A stretch of 64,000 bases of DNA from Patescibacteria group bacterium (GTDB lineage: Bacteria > Patescibacteriota > Patescibacteriia > UBA2196): NCBI GenBank assembly GCA_028748975.1, contig JAQTPI010000005.1:8933-72932 (forward strand), read 5' to 3'. A program made the position numbers and the translations under genes. How positions within the stretch are numbered: the stretch's first letter is position 1; every line of letters starts with the position of its first letter. Of this stretch, positions 1-64,000 are shown one piece after another. The notes beneath the pieces were generated by a model that was given only the letters and a program-made list of their open reading frames with translations, was not told where the DNA came from and did not search any database.

Positions 1-359
1 AAATAATCAATATCTTCAAATTCTTCAGGACAAGCGGTGAAAAGGGGCCCGCCGGCGACAATTTTTTTATGATGGATTTTACACACTCCCACAATTTTTT
101 TGACGCTCTCTCTTTGCACACCCATGGCGCTGATAAAAATATAATCGGCCCATTCTAAATGTTTATCTTTCAATTTTTGCACATTAAGGTCAATGACTTT
201 TTTCTGCCAGCTGGCTGGCAGCATAGCCGCCACCGTCAACAATCCCAGCGGCGGATGAACCGCTTTTTTGGAGATAAATTTCAAAGCATGTTTAAAACTC
301 CAAAAAGTGTCGGGGTATTTGGGGTAGATCAAAAGGATTTTTAGGTTGGGATTGGGCAT
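1..359 (-). CDS. B12-binding-domain radical SAM protein, N-terminal portion (partial, runs off window start)
   Basis: minus-strand ATG at 357-359 gives MPNPNLKILLIYPKYPDTFWSFKHALKFISKKAVHPPLGLLTVAAMLP...KIVAGGPLFTACPEEFEDIDY; cobalamin-binding domain pattern preceding a radical SAM core; no stop before position 1. Confidence 0.55.
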   Translation of the reverse strand, partial: MPNPNLKILLIYPKYPDTFWSFKHALKFISKKAVHPPLGLLTVAAMLPASWQKKVIDLNVQKLKDKHLEWADYIFISAMGVQRESVKKIVGVCKIHHKKIVAGGPLFTACPEEFEDIDY

Positions 360-362
360 GGG

Positions 363-809
363 TTATAAACTAAGTAATTCTTTACACTCAGCGCGCATAA
401 ATTCGAGAAATAATTCTAATTTTGGAGTTCCGTTTTTAATAACTTCAGAAGCTGGAATATAAACTCGCCAAGGACACTTTTCGGTCTGGTCGTCTCTGGT
501 GGCGCCATAAACAATGCCTTTCATTTTGGCCCAAATAGCGGCTGAAGTGCACATAGGGCAAGGTTCATAGGTAGTATAAAGATAGCAATTATCAAGAACT
601 TTTGAATGAAGTTTTTTGGCTGCTTTTCTGATGGCGTTCATTTCAGCGTGACAAGTGGGGTCTTGTTCTTTGTTTATTGTTGTAAAAGCTTCAGAGATTA
701 TCTCATCGTCTTTAATAATAATGGCGGCGACAGCATGTCCGCCTTCTTTATATTTTTCTTTAGCAAGATTAATTGCTCTTTCCATTATTTTTTTATTCGG
801 ATGATTCAT
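363..809 (-). CDS. tadA: tRNA-specific adenosine deaminase (CMP/dCMP deaminase family)
   Basis: HAEMNAI...PCPMC zinc-binding deaminase motifs in 148-aa ORF. Confidence 0.85.
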   Translation of the reverse strand: MNHPNKKIMERAINLAKEKYKEGGHAVAAIIIKDDEIISEAFTTINKEQDPTCHAEMNAIRKAAKKLHSKVLDNCYLYTTYEPCPMCTSAAIWAKMKGIVYGATRDDQTEKCPWRVYIPASEVIKNGTPKLELFLEFMRAECKELLSL

Positions 810-832
810 ATTAGATTTTATTTATTGCTGTT

Positions 833-1294
833 TTAATTCTCTTCAACTAAAAAATGTTCTTTGTGAAAATCGCCCTCTTCCCAGTCTTTTCTTTTATCAA
901 TTTCATTCTTTATTGAATCAGCGAAGGCTTGGATATGCCTTTTTGCCTCATCACGCCCTTCGTGAGCATACCAGATCGCTGTTTCTCTAACTGTTTTTCC
1001 GGCTAAGTCGGGATCTAGTTGTTTGGCTATTATTTTATAAAGATCGTTAGGTAATCCATCTTCAGCAGCATTATTAAAGATTATAAATGATTCAACTATT
1101 TTTAATAATTCATTTTTTGTATATTCGGGTTTTTCCCCAAGAACCGATTCTCTATGGCCTTGTTCATTTCCCTGGATTAATCTTTTTTTTATTTCTTCAG
1201 CTAAACCATGTGGCAAATTTTCAAAACTTTTAAATTTATTAGTATTTAATTTTTCAGGGGACAACTCCCCTCTTTTTGATTCTGGTTTTGGCAT
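833..1294 (-). CDS. hypothetical protein
   Basis: 153-aa ORF in operon-like array between tadA and gltX; no recognisable motif. Confidence 0.5.
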   Translation of the reverse strand: MPKPESKRGELSPEKLNTNKFKSFENLPHGLAEEIKKRLIQGNEQGHRESVLGEKPEYTKNELLKIVESFIIFNNAAEDGLPNDLYKIIAKQLDPDLAGKTVRETAIWYAHEGRDEAKRHIQAFADSIKNEIDKRKDWEEGDFHKEHFLVEEN

Positions 1295-1349
1295 ATTTTT
1301 TAGATTTAATGATTAATTTTTAAATAAAATAGCTATAATTGATTTTTTA

Positions 1350-2936
1350 TTATATTTTTTCAACTGCTTTTTTTATACGCCCTAGGCTTTCTTCTTTGCC
1401 CAAAACTTCGGCGACTTCGAAGGGGCTGGGAGATTTTTCCCGGCCGGTCAAAGCGACGCGGAGAGGCCAGAGGACATTGCCGGTTTCAAGTTTGCCGATG
1501 GAAATTAGTTCTTTAATGAAGGCCTCCAAATTGTTTTTGTTCCAATCTTCGTTTGGAATTTCAGAAAGTTTTTCAATTAAAAATTCCAGTTTTTCTTTGG
1601 CGTCTTTTAAATCGGCTTTGCGCCATTTTAATAATTCTTTTTCATATTGCGGTTCGGTAAAGAAATAAGCGGTGGCTTCGGCAATGTCGGAAAGTTTGTT
1701 GAGGCGGGGCTGTTCTAAGGAAATTATTTTTTTGAGGTATTTTTTGTCTTCCCATGTGCCACGGGGTCCTTCGACTCGTCCCGAGTATTCGGGACTTCGC
1801 TCAGGACAGGCTTTGAGAAAAGGTAGACATAAATCTACTAATTTATCTAAATCCATTTTTTTGATGTATTCCCCATTCATCCAATCCAATTTATTAATAT
1901 CAAAAATGGCGCCGGCTTTCTGGACTTTTTCCAAAGAAAATTCTTTTTCCAAATCTTTCAGAGAAAAAATTTCTTGTTCGGTGCCGGGGTTCCAGCCCAA
2001 AAGCGCGATGTAATTAATTAGGGCTTCAGGCAAATAGCCGAGTTTTTTAAATTCTAAAACAGAAGTGGCGCCGTGGCGTTTGGAAAGTTTGGATTTGTCC
2101 GGCGCCAAAATCAATGACAGGTGCCCGAATTCCGGCGCGTCCCAGCCCAGAGCTTTATATAAAATTAAATGTTTAGGCGTGGAAGACAGCCAGTCCTCAG
2201 CGCGGATGACATGAGTAATTTCGCTTTCGTGGTCATCAATCACGTTGGCCAAATGATAAGTTGGAAAACCGTCGGATTTGATTAAAATTTGGTCATCAAT
2301 TTCTTTTAAATTAAAACTGACTTGTCCGCGGATGAGATCGTGAAAGGTAATTATCCCCTCCTTTCGAAGGAGGGGTGCTCCGACAACGATCGGAGCAGGG
2401 TGGTTGTTTGTTTCGTTTACAACCCCCTTGTCCCTTCGGGACACTCCCCCTTCGAAAGGGGGAGATATGTGCTCGGAAATTTTCATTCTGATGACGTGCG
2501 GTTCACCGGCTTTTAATTTTTCTCCAATTTCTTCTTTGGATAAATTCAAGCAATGGCGGTCATATTTGGGTGCGACTTTGCGCGCAATCTGTTCCTCGCG
2601 CATTTTTTCCAATCGTTCGGCAGAACAAAAACAATAATAGGCGTCGTCTTGCTCCACCAACTGTGCCGCAAATTTCTGATAAATTTCCGTGCGTTTTGAT
2701 TGAAAAATTATATTATCTTTATTATCATAATCCAGTCCGGCCCATTTCAGGCCCTCAAAAATTACTTCAGTACTTCCCTCTTTATATCGCGTTTGGTCTG
2801 TGTCTTCAATACGTAATAAAAATTCTCCGCCATTGTGTTTGGCGAATAAATATTCAAAAAGCGCCGTACGCAAACTACCGATGTGTAAATCACCAGTTGG
2901 GCTTGGCGCAAACCGTGTCTTGACTGTTTTTTTCAT
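1350..2936 (-). CDS. gltX: glutamyl-tRNA synthetase
   Basis: N-terminus RFAPSPTGDLHIGSLRTALF (HIGH class I aaRS) and full-length GluRS architecture; stop TAA. Confidence 0.9.
   Translation of the reverse strand: MKKTVKTRFAPSPTGDLHIGSLRTALFEYLFAKHNGGEFLLRIEDTDQTRYKEGSTEVIFEGLKWAGLDYDNKDNIIFQSKRTEIYQKFAAQLVEQDDAYYCFCSAERLEKMREEQIARKVAPKYDRHCLNLSKEEIGEKLKAGEPHVIRMKISEHISPPFEGGVSRRDKGVVNETNNHPAPIVVGAPLLRKEGIITFHDLIRGQVSFNLKEIDDQILIKSDGFPTYHLANVIDDHESEITHVIRAEDWLSSTPKHLILYKALGWDAPEFGHLSLILAPDKSKLSKRHGATSVLEFKKLGYLPEALINYIALLGWNPGTEQEIFSLKDLEKEFSLEKVQKAGAIFDINKLDWMNGEYIKKMDLDKLVDLCLPFLKACPERSPEYSGRVEGPRGTWEDKKYLKKIISLEQPRLNKLSDIAEATAYFFTEPQYEKELLKWRKADLKDAKEKLEFLIEKLSEIPNEDWNKNNLEAFIKELISIGKLETGNVLWPLRVALTGREKSPSPFEVAEVLGKEESLGRIKKAVEKI
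2354..2466. mobile_element. paired-hairpin palindromic element (family B) inserted in-frame in gltX
   Basis: cccctcctttcgaaggagggg ... ctcccccttcgaaagggggag; encodes about 38 extra aa (ISPPFEGGVSRRDKGVVNETNNHPAPIVVGAPLLRKEG) without stop; same module recurs at 15400, 33621, 48922, 50343. Confidence 0.6.
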
Positions 2937-3002
2937 AGATGATAAGGTTATTTTAGAAACTAATTAAGTCTTTTAAAACCCAAAAAATGAGGAGGAAAAA
3001 CC

Positions 3003-3305
3003 GTGAACACACTAATAAAAATTAAGCTGTATTTTACAAAAGTTCACAATTCTACCCCCTTTATTTTACAATCATTTCTTCTTGTGATTTTTTGTCTTTT
3101 TAATTTTTTTGTCTTCGCTGGAAAATCAAAGGAATTTTTGGTGTGGAATTATGTATTTTTTCTTCTTATTTCCGGCTTTTTTTCTATTTTTCTATTATCT
3201 GGAAAAACAGAAGACAAAGATAGTATATGCGATGAATATCATAAATGCGTTTATGTTTTTATAAGTTTTTTATTTTATATGATTTCATCGGGTTTATTGT
3301 TTTAA
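3003..3305 (+). CDS. small hydrophobic membrane protein (GTG start)
   Basis: strong SD aaaatgaggaggaaaaacc before GTG; 100 aa, multiple predicted TM helices. Confidence 0.45.
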   Translation: MNTLIKIKLYFTKVHNSTPFILQSFLLVIFCLFNFFVFAGKSKEFLVWNYVFFLLISGFFSIFLLSGKTEDKDSICDEYHKCVYVFISFLFYMISSGLLF

Positions 3306-3321
3306 TTTTACACAGGAAAAA

Positions 3322-3356
3322 CAATACTCGCTTGCCAAACGCGCTTTAAGCGTTTG
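3322..3356. repeat. 35-bp hairpin-containing direct repeat, copy 1
   Basis: atactcgcttgccaaacgcgctttaagcgtttgg; second copy at 3678-3712 (2 mismatches); internal palindrome ccaaacgc/gcgtttgg. Confidence 0.6.
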
Positions 3357-3384
3357 GACAGAAAAATATTAACCCAAAAAACAA

Positions 3385-3707
3385 GGAGGAAGACGGTGAT
3401 TAAAAAAGTATTAGTTTATTTTTTGAGAGTAGCAAGTTGGGCCATTACTATCTCTGGTACGGGATTACTGGCAACGGCGATGTTTCTTATCATCGAAAGT
3501 TTATACGTATTTATTTTTGGAATTAATTTTTTTTATATTTTTCCCAAAGAATTTTTATTCAATATGGCAATCCCTTCTTTTTGTAGGTTTTGGCTAATTG
3601 CCGGAGTAATTTCCGCACCGGTCGTTTCAATAATGGATATCCCTAAGCCAAGATTTTTTAAATACTTGCCATGGGAAAATTATACTCGCTTGCCAAATGC
3701 GCTTTAA
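3385..3707 (+). CDS. small membrane protein (GTG start; ORF track shows upstream-extended 3354..3707)
   Basis: SD acaaggaggaagacg then GTG at 3385; hydrophobic; gene flanked by 35-bp direct repeats. Confidence 0.4.
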
Positions 3708-4541
3708 ACGTTTGGGCTGGTGAAGCAAGCGATACAACCATTCAAACGAGCCCTGCCACTTGGTCGGGGCTCTTTTTATTTTTCCCGCCCAATAATCAAA
3801 TGCTCCGCCAACACCAATCGCCAATTTTACACTTGGCATTTTGGGCAAATTTTCGTTAATCCATTTTTGAGCTTTGGGATGATTTAAGGCAACGAAGAGA
3901 ACGGTGGGCTGAAAGGAATTTATTTTTTCAATGATATTTTCGGCTTCAAAAATAGTATAACCAAACTCCAAAGATTCCATCGCCCCTTCGGGGCTCGGAA
4001 TGACATTCTTTTTTAGATTTTCCATTACTAATCGTGGTGTATCACCAAAACCTCCCAACAAAAATATTTTCTTGTTTGTCATCCCGGGCTTGACCCGGGA
4101 TCCAGAAAACGACGTGGATTCCGGCTCGGGGGCCGGAATGACAGAAAGAAGTTTGCAAATTTCCGGGATCAAATCCGTGCCGGTGATTGTCTCTTTAATT
4201 ATATCCAATTTTTCGTCTTTTTTCAACATTCCCCACCAGGCAATTTTTAGCCCCGTGAAAAATTTTCTGATTACTGATTTCTGATTACTAATTTTTGCCA
4301 GATACTTCGCGGCGAGGCGGAGACCGTAACCATCAGGGACGGAAAGCCAGGAATTGTTAATGATATTTTTAAAATTTTCGTCTTTTTGCGCGGATAAAAT
4401 AAATTCGGGATTGGTGGTAACCAATTGTTCACCCTTTTCATCCGATTGTTCACCCTTTTCATCCGATAATAAAAGCTGTTGGATTTTGGCCAACACTTCG
4501 GGTTTGGGTAGATTGTCTACGTGGACGCCCAGAATAATCAT
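3627..4541 (-). CDS. WecB/TagA/CpsF-family (GT26) glycosyltransferase
   Basis: TTNPEFIL...LLGG...LFVALNHPKAQKW...GVGGAFDYWAG...QP.R..R pattern; carries two in-frame insertions (see repeat features). Confidence 0.75.
   Translation of the reverse strand: MIILGVHVDNLPKPEVLAKIQQLLLSDEKGEQSDEKGEQLVTTNPEFILSAQKDENFKNIINNSWLSVPDGYGLRLAAKYLAKISNQKSVIRKFFTGLKIAWWGMLKKDEKLDIIKETITGTDLIPEICKLLSVIPAPEPESTSFSGSRVKPGMTNKKIFLLGGFGDTPRLVMENLKKNVIPSPEGAMESLEFGYTIFEAENIIEKINSFQPTVLFVALNHPKAQKWINENLPKMPSVKLAIGVGGAFDYWAGKIKRAPTKWQGSFEWLYRLLHQPKRLKRIWQASIIFPWQVFKKSWLRDIHY
3678..3712. repeat. 35-bp direct repeat, copy 2
   Basis: atactcgcttgccaaatgcgctttaaacgtttgg. Confidence 0.6.
4077..4143. mobile_element. MITE-like palindromic element (family A) in-frame in glycosyltransferase
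   Basis: tgtcatcccgggcttgacccgggatcc...ggattccggctcgggggccggaatgaca; translated as VIPAPEPESTSFSGSRVKPGMT. Confidence 0.65.
4424..4465. repeat. 21-bp in-frame tandem duplication
   Basis: attgttcacccttttcatccg x2, giving SDEKGEQ SDEKGEQ in protein. Confidence 0.7.
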
Positions 4542-4662
4542 ATTTTATAGGGGTATTTGGCTTGTTTAGACCCTTAAATTTAGCTCAAAATTGCCTTTTT
4601 GGGCCCTTTTATCAGCTTTGAGCTCTACTTACCCTATTTTAACATTTTTAGTGGCAAAAACA

Positions 4663-4672
4663 AATTCATGCT
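4663..4672 (+). promoter_or_regulatory. extended -10 box (TGcTATAAT) upstream of secreted-protein gene
   Basis: tgctataatg about 40 nt before ATG 4711; no SD. Confidence 0.4.
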
Positions 4673-4710
4673 ATAATGAATTTATAGATAACTAATTTAT
4701 CCACCACCTT

Positions 4711-6081
4711 ATGAAAATAAGATTTTTTGGCGTTATATTAATATTTTTGGCCACAATTTTGGCTCCAGTGGCGCCAGCACTGGCGCAGTTTACTTTTAAT
4801 CCCCATTATGTTCTTTCGGACCAGGAATTGACGAATTATTCCAGTATGACTATTGACCAAATCAACGCTTTTTTGAAAAGCAAGGGCGGAATTTTGGCAA
4901 ACTATATTGATCCTAATGTGCGCATGTCTATTCCGCAGTTGATTTATGAATCTTCACAGATGTATAAAATTAATCCGCGCTACGCTTTAGTGCTTTTGCA
5001 AAAAGAACAAAGCTTGATTACGGATGAAGCGCCGACTCAAGGACAATTGAATTGGGCCACTGGTTATGGCTGTCCGGATTCGGGCGGCTGTAATCCAAAA
5101 TACCAAGGACTGGGCAACCAGATTGATTGGGGCGTCGGCGCGATTAGGTTTTATCTTGATAATCCAAACCAGTTTCGTTTTCAGACCGGCAGAACTTACA
5201 CTGTTGATGGCCAAAGCGTGACCATGCAAAATGACGCCACCACCGCGCTGTATATTTACACGCCGCATTTACATGGCAATGAAAGTTTGGCGCGCATTTG
5301 GACGGAATGGTTTTCCCAAAATTATCCTGATGGTTCGCTGTTACAAGACAACGAAGATGGCAGTGTTTGGCTGATTCAGGGCAATTCACGCCGTTTGTTT
5401 TCTTCCAAAGTGGCTTTGGTTTCGCGTTATTCCACCAAACAATTAATTCCAGTGGAACCGAATGAACTGGAAAAATATCAAATTGGCACACCAATTAAAT
5501 ATGCCAACTATTCTTTACTGCGCATTGAAACGGGTGGAATTTATTTATTAGATAATGATGTGGTTAGGCCCATAACTTCCATGAAAGCTTTTAAACTCCT
5601 TGGTTTTAATCCGGAAGAGGTTATGAATGTAAAAACAACCGATATTGCCGATATCCCGCGTGGCGAATCGATTACTATTGAAAGCACTTTCCCAACTGGC
5701 GGACTTTTGCAGGATAAAGCCACGGGCGGAGTGTATTTTGTCCAAAACGGTAAAAAATATCCGATTTGGGCCAAGCAATTATTAAATTTATATTACAAAA
5801 CAAAGAAAATTGTGAAAGTAACAGCGGAAGAACTGAAGCAATATCCGACTGGCAATCCAATTAAATTTAAAGATGGCGAACTCTTGAAATCGGACAAAGA
5901 AAGCACTATTTATTTTGTTTCTAACGGCGCACGCCGGCCGTTTGTGTCTGAAGCGGCTTTTAAAGAATTGGGTTATAAACTGACAAACGTGATTGTTACC
6001 ACGGATAAACTTTTGAGTTTGCATCCGATTGGCGAAGTGATTACTTCAGCGAATTTTGTGAGCGCAAGCAGCACCAAATAA
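4711..6081 (+). CDS. secreted protein with tandem ~55-aa repeats
   Basis: signal peptide MKIRFFGVILIFLATILAPVAPALAQ; repeated G.VY.V.NG.KRP..S..AF..LGY modules. Confidence 0.6.
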   Translation: MKIRFFGVILIFLATILAPVAPALAQFTFNPHYVLSDQELTNYSSMTIDQINAFLKSKGGILANYIDPNVRMSIPQLIYESSQMYKINPRYALVLLQKEQSLITDEAPTQGQLNWATGYGCPDSGGCNPKYQGLGNQIDWGVGAIRFYLDNPNQFRFQTGRTYTVDGQSVTMQNDATTALYIYTPHLHGNESLARIWTEWFSQNYPDGSLLQDNEDGSVWLIQGNSRRLFSSKVALVSRYSTKQLIPVEPNELEKYQIGTPIKYANYSLLRIETGGIYLLDNDVVRPITSMKAFKLLGFNPEEVMNVKTTDIADIPRGESITIESTFPTGGLLQDKATGGVYFVQNGKKYPIWAKQLLNLYYKTKKIVKVTAEELKQYPTGNPIKFKDGELLKSDKESTIYFVSNGARRPFVSEAAFKELGYKLTNVIVTTDKLLSLHPIGEVITSANFVSASSTK

Positions 6082-6092
6082 TTTTTTTACAG

Positions 6093-6252
6093 CCTGCCCT
6101 GAGCGATAGCGAAGGGCCCCCGGATGAACTTGGGGAGACATAAATTTCAAAGCCTTTTATATCCTTATTTCCTTATATCTTTATTATCATCCACTTCGGT
6201 CACGGGATCCTTCACTTTGGCCGATTGCTATCGGCCTTCGTTCAGGATGACA
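6093..6252. mobile_element. MITE-like element (family A, with AT-rich core)
   Basis: cctgccctgagcgatagcgaaggg ... aaagccttttatatccttatttccttatatctttatta ... gatccttcac...cgttcaggatgaca. Confidence 0.65.
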
Positions 6253-6263
6253 CTTAATAAACT

Positions 6264-7046
6264 ATGTTAGTTTTTTCCGCCATTGTCCCCCATCCTCCCA
6301 TTTTAATTCCGGCTATTGGCAAGGAAAACTTAGAGGTGATTAAAAAAACCAAATTTGCCATGGAAGAATTAGCCGAGCATCTTTACGCCGCTAAACCAGA
6401 AGTGATTATTGTTGTTTCGCCGCACGGTGAATTGCATGAAGGAAAAATAACTATCAATCAGGCACCAAAATTTGTGGGCGCGTTTAATAAATTTGGAGAT
6501 TTGACTACCAAAATGGAGTGGCAAGGAGAACTTGGCCTGTCATATAAAATTTATGAAAAAATGGAAACCGAGGGGACGGCGCGTTTAATTCATGATGAAA
6601 ATTTGGATCATGGCGCGGCCGTACCACTTTTTTATCTGGCGCAAAATTTGCCAGAGGTAAAAATTTTACCGATTAATTATTGCTTGCGTGATTTGAAGTT
6701 TCACTTTGATTTTGGCAAAGAATTGGGAGAAATAATCCATGCCGAAAACAGGCGCGTGGCTTTTATCGCCTCGGGCGACCTCTCCCACCGCTTAACCAAA
6801 GACGCGCCAGCCGGCTACAACCCAAATGGAAAAAAGTTTGATAAATTATTATTAGCTTTGTTAAAAGAAAAAAAATACGAGGAAATTTTAAATATGGATG
6901 TGGATTTAGTGGAAGACGCGGGCGAATGCGGATTGCGTTCCATTGCCGTACTTTTGGGAATAATAAAAGATATGAATATCACACCACAATTACTTTCTTA
7001 TGAGGGGCCGTTTGGGGTTGGGTATGCGGTGATGGAGATAGTATAG
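6264..7046 (+). CDS. LigB-family class III extradiol dioxygenase-like protein
   Basis: VPHPPIL...VVSPHGE...HGAAVPLFYL pattern typical of LigB/DODA-type fold; 260 aa. Confidence 0.6.
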   Translation: MLVFSAIVPHPPILIPAIGKENLEVIKKTKFAMEELAEHLYAAKPEVIIVVSPHGELHEGKITINQAPKFVGAFNKFGDLTTKMEWQGELGLSYKIYEKMETEGTARLIHDENLDHGAAVPLFYLAQNLPEVKILPINYCLRDLKFHFDFGKELGEIIHAENRRVAFIASGDLSHRLTKDAPAGYNPNGKKFDKLLLALLKEKKYEEILNMDVDLVEDAGECGLRSIAVLLGIIKDMNITPQLLSYEGPFGVGYAVMEIV

Positions 7047-7077
7047 TAGTAATAAGTAATAAGTAACTAGTAATAAG
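7047..7077. repeat. stop-rich heptamer tandem repeat (TAATAAG)n
   Basis: tagtaataagtaataagtaactagtaataag immediately after TAG stop; same motif at 16455, 47455, 47771, 52836, 56236, 59900, 62595. Confidence 0.7.
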
Positions 7078-7095
7078 AGAGACTATGGAAAATAA

Positions 7096-7125
7096 AAAAT
7101 CCCACCGGTGAAATGGTGGGTTTAT
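7096..7125 (+). terminator. rho-independent terminator
   Basis: cccaccggtgaaatggtgggtttatg hairpin plus T run. Confidence 0.5.
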
Positions 7126-7576
7126 GATTGGTGGGGAAAATGTTGAAGTTCCCCAGTATTTTCAGAAATCGCCCCAAATGTTTGGCCTGGGCACACAAAT
7201 GTTCCAGGGCGGGTTTCTGCCGTCATTGCTTACACTGTTGACGTAAGGGAGACTTGATCACCTCCCCCTCAACAAGCGCGGGACGGCCTCAATATCGCGT
7301 CGGGTTAAATCGGACCGCATCCGACATAGCCATTACTCTGCCGGGCCGTCGGACCGATACCAGCTCTCGTCAGCGTGGGGGCTTACCAGGCAGTCGCCTC
7401 AGCCACAACAACGACAAGCGGCAATGTTAGTGTAGCATATGCAAAAAATATTTGTCAAATAGTATTTGGTGGATAACTTCTAATAGTTTTTTGTTTATTT
7501 GTCGGTAGATGGATATTTACGATATTACGATATATCGTAATATCGTAAATATGATAATAAATTACGAATGACAAAT

Positions 7577-7606
7577 TAATATAAATAATGCTAAAATATA
7601 GTCATG
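7577..7606 (+). promoter_or_regulatory. SD-less promoter arrangement TGCTAAAAT-N6-ATG (priA)
   Basis: tgctaaaatatagtcATG; -10-like box 6 nt from start codon. Confidence 0.45.
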
Positions 7607-9625
7607 ATTGCGGAAATTATACCAGCGGTAAGATTACCGCGAAATCTGAATTCTTTTAGTTATTTGGTGCCGGCGGAAATGGCTGGTGTTCTTAAGGTTG
7701 GCATGATTGTAGAAGTTGATTTTAGAGGGAGAAAAGTTGACGGACTAATAATAAAAATCAGAAAACAGAAATCAGAAAACAGAAATCAGAAAACAGAAAT
7801 CAGGGAGAAAAATAATTTTAAATTAAAGCCGATTAAGAAAATTGTTTTCCCCACCCCACTCGTTACTTTGGCGCAGATTGATTTGATAAGAAAAATTGCC
7901 AAATATTATGGCGTGTCGGAAGGGGTGGTGTGCCGGTCGTTTTTACCGGCGCTTTCTAAGCGCCTCCTACGAATGTACGAATCCTACGAATATACGAATA
8001 GAACAACTAAAACGAAAAAAGTTAAAATAGTGAACTCACATCTTTTCTGGTGGCAGAACTTAGACGAACGAAATACGGAATATAAAAAAAATATTAATAA
8101 AACCAAAGGGCAGATTTTGATTCTGACGCCGCAGATTGATTTTATTGAGCAATTAATAAAAGATTTAAAATTGGATGAAAAAAAAGTGATTAGAATTCAT
8201 AACGGCATTAAACCCAAAGAGTTTTTTGAGAACTGGTTGAAAATTTTATCGGGCGAGCCAAAAATTATCATTGGCACCAAAATGGCCTTGACACTTTCCT
8301 TCTCTAATTTGAAAACTATTATTATTGACGAGGAGCAGGATTGGAATCATAAACAATCAGATATTAATCCGCGCTATGACGCGCGGATGGTGGCGGAATG
8401 GCTGGCGAGTGCGCACGGAGCGGAGTTGGTTTTGGCGAGCGCGGCGCCGAGGGTGGAGACATATTACGAATTATTGAAATCAGAAAACAGAAAACAGAAA
8501 TCAGGGGATTCTACGAGATCCCTCGGCTCCCCCGAGTACTCGGGGTCGCTCGGGATAAACTTAGTGAATTTACAAGACGAAAAGACCAAAGGCAATTATT
8601 CCCTACTCTCGGATTCACTCAAAGAAAAAATTGAAGAAATATTAAAAACAAATAAAAAAATATTTTTACTGCATAACCGCAAAGGTACCTCGGGTTTTGT
8701 TTCTTGCGCAGACTGCGGTCATGTTTTTTTATGCCCGGAGTGTCAAATTTCTTTGAATTATTTTCAGACGCAAGGAAGATTAAAATGCGGCCATTGCGCG
8801 CATCAAGAAGAAGTTCCGCCGCTTTGTCCGAAATGCAGCGGACCGAAGATTACTTTTAAAGCCAAGGGCGTGGAAGATCTGGCGCTGGAATTAAAAAAGA
8901 TTTTTCCAGAGATAAATATTTTAGCGGCTTTTAAAAATGAAGGTAAAAAAACAGATTTCAGCAAAGCGCAAATTATCGCGGGCACAGAATTCGCCCTAAG
9001 TAAGATTAATTGGGAGGAAATTGGGTTGGCTGCTATTGTTAATTTTGACCAATTGGTAAACCGGCCGGATTTGGGAGCGCAAAAAGGCGCCTATGATTTA
9101 TTAAAATATATTCAGGGTAGATTGCAGGGCGAACTTATTATTCAGGCGCATAATTTGGATAATATAATTTTGAAAAGCATAAAAGAAAATAGGCCGGAAA
9201 TTTTTTATGAAAATGAACTGGAAAACCGCAAAGATCTTAACTATCCCCCGTTTTGCCGTCTGATTAAAATTATTTTTCAAGATAAATCCAAGGCCCGTGC
9301 TTATTATTTAAGCGACCAGTTGGCGCGGGAGATAAAAAAATTACACACTTGTCATTCCGAGCGAGAGCGAGGAATCCCTTATATTTCCCATACAAGAAAG
9401 ACGAAGGGATCCTTCACTTCTCCGCCTGCTGGCGGATTCGTTCAGGATGACAACACAACCGATTGGCAAGTGAATGGTCCGATACCCGCTGTGCCGGAAA
9501 AAATCCGCGGTAATTTTTTCTATCATATTATTGTTAAACTACCGCTGGCGGCGGATTTAAATAAATTATTTAAAATTATTCCGCCGGATTTTGTGGTTGA
9601 CACAGACCCAGAAAAGTTGACGTAA
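7604..9625 (+). CDS. priA: primosomal protein N' (PriA), probably helicase-inactive
   Basis: N-terminal 3'BD, LTPQ motif, Cys-rich zinc region CADCGHVFLCPECQ...CGHCAH...CPKCSG; Walker A (GxGKT) absent, DEEH replaced by DEEQ; several in-frame repeat insertions. Confidence 0.8.
   Translation: MIAEIIPAVRLPRNLNSFSYLVPAEMAGVLKVGMIVEVDFRGRKVDGLIIKIRKQKSENRNQKTEIREKNNFKLKPIKKIVFPTPLVTLAQIDLIRKIAKYYGVSEGVVCRSFLPALSKRLLRMYESYEYTNRTTKTKKVKIVNSHLFWWQNLDERNTEYKKNINKTKGQILILTPQIDFIEQLIKDLKLDEKKVIRIHNGIKPKEFFENWLKILSGEPKIIIGTKMALTLSFSNLKTIIIDEEQDWNHKQSDINPRYDARMVAEWLASAHGAELVLASAAPRVETYYELLKSENRKQKSGDSTRSLGSPEYSGSLGINLVNLQDEKTKGNYSLLSDSLKEKIEEILKTNKKIFLLHNRKGTSGFVSCADCGHVFLCPECQISLNYFQTQGRLKCGHCAHQEEVPPLCPKCSGPKITFKAKGVEDLALELKKIFPEINILAAFKNEGKKTDFSKAQIIAGTEFALSKINWEEIGLAAIVNFDQLVNRPDLGAQKGAYDLLKYIQGRLQGELIIQAHNLDNIILKSIKENRPEIFYENELENRKDLNYPPFCRLIKIIFQDKSKARAYYLSDQLAREIKKLHTCHSERERGIPYISHTRKTKGSFTSPPAGGFVQDDNTTDWQVNGPIPAVPEKIRGNFFYHIIVKLPLAADLNKLFKIIPPDFVVDTDPEKLT
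7751..7802. repeat. in-frame heptamer microsatellite (CAGAAAA/CAGAAAT)n
   Basis: aaaatcagaaaacagaaatcagaaaacagaaatcagaaaacagaaatcagg gives KIRKQKSENRNQKTEIR; second short array 8471-8500. Confidence 0.7.
8515..8570. mobile_element. MITE module (gagatccctcg...cgggataaac) in-frame in priA
   Basis: gagatccctcggctcccccgagtactcggggtcgctcgggataaac encodes RSLGSPEYSGSLGIN. Confidence 0.6.
9350..9452. mobile_element. MITE-like element (family A) in-frame in priA
   Basis: tgtcattccgagcgagagcgaggaatcc...tccgcctgctggcggattcgttcaggatgaca encodes HTCHSERERGIPYISHTRKTKGSFTSPPAGGFVQDDNT. Confidence 0.65.
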
Positions 9626-9714
9626 TAACCAAACTTTGATATTATTAAGTTTGAAAATAAAAAAATTCCAAGCACATCTGATATGCTTGGAATATACTGT
9701 ATGGGGTTATGTGT

Positions 9715-10161
9715 TCATGCCTTAATGATGAGAGAGAGACTGGAATCGCGAATTATTTCTACCTCATCATTTTTCCCGATTACCAGCCCGAGATTAGGGC
9801 AACCAAATTCAGCAAAATCTCGGCGAGAAGCAGCATTGCAAGCTGATTCATTAGCTCTAAATTGCGGCTGGAAAAAAACCATGCCCACGATTGGAAAAGT
9901 TCCTTCTTTCAAAATATTTTTTTTGTCTTTTTTCCAGAGATCCATGGCAACGGAAGCCAGGATATCTGGAGAAATTTCCGCACTCAAAATTGATGTTTTT
10001 TGTTTTTTGGGTATAATCACGTCTCTGATAATGACAATATCACCAATTCTTTGGCCGAGTAACCACCCTAAACGGCAATGGTTAGGAGTGGCGCCATCTT
10101 TCAGTTTCTGGATGATTTTTGCCAGTCCCGGAAGACTGATTCTGTCTTTTTTTTCAGACAC
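9715..10161 (-). CDS. hypothetical protein
   Basis: 148-aa ORF; weak resemblance to degenerate JAB/MPN N-terminus (PNHCRLGWLLG) without HxH; not assignable. Confidence 0.45.
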   Translation of the reverse strand: MSEKKDRISLPGLAKIIQKLKDGATPNHCRLGWLLGQRIGDIVIIRDVIIPKKQKTSILSAEISPDILASVAMDLWKKDKKNILKEGTFPIVGMVFFQPQFRANESACNAASRRDFAEFGCPNLGLVIGKNDEVEIIRDSSLSLIIKA

Positions 10162-10281
10162 GGTCTTTCCTCCAATTTTATTGGTTTTTTACATAGTATA
10201 AGCTCTGGTTAAGCTTATTTAGAATAAATATAGCATGTTTAAAAATTCTTGTCAAGTTCAGAATTTAAAATAATATAAATT

Positions 10282-10737
10282 ATGATTCTCAACATTCTCA
10301 CCCACCCTAATAATACTCTTAGAAAAAAATCGTCAGTTATTTCAGCGGATGAGATTTTGAGTGCGGAATTTCAGAAATTTTTGGATGATTTGGGCGAGAC
10401 CATGGTGGAGTTTGACGGCGCGGGATTGGCCGCGCCGCAGACGGGAAATTTAAAACGCGCGGTGGTAATTCACGCCGAAGACGGTGAAATCAAATTTTAT
10501 GTTAATCCTAAAATTACGTATAAAAGTTTGAGAAGAAGTATTGTGGAAGAGGGCTGTCTTTCGGTACCGGGAGTTTTTGGCGATGTGAAAAGGCCAAAAA
10601 AAATTTGGATTAAATATCAGGACAGAAAAGGAATTGGGCACAAAGAAAGATGTGATTTATATTCCTCGCGCGTGCTCCAGCATGAAATTGACCATTTGGA
10701 TGGCATACTCTTTATTGACAAGATGATAAAAAAATAA
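10282..10737 (+). CDS. def: peptide deformylase
   Basis: GLAAPQ, EGCLSVPG, QHEIDHL motifs. Confidence 0.9.
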   Translation: MILNILTHPNNTLRKKSSVISADEILSAEFQKFLDDLGETMVEFDGAGLAAPQTGNLKRAVVIHAEDGEIKFYVNPKITYKSLRRSIVEEGCLSVPGVFGDVKRPKKIWIKYQDRKGIGHKERCDLYSSRVLQHEIDHLDGILFIDKMIKK

Positions 10738-10766
10738 AAAACGGCCGAACGGCCGTTTTTATTTTA
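10738..10766. terminator. bidirectional rho-independent terminator
   Basis: aaaaacggccgaacggccgtttttatttt. Confidence 0.7.
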
Positions 10767-10779
10767 AATTAGATGTTTT

Positions 10780-10853
10780 TGGCAGGGGCGGTAGGAATTG
10801 AACCCACGCTAATGGTTTTGGAGACCATTGTACTACCGTTATACGACGCCCCC
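10780..10853 (-). tRNA. tRNA-Trp (anticodon CCA), CCA end encoded
   Basis: manual fold: acceptor gggggcg/cgcccct, anticodon loop ctCCAaa, T-loop ttcaatt; close match to E. coli tRNA-Trp layout. Confidence 0.75.
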
Positions 10854-10904
10854 ATCAGAAATATCCGAGATTAATATAATTCTAATAAATTTTTTAACTT
10901 TTGT

Positions 10905-10937
10905 CAAAAACGAAAAAGCCCCGATATACATCGGGAC
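10905..10937. terminator. bidirectional hairpin terminator
   Basis: aaaaagccccgatatacatcgggactttttag. Confidence 0.55.
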
Positions 10938-10944
10938 TTTTTAG

Positions 10945-10989
10945 ATTCCCGCCTGCGCCTGCCTAGACGGCAAGACTGGCGGGAATGAC
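10945..10989. mobile_element. short palindromic element (gattcccgcctgcg...ggcgggaatgaca)
   Basis: same module found in-frame at 29124-29201. Confidence 0.5.
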
Positions 10990-10998
10990 ATAATCAAT

Positions 10999-11319
10999 TT
11001 ATCTGCCACGGCTTTGTTTGTAACAATCAAAACATTTCACGGTGCTTGGGTCTTTCGGATTAAAAGGAAGTTCAGTGACAGCGACGCCGCACATGCTGCA
11101 GGTCCAGTTGCCCTGAATTTTGGGTTTGGGGCCGCGGTCATTGCCGAAACCGCCGCGGTTACCATCTCTTTGCGAACGATTTTTTTTGTAGCAATCGGGG
11201 CAATAAACGGTGCTGCCCGGACGCGGATCAAATTTCAATTGGGTGATAGTGCCACCGCAATCCGCGCAGGTCCAATTACCTTGAACCATGGGACGATCAA
11301 AATCACTTTGATAAGCCAT
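10999..11319 (-). CDS. tandem CxxC-x17-CxxC zinc-ribbon protein
   Basis: two repeats QGNWTC..C...(17)...C.DCYK. Confidence 0.6.
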   Translation of the reverse strand: MAYQSDFDRPMVQGNWTCADCGGTITQLKFDPRPGSTVYCPDCYKKNRSQRDGNRGGFGNDRGPKPKIQGNWTCSMCGVAVTELPFNPKDPSTVKCFDCYKQSRGR

Positions 11320-11410
11320 ATTTTTTCTTTGTTTGATTTAGGCCCTGCAAAATGACTTGCGGTCGCACTATTTCAAACTTTAATTATATATTATAAATTG
11401 TTTTTTTAAA

Positions 11411-11547
11411 CCTGTCCTGAGGGGTCCGAGTGAAACAAGGGCGACGAAGGACACCTTGCGAACCAGGGTAGATTATATTTTATATATCTTACCTGTTTGC
11501 CACGGGATCCTTCGTCGTCGTTCTTACTCCTCCTCAGGATTGAGTCG
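11411..11547. mobile_element. MITE-like element (family A)
   Basis: cctgtcctgaggggtccgag...gggatccttcgtcgtcg...cctcaggattgagtcg. Confidence 0.55.
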
Positions 11548-11552
11548 CGAAT

Positions 11553-11723
11553 TTACTTTACCTTCGTTTCCTTGTGTTTGGTATGCTTGCGGCAAGTATT
11601 GCAAAATTTATTCAGCTCCAGTTTTTCTTTAAGTATTTTTTTATTTTTAGTGCTGAAATAATTGATATTGCGACAAACCGTGCATTCAAAGCCGATGAGT
11701 TTTTCTTTATATTTGGTAGCCAT
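11553..11723 (-). CDS. rpmG: 50S ribosomal protein L33 (below 60-aa ORF-track cutoff)
   Basis: minus-strand translation MATKYKEKLIGFECTVCRNINYFSTKNKKILKEKLELNKFCNTCRKHTKHKETKVK, CxxC...CxxC L33 pattern, TAA stop at 11553-11555. Confidence 0.8.
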   Translation of the reverse strand: MATKYKEKLIGFECTVCRNINYFSTKNKKILKEKLELNKFCNTCRKHTKHKETKVK

Positions 11724-11787
11724 AAAAATTCATTTTATCATGTTAACATTTTAACATATTAACATAAATTAATTTATTATACATCTT

Positions 11788-11859
11788 AGCCGACTGTCGG
11801 ATTTGAACCGACAACCTATAGTTTACAAAACTATTGCTCTACCGTTGAGCTAAGTCGGC
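11788..11859 (-). tRNA. tRNA-Thr (anticodon TGT)
   Basis: acceptor gccgact/agtcggc, anticodon stem atagt/actat loop ttTGTaa, T-loop ttcaaat. Confidence 0.75.
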
Positions 11860-11863
11860 AGAA

Positions 11864-11946
11864 TGGGCAGGGTAGGGTTCGAACCTACGTAGCCCGAAGG
11901 CGACAGATTTACAGTCTGTTGCGATTGACCACTCCGCCACCTGCCC
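11864..11946 (-). tRNA. tRNA-Tyr (anticodon GTA), long variable arm
   Basis: acceptor gggcagg/cctgccc, anticodon loop ctGTAaa, variable arm cgccttcgggctacg, T-loop ttcgaac. Confidence 0.75.
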
Positions 11947-11954
11947 AAAAAATA

Positions 11955-12054
11955 TGTCATGTCATCCTGACGACCCACGACAGCAGTCGGGGGAGGAAGG
12001 ATCTCGTACGAGATTCCTCGTCGTCCCGAAGCGTCGGGACTCCTCGGAATGACA
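11955..12054. mobile_element. MITE-like element (family A)
   Basis: tgtcatgtcatcctgacgacc...ggatctcgtacgagattcc...cctcggaatgaca. Confidence 0.6.
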
Positions 12055-12064
12055 ACTACTAATT

Positions 12065-12967
12065 TTATATCTCTTCAATTCTCTTCTTAAAATCATCCAA
12101 TTTCTGGTTTTCCGGGTTGGCTTCTTTCAGCTGATCAAAGACCTTATAAGCCAGATATTTCTTCTTATTAAGTATACTCTCTTCTAAGAGATAGTCAAGA
12201 TAACGCGGGTCGCTCGGCTTCAAATCAACGGCTTTTTGATACATTTCCAGAGCGTTTTTATGGTCGTCCAATTTTTCCAAAACATAGCCATAATCACAAT
12301 AATATTCCGGGTTGGTGGTGCCGGCAGCAATGATTTTGGCATAAACTTCACGCGCGCCAACCCAATTGTTTTGAGCCATTTCCATTTCGGCGAGACCAGC
12401 TAAAGCGGGATTATTTTGGAGATCCATCTTGAGAATGAAATTATAAACTTCTTTAGCTTGTTCTGGTTTGTCGGTGGCCAGATAAATTTTGGCTAATCCC
12501 AAATAGGCTTCCGCGTTTTTAGCGTCCAGCGAGATTACTTCAATCAAAACATCTTCGGCTTCTTTATATTTTTCTTGATTAAGAAATTCCAAGCCGGCCG
12601 CCAATTTATCTTTAATATGATTTAATAAGTCATTATTAGCCAAACCAATCGCTGATTGGCGCTTGGTTTCTCTTTTGTAGTGCCGTTCCAACTCCATGGC
12701 TTTGTAATAGATTTTTTTAATACGCGCGGATAAAAAAGCTCCCAAGGGGATTAGATAATTTTTGGAAATTTTTTTTGTAGCCATACCGAATTTTCTTTTG
12801 AGCCGTTTTTCCGCCATTTCCGTTTTTACCTCTTTATTTTTCTCTTCAGGTAAAATTTCCAAATCAACCGCGGCCAGTCCGGTGGCATGACGAGCAAAAA
12901 TCAGGCCCAGATAAATCAGGGCGGCAAGGACGACGATGATGAAGATGATGAAGAGGGTTAAAAGCAT
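12065..12967 (-). CDS. membrane-anchored TPR-repeat protein
   Basis: N-terminal TM then several A..Y.G.A helix-turn-helix repeats. Confidence 0.65.
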   Translation of the reverse strand: MLLTLFIIFIIVVLAALIYLGLIFARHATGLAAVDLEILPEEKNKEVKTEMAEKRLKRKFGMATKKISKNYLIPLGAFLSARIKKIYYKAMELERHYKRETKRQSAIGLANNDLLNHIKDKLAAGLEFLNQEKYKEAEDVLIEVISLDAKNAEAYLGLAKIYLATDKPEQAKEVYNFILKMDLQNNPALAGLAEMEMAQNNWVGAREVYAKIIAAGTTNPEYYCDYGYVLEKLDDHKNALEMYQKAVDLKPSDPRYLDYLLEESILNKKKYLAYKVFDQLKEANPENQKLDDFKKRIEEI

Positions 12968-12980
12968 TTTTTTAAAAGAA

Positions 12981-13175
12981 TGTCATTCCGAATCCGCCAG
13001 CAGGCGGTGAGGAATCTCGTTGTTTAATAGAAAAGATATAGGGATATAAAGATATAAAGAAATACACAAACAAAGCCTTTTATATCCTTATTTCCTTATA
13101 TCTTTATTATTTACATTTTCAGCCACGGGATCCTTCACTTCGTCCCGAATACTCGGGACTTCGTTCAGGATGACA
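12981..13175. mobile_element. full-length MITE-like element (family A)
   Basis: tgtcattccgaatccgccagcaggcgg ... AT-rich core tatatccttatttccttatatc ... gggatccttcacttcgtcccgaatactcgggacttcgttcaggatgaca. Confidence 0.7.
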
Positions 13176-13184
13176 CTCTCCTAC

Positions 13185-14060
13185 TTAGTATCTCCCTGCC
13201 GAGCCGAACATTTTTATTTTTTCTTCAACTATTTTCTCTATGGCGGCGATGGCTGGTGTCAGCACTTGGCGCGGGTCATAGATTAAAGAATTTTCGTTTA
13301 GAATTTCTCTGACCGCGTTGGTGAAGGCTAGGCGCAGTTCGGTATCAATATTAATGATGCGCACGCCAAGTTCAATCGCCGGCTCAATCTGATTTTTTTT
13401 AATGCCCGAAGCGCCATGCAAAACGATCGGAGTGGCTGGCAAATTATTATGAATTTTTTTCAAGCGCAATAAATCCAAATCGGGCACGCCCACGTCGCGA
13501 AATTTTTTAATGCCATGCATGTTGCCGATGGAAACAGCTAAAGTATCAACGCTGGTTTGGGCTACAAAATCAACCGCTTCTTCCGGGTCGGTGAAAAACG
13601 GCGCCATGTCTTCCGGAGTTTGCGCTTTGTCTTCCACACCGCGCAAAATTCCAAGTTCACCCTGCGCCCAAACGCCGTGTTTATGGGCATAATCAACTGC
13701 TTGTTTGGTTAAAAGAACATTTTCCGAAAAAGGCAGCTCGGAAGCGTCAATGTGGATGGAGGAAAAACCAACACTAATACATTCGGCCACGGAACGAAAA
13801 CTTTTACCATGGTCAAGGTGCAGCGCGATGGGTACTTTTACTTTTTCATCTTTGGCCACGGCTTCCACGATTTGAGTAATGGCTTTCAGACCAGCATATT
13901 CAATAGTGGTTTCGGAAACCTGGATAATGGCCGGGGCGCCGAGTTTGCTCGCGGCGCGCACCACACCCAAGGCCGTTTCCAAATTGAAAATATTAAAAGC
14001 ACCGACGGCATAGCCGTCTTTTTGGGCTTTTTTGATTAGATCTTTGATGTGGACTAACAT
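13185..14060 (-). CDS. fba: class II fructose-bisphosphate aldolase
   Basis: DGYAVGAFN...LHLDHG pattern. Confidence 0.85.
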   Translation of the reverse strand: MLVHIKDLIKKAQKDGYAVGAFNIFNLETALGVVRAASKLGAPAIIQVSETTIEYAGLKAITQIVEAVAKDEKVKVPIALHLDHGKSFRSVAECISVGFSSIHIDASELPFSENVLLTKQAVDYAHKHGVWAQGELGILRGVEDKAQTPEDMAPFFTDPEEAVDFVAQTSVDTLAVSIGNMHGIKKFRDVGVPDLDLLRLKKIHNNLPATPIVLHGASGIKKNQIEPAIELGVRIINIDTELRLAFTNAVREILNENSLIYDPRQVLTPAIAAIEKIVEEKIKMFGSAGRY

Positions 14061-14578
14061 TTATAGTTGAAATATTTTTTAAATGTTTTAGTTGGTGTTT
14101 GTCCCGTAGTATTGATAAAGTTATCTTTATCAACCATCTCTTTCATTCTTTCAAATTCGTTGCGAACCGCCGATATGCGATTGATTCCGGTTGTCCAACA
14201 TTCACGCTCTCTATCTCTTTTTACCATTGCTTCCGTGGTCGGAAATAAAATTTTAATCTCCAATTTGTCTCCAAATTCTCTTTTAAACATTTCGAAAAAA
14301 TCTAAGTAATTTCCAAAAATAATGTAATCGAGCACAACATCGTTCTCGCCGTTATTAAATATTTTTTTAACTTTAATAAAAATCTTTTGATGTGCCTGCT
14401 TCAACTTTTCAGAATTTTCTGGAAACCATCGACCTCCATTAGGAAAGAATTTGGTATCCAAATTATCACCATCAATCTTGATAAATCCGCATTTTTCAAC
14501 CAATAAATTAGCGATTGTGGTTTTACCAGAACCCCCAGGACCGGTTAAAATCAACACTTTTTTATCTGTTTTTCTCAT
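14054..14578 (-). CDS. P-loop NTPase / small-molecule kinase-like protein
   Basis: Walker A GPGGSGKTT near N-terminus, 174 aa. Confidence 0.55.
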   Translation of the reverse strand: MRKTDKKVLILTGPGGSGKTTIANLLVEKCGFIKIDGDNLDTKFFPNGGRWFPENSEKLKQAHQKIFIKVKKIFNNGENDVVLDYIIFGNYLDFFEMFKREFGDKLEIKILFPTTEAMVKRDRERECWTTGINRISAVRNEFERMKEMVDKDNFINTTGQTPTKTFKKYFNYKC

Positions 14579-14588
14579 AATTGTTATT

Positions 14589-15362
14589 TTATTCAGTTTC
14601 TACGGCCCGTATTAATGATAGGAACTTTTCCGCTTTCAAACTAGCGCCGCCGACTAAGGCGCCGTCAATTACTCCCGGTTTAATAAAATCCATAACATTG
14701 CTTTCATCCACGCTGCCGCCGTAAATTATGGAAATATTATTTTTTATAATTTCATGGCTGAAAAATTCCGGCAAAAGACCGCGAATTACGGCAGAGGCGT
14801 GCTGAGCTTCTTTTGGTTCGACGGCTTGGCCTGAACCAATCACCCAGACTGGTTCATAGGCGATGATTAAATTTTGATTATTATTTAATTTAACATCTTG
14901 GAGCGCTTTAGTAATTTGCTGAATTAAAATTAGGTCGGTTTTGCCAATCTGCCTTTCTTCAAAAGTTTCGCCAACACAAAGAATCGGCGTTAAATCATTA
15001 GCCAGACAGACTTTTATTTTTTGATTAATTTCTTCATTGGTTTCTTTTTGATACTGGCGCCGTTCCGAATGGCCGATAATAACATAATCTACGCCCAATT
15101 CTTTCAGTTGGCTGGGCGAGGTTTCACCAGTATAGGCGCCTTTTTCATGATAAAAAACATTCTGCGCGCCGAGTTTTATTTCTGATTTTTTAATAGCTTC
15201 CGCCACCGCTGATAGGGCCGCAAAAGACGGGCATAAAATCAGTTCAATGTTTTGCTTTAATGTTTTAATGCTTTCATGTTTTAATGAGTTCGCCAAATCC
15301 GCCGCTTCTTTATTTGTAAGTTGCATCTTCCAGTTGGCGATAATATAGGTTTTTTTACTCAT
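14589..15362 (-). CDS. tpiA: triosephosphate isomerase
   Basis: ANWKM...GAQN...GETS...IIGHSERR motifs. Confidence 0.9.
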   Translation of the reverse strand: MSKKTYIIANWKMQLTNKEAADLANSLKHESIKTLKQNIELILCPSFAALSAVAEAIKKSEIKLGAQNVFYHEKGAYTGETSPSQLKELGVDYVIIGHSERRQYQKETNEEINQKIKVCLANDLTPILCVGETFEERQIGKTDLILIQQITKALQDVKLNNNQNLIIAYEPVWVIGSGQAVEPKEAQHASAVIRGLLPEFFSHEIIKNNISIIYGGSVDESNVMDFIKPGVIDGALVGGASLKAEKFLSLIRAVETE

Positions 15363-15384
15363 AGAATTAATTATATCATGAAAA

Positions 15385-15554
15385 TGTCATCTCGAGCGAT
15401 AGCGAGGGATCTCGTCGTCATCCCTCCTTAAGAAGGAGGGGCGCGGGGAGGTAAATTTGCCGTTAGGCGCATCTGATCAATTTATATTCGCCTATCGGCG
15501 AGTTGACCCCCTCTGCTTCTCCCCCTTCTTAAGGGGGAGATAATCGTTCCGATC
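15385..15554. mobile_element. composite element (family A ends plus family B paired hairpins)
   Basis: tgtcatctcgagcgatagcgaggg...tccctccttaagaaggaggg...tcccccttcttaagggggaga...gatcggaacgacaa. Confidence 0.6.
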
Positions 15555-15568
15555 GGAACGACAACCGA

Positions 15569-16501
15569 TTATCTGTAATTATTCTCCGTCCACCAATAGA
15601 GCGCTTTGGTGTCCTGAAAACGATTATCATCGCTTTCCGCGCCGAGGATGACGGTAATAATTTTTCTGCCCTTAACTTCACCTAAAGTCGCCAGGCAAAA
15701 CATGGCTTCATCGGTAGAACCAGTTTTTCCAGCCAAGACCTTAAACGAATCATGATCTAGAAGATCGTTGGTGTTTTGGATCTGATAAACACCAGCTTCA
15801 GTCTGGAAGCTATAGTTTTTAGCACTGACAGCCTGATAAATTTTTTCGTTAGTTAGTGCTTTTTGTAAAATTACGGCTACTTCCGCGGCAGTGGAAACAT
15901 TTTTGGGTGAAAGTCCGGCAATGTCTTCAAAATGAGTTTTTTTTAAATTTAGAGCAATGGCTTTTTTATTCATAGCAGAAATGAAAGAGTTTTTATCAAG
16001 GCCGGACAATTTTGGAAATAAATTTACCGCTGGGTTGATGGAGCCGATTAGGGCGATATTAAAAATTTGTTCCGCGGTTAAATTTTCTTCGGCGGAAAAT
16101 TTGTATTCTCTGCCATCGGAATCCTGAAAATAACTTAAGTGGGTTTGGGTTTGCCAATTGGGATTTTGGTCCAAAAAAACCAAAGCGGCCATGAGCTTAC
16201 TAATGCTCGCGATTGGCCGCACAATGTTTTTATTTTTTTCATACAAAATTTCACCGCTGGCTTCGTCAATTGCCAAAGCCGATCCGGCGGAAATATCCAA
16301 ATCCAAAATTTGATTGGTGATTCGCTCTGGTGTTGCTACTTCCCCATTATTATTCACTTGTACGCCCAAAACCGCGCCGTTTTTATCAATCGGCGCGCTG
16401 GATGTGAAAATTTGAGCGATTAAAATTAAAGAAAGTAATAGATTAGCTAGCATGAAAGGTAATAAGTAATAAGTAACTAGTAATAAGGGCGGCACCGTCA
16501 T
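15569..16501 (-). CDS. serine-type D-Ala-D-Ala carboxypeptidase (S11-like); true start probably near 16453
   Basis: SxxK motif ASISKLM, N-terminal TM; N-terminal 16 aa of listed ORF derive from stop-free reading of heptamer repeat. Confidence 0.75.
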   Translation of the reverse strand: MTVPPLLLVTYYLLPFMLANLLLSLILIAQIFTSSAPIDKNGAVLGVQVNNNGEVATPERITNQILDLDISAGSALAIDEASGEILYEKNKNIVRPIASISKLMAALVFLDQNPNWQTQTHLSYFQDSDGREYKFSAEENLTAEQIFNIALIGSINPAVNLFPKLSGLDKNSFISAMNKKAIALNLKKTHFEDIAGLSPKNVSTAAEVAVILQKALTNEKIYQAVSAKNYSFQTEAGVYQIQNTNDLLDHDSFKVLAGKTGSTDEAMFCLATLGEVKGRKIITVILGAESDDNRFQDTKALYWWTENNYR

Positions 16502-16555
16502 CCCCTCCTTTTTAAGGAAGGGTGCGAACGAGAGCGAGCGGGGTGGTTATATAAA

Positions 16556-16957
16556 TTAAATTATTTTATCTAAATCGTTATTCAAAACAATCGGCTTCAT
16601 GGCTTCAATTTCATCAGTATAAAGCATTTGCGGAATTGGATTGAGCAGAAATATTTTTTTGTTTAAAACATGGGCAAAAGCCATTTCAATCAAGGAATTA
16701 CCGCCGATATAATTGGGAATGTTATTTTTTTCTTTATTAATGATGAGGATGGCGTCGGTTTCTTTGATTTCATTAAAATAGTTTCTGAAAACATCCAATT
16801 CCAGTTTTTCCCATTTGTTTTCCGCACCCAGTTCGCCCGAGGCATACTTTTCGGTATTTTTGGGTATGACAACCATGTGGCCAATTTCTTCCAACCGGCT
16901 TTTTATTTGGAGCATATCACTCGCAAATTGTAAACTGCCGCAGATGGTTATTTTCAT
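16556..16957 (-). CDS. nucleoside 2-deoxyribosyltransferase-like Rossmann protein
   Basis: MKITICGS start, GGNSLIEMAFAHVLNKKIFLL resembling NDT family GTAFE.GYA motif; low certainty. Confidence 0.45.
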   Translation of the reverse strand: MKITICGSLQFASDMLQIKSRLEEIGHMVVIPKNTEKYASGELGAENKWEKLELDVFRNYFNEIKETDAILIINKEKNNIPNYIGGNSLIEMAFAHVLNKKIFLLNPIPQMLYTDEIEAMKPIVLNNDLDKII

Positions 16958-16968
16958 AGTTTATATTT

Positions 16969-16997
16969 ATACTTGACAGGATTTTTTTGGCATACTA
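16969..16997 (+). promoter_or_regulatory. consensus sigma70 promoter (TTGACA-17-TATAAT)
   Basis: cttgacaggatttttttggcatactataatg; followed by about 50-nt leader with SD gaggagg before ATG 17047. Confidence 0.6.
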
Positions 16998-17046
16998 TAA
17001 TGAAATTATAATTTACTTAAACCCTTTAACTAAACGAGGAGGCGCC

Positions 17047-17196
17047 ATGAGAAAAGATATGGTGGTGGATGTCACACTTACATGCATTTGTGGACACAAA
17101 TTCACTCGGAAAGTCAAAGCCGGAAAGTGTCGGGACATCAAATGTCCGAAGTGCAAAACGGTATGCCTACACTTCAATCTAATTGGATTGGAATAA
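17047..17196 (+). CDS. small zinc-ribbon protein (ORF track shows 16987..17196)
   Basis: MRKDMVVDVTLTCICGHKF...CPKCKTVC; SD 6 nt upstream. Confidence 0.5.
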   Translation: MRKDMVVDVTLTCICGHKFTRKVKAGKCRDIKCPKCKTVCLHFNLIGLE

Positions 17197-17224
17197 ATTA
17201 AATAATTCCTTCCAGGTCATTTGC

Positions 17225-17254
17225 AGGCGAAGTAAAATTCGCCTGTTTTTTTAT
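17225..17254 (+). terminator. rho-independent terminator
   Basis: caggcgaagtaaaattcgcctgttttttt. Confidence 0.7.
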
Positions 17255-17260
17255 TTTCTA

Positions 17261-17320
17261 GATCCCAGGTCACCCGCCCGACTGCTTCGCACTCGAAGCG
17301 GGCGGGAGCCCGGGATGACA
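17261..17320. mobile_element. short MITE-like element
   Basis: gatcccaggtcacccgcccgactgcttcgcactcgaagcgggcgggagcccgggatgaca. Confidence 0.5.
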
Positions 17321-17329
17321 AATTATTTT

Positions 17330-18562
17330 TTATTTCAATAATTTTATAATCTCTTTATCACTCATCAATTTCACTTCCTTCTCTCCCCTCTTTTTATATT
17401 CAATTTTATCTCCTGTTTTTTCACTGACAACCAAACGATGAGTGATGCCGATTAAATCCGCTTCGGAAAGTTTTTGGCCGGCACTGGCGTCTTCGCGGTC
17501 GTCAAACAAAACATCAATCCCCTCTTTAATTAATTGATTATATAAATTTTCCGCGTCTTTTACATCTTTTTTCAAATTAATTAAATGCGCCTTAAAGGGT
17601 GAAACATTTTCCGGCCAAATTATGCCTTTGTCATCATTAAAGACTTCGGCTAAAGTTCCCATGGCGCGCGAGGGCCCAAGGCCATAGCAACCCATAATTA
17701 TTGGTTGTTCCTGATTTTTTTCATCAACGAATTTAAAATTAAAAGCGTTGGAAAATTTGGTGCCGAGCTTAAAAATGTTACCGACCTCAATGGCTTTTTT
17801 CTCCACCAATTTTTTATTGCCGCATTCAGGGCAAGTTTTTTGTTCATTAATTAATTCTTTATTAACAGCCACGTGGCATTTTTCACAAAGATAAATTGTA
17901 TCTTCGCCGGTGGCACAGAGGGTTTGGTATTCATGAGAATATTTGGAAAAAGTTCCGCCGGAAGCATAGGTTTTGACGGTAATTTTGTCCAAACCCAATC
18001 TTTCCCAAATTTTTTCGTAGGCCTGCTCTACTTTTTCATAATATTGGTCCAAATCTTTTTGGTTGATATGAAAAGAATATAAATCTTTCATGCGAAATTC
18101 ACGGCCGCGCAGAAGCCCGGATTTGGCGCGCGGTTCGTTTCTGAATTTGGTTTGAATCTGATAGACGGCTTTGGGCAGATCTTTATAGGAAAAAATGATT
18201 TTTTGCGCCAAAGGCGTGACAGTTTCTTCGTGGGTTGGGCCCAGGGCCAAATCTTTTTCGCCGGCGCCTTTGAGGCGAAACAAAACATCCATGTCCCAGC
18301 GGCCTGTTTTTTCCCAAATTTCACGCGGCTGAAGCGCTGGCATTAAAATTTCCTGACCGCCGACAGCGTTCATTTCTTCGCGGATGATTTGCTCAATTTT
18401 TTGGAGCACGCGCAGTCCCAGAGGCAGAAACTGATAAACACCGGCCATGAGTTTATCAATATAGCCGGCGCGGACCAGCATTTTGGCGCTGATGGCTTCT
18501 TCGTCTTTGGGAAATTCTTTAAGTGTTCGGTAAAATAGTTGAGATTGTTTCATATGATACAC
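17330..18562 (-). CDS. proS: prolyl-tRNA synthetase (short form without editing insertion)
   Basis: class II aaRS motifs, C-terminal anticodon-binding/zinc region (CPECG); 410 aa. Confidence 0.85.
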   Translation of the reverse strand: MYHMKQSQLFYRTLKEFPKDEEAISAKMLVRAGYIDKLMAGVYQFLPLGLRVLQKIEQIIREEMNAVGGQEILMPALQPREIWEKTGRWDMDVLFRLKGAGEKDLALGPTHEETVTPLAQKIIFSYKDLPKAVYQIQTKFRNEPRAKSGLLRGREFRMKDLYSFHINQKDLDQYYEKVEQAYEKIWERLGLDKITVKTYASGGTFSKYSHEYQTLCATGEDTIYLCEKCHVAVNKELINEQKTCPECGNKKLVEKKAIEVGNIFKLGTKFSNAFNFKFVDEKNQEQPIIMGCYGLGPSRAMGTLAEVFNDDKGIIWPENVSPFKAHLINLKKDVKDAENLYNQLIKEGIDVLFDDREDASAGQKLSEADLIGITHRLVVSEKTGDKIEYKKRGEKEVKLMSDKEIIKLLK

Positions 18563-18577
18563 GAATGAATATGCGAA

Positions 18578-18652
18578 TTATTTGCCCGCCTCGCGTCGAC
18601 TTGTGTTTGACGCGAGTCGAGGCGGGCGAATTTTTTGCGAATAATAAGCTAA
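18578..18652. repeat. GC-rich palindromic element (family C) directly upstream of proS start
   Basis: tgcgaattatttgcccgcctcgcgtcgacttgtgtttgacgcgagtcgaggcgggcgaattttttgcgaata; homologous copy 56021-56095 upstream of the DUF4012-like gene. Confidence 0.6.
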
Positions 18653-18697
18653 TTTGTTAATTATTTAATTACTTTTATTATACTTGAAAGATTAGTG

Positions 18698-18726
18698 CTT
18701 GACAAGTTTTTGGCGATTTGCTAAGA
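18698..18726 (+). promoter_or_regulatory. sigma70-like promoter (TTGACA-17-TAAGAT)
   Basis: cttgacaagtttttggcgatttgctaagat, then leader with SD aaggaggg before ATG 18793. Confidence 0.5.
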
Positions 18727-18792
18727 TAAAGATACAAAAATGAAAAAGTTTTTTGAACCGTTCATAAAACATAAATAAACAAGGAGGGTACT

Positions 18793-19098
18793 ATGTTATT
18801 ATTAAAAGGGCACAGAAAAATAAGTTTAAATGGCTGGCGGTTAGAAAGATGGTATCAACTTTCAAGAGTATATACAATCCCTGGAAATATCGACAGCAAT
18901 CCTGGGGGTGAAGAACATGTTGATTCTTTTGGCTATTTTCCTTATGAAAAAACAGCGAGGATTTATTATAAAAAAGAAGGGCTTCGAATAGGGCGTGGTT
19001 ATAGAATAAGTATTATGCCAATTATTGTTTTAACAAAAGACGGAATCTCTGGTTATATCCTGGATACTGGTAATTGTATCAAAATTCATACCCCATAG
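18793..19098 (+). CDS. hypothetical protein
   Basis: 101 aa, strong SD. Confidence 0.45.
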   Translation: MLLLKGHRKISLNGWRLERWYQLSRVYTIPGNIDSNPGGEEHVDSFGYFPYEKTARIYYKKEGLRIGRGYRISIMPIIVLTKDGISGYILDTGNCIKIHTP

Positions 19099-19674
19099 AC
19101 CACCTTGAAGAAGCGGGACCGACAATTCAGTTTGGTTCCGCTGTTTTATTTGAGAAACAAAAATTTGAGAAACAAAAATCAGAATTTTCATTAACTGATT
19201 TTCCACGCGGGAGTCAAAAATAAAAACTCGCCGGACAAATACTTCGGCGAGTTGAAAATTTTTGCGTAGTTGCTTTTGTTTTCTTAATTCTTTTAATAGA
19301 TTTTCAAAAAAACAGTCGGCGGGCAAATAATCTATAAAAAAGAAAGTTTCTTTATCTCCTTTTAACCAGTAGCCGTATAAAACCAGGGCTTTATTAGAAT
19401 AGTAATCTTTTTCAAACAATTTGACCTGGTTTGTATCTGTTGATAGTCTCGCAACACAGAAAATACTTTCAGTGTCTGGTGTGATAGCGGCAAAACCGAC
19501 ACAGCTTGCTAAACTATCTAAATCTTTATAAACATTACCAACTGGCCTGACGAGGATAAAAAGTATTTCATTTTTCTTTTGGGAATGATTTTGGTAGAGG
19601 AAAAAAGCGATTAAGGTAGATGTAACTAAAACAATTATAATCAAAATAATCAAAAAGGTTCGTTTTTTCCGCAC
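19030..19674 (-). CDS. membrane-anchored hypothetical protein
   Basis: N-terminal TM; C-terminal IFVSQIFVSQI from 15-bp tandem repeat; overlaps preceding ORF, boundaries uncertain. Confidence 0.45.
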   Translation of the reverse strand: MRKKRTFLIILIIIVLVTSTLIAFFLYQNHSQKKNEILFILVRPVGNVYKDLDSLASCVGFAAITPDTESIFCVARLSTDTNQVKLFEKDYYSNKALVLYGYWLKGDKETFFFIDYLPADCFFENLLKELRKQKQLRKNFQLAEVFVRRVFIFDSRVENQLMKILIFVSQIFVSQIKQRNQTELSVPLLQGGLWGMNFDTITSIQDITRDSVFC

Positions 19675-19773
19675 TTTTTTCTCCTTTTATAAATTAGTAA
19701 ACGATCAATGTAATTTTATTATAGCAAAACATGAAAATAAGTCAAGAATAAACCGATTAATTATATTTATGAC

Positions 19774-19803
19774 CATTTACCCATTCGTACGAATGGGTAA
19801 ATG
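19774..19803. promoter_or_regulatory. perfect 30-bp palindrome (possible operator or terminator)
   Basis: catttacccattcgtacgaatgggtaaatg equals its reverse complement. Confidence 0.4.
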
Positions 19804-19861
19804 AGGATAGATTAAATAGATACAAGCCGGGTTATAATTTAATTTATTTAGATTAATATTT

Positions 19862-21025
19862 TTAGAATATTTTATGAATGATCTGTCCGCCCCAACGCGC
19901 CAGGTCGCGGTAAGTGACGAGGACTACCAAAAGCATCAGCACGGCAAAGCCAATATTATGGACCAGACCCTCAACTTTTTGATTATTTTTTTTGCCGCGG
20001 ATTTTTTCTATGGCCACAAAAAGCAAACGGCCGCCGTCCAGCGCTGGAAAAGGCAAGATATTAATGATGCCTAAATTTAAAGACAAAAGCGCGGTAAATT
20101 GCAGCATATAAATCCAGCCCAATTCCATTACTTGGCCGGTCATGACCGCGATGCCGATGGGTCCGGAAAGATCGGCGGAAACCTCACCTTTGGTAAAAAT
20201 ATTTCTAATAACATCAAAAAGCGCCAAAAGAATGGCCCAAATCATGATGCCGGTGTTTTTAATTCCCTGCCAGATGGCTTCATACCAGGCATAGGAAACA
20301 ACCGCGGTACGCATGAGCCCTACGCCCAAAACCGCGTGGCCATCAGAAGTTTCTAAAATTTTTGGCACCACTTGAATGGTTAAGATGTTTTCCCCTCTTT
20401 TAACTTTAATTTCCACCAGGAGCCCATTTTTTTCCGCGGTATAATCCTGAATTTGTTTGATTTCAGCCATTGTTTTGTCATCAAGAGTTAAAATGGCATC
20501 GCCGACCTTAAGCCCGGCGATTTCGGCCGGCGAATCGGAATTAACTGAAATAATTTGAATTTGATTATCACGCACGTTTTTGGCGTTATGAAGCACGCCA
20601 TCTTCAATGGCCGTGGGCAAACCAATGCCAAATCCAACGGAAAACAAAATTACACAAAGTAAAAAATTTCCCAAAACGCCGGCGGTCAGGATGGCGGCTT
20701 TTTGCCAGGATCTTTTATTAACAAAACTGTCTTTATCGTTTTCACCAACCCCATCTTCGCCTTTGATTTTGACGAAGCCGCCAATGGGCAGGCGATTTAA
20801 AGAATAAACGGTAGAGGGCGCGGTTTCGGCCTTAAATTTGGAGCCCCAAATGATTTTTCTTTTGCCTTCAGAATTTTTATAAAATCCAACCAAGCGCGGC
20901 GGAAAACCCAGGCCGAATTCTTCAATTTTGGTGCCGGTGGCGCGAGCAACAAAAAAATGCCCGGCTTCGTGGACCAGGACGATTATTCCTAAAATGACGA
21001 TAAAAACGAGGATGGTTAGCAACAT
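19862..21025 (-). CDS. rseP: RIP metalloprotease RseP (site-2 protease) with PDZ domain
   Basis: HEAGH zinc motif in first TM, PDZ region, 387 aa. Confidence 0.85.
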   Translation of the reverse strand: MLLTILVFIVILGIIVLVHEAGHFFVARATGTKIEEFGLGFPPRLVGFYKNSEGKRKIIWGSKFKAETAPSTVYSLNRLPIGGFVKIKGEDGVGENDKDSFVNKRSWQKAAILTAGVLGNFLLCVILFSVGFGIGLPTAIEDGVLHNAKNVRDNQIQIISVNSDSPAEIAGLKVGDAILTLDDKTMAEIKQIQDYTAEKNGLLVEIKVKRGENILTIQVVPKILETSDGHAVLGVGLMRTAVVSYAWYEAIWQGIKNTGIMIWAILLALFDVIRNIFTKGEVSADLSGPIGIAVMTGQVMELGWIYMLQFTALLSLNLGIINILPFPALDGGRLLFVAIEKIRGKKNNQKVEGLVHNIGFAVLMLLVVLVTYRDLARWGGQIIHKIF

Positions 21026-21143
21026 AATTTAATAAATTCCAAGCTCCAAGCACCAATTTCCAAACAAATCTCAAATTTCAATGATCAAAATTCAAAAACC
21101 GTCGTGTTTAGAATTTGAAATTTGATATTTAGAATTTGTTTGT

Positions 21144-21197
21144 GGTTGTCCTTAGGACAACCATCCCGCAATTCTGCGGGATGCCAGCGGAGCTGGC
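21144..21197. repeat. three consecutive GC-rich hairpins between frr and rseP
   Basis: ggttgtccttaggacaacc; cccgcaattctgcggg; gccagcggagctggc. Confidence 0.5.
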
Positions 21198-21220
21198 ATT
21201 TGGGATTTGTGATTTGGTGC

Positions 21221-21766
21221 TTATTGCAATATCTCCTTCTCTTTTTTCTCCCCCATCTCTTCCACTTTGGCAGTGTATTCGCGAGTGGTTTTGTCCAAAT
21301 CTTCTTGGAGGCGAAATTTACTGTCTTCATCAATGTCTTTGTTTTTTTCCGCGGTTTGAATTTCATTTCTGATTTCATCACGCAGAGCGCGCAGGGAAAT
21401 TCTAGATTTTTCTATTTTTTCGTTCAAAAGTTTGATGACTTGCTTCCGCGTGTCTTCGGTCATGGGCGGCATGGTCAGGCGCAAAAAATTACCCTCATTT
21501 TTAATGGAGAGGCCAAGCGAGGCTGTTTCCAGGGCTTTCTCCACGTCTTTCAAAATATTTTTATCCCAGGTTTCCACTAAAAGCTGGCGCGGTTCGGGCA
21601 CACTAATTGAACCAAGTTGAATTAGGGGCATTTTGGAGCCATAAACATCAACTTTGATATTTTCCACTAAAGACGGCGTGACGTTACTGGTACGCAGTCC
21701 GCCAATTTCTATTTTGGTGTGCTCTAAAATTTTTTCAAAAAATTCTTTTTTGTCTTGAATATTCAT
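21221..21766 (-). CDS. frr: ribosome recycling factor
   Basis: 181 aa, typical RRF sequence. Confidence 0.9.
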   Translation of the reverse strand: MNIQDKKEFFEKILEHTKIEIGGLRTSNVTPSLVENIKVDVYGSKMPLIQLGSISVPEPRQLLVETWDKNILKDVEKALETASLGLSIKNEGNFLRLTMPPMTEDTRKQVIKLLNEKIEKSRISLRALRDEIRNEIQTAEKNKDIDEDSKFRLQEDLDKTTREYTAKVEEMGEKKEKEILQ

Positions 21767-21773
21767 ATATTTT

Positions 21774-22841
21774 TTATAAAAAGAAAAATGGTTTATTATT
21801 TACGACCGCGACACCAAAATAAATAGTATTGACTGTTTCCGAATCAACGATTAAAAAAGAAACGGCGCGAGTGGTCGGAGCTTTAACCGAAAGCCAGGTT
21901 TTACCCGCGTCAAAAGAATGATAAATGGTATCGTCGGTGGCATAGTAAAGGTGTTTGTTGTTTTGCGGATTAATAGCCAGGGTGTTGATGATGGCGGTAT
22001 TGTCCGGTGTGAGTAATTTGATTTTTTGCCAGGTTTCACCACCATCAGTGGATCTAATGATACCAAAATCAGAGGCGTAAAGTAAACCATCGGCGAAGCC
22101 CGGATCAAGAACCAAAAAACGATATTGAGTGACAGAATAATTTAAATTCTCATATTTTTCTTTGAGATTTAACCAGGTTAAACCGCGATCGCTGGTTTTA
22201 TAAATACCCGCGTGCAAGGTGGCGGCATAAATAATTTTAGGATTTTTTTTATTAATTAGGATCTTTCTAATATTATCTTTGGTTTCATAAGACAGTTTCC
22301 AGCTTTCACCAGCATCAGTGCTTTGAAAAATTTCACCATTAGAGGTACCCATGATTAAACGCTGACTATCGGAGGGATCGATGGCAATTTGCGTAATTTG
22401 CACTTCAAGCCTGTTTTCCAGATAAATTTGGCGCCAGCTTTGGCCCTGGTCAATGGTTTTATAAATTTTATTATCAACCGCAAAATAGATTACGCCACGA
22501 CTTTTGGGATCGGGCGCCACAGAATAAACAAAACCAGTAGTAAAAATTTGACGCCATTCCTCGCCGCTATTTTCGGAAATAAAAAGCCCATTACCGCGGG
22601 TGGCCAGATAGAGCAAGGAATGATCGTGAGGATCGAAAACTATTTCTTTGGTGTTGATGTTACTGATATTGTTTTTTTTATTCCTAATCATAGCAGAATT
22701 TTTTTGTTCCCAATTCTCGCCATAATCGGAGGATTTAAAAACACCGCCGGTTTCTTGAGGTGAAGAAACAAAAGGAAATGAACAAGCGGTAGTGAGGAGA
22801 AGTAGACCTATTAAAATTGTAAATAATTTTATTTTGGACAT
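21774..22841 (-). CDS. BNR/Asp-box repeat beta-propeller lipoprotein
   Basis: lipobox LTTAC; repeated S.D.G.TW motifs (STDAGESW, TSDRGLTW, STDGGETW, SFDAGKTW). Confidence 0.7.
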   Translation of the reverse strand: MSKIKLFTILIGLLLLTTACSFPFVSSPQETGGVFKSSDYGENWEQKNSAMIRNKKNNISNINTKEIVFDPHDHSLLYLATRGNGLFISENSGEEWRQIFTTGFVYSVAPDPKSRGVIYFAVDNKIYKTIDQGQSWRQIYLENRLEVQITQIAIDPSDSQRLIMGTSNGEIFQSTDAGESWKLSYETKDNIRKILINKKNPKIIYAATLHAGIYKTSDRGLTWLNLKEKYENLNYSVTQYRFLVLDPGFADGLLYASDFGIIRSTDGGETWQKIKLLTPDNTAIINTLAINPQNNKHLYYATDDTIYHSFDAGKTWLSVKAPTTRAVSFLIVDSETVNTIYFGVAVVNNKPFFFL

Positions 22842-22855
22842 AGGTTTTGGGTGGT

Positions 22856-23028
22856 TGTCATCCTGAGCGATAGCGAAGGATCCCGTGGCCGAAGAGGAAG
22901 ATAATAAAGATATAAGGAAATAAGGATATAACAGGCTAATTTTATATATCTTTATATCTCTATATCCTTATATTTTTTCATTAAACAACGAGATCCCTCA
23001 TCCCGAGTATTCGGGACTCGGGATGACA
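22856..23028. mobile_element. full-length MITE-like element (family A)
   Basis: tgtcatcctgagcgatagcgaaggatcc ... AT-rich core ... gagatccctcatcccgagtattcgggactcgggatgaca. Confidence 0.7.
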
Positions 23029-23035
23029 AACGTTT

Positions 23036-24055
23036 TTAAAAATTCAATAGTATATTTTCCAACACCAATCTGGGATTGGCGTTTTGCCTTAAATATAGTT
23101 TGGAGTTTTCCAGATCGCGATTGATTTTAACCAAGCGGTCGGCCTCAAAATAGGGCGCTAAACGTTCCAATTCGCTTTTGATCTTGCTATTGATAATTAT
23201 ATCAGATAAACCAAGTTTGGACAACAAAATATCCCGAAAGATTGTCTGCCAGAAACCAAGCAAGGGGAAAAGCGCTTCACTTTGTTCCAACAGCGTCCCT
23301 TTTTCGGAAAGCAGAGCTTCGGCAAATTTTATTTTTTCATGGTTTTTGGCAGAAACGAGTTTAAAAAAAGTATTGAGATTGTCAAGATATTTTTGCCAGA
23401 GATCTTTATTTTTAAGATAAGAAAGCGCCACGCCGGGCCGGCCGCCCGAAAGCGTGGCGATGGGCCAGGCGCTTTCCCGCGGCACGTTTTTTTCTTTAAT
23501 CAGAAATTCATAAATTTCTTTTTTCCCTACGGGCAAAAAATGAATTTTCTGACTGCGGGAAACAATGGTTTTGGGCAAACCATCAATTCTCTCGGCAATT
23601 AAAATTATAATGGTGCGGCCGCGCGGTTCTTCCAAAACTTTCAAAAGAGCGTTGGCGGCTGACAGCGACAGATTTTCCGCGCCGGAAATTATGGCGATTT
23701 TATATGATTTGAAAAATGATTTAGCGGAAAGTTTATCTTTGATTTCACGGATTTGTTCCACGGAAATATTTTTATCGCCAGTTTCCTTAGCCAACCAAAA
23801 AAAATCAGGATGAATTTTTTTGCCAACTTCCCGGCAAAACTCGCATGCTCCACAGGGAACGGTTTTAAGGTCGGCGCGCCCTTCCTCTTTTTGGTGTTCA
23901 TAACACAAAAGCGCTTTGACAAATTGCATAGCAGTCTCGTTTTTACCGACATTTTTGGGGCCATAAAAAAGATAGGCCTGCGCCAAGCGCTTGCTTTCAA
24001 TGGAATTTTCCAGATATTTAAGAATATTTTTATGGCCGATGAGGGACCAGTTCAT
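23036..24055 (-). CDS. holB: DNA polymerase III subunit delta'
   Basis: AYLFYGPKNVGK P-loop-like motif, clamp-loader family architecture, Cys cluster CGACEFC. Confidence 0.75.
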   Translation of the reverse strand: MNWSLIGHKNILKYLENSIESKRLAQAYLFYGPKNVGKNETAMQFVKALLCYEHQKEEGRADLKTVPCGACEFCREVGKKIHPDFFWLAKETGDKNISVEQIREIKDKLSAKSFFKSYKIAIISGAENLSLSAANALLKVLEEPRGRTIIILIAERIDGLPKTIVSRSQKIHFLPVGKKEIYEFLIKEKNVPRESAWPIATLSGGRPGVALSYLKNKDLWQKYLDNLNTFFKLVSAKNHEKIKFAEALLSEKGTLLEQSEALFPLLGFWQTIFRDILLSKLGLSDIIINSKIKSELERLAPYFEADRLVKINRDLENSKLYLRQNANPRLVLENILLNF

Positions 24056-24100
24056 AAAATCATTTTAGCATGTTAGTATTAGAGCATAAAAGCATTAAAA
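24053..24100 (-). promoter_or_regulatory. conserved upstream element with TGCTAAAAT-N6-ATG
   Basis: minus strand reads ...catgctaaaatgattttATG; shared with starts at 26144 and 30252, with direct repeats of gcttttatgc. Confidence 0.5.
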
Positions 24101-24282
24101 CAAATGGTTAATCGTTCGGCTGCCGCTTCAAAAGAATTTTGGTATAAAAGCGAGCTGAGTCGGAACAATTTTCTGCCGCAGCAGAAAAAATTTTGCTTCT
24201 GTCTGACGCAGTTCCGCCGAAGCTCAACAGAGCGAGGCGGAACAAGGAGTTAACAAAATTAGTGACGACGAAGCCGCTTTTG

Positions 24283-25140
24283 TCAAAATTCTTTTGCCGC
24301 GGCGATTTTGGCGCCACCTTTATAAAAAGGTGGCTGGAAATTTCTCCATTTCCAAAAATATTTAAACCAAGAAATGATATGGATAAAAGTATTTTCCGTA
24401 AAGATATCCAAAAACCACTTGTTTTTTTGCGAAGTGCGGGCGTAATAATGAATCATTTCGGCTTCGGGCAGATACCAAACTTCAAAACCTTTTTGCCAAA
24501 AACGGCGGCAGAGATCCGTGTCTTCCAGATACATAAAAAACCTCTCATCAAAACCGCCAATTTCCTGAAAATTATTTTTTCTAATCAGCATGGCCGCTCC
24601 CCTGACCCAGTCAATTTGGTGCGGGCCCTCCAAAACCACATCTTCCATAAAATATTTTTTGATTTTTTCTTTGCCGAATTTTAGATCGCCAAGGCCAGTG
24701 CGCACAAAAGCGGGAATGTAAATTTTGGGAAAGCGATAGCGCGAGGGCTGATAATTTTTATTGGGATAGAAAAACTTGGGCGCGACAATGCCGACTTTCT
24801 CGTTTTTTTCCAGAAAATCAACTAAATTTTCAATGGAATTTTCTGTCACCACCACGTCAGGATTTAGAATTAAAAGATATTGACCGGCGGCGATTGTGGC
24901 GCCGGCGTTATTGCCCGCGCCCATGCCCCGATTGTGGCGGAGAGGCAGAAATTTGATTTGGCCGTTATGAAGTTCCGCGCCGAATCTTTCTTTCAAAATT
25001 TGTTCCATTTTGTCATGAGAATTGTTGTCCACCACGATTATTTCATAAGGAAAATTCAAATTTAAGGCCAGAATGTTTTTCAGGCAGTGCTTGGCCAAAT
25101 TGGCGGTTTTATAGTTTAAAATTATTATAGAGAGAAGCAT
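24283..25140 (-). CDS. family 2 glycosyltransferase
   Basis: SIIILNYK...VVDNNS...DxD region. Confidence 0.8.
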   Translation of the reverse strand: MLLSIIILNYKTANLAKHCLKNILALNLNFPYEIIVVDNNSHDKMEQILKERFGAELHNGQIKFLPLRHNRGMGAGNNAGATIAAGQYLLILNPDVVVTENSIENLVDFLEKNEKVGIVAPKFFYPNKNYQPSRYRFPKIYIPAFVRTGLGDLKFGKEKIKKYFMEDVVLEGPHQIDWVRGAAMLIRKNNFQEIGGFDERFFMYLEDTDLCRRFWQKGFEVWYLPEAEMIHYYARTSQKNKWFLDIFTENTFIHIISWFKYFWKWRNFQPPFYKGGAKIAAAKEF

Positions 25141-25145
25141 AAAAA

Positions 25146-26144
25146 TTATTTTCTAATCAATTTTCTCTTGGCGCGCATTTTGGGTATTAATTTCAGGGCT
25201 TGGAAAAAACCTTTTAAGGTTGGCCAGTCAAAGAAGATTAAATAAACTAATTTGCGGAATTCATACCAAAAAATCGGGAAAAAGTTGCGCCAGAAATCGC
25301 GGGTGTTTTCGTTTTTTATTAGACATAAGAGATGGTTGCGATAGGAAAGGCGGCGGATTAAGCGGTTTTTCTTTTTATAAAATTTGGCCACGGACAAATT
25401 GGTATATTTTTTAGTGGTGGTGGGCGTACCGCGGAAATGATAGGCAGTGGCTTCGGGCACAAAAATTGCCTGGAAACCGGTTTGTTTAAGCCGCCAGCTT
25501 AGATCAATATCTTCTTTGTAGGAAAAGAAATCTTCATCAAAATATTCATGTCCGTATTTTATTTTTTCCAAGGCAGTGCGGCGATAGAGAACGGCGGCGG
25601 CGCAAAAACCAAAGGGATTTAAATTTTTATCATATTGGCCGCGGTCTTCTTCGCTCTCGCCGATATTAAGGAAACGACGATTGCGCTTCATCTCCAAACC
25701 GCAACTGTCAATTATTTTAGTTTTTTCAATTTCAAAAAAACCCTGGCCATAGGATTCACCGGAGTGGGCGCGTAGTAATTTTCCAGCCGCGCTGCCGATG
25801 TTTCTATCTTTTTCCATGACGGTCAAAAGTTTTTCCAGATAATCCGGTTCCAAAACAATATCAGCATTCAAAACCAAAACATAATCGGTGGCGCTCATCC
25901 TGATGGCTTGATTATAGCTTTTGGCAAAACCCAAATTTTGCGTGTTTCTCAAAATATGGACTTCGGGATATTCTTTTTGCAAAAAAGCTACCGAATTATC
26001 AACCGATCCGGAATCAACCACATCAATGGAAATTTTAATGTCATAATCCTCGCGCGTCAAAACCGACTGCTTGAAAATTGATTTCATCAGTTCGGGCAGA
26101 TATTTTTCAGAGTTCCAGGTGGCGAGGCAGATGGAGAGAGTCAT
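25146..26144 (-). CDS. family 2 glycosyltransferase
   Basis: GT2 N-terminal fold motifs (VVDSGSVDNS). Confidence 0.8.
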   Translation of the reverse strand: MTLSICLATWNSEKYLPELMKSIFKQSVLTREDYDIKISIDVVDSGSVDNSVAFLQKEYPEVHILRNTQNLGFAKSYNQAIRMSATDYVLVLNADIVLEPDYLEKLLTVMEKDRNIGSAAGKLLRAHSGESYGQGFFEIEKTKIIDSCGLEMKRNRRFLNIGESEEDRGQYDKNLNPFGFCAAAVLYRRTALEKIKYGHEYFDEDFFSYKEDIDLSWRLKQTGFQAIFVPEATAYHFRGTPTTTKKYTNLSVAKFYKKKNRLIRRLSYRNHLLCLIKNENTRDFWRNFFPIFWYEFRKLVYLIFFDWPTLKGFFQALKLIPKMRAKRKLIRK

Positions 26145-26175
26145 AAAAGCATTTTAGCATGTTAGCATAAAAACA

Positions 26176-27906
26176 TTAAAACATTAGAGCAAAAGACAAA
26201 ACTATAAATCCTATACCTAATGGATGGTTTAAGTATGGACTGAAAATGTTTACTGTTAAAAGAGAAATGAGAGCAAGGGCAAAGCCAATTCGTAATCTGT
26301 AATTAGTAATTTGTAATTCGTAATTTGTAATCTGCCCGCCTGTCGGCGAGGCAGATAATTCGTTTTTGACATTTAATATTTGAGCTTTGACATTTACCAA
26401 ACGTTTCAAAATCGTAAAAATTAAAAATAAATAAACTAATATTCCAACCACGCCAAACTTTAGAACCATATCTAGATACCCCCACTCAAAAGCATAGGTG
26501 GTAATTTTTCCGCTGCCGCCGGCGGTTTGCGGCACAAGGCGCGGGTCGTTGGAATTATAGGTTATGGTTTTGCCAAAGCCAAAGCCGATAAAAGGACTTT
26601 TGAGGATTTCCTGCGTTAGGGGCTTAATTTGGCTTATTCTGGAACTGGCAGCCGCGTCTACCCCAAAACGGCCCTGAAGGGCATTTAAAAAGGCATTTTC
26701 GTCCCTCTGAGGAGGCAAAATTAGGGCCAGAAAGGCCACAAAAAGAGCCAAAACAACCACTCCCAGTATTTTAGCAAAATTACGCGCAAAAGCCAGAGCG
26801 CCATTAATCCCGAGCGAGCGGAGCGAGCCGAGGAATCTCATACCCTTTTTACACAAAAAAGATGTGCCGAGATCCCTCGATTCGTCGCTTTCGCTCCTCA
26901 CTCGGGATAAACTACCAACGAGAAAAACAAAAACACCAACGCCGAGACCAACCCAGAAGCTGCGGGAAAACGAGAGAATTAGTGACAAGAGACAAGCGAC
27001 AAGTAACGCGTAATTTGTAATTTGTAATTTGTAATTTGTATTTTTTTTGGAAATTGGAAATTGCCTGCCTGCCGGCGAGGCAGGGAAATTGGAAATTTGG
27101 GGTAATAACAAAAAAAATAAAATTAATAAATATACTTGTGATTGAATAAATATTCTAAAAATATTACCGCTGACGTGGGTGACTTCCCCGCTTAAAGTAT
27201 CGCGGATAAATTTATAAATCGTGGTCCAAAGTCCGCCATCAGCATGCGAAAAAACATAAAAAAGAAAAAGAGTTTTAAGGGAAAGAAAAAGTGCGGCAGC
27301 GGCGAGAATAGAAATTAGTGTATTGGTAAATTCTGATTTTTTTAATTTTACTATTGACAAAACCGGCAATAACAATAAAAAATACAACCAATTATTGAAA
27401 TCTAAAAAGATATTGGCGAAACCATTACCGCGCAGAAGACCGTGGAGAAAGGAAAGTAATAAAATACCGGTGAAAATTAAAAGCCATTTTTTTTCTGTCA
27501 TCCCGAGAGCCGATGGCCATCGGCTCGGTGGGATCTTGTTTGGAGATTGAGATTCCATCGCTCTCCGCCAGCTGGCGGATCGCTCGGAATGACGGATATT
27601 TTTTATTTGATTCACGAGCCACACCGCCATAACTATCAGAAACAACATTACTCTCAAAGAAATTTTTGTGCCGCCGAAGTTGAAACTGAAAAGATAGCCA
27701 AACGAGCCGACAAAAAGTTCGGCGAAAATAAAATATAATCCGTATTCTATTTTTTTTAAAGACAAAATTAAAACCAAAACCGCGAGCGCCCAGAAACAAA
27801 CATTATTTATTAATAAAAATTTCCAACCCAAAAACGATAAAATTTCCGCCACGGCCAGCGAGAAAAAAACGAGCTTAAAAATTTTAAAGTTGATGAGGTT
27901 TGACAT
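26176..27906 (-). CDS. polytopic membrane protein, O-antigen ligase/polymerase-like
   Basis: more than 10 predicted TMs; contains two in-frame MITE insertions and two ITNY heptamer-repeat tracts. Confidence 0.5.
   Translation of the reverse strand: MSNLINFKIFKLVFFSLAVAEILSFLGWKFLLINNVCFWALAVLVLILSLKKIEYGLYFIFAELFVGSFGYLFSFNFGGTKISLRVMLFLIVMAVWLVNQIKNIRHSERSASWRRAMESQSPNKIPPSRWPSALGMTEKKWLLIFTGILLLSFLHGLLRGNGFANIFLDFNNWLYFLLLLPVLSIVKLKKSEFTNTLISILAAAALFLSLKTLFLFYVFSHADGGLWTTIYKFIRDTLSGEVTHVSGNIFRIFIQSQVYLLILFFLLLPQISNFPASPAGRQFPISKKNTNYKLQITNYALLVACLLSLILSFSRSFWVGLGVGVFVFLVGSLSRVRSESDESRDLGTSFLCKKGMRFLGSLRSLGINGALAFARNFAKILGVVVLALFVAFLALILPPQRDENAFLNALQGRFGVDAAASSRISQIKPLTQEILKSPFIGFGFGKTITYNSNDPRLVPQTAGGSGKITTYAFEWGYLDMVLKFGVVGILVYLFLIFTILKRLVNVKAQILNVKNELSASPTGGQITNYELQITNYRLRIGFALALISLLTVNIFSPYLNHPLGIGFIVLSFALMF
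26290..26332. repeat. in-frame heptamer microsatellite (TAATTTG/ATTACAA)n
   Basis: cgtaatctgtaattagtaatttgtaattcgtaatttgtaatctg encodes ITNYELQITNYRLRI; further tracts 27009-27045 and in cysS 31455-31490. Confidence 0.7.
26808..26912. mobile_element. MITE module in-frame in membrane protein
   Basis: cccgagcgagcggagcgagccgaggaatctc...gagatccctcgattcgtcgctttcgctcctcactcgggataaac. Confidence 0.6.
27496..27593. mobile_element. MITE-like element (family A) in-frame in membrane protein
   Basis: tgtcatcccgagagccgatggccatcggctcggtggg...ctctccgccagctggcggatcgctcggaatgac. Confidence 0.65.
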
Positions 27907-27978
27907 TATTTTTTGGGTATGCTACGCTTAAATTGATAGTGATGATCCACTCAAAAAAACAAAAAAGGAGGTTAAACA

Positions 27979-28197
27979 ATGGGCAATCATTTTGTCGTTC
28001 TTAAATCAAATTTACTTGGTTCTCTTGAAGACCCACTGTATCGACAGATTATGGGCTGTACTTTTAGTGAAAAAGAGCTTCGGGCTTGGGCAAAAGAATC
28101 TTTTGCTGTACCAAATGGGGTATCCTTTCGAAAAATCGCCCGTGTCATTGCAAAAAGTGGCTGGGTTTTAACAAAAATTATTCCAACAAAAACTTGA
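27979..28197 (+). CDS. small hypothetical protein
   Basis: 72 aa, SD aaaaggagg, followed by terminator. Confidence 0.5.
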   Translation: MGNHFVVLKSNLLGSLEDPLYRQIMGCTFSEKELRAWAKESFAVPNGVSFRKIARVIAKSGWVLTKIIPTKT

Positions 28198-28211
28198 GTT
28201 GGTTTTCATCT

Positions 28212-28244
28212 TGTAGCCTCGAGGTTTATCGAGGCTTTTTGTTT
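28212..28244 (+). terminator. rho-independent terminator
   Basis: gtagcctcgaggtttatcgaggctttttgtttt. Confidence 0.7.
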
Positions 28245-29308
28245 TACAAATTTTTATTCTTCCCAAAAATTTTTCTGACGCCGATTACGCTATCTAACCA
28301 AGTCAATAATAAATTTATCGGCTGGAGGAGCCACAAAATAAATAATTGCCAGAATGGTTTGTGTTTGCGGAAATAGTGATATAAGCTTTTATTGAAATTA
28401 ATTTGTTTGCGCAGGCTGGCTACTTGTTTAAAACTTTGTTCTTTATGATGAATAATCTGCCAATTGGGGAAAAAATATGTTTTGTAGCCGGCGGATTTGG
28501 CGCGGAGGCAGAAATCCACTTCTTCAAAAACCGCCCAGAAGTTTTCATCTAAAAGACCGATTTTATTAAACACTTCCCTTTTAATCAACATGGCGGCGCC
28601 CATGATTTGGTCAACTTCCCTAATTTCGTCGTGCTTAAAATCCAGCATAAAATATTCTTTAATAGAATCTATTTTTTCCGGAAAGAAATTATAAAATTTT
28701 AGTTGGACAAAAATTTGGTCTAATAATTTGGGAAACCGGCGGCAGGATTTTTGGAGAGTGCCGTCGGAATTAAGAAGTTTGGGACCCAGAATTCCGCAAG
28801 CTGGGTGCATTTTTATAAATTCTATTGCTTTTTCAATTCCATTATTAATAAGTTCGGTGTCGGGATTTAAAAGTAAAATAAAATCATTCTTACTTGTCAT
28901 CCCGGGCCGCGACACGGGATCCAGAAAAAAAGTTCCTGGATTCCGGCCTTCGCCGGAATGACAAACTATTTTTAAGGCTTGATTGTTGGCCTTGGCAAAT
29001 CCCAGATTTTCTTTATTAGCAATAATCTGTAAGTTTTCCAAATTATTTTCTTTTTTAAATTCTGCTACCGCCGCCACTGTGCCGTCGGAAGAATTATTAT
29101 CTACTAGAAAAACTTCCGTCAAGATTCCCGCCTGCGCCTGCTTCGCCGCCCGCTTCGACTCGGTCGAATCGAGGCGAGAATCAAGGCGAGCGGGAATGAC
29201 ATTATGAAAATAATCAAAAATTGACCTTAAACATTTTAAGGTCAATTCGCGGGTATTCCAGGAAACAATAATAATAGAGAGGGACATAATATTTATAAGA
29301 CCGGGCAA
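28244..29308 (-). CDS. family 2 glycosyltransferase with two in-frame element insertions
   Basis: IIIVSWNTRE...VFLVDNNSSDGT GT2 motifs. Confidence 0.8.
   Translation of the reverse strand: MPGLINIMSLSIIIVSWNTRELTLKCLRSIFDYFHNVIPARLDSRLDSTESKRAAKQAQAGILTEVFLVDNNSSDGTVAAVAEFKKENNLENLQIIANKENLGFAKANNQALKIVCHSGEGRNPGTFFLDPVSRPGMTSKNDFILLLNPDTELINNGIEKAIEFIKMHPACGILGPKLLNSDGTLQKSCRRFPKLLDQIFVQLKFYNFFPEKIDSIKEYFMLDFKHDEIREVDQIMGAAMLIKREVFNKIGLLDENFWAVFEEVDFCLRAKSAGYKTYFFPNWQIIHHKEQSFKQVASLRKQINFNKSLYHYFRKHKPFWQLFILWLLQPINLLLTWLDSVIGVRKIFGKNKNL
28905..28963. mobile_element. MITE-like element (family A) in-frame in GT2 gene
   Basis: tgtcatcccgggccgcgacacgggatcc...ggattccggccttcgccggaatgaca encodes CHSGEGRNPGTFFLDPVSRPGMT. 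Confidence 0.65.
29124..29201. mobile_element. palindromic element in-frame in GT2 gene
   Basis: gattcccgcctgcgcctgcttcgccgcccgcttcgactcggtcgaatcgaggcgagaatcaaggcgagcgggaatgaca encodes ARLDSRLDSTESKRAAKQAQAG. Confidence 0.6.
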
Positions 29309-30252
29309 GTATTGGTACTAATGTGTATATGAGTTGATTCTGGATAATATTTTCCACCATTACCTTCCACTAGTATTTTTAATATAGCTGCTTTTTGACT
29401 ATTTAAATTTTGAATATCAATGGCATATGAACCGTCTTTTTTATTATTACCATAATGGCAAGAACCATTCGCGTGATAACAGCAACTATCTCCGTCGTGG
29501 TCTTTATTATCATTGGGGCATTGTCCAAGATAATGATCACGGCAAGTAACTAAACCATGATTATCACTAATAGATGTAATAATTATATCGGAGACAGATA
29601 AGGTTACATTATTGATTGTTTTTGGCAATTTATCATAAATTTTTGCTAAAAATTTTGCTAAGGAAGGAGAAACATCTTGACATTGACTTGATTTTATACC
29701 AAAAATTTGAAATCCCAAACAACTATTACCGGTGATTGGCGGTGTCGTACCAACTGACCCATTATTTTGTTGGATTGATTGAGTATCAATTGCCGGTTCG
29801 CTAATACATTCCAATTTATTCCATTTGCCTCCTAAGGAAAAAACAGAAGCATCATTGGCGGTGAATTTTTCTATAATTAAATTGACACCCACCCAGGCAA
29901 AATAGATAATCAAAATGCCGGTTAAAGAACCGATGATTTTGGTCCGAGCGGATTTGATTTTATCGGGCGAGCCGGCACTGATGATCATTTCCAAACCAGC
30001 CCAGACAAACATGAGGAGCGAAGCGACGCCAGCCAGCATCAAAATTAGCCGCACAATCTTATTGATCATGGCGACAATGTCGCAAGTGCCACAACCGCCG
30101 GGTGTGTCGTAGCAGGGCATACACAGCAAACTGTCGCCACAATTTAGGGTTGAGGCAGAAGCCGCTAAAACGGCGATGGGGGTTAAAATTACGACCATTA
30201 AAATTAGGGGGAAAAGTAGATGTTTCATAAAATCATTATAGCATAAAAGCAT
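29293..30252 (-). CDS. membrane-anchored protein with C-terminal peptidase M15 (DUF882/YcbK-like) domain
   Basis: signal peptide, Cys-rich segment, two-TM hairpin; C-terminus H..G(ins)GSYAIDI and YPESTHIHIS resembling M15 zinc ligand motifs. Confidence 0.5.
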   Translation of the reverse strand: MLLCYNDFMKHLLFPLILMVVILTPIAVLAASASTLNCGDSLLCMPCYDTPGGCGTCDIVAMINKIVRLILMLAGVASLLMFVWAGLEMIISAGSPDKIKSARTKIIGSLTGILIIYFAWVGVNLIIEKFTANDASVFSLGGKWNKLECISEPAIDTQSIQQNNGSVGTTPPITGNSCLGFQIFGIKSSQCQDVSPSLAKFLAKIYDKLPKTINNVTLSVSDIIITSISDNHGLVTCRDHYLGQCPNDNKDHDGDSCCYHANGSCHYGNNKKDGSYAIDIQNLNSQKAAILKILVEGNGGKYYPESTHIHISTNTCPVL

Positions 30253-30345
30253 TAAAGCATAAAAGCATTAAAGCAACAATATGTGCCTAGCGGCGAAATC
30301 AATAAACACCCCTCCGCCAGCTGGCGGACCCTTCCTTTTCAAAGA

Positions 30346-30374
30346 TGGGAGAAAAATGCTAAAATATAGACATG
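30346..30374 (+). promoter_or_regulatory. TGCTAAAAT-N6-ATG arrangement (cysS)
   Basis: aaatgctaaaatatagacATG. Confidence 0.45.
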
Positions 30375-31814
30375 AAACTATTCAACACCCTTGGCCGGAA
30401 AATGGAAGAATTCAAGCCCATTAAAAAGGGCCGGGTTTTGATGTATCATTGCGGGCCGACGGTCTATTGGACGCAGCACCTGGGCAACATGCGCGCCATG
30501 GTGCTCGCCGATTTAATTCGCCGGAGTTTTGAATATCTGGATTATAAAATAAAATTTGTGAGAAATTATACTGATGTCGGACATATGGTTTCTAATGCTG
30601 ACGAGGGCGAAGATAAAATGGAAAAAGCCGCGAAGCGTGACCGACTTTCGCCGGATGAAGTGGCGGAAAAATATATTAAAATTTTTGAAGCCGATACCAA
30701 AGCTCTGAATATTTTGGAGCCAACTAAAAAACCACGGGCGACAGAATGCATTAAAGAAATTATTAAAATGGTACAAATTCTTTTAGAAAAAGGTTTTGCC
30801 TATTCCACTGATTTGGCAATTTATTTTGATGTGAGTAAAGCAAAAAATTATACGGCCCTTTCCAGACAAAATTTAGAAGAAAATATCAAGGACGCGGGCA
30901 AAGGCGAGGTTTTTGACCCGCAAAAAAAACGCGCCGCTGATTTCGCTTTGTGGTTTTTTAAAGCTGGCAGTCACCAAAATGCTTTACAGTTTTGGAAATC
31001 GCCTTTTTCTTCCCCACTTGTTAAAAATGGCGAAGGTTTTCCTGGCTGGCATATTGAATGCAGTGTTATGGCAAAGAAATTTTTGGGCGACACGATTGAC
31101 GTTCATATGGGCGGAATTGAACACGTGCCAGTGCATCACACTAATGAAATTGCGCAAAGCGAGGCGGCTAGTGGGGTTAAATTTGTCAATTATTGGCTTC
31201 ATAATGAGCATTTATTGGTTAATGATGGAAAGATGAGTAAATCCGCGGGTACGAGTTACACGGTGCAAGATATTTTGGACAAAGGTTATAATCCTTTGGT
31301 TTTACGTTATTTCTTTTTACAGGCACATTACCGGTCAAAACAGAATTTTACGTTTGAAGCGCTGGAAGCGGCAAAAATTGCATATAATAAATTAAGCGAA
31401 TTTTTGAGTGAACAGCCAACAATTAACAATCAACAATTAACAAAAGGCAAAACTACAGATTACAAATTACTAATTACAAATTACAAAAATAGATTTATAG
31501 ATTATATTTCCGATGATTTTAATGTTCCCGGCGCGCTATCTTTGATCTGGGAGATTATAAAAGACGGCACACTTTCCTACTCCGAGAAAAAAAAATTAAT
31601 TCTGGACTTTGATAAAGTTTTGGGTTTGGGTTTGGATAAAATTAAAAAAGAAAAAATTGAAATTCCGGCGAAGGTAAAAAATTTAGTTAAAGAACGGGAA
31701 AAGGCCCGAGCAGATAAGCATTGGCAAAAAGCTGACGAACTGCGAGATAAAATTTATGATTTAGGATTTACAATTGAAGACACGGCTGATGGCACAAAAA
31801 TTGAAAAAAAATAA
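30372..31814 (+). CDS. cysS: cysteinyl-tRNA synthetase
   Basis: CGPTVY...HLGN (HIGH), KMSKS, zinc-binding Cys. Confidence 0.9.
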   Translation: MKLFNTLGRKMEEFKPIKKGRVLMYHCGPTVYWTQHLGNMRAMVLADLIRRSFEYLDYKIKFVRNYTDVGHMVSNADEGEDKMEKAAKRDRLSPDEVAEKYIKIFEADTKALNILEPTKKPRATECIKEIIKMVQILLEKGFAYSTDLAIYFDVSKAKNYTALSRQNLEENIKDAGKGEVFDPQKKRAADFALWFFKAGSHQNALQFWKSPFSSPLVKNGEGFPGWHIECSVMAKKFLGDTIDVHMGGIEHVPVHHTNEIAQSEAASGVKFVNYWLHNEHLLVNDGKMSKSAGTSYTVQDILDKGYNPLVLRYFFLQAHYRSKQNFTFEALEAAKIAYNKLSEFLSEQPTINNQQLTKGKTTDYKLLITNYKNRFIDYISDDFNVPGALSLIWEIIKDGTLSYSEKKKLILDFDKVLGLGLDKIKKEKIEIPAKVKNLVKEREKARADKHWQKADELRDKIYDLGFTIEDTADGTKIEKK

Positions 31815-31817
31815 AGG

Positions 31818-31846
31818 CCGACGAAAGTCGACCTTTTTGATTGTAT
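31818..31846 (+). terminator. rho-independent terminator
   Basis: aaaggccgacgaaagtcgacctttttg. Confidence 0.6.
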
Positions 31847-31851
31847 TGAAT

Positions 31852-32553
31852 TTATATCTTGAAGGGAACCCGCATCTTATCATCTACTTGATGTGTTCTG
31901 TAGTATTCATCGTCACGCCACTCATTAAAACCGGGGACAGAGGGATTGGGGGGTGTAAATTTACTTTGCCAGTAAATTGGCTTCCAGTCCGTATCATTAC
32001 CAATCATCATATCACAATCATTAACAGGCACTAATTGCTTTGTCAACGCGCACATAACTTTAATGCCAATATTAAATTTTGCACAACCAGCGCCAGAATG
32101 AAAATCATATTTACTTGGCACAAATGGGCTAATGCCTCGTTTGTAACATTCAGATCGTGGCGCATAAGACGGCGTATAATAACCCGAAGGATCAGTCCAA
32201 TCGTTAGTAGAAACAGTTTCGTCTCCCCAATGTTCCAGATGATTTGCTTTCAATTGTTCAAGTTTTTTTGCCTCTGCCCCAATACGTTGACCTTCTTTTA
32301 TGTACCAGGGTTTTTTCTTATAGTCTAAATCCGGATAGGTTTTTAGTCCGGATGGCGCTTTAAAGGTCTTGAAAATCAAGCTTCCAATCACCGGGAGATT
32401 ACACTGGCTGGCGAAAATTCGCCATTTTTCATTGTTGTATTCCTGAATCGGCCGAGAATGGATGATTTGTTTATTCACCAGCGCCGCGGCTTGGATATCC
32501 AGCCATTCTTCAAAATTAACTATTTCTAAACATTGCTGGCAACCCTTTTGCAT
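31852..32553 (-). CDS. hypothetical protein (start placed at internal Met MQKGCQQC...)
   Basis: ORF track 31852..32664; upstream part overlaps a separate SD-led small ORF in another frame. Confidence 0.4.
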   Translation of the reverse strand: MQKGCQQCLEIVNFEEWLDIQAAALVNKQIIHSRPIQEYNNEKWRIFASQCNLPVIGSLIFKTFKAPSGLKTYPDLDYKKKPWYIKEGQRIGAEAKKLEQLKANHLEHWGDETVSTNDWTDPSGYYTPSYAPRSECYKRGISPFVPSKYDFHSGAGCAKFNIGIKVMCALTKQLVPVNDCDMMIGNDTDWKPIYWQSKFTPPNPSVPGFNEWRDDEYYRTHQVDDKMRVPFKI

Positions 32554-32587
32554 TTTTTCCTCCTGGTTTTTTGGTAACGACAGGTAT

Positions 32588-32764
32588 TTATCTTGTTTTG
32601 TTTTTTTGTCTTTTAGAAGCTGATTTGATTTTACTGGCCGTAAAATCCTTCCATAATTTATCACCGTCGGTTTGTCCGATTTCGTCCGTGCGCAGGACGT
32701 TTGTAGGTTTGATTTTTTCTTTTTGAATTAGAGAGAGTTCCGCTTGCTTTTTTCCCTTTTTCAT
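32588..32764 (-). CDS. small lysine-rich protein (58 aa)
   Basis: SD aaggaggaagt then ATG; MKKGKKQAELSLIQKEKIKPTNVLRTDEIGQTDGDKLWKDFTASKIKSASKRQKNKTR; TAA stop. Confidence 0.4.
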   Translation of the reverse strand: MKKGKKQAELSLIQKEKIKPTNVLRTDEIGQTDGDKLWKDFTASKIKSASKRQKNKTR

Positions 32765-32824
32765 ACTTCCTCCTTGGTTTTGAGTTGATAAAGATCAAAT
32801 TTTATGATAAAATTATCTTAGCAT

Positions 32825-33901
32825 ATGCCTATTTTTTGGTCAAAATTTAAGAAACCGATTCTGGCTTTGGCGCCGATGGCCGGGTACACAGACTCGGCTT
32901 TTCGCATTTTATGTTTGGAAAACGGCGCGGATGTGGTTTACACAGAAATGATTTCCGCCGAAGGACTGGCGCGGCAAAACAAGAAAACATTAAAGATGTT
33001 GGAATTTTTACCGGGCGAGAAAAATGTGATTGTGCAGTTGTTTGGAACAAATCCGGAGGCTTTTGGGAAAGCAACGGAGATTATAGGTAAAAGATCCCAT
33101 CGGTCCGCCGTCAGCGGACCTCGGGATGACATCAACCCCATCGTGGGGATTGATGTCAACTTCGGCTGTCCAGCCAAAAAGGTTTTTCATACCGGCGCTG
33201 GGGCGGCACTCATGAATAATAAAAAAATGGCGCGAGAGATTGTGGAGGCGGTTTTAAAAAATACTAAGCTGCCGGTGTCCATTAAAATTCGCAGTCAAGT
33301 GAAAAACACCACGGCAGAAGAATTTATAGAATATCTGAAAGATCTGCCAATCGCCATGGTGATGGTTCATGGCCGGACACTGGCGCAGGGTTTTTCTGGC
33401 GAGATTAATTATGAAGCGATAAAAAACATTAAAAAACTTTTACCAAAAGTGATTGTTCTTGGTAATGGCGGAATCAATTCAGTGGAAGACGCGAGAATAA
33501 TGTTGGAAAAAACCGGTTGTGATGGGGTGGGTATTGCTAGAGGCGCGTTAGGCCAGCCGTGGATATTTGGAGATATAAAAAAATATTACAACCACCCTGG
33601 TCCGATACTACATCGGACCACCCCTCCTTTAAAAGGAGGGGATGCCACCGTCGCTATCCTCCCCTTTCGAAGGGGAGGTGCTCCGACCGCAGTCGGAGCG
33701 GAGGGGTTGAAGATCTGGCCGGAAATAAAATCTACCATGCTTGCTCATGCCAAGCTTTTTCTCAAACAAAATGAAAATTTAATTCCTCTGCGCAAACACT
33801 TAGTTCATTATGTCAAAGGTCTGCCGAACGCTTCGGAATTGCGGCAGAAATTGATTCAAGTGGAAACATTGGCGGAGCTTGAGAAAATTTTAAAGAAATA
33901 A
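32825..33901 (+). CDS. dusB: tRNA-dihydrouridine synthase
   Basis: LAPMAGYTD...FRILC TIM-barrel Dus signature; two in-frame element insertions. Confidence 0.85.
   Translation: MPIFWSKFKKPILALAPMAGYTDSAFRILCLENGADVVYTEMISAEGLARQNKKTLKMLEFLPGEKNVIVQLFGTNPEAFGKATEIIGKRSHRSAVSGPRDDINPIVGIDVNFGCPAKKVFHTGAGAALMNNKKMAREIVEAVLKNTKLPVSIKIRSQVKNTTAEEFIEYLKDLPIAMVMVHGRTLAQGFSGEINYEAIKNIKKLLPKVIVLGNGGINSVEDARIMLEKTGCDGVGIARGALGQPWIFGDIKKYYNHPGPILHRTTPPLKGGDATVAILPFRRGGAPTAVGAEGLKIWPEIKSTMLAHAKLFLKQNENLIPLRKHLVHYVKGLPNASELRQKLIQVETLAELEKILKK
33094..33131. mobile_element. short palindromic module in-frame in dusB
   Basis: atcccatcggtccgccgtcagcggacctcgggatgaca. Confidence 0.5.
33621..33705. mobile_element. 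paired-hairpin element (family B) in-frame in dusB
   Basis: cccctcctttaaaaggagggg...cctcccctttcgaaggggagg... encodes TTPPLKGGDATVAILPFRRGGAPTAVGAEG. Confidence 0.6.
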
Positions 33902-33902
33902 A

Positions 33903-33935
33903 AAGGCCGTCGTGAGATGCGACGGCTTTGCACAA
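33903..33935 (+). terminator. hairpin terminator (weak T tract)
   Basis: aaaaggccgtcgtgagatgcgacggctttgcac. Confidence 0.45.
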
Positions 33936-33941
33936 ATATTT

Positions 33942-34226
33942 TTATTGGCTGTATTTTTTGAGCCAATTTTCAACTTCTGATAGATGAAGGCCCGAAATCA
34001 GAGCAAGAGCTTTCTTGTTGCGTTTACCACCAATGTTGTGGATTTCAAAAAATCTCCAACAAAGGTTTCCCGCAAGATTCCGGTAAAATCTTCGAAAATC
34101 ATTTACGAGTTTTTTACTTTCCTTCATTGATGAAAAACGAGAAAATCTTATCTCAATAACCAGAAAACCATCGCTTACTCCGGCTGTAAAAAAATCTTCT
34201 CGTTCTACTATTGTTGTTCTAAGCAT
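33942..34226 (-). CDS. hypothetical protein (94 aa)
   Basis: ORF only; faint LAGLIDADG-like FTAGVSDGF too degenerate to call. Confidence 0.3.
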   Translation of the reverse strand: MLRTTIVEREDFFTAGVSDGFLVIEIRFSRFSSMKESKKLVNDFRRFYRNLAGNLCWRFFEIHNIGGKRNKKALALISGLHLSEVENWLKKYSQ

Positions 34227-34312
34227 GACTAATTCCCCCTGTTTAGTTTTTCCTCCAATAATGAATTGTGTTTTTACCTTATCATAGTTAATTTAATAAT
34301 GTCAAATAACCT

Positions 34313-34363
34313 TGAGATCCCTCGGCTCTTAACTTCCCTATGAGGCCGCTCGGGATAAACTGC
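34313..34363. mobile_element. MITE module (gagatccctcg...cgggataaac)
   Basis: ttgagatccctcggctcttaacttccctatgaggccgctcgggataaactgc. Confidence 0.55.
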
Positions 34364-34377
34364 TGAATTAAAACAAT

Positions 34378-35310
34378 CTACGGCTGTAAAATATCTTCAG
34401 TCCGGCCGTTGATGGAAATTATGATGCTACTGACGGTGGAAAATTGTTTTAGAGTTTCGGAAATTTGCGCGCGGATGGCCGTGACGCGGCAAGAACCACC
34501 CACCCCACTCTCCAAATCAGAACTGAAATCTACTTTGGCCACGCCGTCTGTAATTTCTAATTTTTGAATTTTCACGCCAGCAGGAATGGTGGTGGTAAAA
34601 CCTAAATCTTTTTCGGCCTGGCTCGGGCCTTTCAAAAGTTCTTCCAAAGCCACGCGGGCGATGCCTTCAGTTTTATCCACTTCCCTTTCCACCGCTAAAA
34701 ATTTGCTGCAATCATAATCAGTGGACGCGTCCAGTTCGGAATTTTGAAAAAATACTTTCACTTTTATTTTTCCGTTTGATTTTAGGTATTGTATCGGGAT
34801 GTTTAAACTGTCATTGTTTTGCGGCAAACCCGACGGATTATCGCGCGCTAAAATTAGGCGGCCGCTGCCATCGGCGGAAGCGATATATTTTAATTCTGCC
34901 TGAAAAGGCACAAAATTTTCCGTCATCCAATCACTCTGGGCTTCCGCGATGCCGGTACCCAAAACATTGCCTTGCGCGTCAATTAATTTAACCGGAAACG
35001 AGGCTTCAAAAAACCAAAAGCCGCGCGCCTGACCTTTAATAATAATTGGATTCCCCACCAAGGTGAGCGGCCGCGGTTCGTCCACTCGAATGGTATTTTC
35101 TTTTTCCAATAAATTTCCAATATCTTCAGTAAAAGTTTTTCCATTAGCATTACAGCGCCTGGGATAACTTTCCATAATTGGATTGCCGGCGGCCGCGCAG
35201 TCGGCAAAATTTGTTATTTCAGTTTTCTCCGGTCGGTAGAATTGATGGTAAGCAAAATAACCCGCGACAATAATCAATAAAATGACGATAAAAGTAAGGA
35301 GTTTTTTCAT
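34378..35310 (-). CDS. Gmad2/GerMN-domain lipoprotein-like protein
   Basis: N-terminal TM, sporulation/germination GerMN-like C-terminal half. Confidence 0.6.
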   Translation of the reverse strand: MKKLLTFIVILLIIVAGYFAYHQFYRPEKTEITNFADCAAAGNPIMESYPRRCNANGKTFTEDIGNLLEKENTIRVDEPRPLTLVGNPIIIKGQARGFWFFEASFPVKLIDAQGNVLGTGIAEAQSDWMTENFVPFQAELKYIASADGSGRLILARDNPSGLPQNNDSLNIPIQYLKSNGKIKVKVFFQNSELDASTDYDCSKFLAVEREVDKTEGIARVALEELLKGPSQAEKDLGFTTTIPAGVKIQKLEITDGVAKVDFSSDLESGVGGSCRVTAIRAQISETLKQFSTVSSIIISINGRTEDILQP

Positions 35311-35387
35311 ATTTTTTGAATATTTAATTAAATTAAGTGTAGCAAAAATACAATAAAAAATCCACCTCTTGGCTCTAGGTATTTAAT

Positions 35388-35416
35388 TGAACTTGACAAA
35401 GATTCAATCTTATACT
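35388..35416 (+). promoter_or_regulatory. sigma70-like promoter (TTGACA-17-TATACT) with long leader
   Basis: cttgacaaagattcaatcttatactatact; leader contains 10-codon uORF (MAYVTLIKRMN) and two copies of AACCCAAAA..AGGAGGAA module. Confidence 0.55.
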
Positions 35417-35604
35417 ATACTTAATAATTGTACGTTTCCAAATTAAAGCAAGGAGGTAAAAATAGCCATAAAATGGCGTATGTAACATTAATTAAGAGAA
35501 TGAATTAAACTTATTAACCCAAAATACAAGGAGGAATAAAAACAAACAAAAGTGGGGTAATTTTAACTGAATTTACTAACCCAAAACAGGAAAGCGAGGA
35601 ATTA

Positions 35605-36675
35605 ATGGAAACACCAAAGGGCGTGGATGTAGCAATCAGTTTTGACACGACGGGTTCAATGTATCCGTGTCTGACGCAGGTGCGTAGGCACGTGGAACAG
35701 ACCGCTCGCAGATTATTTCGGGATATTTCCGGTTTGCGACTGGCCATTATCGCCCATGGTGACTACTGCGACGCGAGTCGAACATATGTCACCAAGAAAA
35801 TGGATTTTTCAACCAATCTGGAAGCCATCTGCCGGTTTGTCAGAACAGTCGGGGCGACTAATGGTGGCGACTCGCCCGAGTGCTACGAATTGGTACTCCG
35901 AGAAGCGCGTGGTTTGAGTTGGCAGGCCGGAAACGAGAAGGTGCTCGTGATGATCGGCGATGACGTGCCGCACGAAAAAAACTATCCTTTAAATAAGGAT
36001 CGGATTGACTGGCGCAATGAGCTTGAACTGCTCCTGGAAGCAGGAATCCATGTTTATGGCGTTCACGCCATGCCGGGAATCCGACAGCATTCAAGACATT
36101 TTTACAAAGAGATTGCCAGTAAAACCAAAGGTTATTATCTGACCCTGGACCAATTCTCCGCCATCGTCGACATCATTTTCGCCATCTGCTACAAGCAAGC
36201 CGGCAACGGAAGCCTGAAAAATTTCCAGCAGGAAATTCGAGGGGAAGGGCGCATGAGCCGTAATATGGCCTTCGTTTTTCAAATGCTGACCGGCGAGCCG
36301 ATGGAGGTGGTAGCGTCCTACAACGGTCTGGTTCCCGTTCCGGCCGGACGCTTTCAAGTTCTTCGAGTCGATGAAGACCAAGCGATTCGTGATTTCGTCG
36401 AAGATCAAGGGCTGGTTTTTAAAACCGGCCGAGGCTTCTATCAATTCACGAAGTCCGAGATGATTCAGGAGAAAAAAGAAGTCGTCCTGATGGACAAAAA
36501 TACGGGCGATATGTTTTCCGGCGAAGAAGCCCGTCGAATCATCGGCCTTCCTTTCGGCATGAGAGGTAAAATCAAACCGGTGAGTCTGGAGCAGTTCAAT
36601 ATCTTCGTGCAGAGCACTTCCTACAACAGGAAGTTGATTGGCGGAAGTCTGTTTTTGTACGAAGTGACGGATTAA
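35605..36675 (+). CDS. von Willebrand factor A (VWA) domain protein, compositionally foreign
   Basis: MIDAS-type motif VAISFDTTGSM, second metal-site region; gene visibly GC-rich (over 50 percent by eye) against AT-rich flanks. Confidence 0.7.
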   Translation: METPKGVDVAISFDTTGSMYPCLTQVRRHVEQTARRLFRDISGLRLAIIAHGDYCDASRTYVTKKMDFSTNLEAICRFVRTVGATNGGDSPECYELVLREARGLSWQAGNEKVLVMIGDDVPHEKNYPLNKDRIDWRNELELLLEAGIHVYGVHAMPGIRQHSRHFYKEIASKTKGYYLTLDQFSAIVDIIFAICYKQAGNGSLKNFQQEIRGEGRMSRNMAFVFQMLTGEPMEVVASYNGLVPVPAGRFQVLRVDEDQAIRDFVEDQGLVFKTGRGFYQFTKSEMIQEKKEVVLMDKNTGDMFSGEEARRIIGLPFGMRGKIKPVSLEQFNIFVQSTSYNRKLIGGSLFLYEVTD

Positions 36676-36682
36676 TAATACA

Positions 36683-36716
36683 ATGTGTTTAAAGAGCCTG
36701 TATTCAATACGGGCTC
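36683..36716 (+). terminator. rho-independent terminator
   Basis: gagcctgtattcaatacgggctctttttttatt. Confidence 0.7.
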
Positions 36717-36849
36717 TTTTTTTATTATTTATCATTAACTGGACGCTAAGTTTAATAAACTGATAAACAAACAAAAAATCTGTTAAACTCCGGGGGTCCC
36801 GATGTGATATCGGGACGAAATCCACGTTAACCCGCCTGCCTGCGCTATG

Positions 36850-36921
36850 CTCTGGGGGAAGGAATCGAACCTTCACTAACCACGTTAACAGCGTGGCGTT
36901 TTACCATTAAACTACCCCAGA
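36850..36921 (-). tRNA. tRNA-Asn (anticodon GTT)
   Basis: acceptor tctgggg/ccccaga, D stem gttt/aaac, anticodon stem ccacg/cgtgg loop ctGTTaa, T-loop ttcgatt, discriminator G. Confidence 0.75.
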
Positions 36922-36985
36922 GCGCAGAGCATTGCGGGCAGGCAGCGTGGCGTTGTACCACTCAACTACCCCGGAGCTCAACAGA
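36922..36985 (-). pseudogene. tRNA-Asn-like 5' half (degenerate partial copy)
   Basis: minus strand tccgggg ta gttgagtggtacaac g ccacg then non-tRNA sequence; matching 3' fragment with non-canonical T-loop at 36786-36830. Confidence 0.4.
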
Positions 36986-36998
36986 TTAATTTATTATA

Positions 36999-37028
36999 AA
37001 AACCGGCTTAATTGGCCGGTTTTTATAC
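36999..37028. terminator. bidirectional terminator
   Basis: aaaaaccggcttaattggccggttttta. Confidence 0.65.
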
Positions 37029-37146
37029 TTTTATAAATAAGATAAAATCCGGCCTATTTTGGGTCGTTATTATTGTTATTATTATTGTTATTAAATTTTA
37101 TGGTCATAACTATTTAAGTATAGCAAAATTATGTAATAAAGTCAAG

Positions 37147-37623
37147 TTATTTAAAATAATAGGCAATCCAGCGACCAAGATAGAAAGAAACTACCATCAC
37201 GACAAGGGCGATGGAAAGATGTTCGCGAATAACAGGAAAAACCTTTTTCTTTTCACTTTTGGCCAGACGATAACTTTGTAAAATTAAAATTATAGCTCCC
37301 CAGGCAAAAGCAAAATACATGGCAGTATGAACAGGAAAAAGCAAAACACTGACAACAAAGGTACAGGCAAAAATAGCTTTAAATAAAAAAGTAAAAAATG
37401 TCGCTTGCCAAACCTCTTTGTTGGAAAAATTACCTTCTGATTCTTTGGCGACATGCACACCTAAAGCATCGGAACAAGAATCAGCCACAGCGATGGTTAA
37501 AATACCACCAATGAGAACCAGTCTGGAACCAGTGCTGGATTCCAAACCGGTCATGAGGCCGAGAGTGGTAATGGTGGCCGAGGTTAAACCAAAACCCATG
37601 CCAACGCGTAAACTTTTAAGCAT
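37147..37623 (-). CDS. small polytopic membrane protein (possibly VIT1/CCC1-like)
   Basis: 158 aa, 4-5 TMs, G/S/T-rich helices; family assignment tentative. Confidence 0.45.
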   Translation of the reverse strand: MLKSLRVGMGFGLTSATITTLGLMTGLESSTGSRLVLIGGILTIAVADSCSDALGVHVAKESEGNFSNKEVWQATFFTFLFKAIFACTFVVSVLLFPVHTAMYFAFAWGAIILILQSYRLAKSEKKKVFPVIREHLSIALVVMVVSFYLGRWIAYYFK

Positions 37624-37654
37624 AAATTTATAGTTAATAAGTTATTACGCAAAC

Positions 37655-37725
37655 CTCGGGGATATGGATTCGAACCACAATTAAGTGCTTCAGAGGCACC
37701 TGTCCTACCATTAGACGATCCCCGA
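37655..37725 (-). tRNA. tRNA-Gln (anticodon CTG)
   Basis: acceptor tcgggga/tccccga, anticodon stem ggtgc/gcact loop ctCTGaa, T-loop ttcgaat. Confidence 0.7.
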
Positions 37726-37775
37726 GGTTTACATAATAAAAATATTCTATCTGATTTTTTTTAAAAAAGCAAGAC

Positions 37776-38693
37776 TTAAACCCGGAGATGTTTACCCATA
37801 GCGATGAGAGTGGAAATTAAATTCAAGAAAATTATGGCCAGCAGTTCAAAACCGAAAATATAGAAGAAATTATGCAAGAGATAATCAACTAAATTGAATT
37901 TAATATCGGCAAAAAAACTGTGGACCGAGGGCGCCAGAAAATTGAGGCCGATAAAAAACAGAATCCAAAAAACCAAACAGCCCAGAAGCGCGTACATGAC
38001 GCTTTCCACCAAAAACGGCCCGCGAATGAACCAATTGGAAGCGCCGACCAGTTTCATGATGCTAATTTCATCGCGATGGACATAGATGCCCATGCGAATG
38101 GTATTCAAAACCACCAAAAGCGAAATGAGAGCGAAAACGATGCTTAAAATCAGGCCAATTTGCTTGATTTTGGCGCTGACGCTTTCAATACGCTCAATGA
38201 TTAACTGATGATCATCATAATCAATTTCTTTGGTGATTTCATCAATTTTAAAATCCTGAATGCTTTTTAAAATTATCGGATAATTTTTAAGATCATCGGC
38301 TTTGACGGTTAAAACGGGACCCAAGGGATTTGTTTCAATTTCTTTTAGAGCTTCTTGAATTAATTCATCACCGCTGTGAGTTTGTTTAAAAAGTTCCAGG
38401 GCAGAATCGGCGGAAACATAATTGACGGCCACGACATGAGACATTTTTTCAATTTGATTTCTAATCAAAGTTACTTGTTCCTCTTTAGCGCCAGCTTCAA
38501 AATAGAGTGAGATGTCCACCCGATCTTTGACCGCGGTTACCGCCTGTTCCGTCACCACATTGATTAAAATTAAAGTCGTTAAAGAAAAAACAGTTAAAAC
38601 AATAATAGTGACGGTCACCAAAGACAGCCAGATGTTTCGAAGAAACGACTGGAAGGCGAAACGGAGAATGCGGGTGAAAGATAAGATAAACAT
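37776..38693 (-). CDS. ftsX: cell division permease FtsX
   Basis: FtsX topology, 4 TM with large periplasmic loop, adjacent to ftsE. Confidence 0.85.
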   Translation of the reverse strand: MFILSFTRILRFAFQSFLRNIWLSLVTVTIIVLTVFSLTTLILINVVTEQAVTAVKDRVDISLYFEAGAKEEQVTLIRNQIEKMSHVVAVNYVSADSALELFKQTHSGDELIQEALKEIETNPLGPVLTVKADDLKNYPIILKSIQDFKIDEITKEIDYDDHQLIIERIESVSAKIKQIGLILSIVFALISLLVVLNTIRMGIYVHRDEISIMKLVGASNWFIRGPFLVESVMYALLGCLVFWILFFIGLNFLAPSVHSFFADIKFNLVDYLLHNFFYIFGFELLAIIFLNLISTLIAMGKHLRV

Positions 38694-38702
38694 AGTTAGT
38701 AG

Positions 38703-38900
38703 CCTGCCCTGAGCGAAGGTCCGACAATAGTCGGACCGGAGTCGAAGGGCCCCAGATGAAATTGGGCGGATTATAAATCCCGAATTAAAATTTATAATTT
38801 TGAGCCTTTTATTTCCTTATTTCTTTATATCTTTATCAATTATCACTTCGGCCACGGGATCCTTCGTCCTCCGACATAATGTCGGAGTCCTCAGGATAAA
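38703..38900. mobile_element. full-length MITE-like element (family A)
   Basis: cctgccctgagcgaaggtccgacaatagtcggacc...AT-rich core...cacgggatccttcgtcctccgacataatgtcggagtcctcaggataaac. Confidence 0.65.
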
Positions 38901-38913
38901 CTTAATAAAAAAA

Positions 38914-39609
38914 CTATAAAATATATTTTCCTCTTTCCTGATCGGCGACAATTTGTCCATTATCAATCGTCACTACTCTCTTTTTCAAAGCGTTAACCAC
39001 TTCGCGATTATGGCTGACAAGCAGGATAGTGGTGCCAAGTTCATTAATTTTCATTAGGAGATCAATAATTTCACGTGTATTGATGGCGTCAAGATTGCCG
39101 GTGGGTTCATCGGCCACTAAAATTTTGGGACGATGAGAAAGAGCACGCGCGATAGAAACGCGCTGCTGTTCGCCACCGGAAAGCTGGTCGGGGAATCTTT
39201 CATGTTTTTCTTCCAGACCGACAATTTTTAGAACTTGCGGCACAATTTTGTTTATTTTCTCCATGGGTTCACCAGCCACTTGCAGAGCAAAAGCCACATT
39301 TTCTTCCACTGTTTTTCTGGGTAAAAGCTTGTAATCCTGAAAAACCACGCCGATTTGACGGCGCAAAATGGGCACGTGACGGGCGGGAATGTTCGTGATG
39401 TCCCAACCACCAACAATAATCCTGCCTTTGGTCGGCCTTTCTTCCGCAATTAAAACTTTAATTAAGGTTGTCTTGCCGGTGCCGGACTGGCCCACAATGG
39501 AAACAAATTCTCCCGGTGCCACATGAAAATCCACGTCGCGCAGGGCGTGGGTGTTCGGCGGATAAACCTTGGTGACGTTTTTAAAATGGATCATGAAATT
39601 TTCACTCAA
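38914..39609 (-). CDS. ftsE: cell division ATP-binding protein FtsE
   Basis: ABC ATPase Walker A GQSGTGKTT, signature LSGGEQQR. Confidence 0.9.
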   Translation of the reverse strand: MSENFMIHFKNVTKVYPPNTHALRDVDFHVAPGEFVSIVGQSGTGKTTLIKVLIAEERPTKGRIIVGGWDITNIPARHVPILRRQIGVVFQDYKLLPRKTVEENVAFALQVAGEPMEKINKIVPQVLKIVGLEEKHERFPDQLSGGEQQRVSIARALSHRPKILVADEPTGNLDAINTREIIDLLMKINELGTTILLVSHNREVVNALKKRVVTIDNGQIVADQERGKYIL

Positions 39610-39937
39610 TTTTTAATAACGGTACAACATCAATCGCCGGTTCTTCGTAAGGATGATTTTCTTTTACGGCTTTTAAAACTTGTTCTAATTTTTCTTTATG
39701 ACAAATTGTTTCTATTAATTCTTCCGGCACTTCTTCAAATTTTCCAATCTCTCCAATTGTTGGATTGGCGCCAGTGAGCGGATGAAATCTACCGATTCCT
39801 GAATAAGAAAAAGAACAGAAATCATAATTTCCTTGAATACCGGCACCAGCTTCGCCCAAAGTTTTACGTAATTTATCAGCCGCTTCGCCGGCTGGCACAG
39901 TAATTCTTATTTTTACAAAATCAGATTCTCTAATCAT
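39602..39937 (-). CDS. stand-alone PII-like domain homologous to the NIF3/YqfO insert domain
   Basis: AGAGIQGNYDFCSF..GIGRFHPLTGANPTIGEIG...HPYEEPAIDV closely parallels the YqfO inserted domain motif set. Confidence 0.5.
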   Translation of the reverse strand: MIRESDFVKIRITVPAGEAADKLRKTLGEAGAGIQGNYDFCSFSYSGIGRFHPLTGANPTIGEIGKFEEVPEELIETICHKEKLEQVLKAVKENHPYEEPAIDVVPLLKIE

Positions 39938-39952
39938 AAATTGATTATTCTC

Positions 39953-39980
39953 TGGATTCCCGCTTTCGCGGGAATGACAA
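39953..39980. mobile_element. short palindromic element
   Basis: ctggattcccgctttcgcgggaatgaca; same module at 62521-62555. Confidence 0.5.
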
Positions 39981-39999
39981 CAAACTATTAAAACAATTT

Positions 40000-41148
40000 T
40001 TATTGTACTTCTCTGTTGACCGCTCCCCTAGTCTTGGAACCGAATTGGCCATTAATGGGAGTGATGCTATGATCTGTTTGAAATTTTTTTATGGCATCTC
40101 TGGTGAGGCCATAATAGTTGCCGGTGTTGAAACCACTTTCCAGATAGCCCTTGTCAATTAAAAATTCTTGCAGGCGTTTGACATCGGGGTTGTTGGTCAG
40201 TCCGTATTTTAAATTGGCTGAAAATTCCGCGGCGGCCAAAAGATTGCTTGAATTAGGACCGATAATTTTTGAATTTTCTGGCGCCAATCGCGCCAGAACT
40301 TGGAAAAGACCACTGGATGAAGAACCGAGCGCGTTGAAAGCACTGTGGGTTAAATCAACAATTCTATTATCAACATAGGGGCCGCGCGAAACTACTTTAA
40401 TTGTAACACATTTTTCCGATTTATCTAAACGACAGACTTCAATTTTTGACCCGATGGGAAAGCGGTTGGAAGCGCAATTCCATTTGGAACTGGGCGTTAA
40501 ACTGTCGGGATACCAAGAGGCATAGGCCTCAAATTCATTGGACAAGACAAAAAACGCCACCAAAGCATAACGGAAAGGAATTTCGGCTGACCAGGTGTCA
40601 TTTTTTAAATCACGAATCGTTTTAAGCGGGCGCCAAGCGCCAAGATTTTTATCAAAATAATGGATGACGCGGCGCTGCATGTTGGTGACACCCGGGGCGA
40701 GGCCAGTCACCAAATCAAATTGGCTGGTAGTGGGCACAGGATCTAATCTTTTCCTTTCAAAAATTAAAATTGGCGAGGTGGTGCTGGTTTCGGCACTTAA
40801 AATATCAAACTCAAAAACCGGAGAAAATAATTCTCCTTTAATGGGATTCTTTTTTTCATTAACCACCGGACCGGAGGGATAATTTTGGGCGTACAGTTCG
40901 CACAAAGTAACTTTCGTTTCCGCGGAAAATTTTTGCGCCGGAATTTGCAAGGAAAAATTCAGAGTCGGGTCAGTGGTGATGGCCAGAGTCGCCAAAACTC
41001 CAGCAAAAATTGTGGCCGCATCATAATTGATGATATTTTCTTTGACTGCCCAGGTATTGGCCGTGGTAATTTCTTCAGCTGAAATACCGCATGGTAAAAA
41101 AGCCGTTAAAAATGACAGAAAAATGAGCAGGGAAATTTTTCTTGACAT
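40000..41148 (-). CDS. RlpA-like DPBB-domain protein with C-terminal peptidoglycan-binding domain
   Basis: signal peptide; ASWYP...SNRFPIGSKIEV...VSRGPY DPBB; C-terminal PG_binding_1-like YGLTRDAIKKFQ. Confidence 0.7.
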   Translation of the reverse strand: MSRKISLLIFLSFLTAFLPCGISAEEITTANTWAVKENIINYDAATIFAGVLATLAITTDPTLNFSLQIPAQKFSAETKVTLCELYAQNYPSGPVVNEKKNPIKGELFSPVFEFDILSAETSTTSPILIFERKRLDPVPTTSQFDLVTGLAPGVTNMQRRVIHYFDKNLGAWRPLKTIRDLKNDTWSAEIPFRYALVAFFVLSNEFEAYASWYPDSLTPSSKWNCASNRFPIGSKIEVCRLDKSEKCVTIKVVSRGPYVDNRIVDLTHSAFNALGSSSSGLFQVLARLAPENSKIIGPNSSNLLAAAEFSANLKYGLTNNPDVKRLQEFLIDKGYLESGFNTGNYYGLTRDAIKKFQTDHSITPINGQFGSKTRGAVNREVQ

Positions 41149-41210
41149 AAATTTTATATGATGCTAAAATTTATTTGTTTAAAAAATACATTATAATTTA
41201 GGAGGAAACG

Positions 41211-41444
41211 ATGGTTTTGCCGAAAATTTATTTATACGGATTGGTAATCAGCGGAATTTTAATCTTTGTTGGCGGCTGGCAGATTTATCTGACAGAAAAC
41301 AGAAAAATGGCTTTTGGCACCAAAAAATGGTTTAAGGGGGTGGTATTTTTTTCCAGCGCGCTTTCACCGCTAATCGTGTTCCTTAACAGTAAATTCCGAA
41401 AAAATAAAAAATATCTTTCCAAAACACACGAACCATTAATTTAA
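41211..41444 (+). CDS. small membrane protein
   Basis: SD ttaggaggaaacg; 77 aa two TM. Confidence 0.45.
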   Translation: MVLPKIYLYGLVISGILIFVGGWQIYLTENRKMAFGTKKWFKGVVFFSSALSPLIVFLNSKFRKNKKYLSKTHEPLI

Positions 41445-41457
41445 AAAGGAGGAACAA

Positions 41458-41643
41458 ATGCCAAACAGGGCTTGGGGAGTGGTAATTTTGTTTGCACTCA
41501 TCGTGCTGGCAAGTTACGCCACTGGTTTCGTTTTCTTCTGGAAAATGCGGGTGGACGACGAAATTGAAGCGTCGTTCTGGAAAAAAGTAAGATTCTGCCT
41601 TTTTGACGGTTATGTGCGCACGTTCCATTGGATAGCGAATTAA
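41458..41643 (+). CDS. small membrane protein
   Basis: SD aaaggaggaacaa; 61 aa one TM. Confidence 0.45.
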   Translation: MPNRAWGVVILFALIVLASYATGFVFFWKMRVDDEIEASFWKKVRFCLFDGYVRTFHWIAN

Positions 41644-41660
41644 AAAGTATTAGAAAATCT

Positions 41661-41692
41661 TTAACGCAGGCCACGTCCTGCGTTTTTATTTT
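41661..41692 (+). terminator. rho-independent terminator
   Basis: aacgcaggccacgtcctgcgtttttatttttg. Confidence 0.7.
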
Positions 41693-41697
41693 TGATT

Positions 41698-41770
<73 letters not shown>

Positions 41771-41775
41771 AGAAA

Positions 41776-42678
41776 TTATTTAATCAGGGTAAGCCAATTT
41801 TTATATTTATCAACACTACCAGTTACCACCTTTCGATATTGCTCTTGGAGAGCATTAAAAACAGGTGAGGGCGCTGAATTTTTAGAAAAATATCTGTCAA
41901 TTTTGGTGACATATTCCAATTCAATGCCGGTGCCGGTTAAAAAAATATCATCAGCCTGGCGCATAAAATCCGGACGAATATTTTTTTCATAAACTTTTAT
42001 TTTCAGGTCGCGCGCAATTTGGATGATGCTGTCTCTGGTAATACCACCCAGAATATTTTTTAATTTTGGCGTATAAAGAATATTGTTTTTTATAATAAAA
42101 ATATTATTAACCGCTCCTTCGGCAACAAACCCCTTAACATCAAGAAAAAGAGGCTCGTCAAAGCCGGCCCGGCGCGCTTCTAAAAAACCAAGAAGCCCAT
42201 TGGCATAATAGCCGCTGATTTTTGCTTTTAAATCAACGGTGGCAGGATCCAATCTTTTAATTTTTACAATTTTCATCTTAACTGATTTTTTTTGCAAACT
42301 ATCTTGCCAGGGCCAGATTAAAACCATAACGGTCAATTTGGCACCAACGATATTGATGCCCATTTTCGGTTCAGAATAGAAAGCAATGGGCCGAATATAC
42401 CCGGAAGTTGCCTTGTTAACCCTGATAAGATTAATGATGGCTTTGGCAAAATTATTTTTTGTAACACCCAGATCCATGTTTAAAACAGAGGCGGAATAGA
42501 AAAATCTGTCCAGATGCGCTTTTAGCCGAAAAATGGCCGATCCTTTTTTGGTTTTATAAAAACGGATGCCCTCATAAACACAAGCGCCATAATTAAGGCC
42601 CTGATGAAAATTCAAAAAACTCGCCTTTTCCAAGGGAACTATTTTTCCATTAAGCCAAATTTTATTTATTGGTTTCAT
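41776..42678 (-). CDS. class IV (branched-chain/D-amino acid) aminotransferase
   Basis: PLP fold IV pattern, 300 aa. Confidence 0.75.
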   Translation of the reverse strand: MKPINKIWLNGKIVPLEKASFLNFHQGLNYGACVYEGIRFYKTKKGSAIFRLKAHLDRFFYSASVLNMDLGVTKNNFAKAIINLIRVNKATSGYIRPIAFYSEPKMGINIVGAKLTVMVLIWPWQDSLQKKSVKMKIVKIKRLDPATVDLKAKISGYYANGLLGFLEARRAGFDEPLFLDVKGFVAEGAVNNIFIIKNNILYTPKLKNILGGITRDSIIQIARDLKIKVYEKNIRPDFMRQADDIFLTGTGIELEYVTKIDRYFSKNSAPSPVFNALQEQYRKVVTGSVDKYKNWLTLIK

Positions 42679-43391
42679 TTGATGGCGATGAAATATAATG
42701 TTTTAGCTGATTTAATTAACTTTATTTTGGAAAAACCGCTTTTTTTTAAGGCACGGGCAAATTCTTTTCTGGTAAACAGATAAAAAGAGTTTTCATCAAT
42801 TATAAATTCGGATTTCTGGCCAGTTTTCCAAAGCGCGGAATGTTGTCTATGTTTTAATATCTGGCCAGTTATTTTATTCGTTTCAACCACCAGGGCTTGT
42901 TGTTCGCCTTTTTTATAGTAATTGATAAGGGCCGGATATTTTTTTTCTCCCTGATAGTTGGGGGCGTTAAATATAAATTTCCCGCCCGTTTTGAGTGAAG
43001 CAAAAATTTTCTTCAAACCGGCTGCCAGGGCTTTGCTGCCCATAAAATAATTAATGGCTTGCCTGATACAAACCGAATCAAATTTTTTCTGATAGCTTAT
43101 TTTTTGCATATCAAGCTTCGTAACCTGATATTTTTTTATCCCCTGTTTTTTGGCTTTTAATTTTAATTCTCGGAGCATTCCTTGGCTGGCGTCTAAACTT
43201 ATAACCCGAAAACCCTTTTTTAATAAAGGAATGGTGATTTCACCGGTGCCGGCTGCTAAATCTAAAATTAATCCTTTTTGGGGGGTATTCTTCTCTACTA
43301 AAGCAACAAAATCCGGCACGCTTTTTAAATATCGCTGATAGAGCAAGTCATAAAATTCCGGAAATTTTTTGTAAGAATTACCTGAGTACAT
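42675..43391 (-). CDS. class I SAM-dependent methyltransferase
   Basis: motif I LDLAAGTGEIT. Confidence 0.75.
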   Translation of the reverse strand: MYSGNSYKKFPEFYDLLYQRYLKSVPDFVALVEKNTPQKGLILDLAAGTGEITIPLLKKGFRVISLDASQGMLRELKLKAKKQGIKKYQVTKLDMQKISYQKKFDSVCIRQAINYFMGSKALAAGLKKIFASLKTGGKFIFNAPNYQGEKKYPALINYYKKGEQQALVVETNKITGQILKHRQHSALWKTGQKSEFIIDENSFYLFTRKEFARALKKSGFSKIKLIKSAKTLYFIAIK

Positions 43392-44610
43392 AATTAACGG
43401 TTTCTGTTAAATCCCGGCCAAGCGCGACAAGCCCGTGGTTTTTAAGATTAATAATTCTGATATTTTTTTTAAATAAATTGAGAGGTTTAATCGCGTAATT
43501 TAATGTGCCAGGAGTATAAGGAAAATCTGTGGTCGGCGCTGTTTTGATAAAACTGTGAGTGTGGACGACGGCATTAACTTTGGAAAATTTTTCAAAAATA
43601 GCCGCCGTTAACACGGCATTAAAAGACGCTTTTCTCTCCCCCACCGCTTCAATAAAAATTTTTCTTTTTTGCCAATCAATTTTTTTTACCAACACAACAT
43701 CATCCGGACGAAGAATTTTTTTATTGCTTTGGCGGGCGGTAATTAAAAAAGAATTGCCACCAACTCTGAGCGATAAGCTGCCGTGGCCAGATTTGGAACC
43801 GGCAAAAAAATCAGTCATGAGGCCGTGTTTGCTTAAACGGGCGCAAAGCTTTTTAAAAAGTTTTATTTCGTTTTTGTATTTTTTATTAATTGATTTGTTA
43901 ATTACCAAAACAGTTTTAAAATGAGCGCTTAAAGTGCGTTTTTCCACAAATTCCATGATTTTTTCGGATAAATTAGGCTCCTGAAGTTTCAAAAAGCCTT
44001 TTTCCGGAGTTACAATAAATACTTCGCGCCGCCCTGATTTTATTTTAGAAAGATCATTGGCGATAACGAGGTCGGATCCGTTTTCTAAACCGGATTTATA
44101 GGCCACCTCCAACAATTCTTTTTTTGCGACGCCCGATAACAACTTGAATCCCACCTGAAAGAGTGGTTGTTTTGACCAAGATTTGACAAATTTAATAACT
44201 TTGGGAAGACGCTGGAGATGGAGAGTTAAGACTGATTTTACTGAAGAAATCTTTCCCTGATGTGGCCGGATTCCATAATCAGGAACAGCGGCGCCCAGAA
44301 AAACGCAATCTATTTTAATTCTATTTAATATTTTTTTCAACTCTTTAGCATAATCATCATAGGTTTCATAAACAATAAGTTTTAATTTACGGTTTGCATT
44401 TGGAATTTTGGCGTTTTTCGCGTATAAATAGATGACTTCATGATTTCTGTTTAAGGCAGTTTGGGCAATCTTAGCTGGAAATGAACCAGTGCTAAAATTT
44501 CCAATGTGCCTGACATCGTCAATTTTTACTATGGGTCCGCCAGCAGTGATTAAAACGCGCATATCTTTATAATTTAATTGATTTTCTCTAAGCGGGTGGC
44601 GGCCCCGCAA
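43378..44610 (-). CDS. coaB: phosphopantothenate-cysteine ligase (CoaB) fused to class II aldolase/adducin-like domain
   Basis: N-terminal LITAGGP..IDDVRHIGNFSTG CoaB signature; C-terminal VVHTHS class II aldolase motif. Confidence 0.65.
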   Translation of the reverse strand: MRGRHPLRENQLNYKDMRVLITAGGPIVKIDDVRHIGNFSTGSFPAKIAQTALNRNHEVIYLYAKNAKIPNANRKLKLIVYETYDDYAKELKKILNRIKIDCVFLGAAVPDYGIRPHQGKISSVKSVLTLHLQRLPKVIKFVKSWSKQPLFQVGFKLLSGVAKKELLEVAYKSGLENGSDLVIANDLSKIKSGRREVFIVTPEKGFLKLQEPNLSEKIMEFVEKRTLSAHFKTVLVINKSINKKYKNEIKLFKKLCARLSKHGLMTDFFAGSKSGHGSLSLRVGGNSFLITARQSNKKILRPDDVVLVKKIDWQKRKIFIEAVGERKASFNAVLTAAIFEKFSKVNAVVHTHSFIKTAPTTDFPYTPGTLNYAIKPLNLFKKNIRIINLKNHGLVALGRDLTETVNYVLR

Positions 44611-44660
44611 GTATGCGGGGTCTTCGCTCGCTACGCTCGCTTCGAGAATCTTATATTATA

Positions 44661-44732
44661 AGCGGGTGAGCGGAATTGAACCGCCTTCCTTAGCTTGGGA
44701 AGCTAATATAATAACCGTTATACGACACCCGC
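44661..44732 (-). tRNA. tRNA-Gly (anticodon CCC)
   Basis: acceptor gcgggtg/cacccgc, anticodon stem ttagc/gctaa loop ttCCCaa, T-loop ttcaatt. Confidence 0.7.
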
Positions 44733-44779
44733 GACATAAAATTTTCAATTTTTAATTTTTAATTTTTAATAAAAAAATT

Positions 44780-45163
44780 TTATTCGCGTGTAAACACATA
44801 CTCCACCCACTTCTGCCAATTTGGCCGCGTATCTTTTAAGGTTTGATTTTTACTATTTTCATCGCGATTGATGATAATCACCCCCTCCCCTTCTTTTTTA
44901 TAATTTAAATTCTGGCGAGCTTGGAGTTCCAAATAATCTTTGCTTTCAGAATAACTTAAAAGCCGCGCTAACTCCAAATTAGAAGTTTCCAGTTTTTGCG
45001 CTTCCAGACGCAATTCATTCAGGCGGGAATTGATTTTTCCTTGCCGCCTGTTTTCCTGAAAAAAAGCCAGGCCAATAAACAATGCCAAAAGCAGCGCCAA
45101 TAAAATAAATTTACCGGAATAAAAAAAGCTGACAAATTTAGATTGCGTTTGGTGATGATACAT
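44780..45163 (-). CDS. FtsB/DivIC-like septum formation initiator
   Basis: single TM then coiled coil, 127 aa. Confidence 0.55.
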   Translation of the reverse strand: MYHHQTQSKFVSFFYSGKFILLALLLALFIGLAFFQENRRQGKINSRLNELRLEAQKLETSNLELARLLSYSESKDYLELQARQNLNYKKEGEGVIIINRDENSKNQTLKDTRPNWQKWVEYVFTRE

Positions 45164-45177
45164 AGCAACAAGTAGTT

Positions 45178-45310
45178 TATCTTGAGCGGAGCAAGAGATT
45201 TTGTCGATTACTAAATTATTTATTAACGAATTATAAATTAACGGATTATTTTATCAACGAGATCCCTCCGCTCGTCCCGAAGCCTCGGGACTCAGTCGGG
45301 ATAAACTGCT
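45178..45310. mobile_element. MITE-like element
   Basis: ...cgagatccctccgctcgtcccgaagcctcgggactcagtcgggataaactgc. Confidence 0.55.
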
Positions 45311-45419
45311 GGCTTTTTAAATCGCCACTACCCAGGCCAACATACTAATGATAACAAAAAAAGAGATGATGATCCAGAAAATTTTAATTAATTTTTTGCG
45401 TTTTATTTTCATAACAATG

Positions 45420-45557
45420 AGTAATAAAGATATAGGGAAATAAGGATATAGGGATATAAGTTTGATTTTTTATTTCCTTATATCCTTATATCTTTTATTA
45501 TTTTAAATTGAGATTCCTCGGCTCTCCCGAGTACTCGGGATCGCTCGGGATAAACTG
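45420..45557. mobile_element. MITE-like element with AT-rich core
   Basis: taaagatatagggaaataaggatatagggatataag...ttccttatatccttatatc...gagattcctcggctctcccgagtactcgggatcgctcgggataaactgc. Confidence 0.6.
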
Positions 45558-45565
45558 CGGTAGAA

Positions 45566-47404
45566 TTATCTCTTTAACACCGACAAATATGCTTCCGCCG
45601 GAATATCAACTCTCCCCCGCCCCAGGGCTTTCATTTTTTTCTTGCCTTTTTTCTGTTTGTCCAAAAGTTTGTTTTTGCGCGAAACATCGCCACCGGAAAG
45701 AGTGCCGATGACGTCTTTGCGATACGGCGCCACGCGCGAAGAAGCAATAACTTTGCCGCCTTTTTGCTTGCCAATGTTTTGATAGCCGAGCGTGGCCTGA
45801 ATTTTGATTTCAAACATCTGCTTGGGCAAAGTGTCTTTCAAGGCATCCACGATTTTTCGGCCGACTTCATAGGCCGAATCGCGATAGACAATCGTGGCCA
45901 AAGAATCTATCATTTCATCGGCGACCACAATATCCAATCTTTCCACTTCGCAGGGACGATAACCGATTAAATCATAATTAAGCGAGGCATAGCCGGAAGA
46001 AACGCTTTTTAATTTGTCATAAAAATCAGTCAAAAGCGAGGCCAAGGGCAATTCATAATGCAAATTGAGGCGGTTTTCCGACAAGTAGGTGGTGTTGATG
46101 TAGCTGCCGCGTTTTTCCGCCACGAGCTGCATAATTCCGCCAAGATATTCTTTGGGTGAGATGATGTCAATTCTGACCCAGGGCTCTTCCACCGCGATAT
46201 TTTGCAGATTATTGGGTAGTTCCTGCGGCGAACGAATAATTTTTTCTTTGCCATTTTCAATTAATTTGTAGGCGACGCTTGGTACAGTAACCATCAAATC
46301 CAATTTATGTTCACGGTGCAGGCGTTCCTGAATTATTTCCAAATGCAAAAGACCTAAGAATCCGCAGCGGAAACCCGGGCCGAGCGCCGGCGAATGTTCG
46401 GGCTCAAAACTTAAAGAAGCATCAGTCAGTTTTATTTTTTCCAAGCCCTCGCGCAAATCTTCAAATTCAATTCCTTCTTTGCAAAAAAATCCAGCAAAAA
46501 CCATGGGCTTAATTTCTTTATATCCCGGCAAAGCCAAAGATGAAAAATTTTGGTCTTCTTTATTTTTCGCTAAAGTCACGGTGTCGCCGACACGACAGGA
46601 AGAGAGTTCTTTAAAACCGGTAACAATGTAACCGATTTCACCGGCGCGCAAAATTTCGCTTTTGATTTTTTGCGGTTTGAAATAGCCGACTTCCAGAACT
46701 TCGCTTTCTTTGTTGGTACCCATGAGTAGAATTTGATCGCCGCGTTTGACTTCGCCGTTCAAAAGGCGCACATAGGCCACGACGCCGCGATAATCATCAT
46801 AGACCGAATCAAAAATCAGAGCTTGAAGTGGTTTTTCGTTTTCGCCAATTGGCGCGGGTACGTTTTTTATAATTTGCTCTAATATTTTTTCCACGTTTTC
46901 TCCGGTTTTGCCGGAAACTTTTAAAATTTCAAAATTGTCAGCCAGAGATTCAATAATCACTTCCTTTATTTCTTCCTCGGCTTCAGGCACATTGGCATTA
47001 GGCAAGTCAATTTTATTAATGACTGGGATGATTTTCAGGCCCTGGTCAGTGGCCAGGTGATAATTGGCTAATGTTTGCGCCTGTACGCCTTGGGTGGCAT
47101 CCACGAGCAAAATGGCGCCTTCCACCGCGGCGAGCGAACGGGAAACTTCATAGGTGAAGTCCACATGGCCGGGAGTGTCAATCAAATTTAAAATATATTT
47201 TTGGCCGTCTAATTCATAGTCCATGCGCACCGGTTGTAATTTGATGGTGATGCCCCGCTCGCGCTCCAATTCCATCGTGTCCAAAAGTTGGTTCATCATT
47301 TTTCTTTTTTCCACGGTTTTGGTCAATTCCAAAAAACGGTCAGCCAGAGTTGACTTACCGTGATCAATATGGGCGATGATGCAGAAATTACGGATGTTAT
47401 TCAT
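45566..47404 (-). CDS. lepA: elongation factor 4 (LepA); ORF-track N-terminal extension to 47476 probably artefact of stop-free heptamer repeat
   Basis: AHIDHGKST G1 motif at MNNIRNFCIIAHIDHGKST, full LepA architecture. Confidence 0.9.
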   Translation of the reverse strand: MNNIRNFCIIAHIDHGKSTLADRFLELTKTVEKRKMMNQLLDTMELERERGITIKLQPVRMDYELDGQKYILNLIDTPGHVDFTYEVSRSLAAVEGAILLVDATQGVQAQTLANYHLATDQGLKIIPVINKIDLPNANVPEAEEEIKEVIIESLADNFEILKVSGKTGENVEKILEQIIKNVPAPIGENEKPLQALIFDSVYDDYRGVVAYVRLLNGEVKRGDQILLMGTNKESEVLEVGYFKPQKIKSEILRAGEIGYIVTGFKELSSCRVGDTVTLAKNKEDQNFSSLALPGYKEIKPMVFAGFFCKEGIEFEDLREGLEKIKLTDASLSFEPEHSPALGPGFRCGFLGLLHLEIIQERLHREHKLDLMVTVPSVAYKLIENGKEKIIRSPQELPNNLQNIAVEEPWVRIDIISPKEYLGGIMQLVAEKRGSYINTTYLSENRLNLHYELPLASLLTDFYDKLKSVSSGYASLNYDLIGYRPCEVERLDIVVADEMIDSLATIVYRDSAYEVGRKIVDALKDTLPKQMFEIKIQATLGYQNIGKQKGGKVIASSRVAPYRKDVIGTLSGGDVSRKNKLLDKQKKGKKKMKALGRGRVDIPAEAYLSVLKR

Positions 47405-47509
47405 AAGCTTGAATATAAATAAATTATAGCTAAAATTTCTTAATTTGGCAATTGAAAGGTAATAAGTAATAAGCAACTAGTAATAAGGGGATTGTAAATA
47501 AAAGATAAA

Positions 47510-47540
47510 ACAAAAAACCGCCTTTTTTGGCGGTCTTCTT
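47510..47540 (-). terminator. hairpin terminator (T tract on minus strand)
   Basis: aaaaaaccgccttttttggcggt. Confidence 0.5.
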
Positions 47541-47544
47541 TCTC

Positions 47545-47700
47545 GCCATTTACTGGCGCAGGAATCCAGAGTTTAAAATTAATGTTTTTGAGAAGAGAGA
47601 TTTTGTTTTTTCCCAAGGCGGCGGGCGCCCGAAGGAACCGTGCCGGTGAATGGGAGTTTAATTCTAAACTCGTTTTTTGTTTTCCCGCGCCTGTAAATAA
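47545..47700 (-). ncRNA. candidate small ncRNA, long imperfect hairpin (possibly SRP/4.5S-like); strand uncertain
   Basis: ends pair (ggcgcagg/cgcgcctg; agtttaaaattaa/ttaattctaaact), apical gcgcccgaaggaaccgtgcc resembles SRP domain IV GGAAGGAAGC region; terminator adjacent on minus strand. Confidence 0.3.
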
Positions 47701-47770
47701 TGACAAATAACTGACAACTTATAATATACGACTTATAATTTTCAACTAAAGTATAGCAAAAACAATAAAT

Positions 47771-47810
47771 AGTAACAAGTAATAAGTAATAAGTAACTAG
47801 TAATAAAGAG
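47771..47810. repeat. heptamer tandem repeat (TAAYAAG)n
   Basis: agtaacaagtaataagtaataagtaactagtaataaag. Confidence 0.6.
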
Positions 47811-48921
47811 AAAGTTTGATTAATTTTGCTATAGCAAAATTAATCAAACTTAGTAATTGGGAAAGAAAATAAAAAACGGCCAAGAGTGAGGGACTCCCGA
47901 GCCGCGTGAAACTTTTAAGAAAAATTGCCTTACCGTAAAAAATTTACCTCACCGGAAATGACAATTGTTTCAGTCGTTCCCGGGAGAATTGTTGTCTCTG
48001 TATTGTTTTTTTCTTCAAAAAAATGTATGAGGCGAGTGGACGGGTTAAAATCTATTTGCCCGCTCACCACTCTCCACTCCCTACTTCCAACAGTGACTGT
48101 TCTCAACATGTTTTCCTCCAATCATTCTGAAATTGTAATTGCGGTTCTGATCTTTCCCTCACCTGACTTCCCTTTTCTTTCTAAATCGCGAGTGAACGCG
48201 ATTTTATACGCGAGTTTACGCCAAAAGAAAAAAGGATGCCGGGTGAAGGGCGACGGTGTGACGTCGCTTTGAAAAAAAATGGAAAGGGTGTTTGATATCC
48301 CAAAAGAGATAAATGGCACCAAACACCCTTTCCCCTGTCCCAGCAAATTGTTTTGACGTGCCCAAGACCGGGCCGCTACTGACACTTTGCTGGAGAAGTG
48401 GATTGAAGTCGGGAGAAAATTTACTCCTCACTCGCCTTGATGTCCTTTCGAACAGTCATAGACTAATTGCTTCAACCCCCTCATTTATAATCTTTTGAAA
48501 AATTATAAATGAGGAGGAAGAAAATTTTGGTTTATTTAAATTATTAATTTTATCAGATTATTAGATTATTAACTTGCGCCCGCGGAACTGGAGATTAGCT
48601 TTTGATGCTGCTAGAGAAAGAGCATCAAGAACCATGAAGATTATTGAAACCCCTCGCTTTTAAGCCGTCGTCTGATCTCGCGGTTTAGAGCGGAAGAGAC
48701 CTCTGGGCGATTAGCTTGGAATATGGAATATTGAAGCTAAGGCCACGAGAGCAAACGGCTTAGTAGCAAGGGGGAGCATGGTTTGTTCTGTCTGCCTGTA
48801 TTTTGCCGAAGCAAAATTATGGCAGACCAGCAACTTCGCACGAGGGAAAAATTCAGGTTGCCCCAAATTTTTCCTCTTTGAAACTGCTGGCTAATCTCCA
48901 TGTCGGCGGGGAGATTTTTAT

Positions 48922-49041
48922 CCTCCCCTTTCGAAGGGGAGGTGGGTTGAGCGGAGCGAAACCCGGAGGGGTTGTGTGATTATTTTTACCACAACCACCC
49001 CGCCTCGTTTCACTCGGCACCCCTCCTTCGAAAGGAGGGGA
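48922..49041. mobile_element. paired-hairpin element (family B)
   Basis: cctcccctttcgaaggggagg ... cccctccttcgaaaggagggg. Confidence 0.6.
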
Positions 49042-49104
49042 TATAAAAATCAAAATTTATATTTTTAACGAGCATTTTTCCAATCTCTGGCTTCTACTAG
49101 AGGG

Positions 49105-49192
49105 TGTCATCCTGATCCGCCGGCTGGCGGAGAAGGATCTCGTAGAATTTTTACGAGATTCCTCCCCCGAGTACTCGGGGTTCGGAATGACA
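49105..49192. mobile_element. MITE-like element (family A)
   Basis: gtgtcatcctgatccgccggctggcggagaaggatctcgtag...gattcctcccccgagtactcggggttcggaatgaca. Confidence 0.65.
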
Positions 49193-49267
49193 TTCGTTTG
49201 TAAAACTCATAGATTGAGGGCCGAAACGATTAATGAAATATCATTTCGGCCTGATGTGGTGATTTTA

Positions 49268-49441
49268 CTACGAGGGTAATTCATCCAATGTTTCGTGGTC
49301 CTTCATCTTGCGTAGGTCTTCACGAACCTTGCGCAAGTCTTGGCGGGTCTTTTTGTTTTCGTATGTTACATGACTTACGACTATTATGGAGCACCCACCT
49401 ATGCCCACAAGTAAAAGAACAAGCGGCACTAACATATGCAT
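49268..49441 (-). CDS. small single-TM peptide (57 aa; ORF track 49268..49507)
   Basis: MHMLVPLVLLLVGIGGCSIIVVSHVTYENKKTRQDLRKVREDLRKMKDHETLDELPS; leader ttaaaagatgggggtatgcatATG nearly identical to leader of peptide gene at 52170. Confidence 0.4.
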   Translation of the reverse strand: MHMLVPLVLLLVGIGGCSIIVVSHVTYENKKTRQDLRKVREDLRKMKDHETLDELPS

Positions 49442-49641
49442 ACCCCCATCTTTTAAATGAACTTTTTCCGACCGAGAATCGGCCGGGGAAATTTGGATGG
49501 CCACCAAAAGGAGTATTAACCTTCTTCGGTTATCCTGACCCGGAGGACAGGAGCCTTTGCCTATCCGCCCATCGCGGACATTAGAGGTGTTTCTCCTCTA
49601 ACGGCTGGTGGCCGTTAATTTTTATTTTTCTAAATTATCAA

Positions 49642-49707
49642 TTGAGAAGGCGGGATTCGAACCCGCGACCGCCTGTTCCCCGAGCAGGTGTGCTGACTTA
49701 CTCCCCA
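49642..49707 (-). other. non-canonical tRNA-like element (acceptor plus T-arm, truncated body)
   Basis: minus strand tggggag...gcggg ttcgaat cccgc cttctca a; acceptor pairs with 2 G-U; only 34 nt between acceptor and T-arm, no canonical anticodon arm. Confidence 0.35.
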
Positions 49708-50255
49708 ATCTTTTATTTTTATTTTTCCAAACCATCAATATAAATGTCTGGATTTCCGCCTAAGGTGGAAATGACAAAATTGATAACTTGGAAAAATTGG
49801 GGAAAGCTGATTCTGAGAGGCGTTATGACGCCTAGAATCTCTTTTCCCCAATGCCATTTCTAGGGCTGGCGATACCCTTATTACCCGCATACACGATGGT
49901 ATGCAACTTTGAAGCTCGGGTCGATTGGACCCTGTGAGCCACCCGCGGCAACCGCGGCCAGCTCTTTGCCCGCTTTTTTGTCTGACCTCTGACACGCGAG
50001 CTAATCAGAGGCGGATGTAATGAGAGACGGGAGAAATGGGCGGCTGATCATCGCGGTGTTCATGAAACCCGCGCGGATTTACCGGGCACTTCGCCATCAT
50101 CAACCATTTAAGAACCCAATCCTCAATCACGTCTCTCTCGAAAATGCACCGATGTTGGCAATCACCATCTTTTAGGGACGGGTCAGCCCGTTTGTCTCCA
50201 GAACAATGCCGGAGGACGGGGCTCGTAAAACGAGCGCGAACATTGGCACATTTTG

Positions 50256-50328
50256 TCGGAATGGCAGGATTCGAACCTGCGGCCCCATGCTCCCAAAGCA
50301 TGTGCGCTACCAGCTGCGCTACACTCCG
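50256..50328 (-). tRNA. tRNA-Pro (anticodon TGG)
   Basis: acceptor cggagtg/cattccg (one G-U), D-arm tagcgcagctggtagcgca, anticodon stem catgc/gcatg loop ttTGGga, T-loop ttcgaat. Confidence 0.75.
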
Positions 50329-50342
50329 AATAAATATTTTGT

Positions 50343-50468
50343 TGTCATCCCGAGCGAACAACGACCTCTCTCCATCTCTCCCCTTATTAAGGGGAGAGGG
50401 ACGAACTGTTCCCCTCTCCTTTACAAGGAGAGGGTCGGGGGTGAGGTCGTCACTCAATCGGAATGACA
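50343..50468. mobile_element. composite element (family A ends with family B-like paired hairpins)
   Basis: gtcatcccgagcgaacaacgacc...ctccccttattaaggggagag...cccctctcctttacaaggagaggg...gtcgtcactcaatcggaatgaca. Confidence 0.6.
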
Positions 50469-52056
50469 AAATAATTTATTTTTTTAAACTTCTCTAAGCC
50501 ATCAAATTTTATAAAATTACCTTGATAGCTTGGAAAAATGGCGGAGATATAGAATCGCCGCCGAGAATGACTGTTGTCGTCAACGCATTGGACCTTAAAC
50601 CTTTCACTGTCGGGTGTCCACGGATGTCGCGAATCTCTCAAACTTGAAAAAAAATCGGGTGGCGGTCGCGAGGTTGACCTGGAACCCGCACAAAGGCAGG
50701 CTCGCCACAAAGGGCGCGATCAGCGGAAAGTAGTCGGCATGTCTTAAGCCGCGCTACTATCACCGAATGCGCGCCGCCACCCGGTTCGTGCGAAAGTCCC
50801 CCGCAATTCCCTAAGAACGCCTCGGCGGGTTAATTCCCGAAGGGACTTTCCAGCACGTGCCAGGGTAAAGGACGATGAACCGCCCTGGTTCGGTTTCGGT
50901 GTTCGGCCGGCAGTTGTTGTGCCGAAGCGGCAGGCTGGGAGAAATCGGCGAAATTCCGACTCGTCCGCTACACCCGGCGCTTTTCTCGTTCGGGCCCCCG
51001 GTTTGACGTCCGCGGGGGCAGGTTCAGCCGCACTCACGATGGCGGCTTTTCGATGTGGCCGGCCGAAACACCAGTCACGGACCCGGGAGCTTTCACCCGG
51101 TTCGCTTTTTTCCACACCGGATTGGGCCGGAGGGACGCGGCGATAGGGCGAGGTTGCGGCGAACCGCTGGGGAACCATCCCATAAACCTCTGGTTTTCTC
51201 TCCACATCCTATCGTTAGTGCGTCCGCCCCCAGCCATCCGGTCCGGACAGGCATGTGCAGCGTGGCTCGCGCGGTTTGGGGCTTCAACGCAAGACGCTCC
51301 GCCCCAAATCGCAATCCGTCCAACTGCCCCACGACTGGCGCAGGGACATGCCCGCTGCTTGGCCGCCGTTGTGGCCATCGTACCCGTCCGAATCCGCCCA
51401 CGGCTTTGGCCTAGCTGAAAAGCTTTGGCCCCGATGCCGCGCGCGGAATTTTCACAGGATCTTCAATGTTGGATTCACCAAGTAACGTAGCTGCAAGCGC
51501 CCAGACGCCTGTGCAATCCCGCCAGCTTGGCGATGAGTTTGTTGGCCATGGTATGGCCTCCGTCGACAGAAATTCAAAACTAGGTTTTTCGGCCAACCAC
51601 CCACGGTATTTGGTTGCCGAATACTCTTTTGGCCTTACGCTAATTAATTTTTGCTGCCTCCGTAGAGATAGACAAAATAATTAATTAACGTTAGCGTTTA
51701 CATCCGTGGCGTAGCTGCAATCGGCCCCCCGACTGTGCAATCTCGCCAACAGATTTGTTGCGTGTCTATTGGTTTCGTATGCCCTCCTTTTCGCTTAGGC
51801 GACCCTGGCCCCACGCTGGGTTAGGTCGAGTTAAAGTAAGGATTGGCAAATTTTTTTATTTCCTCCTCTATTTAATAATTTGTTTTCGCCTTAATGGGCG
51901 AGATGTTAAGTATTAAGAAATATTAATACCCAACATGCCGACCACAGTTAATAAAAAACTCAAAACTCAATTAACAAAACTTAAGACTAATTAAGAAATT
52001 GAAATAAGGATCCTTGCCGACCAACTGTGATGGTATATCAGTCGGCAAGGATGTTT

Positions 52057-52170
52057 TTACTTTAGAAGCACCCGAGAAATTTGATCAAGTTGATAGATGA
52101 TGGTAATTAGGGCCACCACAACTAAGCCCATAAAAAACCCTATCATACGTTTCTCTGAGTTTGTCAGCAT
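52057..52170 (-). CDS. small hydrophobic peptide (37 aa), type I toxin-like
   Basis: MLTNSEKRMIGFFMGLVVVALITIIYQLDQISRVLLK; conserved upstream caaggaaaa...ttaaaagcgggggtatgca; hairpin terminator ccttgccgac..gtcggcaagg downstream. Confidence 0.4.
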   Translation of the reverse strand: MLTNSEKRMIGFFMGLVVVALITIIYQLDQISRVLLK

Positions 52171-52302
52171 TGCATACCCCCGCTTTTAAGTGAAAGATAT
52201 TTTTCCTTGTTTCAATTCCCCACTAATTGTGAAATTGAAATAAGGAACCTTGCCGGCTGAAACACTGTGATGTGTTCCGGCTGGCAAGGATTTTGAAGGT
52301 TA

Positions 52303-52467
52303 TTACAAAAGATGCAGCACCTTCATATTGAGTATTGTGATGGCCACGATTATAATCCCAATCAGCACGCCGTTTTTCATTCCTTGGGAGTAACCGTTGG
52401 TGTAACCGTCGTCATATCCCCTGCCGTAACCAATGGAAAGACCTATCCCTAAACCCATAATGACTGA
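52303..52467 (-). CDS. small Gly/Tyr-rich single-TM peptide (55 aa; ORF track 52303..52509)
   Basis: SD aaaaaaggagacaatt then MSVIMGLGIGLSIGYGRGYDDGYTNGYSQGMKNGVLIGIIIVAITILNMKVLHLL; same upstream gggaattgaaacaaggaaaa element and hairpin terminator as neighbour. Confidence 0.45.
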   Translation of the reverse strand, partial: SVIMGLGIGLSIGYGRGYDDGYTNGYSQGMKNGVLIGIIIVAITILNMKVLHLL

Positions 52468-52756
52468 CATAATTGTCTCCTTTTTTATTATGAATTTTCC
52501 TTGTTTCAATTCCCCAATATTTAATTTTAAAGGTCAGCGATTTTTTTCCGTAATACTTAAGTATAGCACAACCACAGAACTTGTCAAGTGGATAACTTAA
52601 ATAAATTCTAAAAAGGCTGTTTTTTGGCTAATTTAAGCCAAAACAAATACCCGAATTAGTACGAATTTTACCCGAATTTATCCGAATATTACGGAATTTT
52701 TAATTTTAACAAAATATTAAAAAATATCAAATTTGGGGATAAGTGGGGATGAAAAA

Positions 52757-52830
52757 GGCGGTCCGATCCGCCAGTTGGCGGATCGGACCGCCTCAAAATA
52801 TATCTTTATATCCTTATATCTTTATTTTTA
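52757..52830. mobile_element. MITE-like element
   Basis: ggtccgatccgccagttggcggatcggaccgcc...tatatccttatatctttat. Confidence 0.5.
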
Positions 52831-52875
52831 GTTTTTGTCTTCCCTTATTACTTAATTACTAGTTACTTATTACTA

Positions 52876-55800
52876 CTATCTCTCCGCCACCACCCCAAAA
52901 TATCCATCTTTTAATAAATCCGCGGAATAAGTAATCACGCTTCCCTCTTCTGCCACGCCAGAGCCGGCGGTGGCCTGAATTTTATAATTGGCTGGCAAAA
53001 TTAGTTCGCTTTGGAAATCAATCGCGTTCATACCAAGTTGTTTATCAACAACCAAACTGTATTTGGCTTCGTCATTTTTTCCAAATAGAGCCGCAAACCA
53101 TTGTTTAATTTTATTATTGCTTTTGGCCGTACCAAACTGGAAAGGCAGTTTATATTTGATGGTGACTGTTTTTTCCTGGCCCGGCGCCACTTGCAGCCAG
53201 TTGCCAAAAACAGTTTTGCCAAATTCAGAAGAAACACGCGTGCCCGTGGCTTCGTCCAAAGAAACATTGGTTTCCACCGCGGCCAAAGTTTTGTCAGCAC
53301 TCATGCCGTCTTGGCTCGCGGAATATTTAAAAAGATAATCCGGATTAAAATTAAAACCGGTGGCGGAAATAAGTTCCGCGCCAGCGGGCACATAGAAACG
53401 GACATAATCAACATTATTGTCGCCTTCAAAAAGTTTACCCAATTCGCCATTATGCTGGCGCGTCAAACTGACGGTCGCGACCATGGCACCGGTTACGTCA
53501 ACTTCAACAGAGTGGCGCACGGTGTTTTTGATAACCGCATCGGTTTTGCCGCCGGAGATATTGGTATGCACGACCATTAAATAATCCTGATTATTTTCAG
53601 TGGCGCGAATCTTACCGGCCCAGCCAAAACGTTCGGCCAAATCTTCCGTATTTTTATCAGAAAAATAGAAAAGAATTTTTTCCTCGCTTAAAGCTTGGCT
53701 TAAGCCGGCGAGTACCGGCAGATAATCCTTGGTGTTTAAATTCATCAGACGCTCCAAAAGCACGGGCGCCATATCCGCGATAATTTCTTTGGGCCGATTT
53801 TTATTCTTGTCATATTCCAATTCCACGGCCGTTTGCATGGCAATGGTAAAATTTTCCGCGCTTAAGGTCTGCTTATATTCTTTCATTTCAATCGGCCCCA
53901 CAATTTTCAATAAATTGGCAACAGTATCTTGAGTTAAGCTGATGATGCCGTCAACCGAAGAACCGCCGTAATTATTCTCATAAAACCAAATTATTTTCTC
54001 GGCACTTGTCGGCCAATTCGGAAACCAGTTGGCATTCCAAATCTGCCAAGCCGGCGAAAAAATCTGCAGTGGCTTCGGCGCGGCCACTAAAACTTGGCTG
54101 CTGCTTTTTAAATCATAAAGGCCGCCGCCGGGAATATCCATTTTTTTGACCCGGCCCTTGTCCACATCCACCACGGCAAAAGAACCCATAAAACCACCGG
54201 TAGGCCTTAGTTCGTTGGAATTTTGGAAAACTACCAAATAACGCTTGGAAGTTTCGGCACCCAAAATATCCTGGCTGAAAAGTAAAATATCTTTGAGGCC
54301 GGCAATGGAGGTTTGCCAGTTTTTGGCGCCAATTTGCAGCGCGGAGAATTTTTCTTGGGCATCACTCGGCAATGAATCTTTGTCAATTTCATTAATCAAG
54401 TTGAGCGCGGCATTGATTTTTGTTTCTTCCGAACCAATGGTCTGGTGCAAAAAAGAAATTTTTTCCGTGAGAGCTGGTTCTGGCGCGTTAAAGACCGAAA
54501 GAGCTTGAGTAATTTTTTGGGCCGAAGCGGAAAGATATTGCCCGGCTGCCAGAAGTTTTTCGCCGTCGCGCGCTTTGGGTACCAGCTTGATTAAAGAATT
54601 AGTCAGAGGCCCCAATTCTTTAATTTGCTTTTGCGCCAGATAAAAAGCACTTTCAGCGCGGCCAAAATTAGCCACGGCGGCAGTGATGTCGTTTTCTGAA
54701 AAATTGCCGGCTGCTTGTTCCAAATAATTCAAACCCTGCGAAGAGGTGCCCAAAACATCGCCTTGAGTTTTTTGAGCCGCGCGCCAAGAATTCCAAACCA
54801 GAAGAGGCAAAACGATAATCAAAGCGGTCAAACCAAAATTAATCAAAGGTTTTAAAGAAAATTTTCTTTCGGCTAAAACCATGGCCGGGGCTTCGCGTTT
54901 TTTAAAAAGATAGCCAATTGACCGGATTAAATAGGAAATATTAAACTTGAAAAGTTTGGTGATTTGCCGAACGACAAAAGTTAGGCCAGCCCAAACTCCT
55001 TTTAGGGTGTGATCGACTACAAAATCCAAAAGGCGAAAGGGCGCGGTTAAGGCCTGCCAGAAAAAATATATAAATTTTCCCAAAAGAGTGAGTGGTAAAT
55101 CAAAAGTCCAATAAAAAAAACCGTGGGTGCGCGGAGTGGCAGGAACAGCGATAAAATTATCGGTGCCGCGCGCCAAGCCGGAAGAAATTAAATCCACTTT
55201 CACTTTTTTTATTTTCTTTTTTTGCTTGTTGATTTTTTTCAAATCGGCTTTCAGAGCCAAGTTGGCGGCGTCTTCCGGCATATCAAAACCCAAAATTTCA
55301 CGAACATGCTTTTGGCGCGTGCTTTGTTTTTCTTCTTCCCAAAGATATTTGACTTCGGACATGGGGGTCAAAGGAGCGGTTTCTGTCGTTTCTTTAATCT
55401 GGTAATCTTTAAATTTGGGCGCGCGCAAATCCACCACATGGGCGGAAGCACGGCGGTTATTTTTGATTTTAAGTTTGGATTCTTGAGGCAAATCCACCAA
55501 GGGTTCGGCTGTGACTGGAAAGATATAATTTTCCGGCAATTCACTTGGCAATTCGGAAATATTTATTTTTGCCTTGAATTCCTGCCAGGTCATTTGCGGC
55601 AGAACTTTATTATCTTTTTCTATTTCTTCCATTTTATTTTCAATTTCCGGCAATTTTTTTTCTATTTTTTCATCATTTTCCGCCAGACTGATTAAAACTC
55701 GCGGCAGAGAGATGTCCATGACAAAATTTTTGTGCGGACGGCCGCGCGCGCCTTTTTTGGGCGCGTATTTCAAAAGCCACTCTTCTTGAGGCGAGAGAAC

Positions 55801-56004
55801 TTTGTGCGGACGGCCGCGTTCACGTTTTTCCATTTTGGCCAAAGCCGCCAATTCTTCCGGCGTCCATTCTTTCTTGGGCCGGCCACGCGGTCTTTTTGGC
55901 TTATTTTGCAACGCCAAAAGCTCGTCCGCTGTGAAGACTTTACGAGGTCTACCACGTTTTTTCTTTTCCGTGAACTGTGAATTTTTTATGGTATTTTCTG
56001 ACAT
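52876..56004 (-). CDS. large membrane protein: N-terminal AT-hook repeats, TM region, DUF4012-like extracytoplasmic domain
   Basis: four GRP-core AT-hook-like motifs (KRGRPRK, RGRPKK, RGRPHK x2) in first 90 aa; hydrophobic segments; C-terminal region with LRPTGGFMGSF motif; 1042 aa. Confidence 0.65.
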   Translation of the reverse strand: MSENTIKNSQFTEKKKRGRPRKVFTADELLALQNKPKRPRGRPKKEWTPEELAALAKMEKRERGRPHKVLSPQEEWLLKYAPKKGARGRPHKNFVMDISLPRVLISLAENDEKIEKKLPEIENKMEEIEKDNKVLPQMTWQEFKAKINISELPSELPENYIFPVTAEPLVDLPQESKLKIKNNRRASAHVVDLRAPKFKDYQIKETTETAPLTPMSEVKYLWEEEKQSTRQKHVREILGFDMPEDAANLALKADLKKINKQKKKIKKVKVDLISSGLARGTDNFIAVPATPRTHGFFYWTFDLPLTLLGKFIYFFWQALTAPFRLLDFVVDHTLKGVWAGLTFVVRQITKLFKFNISYLIRSIGYLFKKREAPAMVLAERKFSLKPLINFGLTALIIVLPLLVWNSWRAAQKTQGDVLGTSSQGLNYLEQAAGNFSENDITAAVANFGRAESAFYLAQKQIKELGPLTNSLIKLVPKARDGEKLLAAGQYLSASAQKITQALSVFNAPEPALTEKISFLHQTIGSEETKINAALNLINEIDKDSLPSDAQEKFSALQIGAKNWQTSIAGLKDILLFSQDILGAETSKRYLVVFQNSNELRPTGGFMGSFAVVDVDKGRVKKMDIPGGGLYDLKSSSQVLVAAPKPLQIFSPAWQIWNANWFPNWPTSAEKIIWFYENNYGGSSVDGIISLTQDTVANLLKIVGPIEMKEYKQTLSAENFTIAMQTAVELEYDKNKNRPKEIIADMAPVLLERLMNLNTKDYLPVLAGLSQALSEEKILFYFSDKNTEDLAERFGWAGKIRATENNQDYLMVVHTNISGGKTDAVIKNTVRHSVEVDVTGAMVATVSLTRQHNGELGKLFEGDNNVDYVRFYVPAGAELISATGFNFNPDYLFKYSASQDGMSADKTLAAVETNVSLDEATGTRVSSEFGKTVFGNWLQVAPGQEKTVTIKYKLPFQFGTAKSNNKIKQWFAALFGKNDEAKYSLVVDKQLGMNAIDFQSELILPANYKIQATAGSGVAEEGSVITYSADLLKDGYFGVVAER

Positions 56005-56020
56005 TTATCTATATATTATG

Positions 56021-56095
56021 CCCGCCTCGCGTCGACTTGCCCGCTTCGCTAAATCGAGGCGAGCGTCTGACGCGAGTCGAGGCGGGCGAATTACT
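56021..56095. repeat. GC-rich palindromic element (family C) directly upstream of large membrane protein start
   Basis: gcccgcctcgcgtcgacttgcccgcttcgctaaatcgaggcgagcgtctgacgcgagtcgaggcgggcgaatt; homolog of 18578-18652. Confidence 0.6.
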
Positions 56096-56285
56096 GGCTA
56101 ATTTTGCGAATATTTTTTTATTTATTTATCCACAATTTATTTAACTACTATAATTCTACCATAAATAGTCAAAAAATACGAAAAAAATCGAGAAAAAATA
56201 GCTAAAATAAACAAAAACGACGCTATTATAGCATCGTTAATACTTTTATTACTTCTATTGCTTTTATTACTCTATTACTTAATTT

Positions 56286-57272
56286 TTACATTTCCGTTAA
56301 TAATTCGCTTTTAGTTAATAGCCCTTCTTCGGCGCCGGGCAGACCGACTACTGACGCGGAATTGACCATGGCGGCTTCCAGTGCCAAATCTATGTCTTTA
56401 TTAAAATGATTGAGCGCCCAAACAAAAGTGGAATCGAAAGCGTCACCGACGCCGACCGTGTCTTTCTTTTTTACTTCTTTGACCGGCTGGAAAAAAATAT
56501 TTTTATTATGCATGGCGTAGGCGCCGTTGATGCCGTCAGTGATGACTAAAATTCCCGGACAATAGTTGCGAAGCAAAGGCAAAAGTTTTCTGGGATTGGC
56601 CACGCCTTTCAATTGCGGTACCAAAAGTTCAATGGCTTCGTCTTTATTTAAAAGCAAGACATCGGTTAAGGCAAGATATTGTTTCAGTCGGGACAGCCCG
56701 GCTTGTAACTGTAAATTACCCGGATTCCAGGCGAGATAATTTTCCGCCTTTTGGCGCAGAGCAAAAATTTTAGTTAAAATTTGCTGCCAGTTTTTTCCAG
56801 ACAGCGAAGAAACATAAACCCAGTCGGGTTTGATTTGCTCATAGCCGCGCGCGTCAATTTTTAAATCTTCGTTGGCGCCGCGAAAGGTGAAAAGCACGTG
56901 GTCTTCGCCACTTGGGCTTTTGTGTGCCACGATGAAGGACAGGCCGCTTCTCAATTCGGAAACAGAAACATGTTTGGTGTTTACTTTTTCTTTTTTTAAA
57001 TTATTTATTATTGCCTTGCCGGCTAAATCATCGCCCACGGCAGTAAAAACAGAAACTTTGTTGCCGAGGCGCGCCAAACAAATCGCGGTGTTGGCCGCTC
57101 CCCCGCCAAAAGAAAAGCCGGCATCAGCCACATTAATTTTGGCGCCAAATTCAAAACCAAGAAGTTTTTGCTTGGTCGGATCTTTTTTATTGTCAACCAA
57201 AACGCCTTCTTTGGAATGAAAAGTAATATCCTGCGTCGCTCCGCCGATGGTGAGGAAATTTAATCTATTCAT
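56286..57272 (-). CDS. PfkB-family carbohydrate kinase
   Basis: GGGAANTA and DTVGVGDAF motifs. Confidence 0.8.
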   Translation of the reverse strand: MNRLNFLTIGGATQDITFHSKEGVLVDNKKDPTKQKLLGFEFGAKINVADAGFSFGGGAANTAICLARLGNKVSVFTAVGDDLAGKAIINNLKKEKVNTKHVSVSELRSGLSFIVAHKSPSGEDHVLFTFRGANEDLKIDARGYEQIKPDWVYVSSLSGKNWQQILTKIFALRQKAENYLAWNPGNLQLQAGLSRLKQYLALTDVLLLNKDEAIELLVPQLKGVANPRKLLPLLRNYCPGILVITDGINGAYAMHNKNIFFQPVKEVKKKDTVGVGDAFDSTFVWALNHFNKDIDLALEAAMVNSASVVGLPGAEEGLLTKSELLTEM

Positions 57273-57275
57273 TTT

Positions 57276-58208
57276 TTAATATTCTAAAATATTATCACTA
57301 AAATAGGATTCAACAATCACTTTTCCTGATCCCGAAACAATCTCACCAATAATGTCCATGTTTTCATTTTCACTAATAATTTCTTTTGCCTTTTCTTCTG
57401 TTACGGAAAAGATGAAGCCAATGCCACAATTAAAAATTTTATACATATCTTCTTCTAAAACTCCTTTGGAATGCAAATCTTCAAATATCTGTTGTGGCCG
57501 CAATTTGTGGTTTCTTGATATTTTGACGTCAGCTTCAACCAATAAATCTTTCAATTTTGTGTAAGCTCCGCCGGTAATATGCATCAGGCCGTGGAGGTCG
57601 TATTTTTTATCAAGTTCCAAAATTTTATCAAGATAAATCGCCGTTGGTTCCACAAATTCAGCTCTCTGCTCTTCACCAAAAACTTCCCTTACTTTTGTAA
57701 AACCATTGGAATGCAGGCCATTGCTTTTGATTCCGATTAACCTATCTCCGATAATAAATTTATTTGGCTTAAAATTTTCAATAAAACCAGAAATCGTGAT
57801 GCCAATATCAAGGCAATCAAAATTATTATGGACTGATGTTTCGCCGCCGGTAATTGCTATCTTTCTTTTTTGGCATTCGGCGGAAAGCGCTTCTATAATT
57901 TCAATGATTCCGCTGTCTTCTTTGGGCACGGTTATGTGATTTTGCAACTTATATGGCACGGCTCTGGCCAAGGCTAAATCATTCAAATTCATGGCCAAAG
58001 CGTCCAAAACCGCGTTTTTAAAAGTTCTTTCCCGCCAATGATAAAATCCTTTTGTACCGATCCCGTCGGTGTGATCAACCTCTAATCCGGAAAATTTCTT
58101 TTCTATAATTGGGTAAATTCCATCTTTAACCTCAACAAAAGGCGTATTCCAAGTTTGTCTAATCAAATCTATTGTTTGTTTTTTATAAGGTTTGACGGGA
58201 TTATACAT
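57276..58208 (-). CDS. AIR synthase-related (PurM-like) protein
   Basis: DGIGTK and HITGGA motifs of PurM/ThiL/HypE superfamily. Confidence 0.55.
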   Translation of the reverse strand: MYNPVKPYKKQTIDLIRQTWNTPFVEVKDGIYPIIEKKFSGLEVDHTDGIGTKGFYHWRERTFKNAVLDALAMNLNDLALARAVPYKLQNHITVPKEDSGIIEIIEALSAECQKRKIAITGGETSVHNNFDCLDIGITISGFIENFKPNKFIIGDRLIGIKSNGLHSNGFTKVREVFGEEQRAEFVEPTAIYLDKILELDKKYDLHGLMHITGGAYTKLKDLLVEADVKISRNHKLRPQQIFEDLHSKGVLEEDMYKIFNCGIGFIFSVTEEKAKEIISENENMDIIGEIVSGSGKVIVESYFSDNILEY

Positions 58209-58209
58209 T

Positions 58210-58911
58210 TTAATAGTTCACAAAATACTTAATCTTTGCTGCGGCTTTGAGGGAGGCAATTAAAGCGGTGGCTTCGGTGCTCATTTTTTGTTGCATCAGC
58301 TGGGTTTTGATTTGTTCATTATAGGTTGTTTCTTGTCCTGCCGGAACGGTGATTTTATTGTCAGTAATATATTGTTTAATTTCCGCGTCAGTCACGCCAA
58401 CTTTGTCCGCCAAAAGTTTTTCCAATTTTTTATTGATTAAAATTTGTTTTTCAAAAATTTCCTGCGTTAGGCCTTGGGCTGCCAGGGCTTCGGCCAAAGT
58501 TCCACCTTGCGCTTTAACTTGGTCTTCCACAATTTTGATTTCCGCGGCGACTTCTTCGTCGGTTATTTTAATTCCATTTTTGTCCGCTTCGGCGTTGATT
58601 AATTTTTCGGTAATGAGCGAATCCAAAGCGCTTTTGCCGGAAACTTTTTCTAATTCGGAAACGACGGCATGGCGGCTGATAAGTGAACCATTTACGCTCG
58701 CGGCGAAAAATTGGCCTTTAAAAACATAGGCCAAAATCAAAATCACGATGACCGCGCCGGCAATGATTAAAACCTTGGGGCTGAAACTGACGCTGAATTT
58801 TTTCTTAGGTTTTTCTTCCACAATGATTTCTTCGACCACAACCGGGTTTTCTTCGGGGGTGGTTAAAACTTCCTCCAAAATTACGTCCTCTAAATTTTGT
58901 TCGTTGTCCAT
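58210..58911 (-). CDS. membrane-anchored SurA-N/PrsA-like chaperone domain protein
   Basis: single TM then SurA N-terminal-like helical region; 233 aa. Confidence 0.5.
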   Translation of the reverse strand: MDNEQNLEDVILEEVLTTPEENPVVVEEIIVEEKPKKKFSVSFSPKVLIIAGAVIVILILAYVFKGQFFAASVNGSLISRHAVVSELEKVSGKSALDSLITEKLINAEADKNGIKITDEEVAAEIKIVEDQVKAQGGTLAEALAAQGLTQEIFEKQILINKKLEKLLADKVGVTDAEIKQYITDNKITVPAGQETTYNEQIKTQLMQQKMSTEATALIASLKAAAKIKYFVNY

Positions 58912-58941
58912 AAAAATATAGGTTAGTTGATAAAAATTTAG

Positions 58942-59724
58942 TTATTTTTTACAAACATAGAAAACGGCTGGGTGTTTTCTTGTATCTTTTTTTGATATTT
59001 GTAAATTGCGATTAATTTCAATTATTTTAAAGCCAGCTGACTTAATTTGGTTTTTAACTTTTTTTACTGATGCTATATGAATGTATTGCTTTGTTTTATA
59101 AATTTTACTACTGTCTCCAATTTCTCTGGAAAAAAATCTGTCGCCGAAATCAATTTCATCAATCTTAAATCCTAATGGTTTTAATATAAAAAATCTTAGC
59201 CATTGCCAAACCCAAAAGAAAAAATAATTGCTTAACCAAACTCTGGGATGGGCGGTAAAAATGCAAATTCCGCCGTCTTTAAGAACTCTTTTCATTTCTT
59301 TAAGGGCTTTTAATCTTTCTTCTTTACCAGGAATATGCGTCCAGCCCTGATTGGAAAATAATATATAGTCAAAATAATTATCAGCAAAATCAAGTTTTGT
59401 AGCATCGCCAACCTTGTAATCTATATCTAAATTTTTTTCTTTAGCTATTCTCTTCGCGCTATTAATCATTTCAGGAACAAGATCCACGGCTGTAATTTTA
59501 TAACCTTGTTTAAAAAGAGGAATTGAAGTTCTGCCAGTGCCGCAACCCAAATCAAGAATGCTGCCTTTGTTTTTAAAATATTTTGAAATTAAATAATTTT
59601 CACTGTCCCAAAGGCCATCCCCTACCAATTTGGAATATCTTTCTTGGGCGTTTTCGCCGCCAAATTCTTCTATCATGCGTTTTTTAAGTTCTTCTGTTTG
59701 CATACCCAGTTGGCTGCGGGACAT
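58942..59724 (-). CDS. class I SAM-dependent methyltransferase (true start probably Met at about 59703, since 59724 start overlaps tRNA)
   Basis: motif [13 protein letters not shown]. Confidence 0.75.
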
Positions 59725-59784
59725 GGATTCGAACCATGATAAACAGCTTCAAAGGCTGCTGTCCTACCATTAGACGATCCCGCA
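59714..59784 (-). tRNA. tRNA-Gln (anticodon TTG)
   Basis: acceptor tgcggga/tcccgca, anticodon stem gcagc/gctgt loop ctTTGaa, T-loop ttcgaat. Confidence 0.7.
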
Positions 59785-59937
59785 ACAGTTTAATTTCTAA
59801 TTTTCAATTTTTAATTTCTAATAACGCAATTATGTGCGCCTATCGGCGAAGTGTATAAACCTCACCCTGCCCCCTCCTTGGTAAGGAGAGGGGGGCGGTT
59901 CCCTTATTACTCTATTACTCTATTACTTTATTACTTG

Positions 59938-61617
59938 TTATTCCACCACCACTCCCCCAAAATCTTCCAAGACCATATTAATCGGCTCGGCGGCGGCTTC
60001 TTTTTTTTGTTCGCGGGCTTTGACGGCGGCGGCTTTCAAGTCGCTTGGCAAAACCGAGCATTTGACCACGAAATCGCAAGCAAAGGCCTTTTTCAAAATT
60101 TCTTCCAGAATTTTGCGCGCTTTGATTTCTTTAAAACGTTCGCAATAAAAAGAATGTTCAAAACCGATTTCCAAATTATTTTCTTTCAAATTCAAGACGT
60201 GCGCAGTTTGCAGAGCGATGGCAGCTGATTGGTTAACAGTGTGGCTGGCCACAATTACTTCCGGCCAGCGATTATTAATTTCTTCCAAAGTTAGATTGAT
60301 TAGAATTTCCTGCTTTTTATCGCTACCAGCAGCCACTGTGTCATCCCGGACTCCGATCCGGGATCCATTTTCCTCTTTTCTGGATTCCGGGTCAAGCCCG
60401 GAATGACAGACGGATTTATCTTTTTTATTTTCTGGTATTTCAGTTTTTACTTCTACCGGAGTTTCTTTTTTTATAGTTTTGGCTGGTGTCACGGCAGTTT
60501 TTACCACTTGCGGCGCCAGCGGAACATAATTATTTAACGAATCTTCGCAAAGTTCAATCACGCCCATCTCTAATGGCAATTGTGAAATTTCGGCGCGCTT
60601 CAAATCATTCAGGCGCGCCATAAAGACATCCATAATTTTTAAAATTTGACTGGCTTCGGCTTCTTTGGCTTGCGCATACATTTGCTCGCCTGTTTCCTGC
60701 CAGCCGTCGGTTTCCACGCCCAATTTAATTAAAATCAATTTACGCAGATATTCAATCAAATCAGCGGTAAAATGCTCCAAATCAACCCCCTCCTCCACCA
60801 AAGTATTAACCAACTCCAGCGCTTCTTTGGCATTTTTTTTAATTAAAAATCCGGCCAAGCGCGCCACCAATTCAAAATCCGAGCGTGGCAAAATGGCCGC
60901 GGCGTCTTCAATTTTAATGTCTCTTTTACCCAAAGACAACACCTGGCCCAGCAAACTTAGCGAATCGCGGACAAAACCGCCGGTTAAAGTCACGATATTT
61001 TTAACCACCGCGTCGTCAAGATTGAAACCCTCTTCTTTGGCAATATTTTTCAAATACGGAGCCAAGACTTTGGCATCCACGCGGCGAAAATCAAAGTGCT
61101 GGCAGCGAGAAACGATGGTTTCCGGCAGTTTATACAGTTCGGTGGTGCATAGAATGAAGATGCAGTGCGCTGGCGGCTCTTCCATGGTTTTAAGTAGCGC
61201 GTTAAAAGAAGAAGAGGAAAGCATGTGGACTTCGTCAATAATGAAAATTTTAAATTTATCGCGGTAAGGAGTGAAGCGCGCGCTGTCCACAATGTTATCG
61301 CGAACTTTATCAACCTGGGTGTTGGAAGCGGCGTCAACTTCAATCATATCCAAGGATTTGCCTTCTTTAATTTCCAAACAGGATGGGCACTGGTCGCAGG
61401 GTTCAAATTCGCCATTTTTTCTTTGGTGGCAATTTAAAGCCTTGGCCATGAGCCGCGCCACGGTGGTTTTGCCAATGCCTCTCGGCCCCGCGAAAAGATA
61501 GGCATGCGAAACAGCCCCGGTTTTGATTTCATTTTCCAGAGTTAATTTGATATGGTTTTGCCCGATTAATTCAGCAAAAGTCTGTGGGCGGTATTTGCGG
61601 TAAAGAGTGAGGGACAT
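59938..61617 (-). CDS. dnaX: DNA polymerase III subunit gamma/tau
   Basis: YRPQTF..GQ, Walker A GPRGIGKTT, zinc module CxxC..C..C; in-frame MITE insertion. Confidence 0.9.
   Translation of the reverse strand: MSLTLYRKYRPQTFAELIGQNHIKLTLENEIKTGAVSHAYLFAGPRGIGKTTVARLMAKALNCHQRKNGEFEPCDQCPSCLEIKEGKSLDMIEVDAASNTQVDKVRDNIVDSARFTPYRDKFKIFIIDEVHMLSSSSFNALLKTMEEPPAHCIFILCTTELYKLPETIVSRCQHFDFRRVDAKVLAPYLKNIAKEEGFNLDDAVVKNIVTLTGGFVRDSLSLLGQVLSLGKRDIKIEDAAAILPRSDFELVARLAGFLIKKNAKEALELVNTLVEEGVDLEHFTADLIEYLRKLILIKLGVETDGWQETGEQMYAQAKEAEASQILKIMDVFMARLNDLKRAEISQLPLEMGVIELCEDSLNNYVPLAPQVVKTAVTPAKTIKKETPVEVKTEIPENKKDKSVCHSGLDPESRKEENGSRIGVRDDTVAAGSDKKQEILINLTLEEINNRWPEVIVASHTVNQSAAIALQTAHVLNLKENNLEIGFEHSFYCERFKEIKARKILEEILKKAFACDFVVKCSVLPSDLKAAAVKAREQKKEAAAEPINMVLEDFGGVVVE
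60339..60408. mobile_element. MITE-like element (family A) in-frame in dnaX
   Basis: gtgtcatcccggactccgatccgggatcc...ggattccgggtcaagcccggaatgaca encodes SVCHSGLDPESRKEENGSRIGVRDDT. Confidence 0.7.
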
Positions 61618-61630
61618 AATTATGGTTGGT

Positions 61631-61861
61631 TGTCATTCCGAGGAGAGAAACGACGAGGAATCCTGTAAATTTTATATTTAATGTCAAAATCCCAATGTCA
61701 AATGACCAATCAATGTCAAAATCCAAAATCCTAAAAAATTACGCGCTCTGTAGCCATTTGACATTTAACCATTAGTCATTGATTTGGCATTGGAAATTTG
61801 ACATTTGGCATTCACAACTGACGAGATCCTTCAGCCGATATCTATCGGCTTCAGGATGACA
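61631..61861. mobile_element. MITE-like element (family A ends) with internal aatgtcaaa inverted repeats
   Basis: tgtcattccgaggagagaaacgacgaggaatcc ... atgtcaaaatcccaatgtcaaatgacc ... gagatccttcagccgatatctatcggcttcaggatgaca. Confidence 0.65.
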
Positions 61862-62408
61862 CCCCCTTGTCATCACCACCTTTTATCACATTCTCCAGCG
61901 CCGCCTGACTGGCCTCCAGGCCTTTCGGAATCAAAATTATGACTTCATCGCCGGCCTCGCCTTTGAAATAGGTGACGGAGGCGTGAAGCAGTTTATAACT
62001 TTTGCCATTGTCCAAAAGCGCGCGATATTCATCTTTTTCGCTGTCATAAAGAAGTTTGCCTTTCTGGCGTTCGCGTTCCTGGGGCTTGATTTGCTTATAA
62101 ACAAAAGTGCCGTCAGATTTAATAACCAGTTTTAAAACATCACCTTCCACCAGTTTGGATTTGGAGGCATAGTTGGCGGGCACGCTGTATTCTTTTTCGT
62201 CCGGACCAATCATACAGACGCCATTAAAAACACCCTCCACAATTTGTTCCTCGCCGTCTTGCGATTGATTAAGGTCCAGCCGCCGCGCCATAATATGGGC
62301 GGAGTCTTCGCCGCCAGTCAGTTCTTCCATAATTTCCCGCGCCTGCCTTAAATTTATTTCGGCCGTTTCAATTAAATTTTTGAGTTCTAAAAGTTTTTTG
62401 TTTTTCAT
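61851..62408 (-). CDS. hypothetical protein
   Basis: 185-aa ORF, N-terminal helical region then beta-rich KLVIKSDGTFVYK segment; stop lies inside MITE terminus. Confidence 0.45.
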   Translation of the reverse strand: MKNKKLLELKNLIETAEINLRQAREIMEELTGGEDSAHIMARRLDLNQSQDGEEQIVEGVFNGVCMIGPDEKEYSVPANYASKSKLVEGDVLKLVIKSDGTFVYKQIKPQERERQKGKLLYDSEKDEYRALLDNGKSYKLLHASVTYFKGEAGDEVIILIPKGLEASQAALENVIKGGDDKGVSS

Positions 62409-62434
62409 ATGTTTATTTTTATTTTTATTCGTAA

Positions 62435-62555
62435 TGTCATCCTGACGACCCGCGACAGCAGTCGGGGGAGGAAGGATCTCGTAGCGGTGTCATCCCGGGC
62501 TTGACCCGGGATCCAGTAACCGTTTTTCTGGATTCCCGCTTTCGCGGGAATGACA
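62435..62555. mobile_element. two adjacent MITE-like elements
   Basis: tgtcatcctgacgacccgcgacagcagtcgggggaggaaggatctcgtag + tgtcatcccgggcttgacccgggatccag...ggattcccgctttcgcgggaatgaca. Confidence 0.6.
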
Positions 62556-62697
62556 AGTTTTTATTTTTGTTTTGATTTTTTATTTTTATTTTTTTATTAT
62601 CCCCTTATTACTTATTATTAGTTACTTATTACCAGTAATTTACCCTCTAATTCTACCTCATTTTGGCCGGTATTGTCAAAATGTGATATAATTTACA

Positions 62698-62748
62698 CGA
62701 GATCCCTCGACTCGGCCGATTGCTATCGGCCTCGCTCGGGATAAACTG
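62698..62748. mobile_element. MITE module (gagatccctcg...cgggataaac)
   Basis: gagatccctcgactcggccgattgctatcggcctcgctcgggataaactg. Confidence 0.55.
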
Positions 62749-62761
62749 TAAAAAAGAAAAA

Positions 62762-64000
62762 CATGGACCACCAAATAGGACAATTAATGCTCAAAGCGGA
62801 AAACGCCAGTTCCCAAATGGAAGTTTTCAGCGCTGACGACGAATTAGCCAAAGAATCAAATCTGGGCCGTTTTTTTGCTATTTTGGAAATTTCCTCGCGC
62901 GAAAAAAAGGCAAAAAAAGCGGCGCTCCAAATTATTGAAATGGTCAAAAAAGATTACTATGACTCCCCCACTTCTGACCCGGAAAATTCACTGGAAGAAG
63001 TCTGCCAAAACCTAAACCAGCAGTTGCCGGAAATTATTGAAAACCCCAAAATCTGGCTGCCTAAATTTAATATTTTCATTGGCGCCATTAAAGACGAAAA
63101 AATCTGCCTGTCATCCTTTGGCCGCTTTAAAGCTTTTTTGGCGCGTGATAACAAACTGAACGCCATTATTCCGGAAGAAGAACGCAATCTCAAAAACAAA
63201 TCGCTGAAAATTATGTCGCATTTGATTGTGGGCGAACTGAAACCCGGCGACAGCTTGATTTTTTCCACGGTTTCTCTGTTTGATTTTTTCGCCCGGGAAA
63301 AAATTAAAAAAACAATTCAAACCTTAAATCCGGAGCAAAGCACGGAGTATTTTAAAAATTTGCTTTTGGAAAACAACGGGCCGGTTTCTTTTGGCGCTTT
63401 AATTTTAAAAATACAGTCGGCGCCGGCGGCAGAAGAAATCCCCAGCTACAAACCCCTCTCGGAATTCTACAGCACCAAAGATTCCATGGATAATCTGATT
63501 AACATGGAAAGAAAAACGACAAAAATTATGACTACTTCTTTTTGGCCAGGAATTAAAAATTCTTTGGCTAAACTGAAAAAAACTCCTTTGGCCAAAGCCA
63601 AGAAAGATTTAAAAATAGACGAGCAGCCAAAAGTGGCGCTGGCTTCACTCAAAACAAGGGTTTCCTCCTGGCGGGGCTTATTACCGCTACCAGCAGCCAA
63701 AAAAATTAAAGTCAATCTGGGCGACGGTTGGCAAAAAATTACTTCTTTCTTTAAAAGTTTCCAAAAATTAAACCGTCGGACAAAGATTGCTGGCTATGCC
63801 ATTGTGGCTCTTTTGATTCTCTTTGTCATCAGTTTGCCATTGGCCGGCAGCTATCAGCGCCAAAGAGCGGCCAATAAAAAATTTGATGAACAAGTAACGG
63901 CGGTGGAAGATAAAATCGCGAAAGCGGAAGCGGAATTAATTTATAAAAATGAAGCGGGCGCGGCGGCTAATCTCAAAGAGGCACAAATGGCTTTTCTAAA
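62762..64000 (+). CDS. hypothetical large protein with central TM (partial, runs off window end; absent from ORF track)
   Basis: ATG 62762 then uninterrupted frame MDHQIGQLMLKAENASSQMEVF...IAGYAIVALLILFVISLPLAG...; no stop before 64000. Confidence 0.5.

Follow-up and report, generated by a model that had tools for sequence, protein, structure and literature searches.

The mRNAs of type I toxins are described in T1TAdb by a long-distance interaction that joins the 5' and 3' ends, a 3' stem-loop and a sequestered ribosome-binding site (PMC8594479). In hok, the closed mRNA (the tac/fbi 5'-3' stem) is translationally inert until its 3' end is trimmed (PMC9841398), and in aapA1 the fold of the full-length transcript impedes translation so that 3' processing is needed (PMC5416894). 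Members of the aapA1 family are recognised through conserved mRNA structure and not through peptide sequence, a trait that they have in common with the cassettes described here. In a further group, comprising fst/RNA II (par locus, pAD1) and txpA/RatA and bsrG/SR4 of Bacillus, toxin and antitoxin RNAs converge on a common bidirectional terminator. Small membrane proteins of Escherichia coli such as AcrZ, KdpF, CydX and MgtS are of similar build (30–60 aa, one membrane helix) and often missed by annotation, and their genes usually lie within operons or have simple untranslated regions (UTRs).

We analysed a 64,000-nucleotide stretch of DNA (hereafter the window) from Patescibacteria, bacteria of the candidate phyla radiation with tiny genomes that are mostly uncultured and host-dependent. 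An earlier note had described three small peptide genes in it as a type I toxin-like family. We find genuine genes for small hydrophobic membrane peptides and favour, with somewhat better than even confidence, a reading in which the peptides insert into the membrane and their genes belong to a vertically inherited, RNA-rich island, with ORF3 and ORF2 each held in a self-closing mRNA module.

Three small genes in a gene-poor gap

All three open reading frames (ORFs) of the earlier note are present on the minus strand, at or near the positions given there, in a 5.4-kb gene-poor gap with a DUF4012 gene on one side and lepA on the other. Its description of a non-coding region near tRNAs is borne out, as the gap is without long ORFs and contains a tRNA-Pro and a tRNA-like gene:

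49268-49441, minus strand: ORF1, 55 aa if the second ATG is the start, as is probable, and 57 aa if the first is
49642-49707: tRNA-like gene
50255-50328: tRNA-Pro gene
52057-52170, minus strand: ORF2, 37 aa, MLTNSEKRMIGFFMGLVVVALITIIYQLDQISRVLLK, called as a gene in independent assemblies
52303-52470, minus strand: ORF3, 55 aa, MSVIMGLGIGLSIGYGRGYDDGYTNGYSQGMKNGVLIGIIIVAITILNMKVLHLL, a 168-nt gene called in independent assemblies

The coordinates first proposed stand for ORF1 and ORF2 but not for ORF3, whose true end is 52470 (an end at 52467 drops the ATG). For ORF1 the frame is correct, but the length is probably 55 aa rather than 57: its GGGGG lies 7 nt before the second ATG (49433-49435) and just 1 nt before the first, and the second is the more likely start. 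Over most of 49165-56049, the window is matched at 100% identity by four Logan contigs, which come from three sequencing runs; a chimeric assembly was rejected because these independent contigs match across the junctions between AT-rich and GC-rich DNA.

Every ORF has a ribosome-binding site and an ATG at proper spacing (AAGGAG 7 nt upstream for ORF3, GGGGG 6-7 nt upstream for ORF2), and in each case the annotated frame has the best codon log-odds of all six (ORF1 0.20, ORF2 0.172, ORF3 0.225; compared with 0.27 ± 0.11 for pieces of real genes and -0.05 ± 0.13, 95th percentile 0.16, for spurious ORFs). Each peptide contains one strongly hydrophobic stretch, a strong predicted membrane helix in agreement with the earlier description (maximum Kyte-Doolittle 19-residue means 2.76, 2.37 and 2.41). 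In ORF1 the helix is N-terminal and followed by a charged tail, RQDLRKVREDLRKMKDH; in ORF3 the N-terminal part is a Gly/Tyr repeat and the helix C-terminal. ORF1, ORF2 and ORF3 merit annotation as genes.

The peptides had been called paralogous, a term that does not apply: they have no detectable similarity to one another and do not form one protein family, and what is shared is the RNA or DNA around them. Searches of all five peptides with PADLOC, Pfam, NCBIfam and PHROGs assigned no family (all PHROGs matches were weak, the best, at E 0.0011, being to a family of unknown function), and their 90%-identity clusters contain nothing beyond the same sequence. For ORF3, a word-indexed protein search gave no match, and an exhaustive phmmer search of 1.84 billion representatives returned only long proteins matched through their Gly/Tyr-repeat stretches, none of them an ortholog.

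Comparison with a syntenic relative

One relative, L011, has a matching layout (its DUF4012 protein is 54% identical), and collinear blocks connect it to the window over the entire gap. In relatives with 84%, 71% and 66% DUF4012 identity, the contigs end or diverge at most ~650 nt past the DUF4012 stop, before the cassettes. We read the gap between the DUF4012 gene and lepA as an RNA-rich island that is specific to this lineage and has been inherited vertically.

L011 carries an ortholog of ORF1 in the syntenic position (14935-15147, BLASTP E 1e-4); of the 19 residues that are identical, 13 use different codons in the two genomes, which shows selection on the protein. The leader is 77-88% identical (L011 14851-14929) and the coding sequence just 45%; judged from such alignments, the UTRs are conserved more strongly than the coding sequences. 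ORF2, ORF3 and a 67-aa ORF of L011 are unrelated peptides set in one common conserved RNA frame, and the ORF1 ortholog of L011 has a leader similar to the leader and first codons of ORF3 (E 4e-4). Homologs of these three peptides were not detected anywhere, so the case for their translation is made by codon statistics and ribosome-binding sites.

Cassettes with complementary arms

In the RNA, the common frame runs from a 5' arm through a leader with ribosome-binding site, the ORF and a long 3' hairpin to a 3' arm complementary to the 5' arm. Upstream of both cassettes of the window lies the sole strong promoter of the peptide cluster:

52560-52587, minus strand: promoter, near-consensus sigma-70, TTGACA-N16-TGcTATACT, ~80 nt upstream of ORF3
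52495-52517, minus strand: cassette 3 5' arm, UUGGGGAAUUGAAACAAGGAA, which the minimum-energy fold pairs with the 3' arm
52248-52289, minus strand: cassette 3 3' hairpin, CCUUGCC...GGCAAGG, homologous to L011 13690-13755
52226-52247, minus strand: cassette 3 3' arm, UUCCUUAUUUCAAUUUCACAAU, complementary to the 5' arm
52201-52223, minus strand: cassette 2 5' arm, paired in the fold (duplex z -5.0)
52012-52050, minus strand: cassette 2 3' hairpin, followed by a T-run on both strands
51991-52011, minus strand: cassette 2 3' arm, complementary to the cassette 2 5' arm

The promoter scores 11/12 with a TG extension and has a counterpart in L011 (TTGACA-N17-TGcTATACT at 13304-13332; window 52588-52534 aligns with L011 13303-13357). 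The 5' arm itself was rejected as a promoter, its TTGAAA hexamer lacking a conserved -10 partner in the three cassettes (by inspection).

Much of the sharing reported earlier was recovered. The upstream element common to two genes is GGGGAATTGAAACAAGGAAAA, 21/21 identical ahead of ORF2 and ORF3 (52201-52221 and 52495-52515; 2 copies in the 64 kb versus 0 expected), and the near-identical leader is TTAAAAGnnGGGGGTATGCA, common to ORF1 and ORF2 (second match within 3 mismatches in 2/100 shuffles). ORF2 and ORF3 also have in common a 3' hairpin base and tail, GGCAAGGnTCCTTATTTCAATTTC (2 copies versus 0 expected), spanned by repeat D10 at 91% identity over 34 nt. A near-identical hairpin had been claimed after every ORF; this is true of ORF2 and ORF3 only, because the hairpin of ORF1, GGCCGAAA...TTTCGGCC, has no relation to the hairpins of those two.

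The 5' and 3' arms pair over ~19 bp in the minimum-energy fold of all three cassettes (2, 3 and L011), with duplex z values of -4.8, -5.0 and -6.0, each attained by at most 1/1000 shuffles (for cassette 3, -19.5 kcal/mol, z -4.8, 1/1000). With the 5' arm paired to a 3' arm just past the hairpin, a three-way junction would surround the ORF. The shared element had been proposed as an antisense target; given this complementarity, it pairs instead in cis with the 3' flank of its own cassette. Comparison of the folds shows two arm pairs in which both sides differ between the window and L011 (U-A to C-G and G-C to A-U), a covariation that is based on two or three sequences because only one relative is informative. 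The complementary arms could equally be inverted repeats at the DNA level, and the pattern of wobbles and mismatches favours the sense strand as RNA in cassette 2 and the antisense strand in the L011 cassette.

Inverted arms of 17-21 nt flanking units of 230-350 bp, two of them in tandem with near-identical ends and with dispersed hairpin repeats in the surrounding DNA, are the traces expected of a decayed small mobile element, either a MITE or a gene-cassette array, with the arms as its terminal inverted repeats. We consider this origin hardly credible, however: within the 64 kb searched, arms, hairpin tail and leader are confined to this locus, and L011 carries a cassette in the equivalent syntenic position, where the neighbouring protein is just 54% identical and the arms have diverged and are still complementary. 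By inspection, the flanks show no target-site duplication (element ends are not independently defined), the gap has no transposase- or integrase-sized ORF (all stretches of at least 100 residues fall in GC-rich non-coding DNA), and viral contigs gave zero matches when scanned for the hairpin tail and the ORF1 leader. For the peptide cassettes, the copy counts over these 64 kb refute the earlier note's MITE alternative. An integron-type cassette was rejected by eye, the gap showing no GTTRRRY core sites and no integrase-sized ORF. A phage lysis cassette (holin) was rejected too: there is no phage-family match beyond the weak PHROGs hits and no credible endolysin gene in the gap, because its sole ORFs above 100 aa lie in GC-rich DNA lacking codon periodicity. 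BLAST of 48900-52900 against phages and plasmids gave matches to the tRNA-Pro only.

Conserved flanks around unrelated, homolog-free peptides, in a gap that is dense in structured RNA throughout, might also mean that ORF2 and ORF3 are fortuitous frames within cassettes that are repeat elements or structured RNAs without coding function. This is very unlikely in our judgement; against it, each of the three cassettes combines a ribosome-binding site, an ATG and a 37-67-codon open frame encoding a membrane helix in AT-rich DNA, and the codon log-odds lie beyond what 95% of spurious ORFs reach, in a frame that is the best of six.

ORF1 and its surroundings

ORF1 has flanking elements of its own, which are listed here with a conserved block close to cassette 2:

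49499-49613, minus strand: tRNA-like four-way junction with an 8-bp closing helix, directly 5' of the ORF1 leader
49442-49498, minus strand: ORF1 leader, with UUUCCCC, hairpin CCGGCCG-AUUCU-CGGUCGG (49468-49486), AAAAAGUUCAUUUAAAAGAU and the ribosome-binding site GGGGG
49219-49251, minus strand: ORF1 3' hairpin and conserved tail CCCUCAAUCUAUGAGUUU, 78-80% identical to L011 15151-15208
51859-51950, minus strand: two small hairpins followed by GGAGG, a conserved block at the start of a GC-rich non-coding block

The junction folds at -54.5 kcal/mol (z -4.7), and L011 has the same architecture at 14775-14872 (z -3.9) with a T-arm-like GAGGGGUUCGACUCCCUC. The duplex test gave no significant 5'-3' pairing for ORF1, and pairing of its ribosome-binding site with CCCUC of the conserved 3' tail was rejected as not significant (z -1.5 and -1.1). 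The block at 51859-51950 is 79-80% identical to L011 13775-13868, and direct comparison of window and L011 reveals a compensatory change in hairpin 1 (GTATTAA/TTAATAC versus GTGTTAA/TTAACAC) and another in hairpin 2 (TCGCC/GGCGA versus TCGTC/GACGA).

The gap is rich in structured RNA, including elements A and B, GC-rich blocks and tRNA-like elements. Rfam searches of the gaps of both the window and L011, at gathering and permissive thresholds, returned only tRNAs and chance microRNA or hairpin matches, with no RNase P, tmRNA, SRP, 6S, riboswitch, intron or large-ornate-RNA family. The GC-rich blocks were rejected as protein-coding or pseudogene DNA, as they have no codon-position GC periodicity and their longest ORF matches only itself. 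Dispersed hairpin repeats of unrelated sequence adjoin the peptide cassettes.

Is this a type I toxin-antitoxin locus?

In a complete type I locus, the peptides would be membrane toxins, their mRNAs would be closed and inert, and an antisense or nearby small RNA would block the opened form. The resemblance begins with the peptides, which are small and hydrophobic, occur in several adjacent copies and fall within the usual range of type I toxins (37, 55 and 55-57 aa against usually <60 aa, with a membrane helix). It extends to the mRNAs: as in hok, the hydrophobic-peptide ORFs 2 and 3 are enclosed by a 5'-3' long-distance helix and a stable 3' stem-loop, and cassettes 2, 3 and L011 show the T1TAdb cis elements, with occlusion of the ribosome-binding site merely partial. 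The predicted probability that this site is unpaired averages 0.23 for ORF1, 0.27 for ORF2 and 0.58 for ORF3, so that gating is not evident for ORF3, whose site is mostly accessible. The UTRs, moreover, surpass the coding sequences in conservation. T-runs on both strands at the ORF2 hairpin, with conserved flanks, make a bidirectional terminator conceivable, as in the convergent pairs fst/RNA II, txpA/RatA and bsrG/SR4, and antisense promoter-like sites lie inside ORF3 (52328-52356, 10/12) and inside the 67-aa ORF of L011 (13666-13639).

The antitoxin RNA, however, was not found. In scans of both strands of the window and L011, no antisense promoter or terminator pair proved to be conserved; the check proposed in the earlier note gave no clear excess over chance, with 13 promoter-like matches in the window versus 7.4 ± 3.4 expected and the antisense ones located in non-homologous sequence. 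A duplex scan of the gap for a complementary RNA acting in trans found nothing past the trivial opposite strand. Hok/Gef, Ldr, Fst, TisB, Ibs, ShoB and the other toxin families of Pfam and NCBIfam gave no match, even at E up to 10, and the conserved charged motif of ORF1, being under protein-level selection, fits a protein with a specific partner better than a pore-forming peptide. The locus is syntenic and vertically inherited, phage, plasmid and viral collections give no match for it beyond the tRNA-Pro, and no paper among those searched mentions Patescibacteria together with type I toxins.

Each known system differs in several respects. Compared with hok/sok, the locus has no Sok-like antisense gene, no mok-like overlapping frame and no similarity to the Hok sequence, the predicted long-distance helix itself leaves the ribosome-binding site unsequestered, and the host is a Patescibacteria genome rather than an enterobacterial plasmid or chromosome. 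Like aapA1/IsoA1 of Helicobacter pylori, these are chromosomal small-peptide genes, but the scans of the window and L011 showed no equivalent conserved promoter, and the peptides are longer (37-57 aa versus 30 aa) and unrelated. No promoter for a convergent RNA of the fst/RNA II, txpA/RatA or bsrG/SR4 kind was found, and the hairpins of ORF3 and the L011 cassette, in contrast to the fst type, have weak opposite-strand T-runs only. The AcrZ/KdpF/CydX/MgtS type is matched in size, in the single membrane helix and in the protein-level conservation of ORF1. To our knowledge, a ~19-bp helix closing a whole message and kept by compensatory changes is unusual for ordinary small membrane proteins. The type I proposal is upheld for the small hydrophobic peptides and, in two of the genes, for the cis architecture of the mRNAs but not for the antitoxin RNA or toxin-family similarity, and we regard a complete type I locus as doubtful.

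Proposed mechanism and significance

In the model that we infer for the transcript ends, translation gating, processing and cellular role of the peptides, transcription would start from the strong promoter at 52587-52560 and proceed leftwards on the minus strand. ORF3 and ORF2 would each form a self-closing mRNA module from the 5' arm and the 3' arm just past the long 3' hairpin; the closed form may shield both RNA ends and restrict ribosomes until the helix opens or the 3' arm undergoes trimming. The hairpin after ORF2 could act as a bidirectional terminator. ORF1 is a separate, protein-conserved gene (membrane helix plus an R-x-[DE]-L-R-x-x-R-E-D-L-R tail) with its own conserved leader hairpin, and the tRNA-like four-way junction ahead of it is possibly a site of RNase P or RNase Z-type processing at which the ORF1 message is freed from a longer precursor.

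A bolder and, we think, quite unlikely version sees in the gap a dedicated RNA island belonging to this clade. There, a portable self-closing scaffold (5' arm, 3' hairpin, 3' arm) would have captured unrelated membrane peptides; these would be the candidate phyla radiation's first type I-like toxins, controlled by an unclassified island RNA and with tRNA-like processing signals in their messages. Candidates for that control RNA would be the ~1-kb GC-rich RNA after the cassettes in both genomes or the conserved element A.

For the candidate phyla radiation, our reading of the literature brought up no description of a type I toxin-antitoxin system and hardly anything on RNA-level gene control. 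If the peptides are RNA-gated toxins, this control logic would extend to a very distant bacterial branch, and the locus would add peptide families beyond the reach of homology searches. Even if they are harmless, a conserved self-closing mRNA module with interchangeable small ORFs would stand, and the tRNA-like junction ahead of ORF1 would stay of interest. With several unclassified structured RNAs in one 5-kb gap, the locus is a compact site for studying RNA processing and small-protein expression.

Setting and coding signal of the peptide genes

The three peptide genes lie on the minus strand of a 5.4-kb gap, in the genome of a member of the Patescibacteria (candidate phyla radiation) with ~41% G+C. 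The neighbouring 1042-aa protein carries DUF4012, and relatives of that protein come with Patescibacteria, Kuenenbacteria or Moranbacteria annotations.

45566-47476, lepA, bordering the gap on one side
47477-52875, gap without a credible long ORF, holding all three peptide ORFs
49268-49441, minus strand, ORF1, small membrane-peptide gene
52057-52170, minus strand, ORF2, small membrane-peptide gene
52303-52470, minus strand, ORF3, small membrane-peptide gene
52876-56004, DUF4012 gene, bordering the gap on the other side

Four Logan contigs, assembled from three sequencing runs, cover most of 49165-56049 and agree with the window at 100% identity, so the odd composition of the gap is not an assembly artefact. 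On re-examination, the ORFs, the membrane helices and the shared sequences described in the earlier note all proved genuine, with adjustments: ORF3 had been ended short of its ATG, and the start of ORF1 is probably the second ATG, since a GGGGG ribosome-binding site lies 7 nt upstream of it. Similar hairpins follow ORF2 and ORF3, while that of ORF1 differs, and the three peptides share no mutual similarity that would make them one family.

Coding potential was scored as codon log-odds trained on the 33 long genes of the window. ORF1, ORF2 and ORF3 reached 0.20, 0.17 and 0.225, compared with 0.27 ± 0.11 for pieces of real genes and −0.05 ± 0.13 for spurious ORFs of similar length (95th percentile, 0.16). 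In each case the annotated frame outscored the other five, and a properly spaced ribosome-binding site precedes all three.

A predicted closed RNA frame around ORF2 and ORF3

ORF2 and ORF3 are each set in a cassette, a third example of which occurs in L011, a metagenomic relative contig. Each cassette consists, in order, of a 5′ arm (GGGGAAUUGAAACAAGGAA), a leader with the ribosome-binding site, the ORF, a long hairpin (CCUUGCC...GGCAAGG) and a 3′ arm (UUCCUUAUUUCAAUUUC). The arms are mutually complementary and form a helix of ~19 bp, stacked on the hairpin, that encloses the ORF in three of three minimum-energy folds; the duplexes are predicted at −19 to −21 kcal/mol (z = −4.8 to −6.0), matched by at most 1 of 1,000 shuffles. 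Between the window and L011, the one informative relative, two arm pairs have changed on both sides (U-A to C-G and G-C to A-U), and a C.A mismatch within the helix is constant across all three cassettes. Because the two arms are complementary and fold together, the shared upstream element, which had been proposed as a target for an antisense RNA, is instead predicted to pair in cis with the 3′ arm of its own cassette. GGAAAAnGUUCAUUnAAAA precedes the ribosome-binding site in the leaders of all five ORFs of the window and L011, and an orphan leader copy without an ORF occupies a syntenic position in both.

The earlier note had also raised the alternative that the leaders belong to a repeated MITE. 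Two dispersed hairpin repeat families are indeed present, GTCATTCCGA... occurring 18 times where 3.2 copies are expected and CCCCTCCTT...AAGGAGGGG 8 times where 0 are, at 48915-49047, 49107-49191, 50344-50467 and elsewhere in the window. These are separate from the cassettes, whose shared elements were found within the 64 kb at the peptide locus only, which makes a MITE reading of them very unlikely. The dispersed repeats also occur in relatives and are breakpoints of short-read contigs.

Conservation in relatives

In distant relatives (DUF4012 35-44% identical) the gap is only ~0.6-1 kb long, with two conserved RNA-like elements and no peptides. The sole informative closer relative is L011 (DUF4012 54% identical; L025 has the same sequence), which has a collinear 4-kb gap and retains a near-consensus promoter, TTGACA-N17-TGcTATACT. 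Its cassette has the same arms and hairpin but a different ORF inside (67 aa, two helices). Also present in L011 are a block of two hairpins with GGAGG, some 0.9 kb of GC-rich non-coding sequence and a tRNA-like junction. In L025, positions 13955-14005, ENA contig k141_884164 terminates in Illumina adapter (AGATCG..AAGAGCACACGTCTGAACTCCAGTCAC), and the final ~50 bases are therefore non-genomic.

L011 carries an ortholog of ORF1, with leader and 3′ hairpin as in the window; the two peptides match in BLASTP at E = 1e-4, with the R-x-[DE]-L-R-x-x-R-E-D-L-R motif and a membrane helix in common. Different codons are used at 13 of 19 identical residues, and nucleotide identity is 45% in the coding sequence versus 77-88% in the leader, which shows that ORF1 is under purifying selection at the protein level and that its UTRs are conserved even more strongly.

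Other RNA elements in the gap

Further elements accompany the peptide genes:

47507-47698, minus strand, element B, with the invariant 16-mer CAAAATCTCTCTTCTC
47933-48109, minus strand, 59-aa non-hydrophobic ORF (MLRTVTVGSREW...)
48579-48910, minus strand, element A, structured RNA of ~240-330 nt closed by AUGGAGAUUAGC / GCUAAUCUCCAG
49499-49613, minus strand, conserved four-way junction with an 8-bp closing helix, before the ORF1 leader
49642-49707, minus strand, tRNA-Pro(GGG)-like gene with no D arm, upstream of the junction
50255-50328, true tRNA-Pro
49800-50250 and 50545-51850, probably minus strand, GC-rich blocks (~57% versus 41% G+C)
49624-49641 and 49721-49738 (minus), 49780-49797 and 50522-50539 (plus), four copies of TTGATAnnTTGGAAAAAT within 900 nt

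Neither element A nor element B matched an Rfam family. The 16-mer of element B is invariant in seven of seven relatives, in the corresponding DUF4012-lepA gap, though the DUF4012 protein beside it shares only 43-54% identity with the window's. Element B ends in an intrinsic terminator (47539-47512) immediately 5′ of lepA. Its candidate roles are a leader for lepA or a small RNA. Element A is kept in three relatives (L011, L001 and L002), with compensatory changes in 9 of 43 predicted pairs; its apparent ORF is interrupted in L001. A strongly structured stretch on the same strand (48122-48460; sliding-window z down to −8.8) precedes the 59-aa ORF and, judged from its predicted folding, may serve as a leader or have a riboswitch-like role. 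Neither the exact 59-aa sequence nor an exact 63-aa sequence has a record in the protein collection.

The L011 version of the four-way junction has a T-arm-like hairpin. The tRNA-Pro(GGG)-like gene scores 32 bits, barely over the Rfam tRNA threshold, was not called by ARAGORN, and has C at position 33 and a UGGGGAG/CUUCUCA acceptor stem with G3.U70. Its identity with the 3′ half of the tRNA-Pro, which lies 614 nt away, is 78%. The GC-rich blocks have no coding signal or codon periodicity and match no known RNA class that we found. At full length they fold better than shuffles, with a larger effect on the minus strand (z = −4.3 versus −2.2 for the larger block), and a GC-rich block at the same position in L011 cannot be aligned to them. 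Within the larger block, a 39-nt repeat (51486-51524 and 51710-51748) is 82% identical. Every copy of TTGATAnnTTGGAAAAAT, which is not present in L011, adjoins a hairpin or the tRNA-like gene; it could act as a promoter element, or as a terminator tail if read in the opposite direction.

Relation to type I toxin-antitoxin systems

The T1TAdb descriptors include a 5′-3′ helix and a 3′ stem-loop around a small hydrophobic ORF, as predicted for the cassettes (PMC8594479). The closed hok mRNA likewise has such an ORF within this frame (PMC9841398), and aapA1 mRNA, inert at full length, resembles the cassettes in architecture (PMC5416894). The RNA partner that defines a type I system was not found. 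On the opposite strand, where a search for promoter/terminator pairs had been suggested, promoter-like sites were near chance level and none was conserved between the window and L011. Profile searches matched the peptides to no toxin family, and searches for phage, plasmid, viral and defence-system sequences gave no sign of a mobile or phage origin. We therefore consider a complete type I system unlikely. The safer reading, towards which we lean by a little, is that these are real small membrane-peptide genes in self-closing, probably translation-limiting mRNAs.

Follow-up and report, generated by a model that had tools for sequence, protein, structure and literature searches.

OLE, GOLLD, and ROOL are the described large bacterial RNAs with which the locus reported here is best compared, and their many strongly conserved nucleotides span phyla. 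GOLLD and ROOL are typically located near tRNA genes (PMC12286853), and OLE has membrane partners (PMC10898510). A second point of comparison is the GC-IGR/DIMPL approach, in which long GC-rich intergenic regions of AT-rich genomes are taken as structured RNA candidates (PMC11109978, PMC8632094, PMC8723152). Patescibacteria are not mentioned in these last three papers, and our literature search found no such element described in this group.

The window analyzed here is a 64-kb stretch of a Patescibacteria genome, and the locus is a GC-rich island between a DUF4012 gene and lepA. The island has the same discovery signature as the GC-IGR/DIMPL candidates, namely an unusually long GC-rich intergenic region without coding signal, but those candidates were accepted after covariation in many representatives, whereas the island has two. 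As for OLE, GOLLD, and ROOL, the island is non-coding, has a predicted multi-branched structure, and belongs to a similar size class (hundreds of nucleotides to about 1 kb); it resembles GOLLD and ROOL in lying close to tRNA genes where genes are otherwise sparse and, loosely, OLE in being flanked by small membrane-protein genes. It differs in that the Rfam models of these three RNAs fail to match it even at E ≤ 10, and in that it is conserved only in short junction strands in two close species and is absent from the next relatives.

We give an even chance to the interpretation that the island encodes a lineage-restricted, fast-evolving, long structured ncRNA of 1.0–1.3 kb on the minus strand, a provisional interpretation drawn from two species. 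That the island is transcribed, from which strand, between which ends, and as a single RNA, we infer from the DNA and its comparison with a related genome. By analogy, our guess is that such an RNA would have a structural or scaffold function, possibly in concert with the small membrane proteins of the flanking genes. The genomes of Patescibacteria (CPR) are tiny and densely packed, the organisms are not culturable alone, and, to our knowledge, almost nothing is known of their ncRNAs other than the universal ones. For a CPR genome, a gene-poor region of 5.4 kb that contains a candidate RNA of about 1 kb and two well-supported smaller structured RNAs is unusual. If the interpretation is right, a large lineage-specific RNA would be added to the CPR, providing a concrete target for metatranscriptomics; if the island is instead decaying inserted DNA, it would be a caution that the signature of a GC-rich intergenic region as a structured RNA needs comparative support.

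A genuine, non-coding GC-rich island

The GC content of the island was evaluated relative to the rest of the window (40.7% GC overall). The original prediction was of an extremely GC-rich island of 1.4 kb (50470–51850) in an AT-rich genome. We found that this interval is 55.8% GC and takes in shoulders that are not GC-rich (34% GC in 50470–50599 and 47% in 51561–51850), and so the length was overstated. The GC-rich non-coding core, which would be the body of the proposed minus-strand RNA on the basis of its composition, absence of coding signal, and fold z-score, lies at 50600–51560 and is 61.3% GC, an outlier at z = 7.0 relative to the other 960-nt windows (mean 40.2%, sd 3.0, maximum 50.7%). 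At a 60% threshold, the maximal segment is 50656–51446 (791 nt, 63.8% GC), and the G/C string cited in the original prediction maps to 50992–51022. The GC-rich core therefore spans about 0.8–1.0 kb. The enrichment is real, but "extreme" is too strong a word for 200-nt windows of 58–66% GC, and the genome, at about 40% GC, is only moderately AT-rich. The island is present as a single copy in the 64-kb window, with no tandem structure.

The abrupt jump in composition raises the question of whether the island is an assembly chimera or a contaminant from a high-GC organism, a doubt that accompanied the original prediction. It was found that Logan contig L093 (SRR22315508) is the same as window 50422–56049 and contig L097 (SRR22315506) the same as 51218–54203, both with 0 mismatches, such that the island junctions are crossed in two independent assemblies from two sequencing runs. 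A related species from a different metagenome (contigs L081 and L096), the LepA of which has 90.5% amino-acid identity to that of the window, has an island of 60% GC in its own DUF4012–lepA interval, between the same conserved blocks. Contig L096 terminates in an Illumina adapter within its island, which could be taken to favor a chimera, but L081 and L096 agree over the shared part of the island. The island is therefore genuine and not an artefact, and we regard a chimeric or contaminant origin as barely credible. The part shared by L081 and L096 contains no SNP, and the two runs gave identical sequence for the window strain; thus, no population-level covariation is available.

The island is also non-coding, in agreement with the original statement that there is no protein-like frame. 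The coding reading, in which the island is a fast-evolving orphan gene, a gene with a recoded stop codon, or a recent pseudogene, draws on a 144-aa ORF predicted here by the gene caller and on long stop-free stretches in all six frames, although at 63% GC chance alone yields long open frames. The 144-aa ORF found only itself among 5.8 billion proteins, and it is not conserved in the L081 island, where the longest ORF is on the opposite strand. A 142-aa frame compared with 1.8 billion representatives gave only low-complexity repeat matches, and searches of the ORFs and the ten longest stop-to-stop frames against Pfam, NCBIfam, and PHROGs gave no match. A consistent period-3 GC signal is absent from the island. 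A recoded stop codon was rejected because each of the six frames is interrupted by stop codons of more than one type. We therefore consider a coding origin, in any of these forms, very improbable.

Known RNA families and mobile elements

To place the island among known RNAs, Rfam was searched at the gathering score over the whole window, at E ≤ 10 over window positions 49400–52400 and 47400–49720 and the L081 island, and with all 4227 Rfam 15 models under permissive filters over both islands. No match to the island was found in either species, at the gathering score or at E ≤ 10, and the only relevant Rfam matches nearby are to the neighboring tRNA-Pro and a degenerate tRNA-like copy. The island belongs to no Rfam family. 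The earlier failure to see hallmark motifs of RNase P, tmRNA, rRNA, or group II introns is thus borne out by the covariance models, which gave nothing relevant at E ≤ 10, and the Infernal comparison with Rfam that had been proposed alongside it returned no family.

Individual candidates were rejected as follows. Bacterial RNase P RNA gave no Rfam match at the gathering score or E ≤ 10; the local partner of GGAAAGUCCC on the minus strand (50850–50842) is GGGACUUUC, at a distance of 41 nt (inverted repeat I11), unlike in the long-range P4 helix, in which GGAAAGUCC pairs with a distant CCGGCUU-type strand. ARAGORN found no tmRNA, and the sole weak Rfam tmRNA match (about 17–22 bits, compared to a gathering score of 47) is to a 66-nt decayed copy of tRNA-Pro at 49639–49707, outside the island. 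There was no match at E ≤ 10 to the SSU, LSU, or 5S rRNA models or to the group I and group II intron models; the island is intergenic rather than within a gene, and it contains no reverse transcriptase or homing endonuclease ORF. The covariance models of OLE, GOLLD, ROOL, HEARO, raiA, and other curated large ncRNAs matched neither island.

Mobile DNA was evaluated similarly. A blastn search against plasmids and phages gave no match, and a motif scan of viral contigs gave a single chance match, in a coding region of an actinophage of 65–70% GC; a scan of viral contigs for the 5′ block motif gave none. A MITE, IS, or other repeat was rejected because only one copy of the island is present in the window and neither terminal inverted repeats nor a transposase ORF was found; MITE-like hairpins do occur in this genome, but next to the island rather than inside it. 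Nothing similar to the island at the nucleotide level was found around lepA in 80 species-representative genomes. In these searches, the island matched neither a fragment of a known gene nor a known RNA family, the two outcomes that would have overturned the original prediction.

Predicted fold of the core in two species

The folding stability of the whole island was compared with that of shuffled sequences, yielding z-scores of −4.98 for the minus strand and −2.26 for the plus strand. The whole L081 island had a z-score of −5.2, with its two strands folding equally well, whereas coding controls were at −0.98 and −1.79, and coding and GC-rich controls overall ranged from −1.0 to −2.2. Therefore, the stability of the island exceeds that of shuffled controls, as for structured ncRNAs, although local 200-nt z-scores within it are modest and uneven (0 to −3.6).

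On the basis of fold z-score, shape, and a covariance model, a conserved structured core of 206 nt was delimited on the minus strand at 51242–51447. Its predicted layout is a hairpin (Pa) followed by a helix (Pb) that encloses hairpin h1 and a further helix, Pc, which in turn encloses two hairpins. The minimum free energy of the core is −115.6 kcal/mol (z −4.84; 0 of 200 shuffles were as stable), and this structure is close to the centroid, whereas the antisense of the core is at −102.1 kcal/mol. The sense core is thus more stable than its antisense by 13.5 kcal/mol in the window, and by 6.9 kcal/mol in L081, where the counterpart of the core lies at 14101–14337 (z −3.08). When the two sequences were folded independently, the identical abstract shape, [][[][[][]]], was obtained in both species, compared to 1.3–1.8% of shuffles, with the core bounds for this test picked from conserved motifs in a way that favors the outer '[][...]' part.

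The best-conserved stretch of the island is motif 1 (GGCGGAUUCGGACGGGUA, minus strand, 51381–51398), of which 17 of 18 positions are identical to L081 14143–14160; according to the alignment and pairing probabilities, it forms the 3′ strand of Pa and the 5′ strand of Pb. The window gives probabilities of 0.87–1.0 (Pa) and 0.83 (Pb), and L081 gives 0.98 and 1.0, respectively. Motif 2 (CUGCACAUGCCUGUCCGGAC, minus strand, 51241–51260), the second-best local alignment (L081 14318–14338), would provide the 3′ strands of Pc and Pb. The two motifs are complementary to one another over 10–11 bp, and pairing between them is predicted in the window and in L081 alike, with the same two positions occupied by G·U; on the opposite strand, these would be A·C. 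Pairs changed on both sides were found in Pa2 (two or three), h1 (one), and Pc (one), and a count on a structure-fitted alignment of the two species gave 7 pairs altered on both sides. We discarded a global alignment of both islands made with MAFFT, together with the RNAalifold result based on it, as unreliable because motif 2 was misaligned.

A model built from the window sequence and its own fold (R1) found L081 14101–14337 end to end as its sole non-self match in 188 kb, the match being weak (15.4 bits, rough E of about 0.12), whereas a sequence-only model (R2) did not match the L081 core. This suggests that detection of the L081 core depends on structure. The modeled core topology thus appears to be common to both species, with a few pairs that change on both sides yet stay paired. 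The original prediction had left a choice between a structured RNA and recent foreign DNA; the shared fold, the retained G·U pairs, the compensatory pairs, and the structure-dependent model argue for the RNA, and the foreign-DNA option gained no match to a plasmid, phage, or protein family.

Ends of the proposed RNA and genomic context

If the long RNA exists, the island would be the template of an ncRNA of about 1.3 kb here and about 0.95 kb in L081, transcribed from the minus strand, co-directionally with all neighboring genes. It would start near 51945, in a conserved block that is AT-richer than the core (Block 7, minus strand, 51859–51950) and that is proposed as a 5′ domain; it is 80–90% identical to L081 13780–13868. 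Block 7 contains hairpin 1 (51903–51936), hairpin 2 (51886–51901), and then a GGAGGA box. Hairpin 1 has 14 bp, of which two are G·U pairs in the window and L081 alike and one is compensatory (A-U to G-C), and in hairpin 2 CGCC/GGCG has become CGUC/GACG between species. These two hairpins would make up the 5′ end of the transcript.

A variable 5′ region would follow (minus strand, 51449–51858), locally duplicated in this genome as two copies of a unit of about 100 nt (direct repeat D6, 82% identical; repeat cores at 51486–51524 and 51710–51748). An 8-nt indel separates the copies, and so no peptide is conserved between them; the stem UGGCG/CGCCA of one copy is UGGCG/CGUUA in the other, a G-C to G·U change that pairs only on the minus strand. 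Then would come the conserved core (206–237 nt), in which the 18-nt junction strand would close hairpin Pa on its 5′ side and, on its 3′ side, form Pb with the second conserved motif 130–170 nt downstream, Pb enclosing two nested three-way junctions. Directly 3′ of the core there is a predicted long irregular hairpin (minus strand, 51117–51241), at the same relative place in L081 (14338–14427), and then an A-rich linker and a predicted CCGGG-loop-CCCGG hairpin (minus strand, 51083–51116), which are also present in L081, as GAGAAAACG followed by GCCGGG/CCCGGC at 14439–14456. The less conserved 3′ part would terminate near 50650 in a GC-rich stem and eight U residues.

This proposed 3′ terminal domain (minus strand, 50647–50783) was identified from inverted repeat I3 and predicted folds. 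The stem CGGGUGGCGG (50783–50774) pairs with CCGCCACCCG (50665–50656), closing a branched domain, and the eight-U run is at 50654–50647. In L081, the equivalent place contains a 16-bp hairpin (14681–14728) followed by ACUUUUCC, such that, in both species, the island has a stem plus U run at its distal end as read on the minus strand. The stem and U run may be the terminator, although with a 108-nt loop it is not a canonical one. No convincing promoter was found for the proposed RNA. A promoter-like box, TTGATAGCTTGGAAAAAT (plus strand, 50522–50539), one of four copies in the intergenic region, points into the island from its left edge and is the main hint of plus-strand transcription; it is absent from the corresponding edge of the L081 island and may not belong to the element.

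The same landmarks could be parts of several adjacent small elements rather than of one RNA: a structured 3′ or 5′ UTR of neighboring small-protein genes, an sRNA of 200–250 nt (the core), terminators, and spacer. This would account for the patchy conservation (5′ block, core, one hairpin, and end) and the unevenness of the local fold z-scores, and other parts of the region contain individual small RNAs that each have a promoter-like box. However, within the island, neither a promoter nor a terminator was found to be shared by both species, and GC enrichment is unbroken over about 0.9 kb in each. We consider a composite of this kind distinctly unlikely.

The conservation of the island is low. 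At four-fold degenerate sites of lepA, the window and L081 are 54% identical, and therefore no alignment would be expected of unconstrained DNA. Although the two islands are scarcely alignable, they share a collinear set of short motifs, with a chain of collinear 9-mers above that of shuffles (z 2.6) and a low reverse-complement control. Outside the core and 5′ block, the sequence is essentially unconserved, whereas neighboring non-coding blocks are 84–90% identical. Established large bacterial RNAs are usually far better conserved at comparable evolutionary distance. The distant relatives L082 and L083 have kept the DUF4012–lepA synteny and other RNA blocks, and the island is absent from both, so it is dispensable in the wider clade. 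Among DUF4012 homologues, one at 84% identity (P0002, in SRR22388184) is encoded on a contig of 4.1 kb that ends short of the island position, and another at 66% identity is followed by a different gene.

The main rival to the long RNA takes up this poor alignment next to conserved flanks, and the absence from syntenic relatives, as signs of weakly constrained or non-functional DNA: a GC-rich piece gained by the common ancestor, by insertion into a rearrangement-prone intergenic hot spot, and now decaying, with the shared motifs being leftover homology. In addition, the region has gathered MITE-like hairpins, a decayed tRNA-Pro duplicate, and local duplications, and obviously foreign GC-rich inserts are found near lepA in other Patescibacteria. 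Against this, no frame has protein, plasmid, or phage homology, there is no period-3 relic of a former gene, and 60–64% GC has been held in both lineages though neutral sites are near saturation; by a rough calculation, weakened by odd codon usage, decay would need an implausibly GC-rich ancestor. Furthermore, conservation is highest in precisely those pieces that make up the opposing strands of a single helix, in which G·U pairs are kept, and the core topology is the same in the two species. Taking both sides into account, we view decaying inserted DNA as possible but improbable. Under the interpretation of a long RNA, the high GC would reflect selection for stable helices, the sequences of which would drift fast while the junction strands and topology were retained.

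The inserts in other Patescibacteria (L005, L043, and L060) are local GC islands of 0.5–0.7 kb in genomes of 35–43% GC, a few kb from lepA, and in this respect are like the island described here. They differ in containing intact ORFs with GC-rich third codon positions that encode small Cys-rich or membrane proteins, whereas the present island has no ORF, and they have no similarity to it or to each other.

A bolder proposal, which we hold tentatively and think doubtful, treats the island as the first example of a new class of structured ncRNAs that are large (about 1–1.3 kb) and specific to this Patescibacteria lineage, a scaffold or ribonucleoprotein RNA possibly working with the flanking small membrane proteins, and clustered with at least two undescribed structured RNAs (about 190 nt, upstream of lepA, and about 330 nt). 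The latter two RNAs of the 5.4-kb region, on the minus strand, are well supported, with compensatory pairs at 20 of 61 and 20 of 51 pairs in a comparison of four genomes.

Size, composition and authenticity of the GC-rich island

The 5.4-kb interval between the genes for LepA (45566-47404, minus strand) and a DUF4012 protein (52876-56004, minus strand) contained no convincing long ORF, and the GC-rich island is located inside this interval. The host genome, of the Patescibacteria (CPR), is about 40% GC, and the sequence of the DUF4012 protein agreed fully (100% identity) with an NCBI entry for a MAG labelled 'Patescibacteria group bacterium'. It was found that the island core (50600-51560) is 61.3% GC, compared to a mean of 40.2% (sd 3.0) for other 960-nt windows (z = 7), and the maximal segment at a threshold of 60% GC was 50656-51446, with 63.8% GC. 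The shoulders of the region 50470-51850 were lower in GC (34% at 50470-50599 and 47% at 51561-51850), so the GC-rich element measures about 0.8-1.0 kb. Therefore, although the enrichment claimed in the original prediction is real, its size of 1.4 kb was an overestimate and the word 'extremely' was too strong. The island is present as a single copy in the window. A unit of about 100 nt is locally duplicated upstream of the core (51486-51524 and 51710-51748), which in part explains the extra length of the window there.

The Logan contig L093 (SRR22315508) matched 50422-56049 with 0 mismatches and spans the whole island; a second, L097 (SRR22315506), matched 51218-54203 with 0 mismatches, passing from AT-rich into GC-rich sequence on the DUF4012 side and extending down to 51218. 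A related species, represented by the contigs L081 (JGI metagenome) and L096 (ENA; 99.8% identity between the two), likewise carries a GC island (60%) of its own at this position, flanked by the same conserved non-coding blocks. These exact matches and the syntenic island argue so strongly against an assembly artefact that we give it almost no credence. An assembly blemish was seen in L096, where an Illumina adapter (13956-14005) lies at the contig end inside the GC island of this L081-type strain.

Coding potential and known RNA families

The absence of a protein-like frame was borne out. There was no consistent codon periodicity in the island, and searches of its ORFs and ten longest stop-free frames against Pfam, NCBIfam and PHROGs gave no match. 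The sole ORF reported by the gene caller (144 aa, 50744-51178, minus strand) was a singleton among 5.8 billion proteins, and the longest ORF of the L081 island is on the opposite strand and unrelated to it. No frame in the island was broken by one stop-codon type alone; the mixed stop codons in every frame make a recoded gene unlikely. A concatenated six-frame query also gave no match but was not counted, as it missed even the 144-aa singleton. On this evidence, a coding gene is highly improbable.

A search of Rfam 15 (4227 models) at the gathering score returned tRNAs only, and nothing relevant was found at E<=10 for the islands of the window and L081. The minus-strand string GGAAAGUCCC has its pairing partner 41 nt away and is therefore not the RNase P P4 helix. 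The claim that hallmark RNA motifs are lacking held in the Rfam search. A blastn search of the island against plasmids and phages gave no match. The island belongs to no described family; it is alike in kind to GC-rich intergenic RNA candidates and to the large 'ornate' RNAs (PMC11109978, PMC12286853), but no membership test places it among them.

GC islands of 0.5-0.7 kb were also seen a few kb from lepA on contigs of other Patescibacteria (L005 6851-7411, L043 7865-8360 and L060 at about 750-1310). In each case the island is an intact ORF, GC-rich at third codon positions, for a small Cys-rich, zinc-ribbon-like or membrane protein. The three share no relationship with one another or with the window island and have the appearance of foreign or mobile genes.

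Comparison with relatives and the proposed core fold

The LepA proteins of the window and L081 are 90.5% identical, but their four-fold degenerate sites are only 54% identical, so unconstrained DNA is expected to be nearly unalignable between the two. Several other non-coding blocks in the LepA-DUF4012 interval retained 84-90% identity, among them the elements of about 190 and 330 nt described below. For the islands, neither nhmmer nor blastn gave an alignment, and a global alignment was near random. More distant relatives (contigs L082 and L083) keep the order DUF4012-blocks-lepA with short spacers and without the island, which is carried by two species only, with no strain variation; no closer relative was usable because the contig of an 84%-identity homologue ends before the island. 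Shared 9-mers formed a collinear chain above shuffles (z 2.6), with a low reverse-complement control. Most of the island sequence is unconstrained between the two species, and local fold z-scores were modest.

The main rival reading is that the island is weakly constrained DNA inserted in a rearrangement hot spot. By a simple decay argument, a neutral island should have lost its GC, but this argument is weakened by peculiar codon usage: the 35 long ORFs of the window have a GC3 of 0.42, yet 59% of their four-fold sites are G or C and only 14% are A (at two-fold sites A/T is strongly favoured, with AAA at 86% and GAA at 84%). We regard inserted DNA as unlikely, though a serious contender. The reading we prefer, to which we give about even chances, is that the island may encode a long structured RNA that is confined to this lineage, evolves fast and keeps a core of 206-237 nt conserved.

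The best local match between the islands was motif 1, GGCGGAYUCGGACGGGUA (window 51398-51381, L081 14143-14160; 17/18 identical), with a score equal to the maximum of 100 shuffles; the second best was motif 2, CUGCA..CCUGUCCGGAC (window 51260-51241, L081 14318-14338), and the two motifs are mutually complementary. In partition-function folds of each entire island, helix Pa joins the 5' half of the 18-mer to an upstream UUCCGC (predicted p about 1.0 for the window, 0.98 for L081), and helix Pb joins its 3' half to motif 2 (10-11 bp; predicted p 0.83 and 1.0, respectively). The G·U pairs of Pb occupy the same two positions in both species and would be A·C mismatches if read on the opposite strand.

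The core bounded by Pa and Pb covers 51447-51242 in the window (206 nt) and 14101-14337 in L081 (237 nt). Folded separately, both cores adopted the same topology, with Pa followed by Pb around a hairpin, h1, and helix Pc, which contains two hairpins; this shape, [][[][[][]]], was matched by only 1.3-1.8% of dinucleotide shuffles. Fold z-scores were -4.84 (window) and -3.08 (L081), and relative to the antisense strand the sense strand gained 13.5 and 6.9 kcal/mol in stability, respectively. Pairing was kept while sequence changed in Pa2 (CGCGGC:GCCGUG in the window, CUCGC:GCGAG in L081) and Pc (GCAGCG:CGCUGC, GCAGU:ACUGC), and h1, although in the same place, differs in sequence. The window core, with the fold predicted for it, was the sole input for a covariance model, which recovered L081 14101-14337 end to end as its only non-self match in 188 kb, at a marginal 15.4 bits (rough E 0.12), whereas a sequence-only model of the same core alignment found nothing at E<=10. 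In a structure-fitted core alignment, whose pair counts are biased by the fitting, pairing holds in 97% of cells, and both partners have changed in 7 pairs; only 4/500 shuffles did as well, and slid controls paired 31-43% of cells. On the 3' side of the core, an irregular long hairpin is followed in both species by an A-rich linker and a CCGGG/CCCGG hairpin.

Proposed ends, probable strand and neighbouring elements

The upstream end of the proposed RNA would be a conserved minus-strand block with two hairpins (51945-51859). Hairpin 1 (51936-51903) has 14 bp, of which two are G·U pairs kept in both species and one is exchanged from A-U to G-C, and hairpin 2 has CGCC/GGCG versus CGUC/GACG between species. 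At the far end, the window has a stem, CGGGUGGCGG/CCGCCACCCG (50783-50774 with 50665-50656), followed by eight U (50654-50647), a putative terminator with a 108-nt branched loop; L081 has a 16-bp hairpin and then ACUUUUCC. The minus strand is the probable transcribed strand, judging from these proposed ends, the asymmetry of the G·U pairs and the direction in which all neighbouring genes run. Over the entire L081 island, both strands fold equally well. No convincing promoter for the proposed RNA was found, and a TTGATAGCTTGGAAAAAT box at 50522 on the plus strand is directed into the island.

Directly upstream of lepA is a structured element of about 190 nt (47503-47695, minus strand; L081 16670-16880, L082 11760-11945, L083 5395-5635), conserved in four genomes, with 20/61 predicted pairs compensatory. 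The loop AAAAUCUCUCUUCUC is invariant, and the element carries an intrinsic terminator of its own (47539-47512). It matched no Rfam family and makes a good candidate for a new lepA-associated RNA, either a cis-regulatory leader or a small RNA. A second non-coding element, of about 330 nt (48579-48910, minus strand; L081 15405-15740, L082 about 11430-11780, L083 about 4740-5100), also had no Rfam match; a long-range 21-nt stem closes it in the window (48579-48599 with 48890-48910), and conservation across four genomes covers its 5' half, where 20/51 pairs are compensatory and AUGGAGAUUAG and AACCAUGCUCC are invariant. The compensatory changes in both elements indicate that the intergenic region is a cluster of minus-strand structured RNAs. 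That the island itself is a cluster of smaller elements appears improbable to us.

A cloverleaf-like RNA of about 110 nt (49498-49612, minus strand; L081 14775-14885) has a compensatory acceptor-like closing stem (GGCCACC/GGUGGCC in the window, GACCACC/GGUGGUC in L081) and, in L081, also a T-arm-like hairpin; neither ARAGORN nor Rfam called it a tRNA. A decayed 66-nt tRNA-Pro-like copy (49639-49707, minus strand), whose anticodon loop contains GGG and whose D arm is weak, shares 78% identity across 46 nt with the intact tRNA-Pro(UGG) 614 nt away (50255-50328, minus strand). The segment between them is 52-57% GC and missing from L081, and copy and segment together look like an old duplication or integration remnant. 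The box TTGATAnnTTGGAAAAAT occurs four times, at 49642 (-), 49739 (-), 49780 (+) and 50522 (+); the two on the minus strand immediately precede the tRNA-like copy and the 110-nt RNA, as promoters would, and the two on the plus strand are directed into GC-rich segments.

Long, GC-rich, MITE-like hairpins were seen at 48915-49047, 49100-49200 and 50340-50470, of the types GTCATCC...GGAATGAC and CCCCTCCTT..AAGGAGGGG, with similar ones in L081; the L093 assembly breaks within the last of the three. The minus strand also carries genes for two small single-pass membrane peptides, of 37 aa (52057-52170) and 68 aa (52303-52509). A repeated box lies upstream of each (52201-52228 and 52495-52522), and each is followed by one of two copies of a hairpin terminator (51986-52019 and 52222-52255), a layout reminiscent of duplicated type I toxin-like cassettes. 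In L081 there is a single gene of this kind, at 13479-13682.
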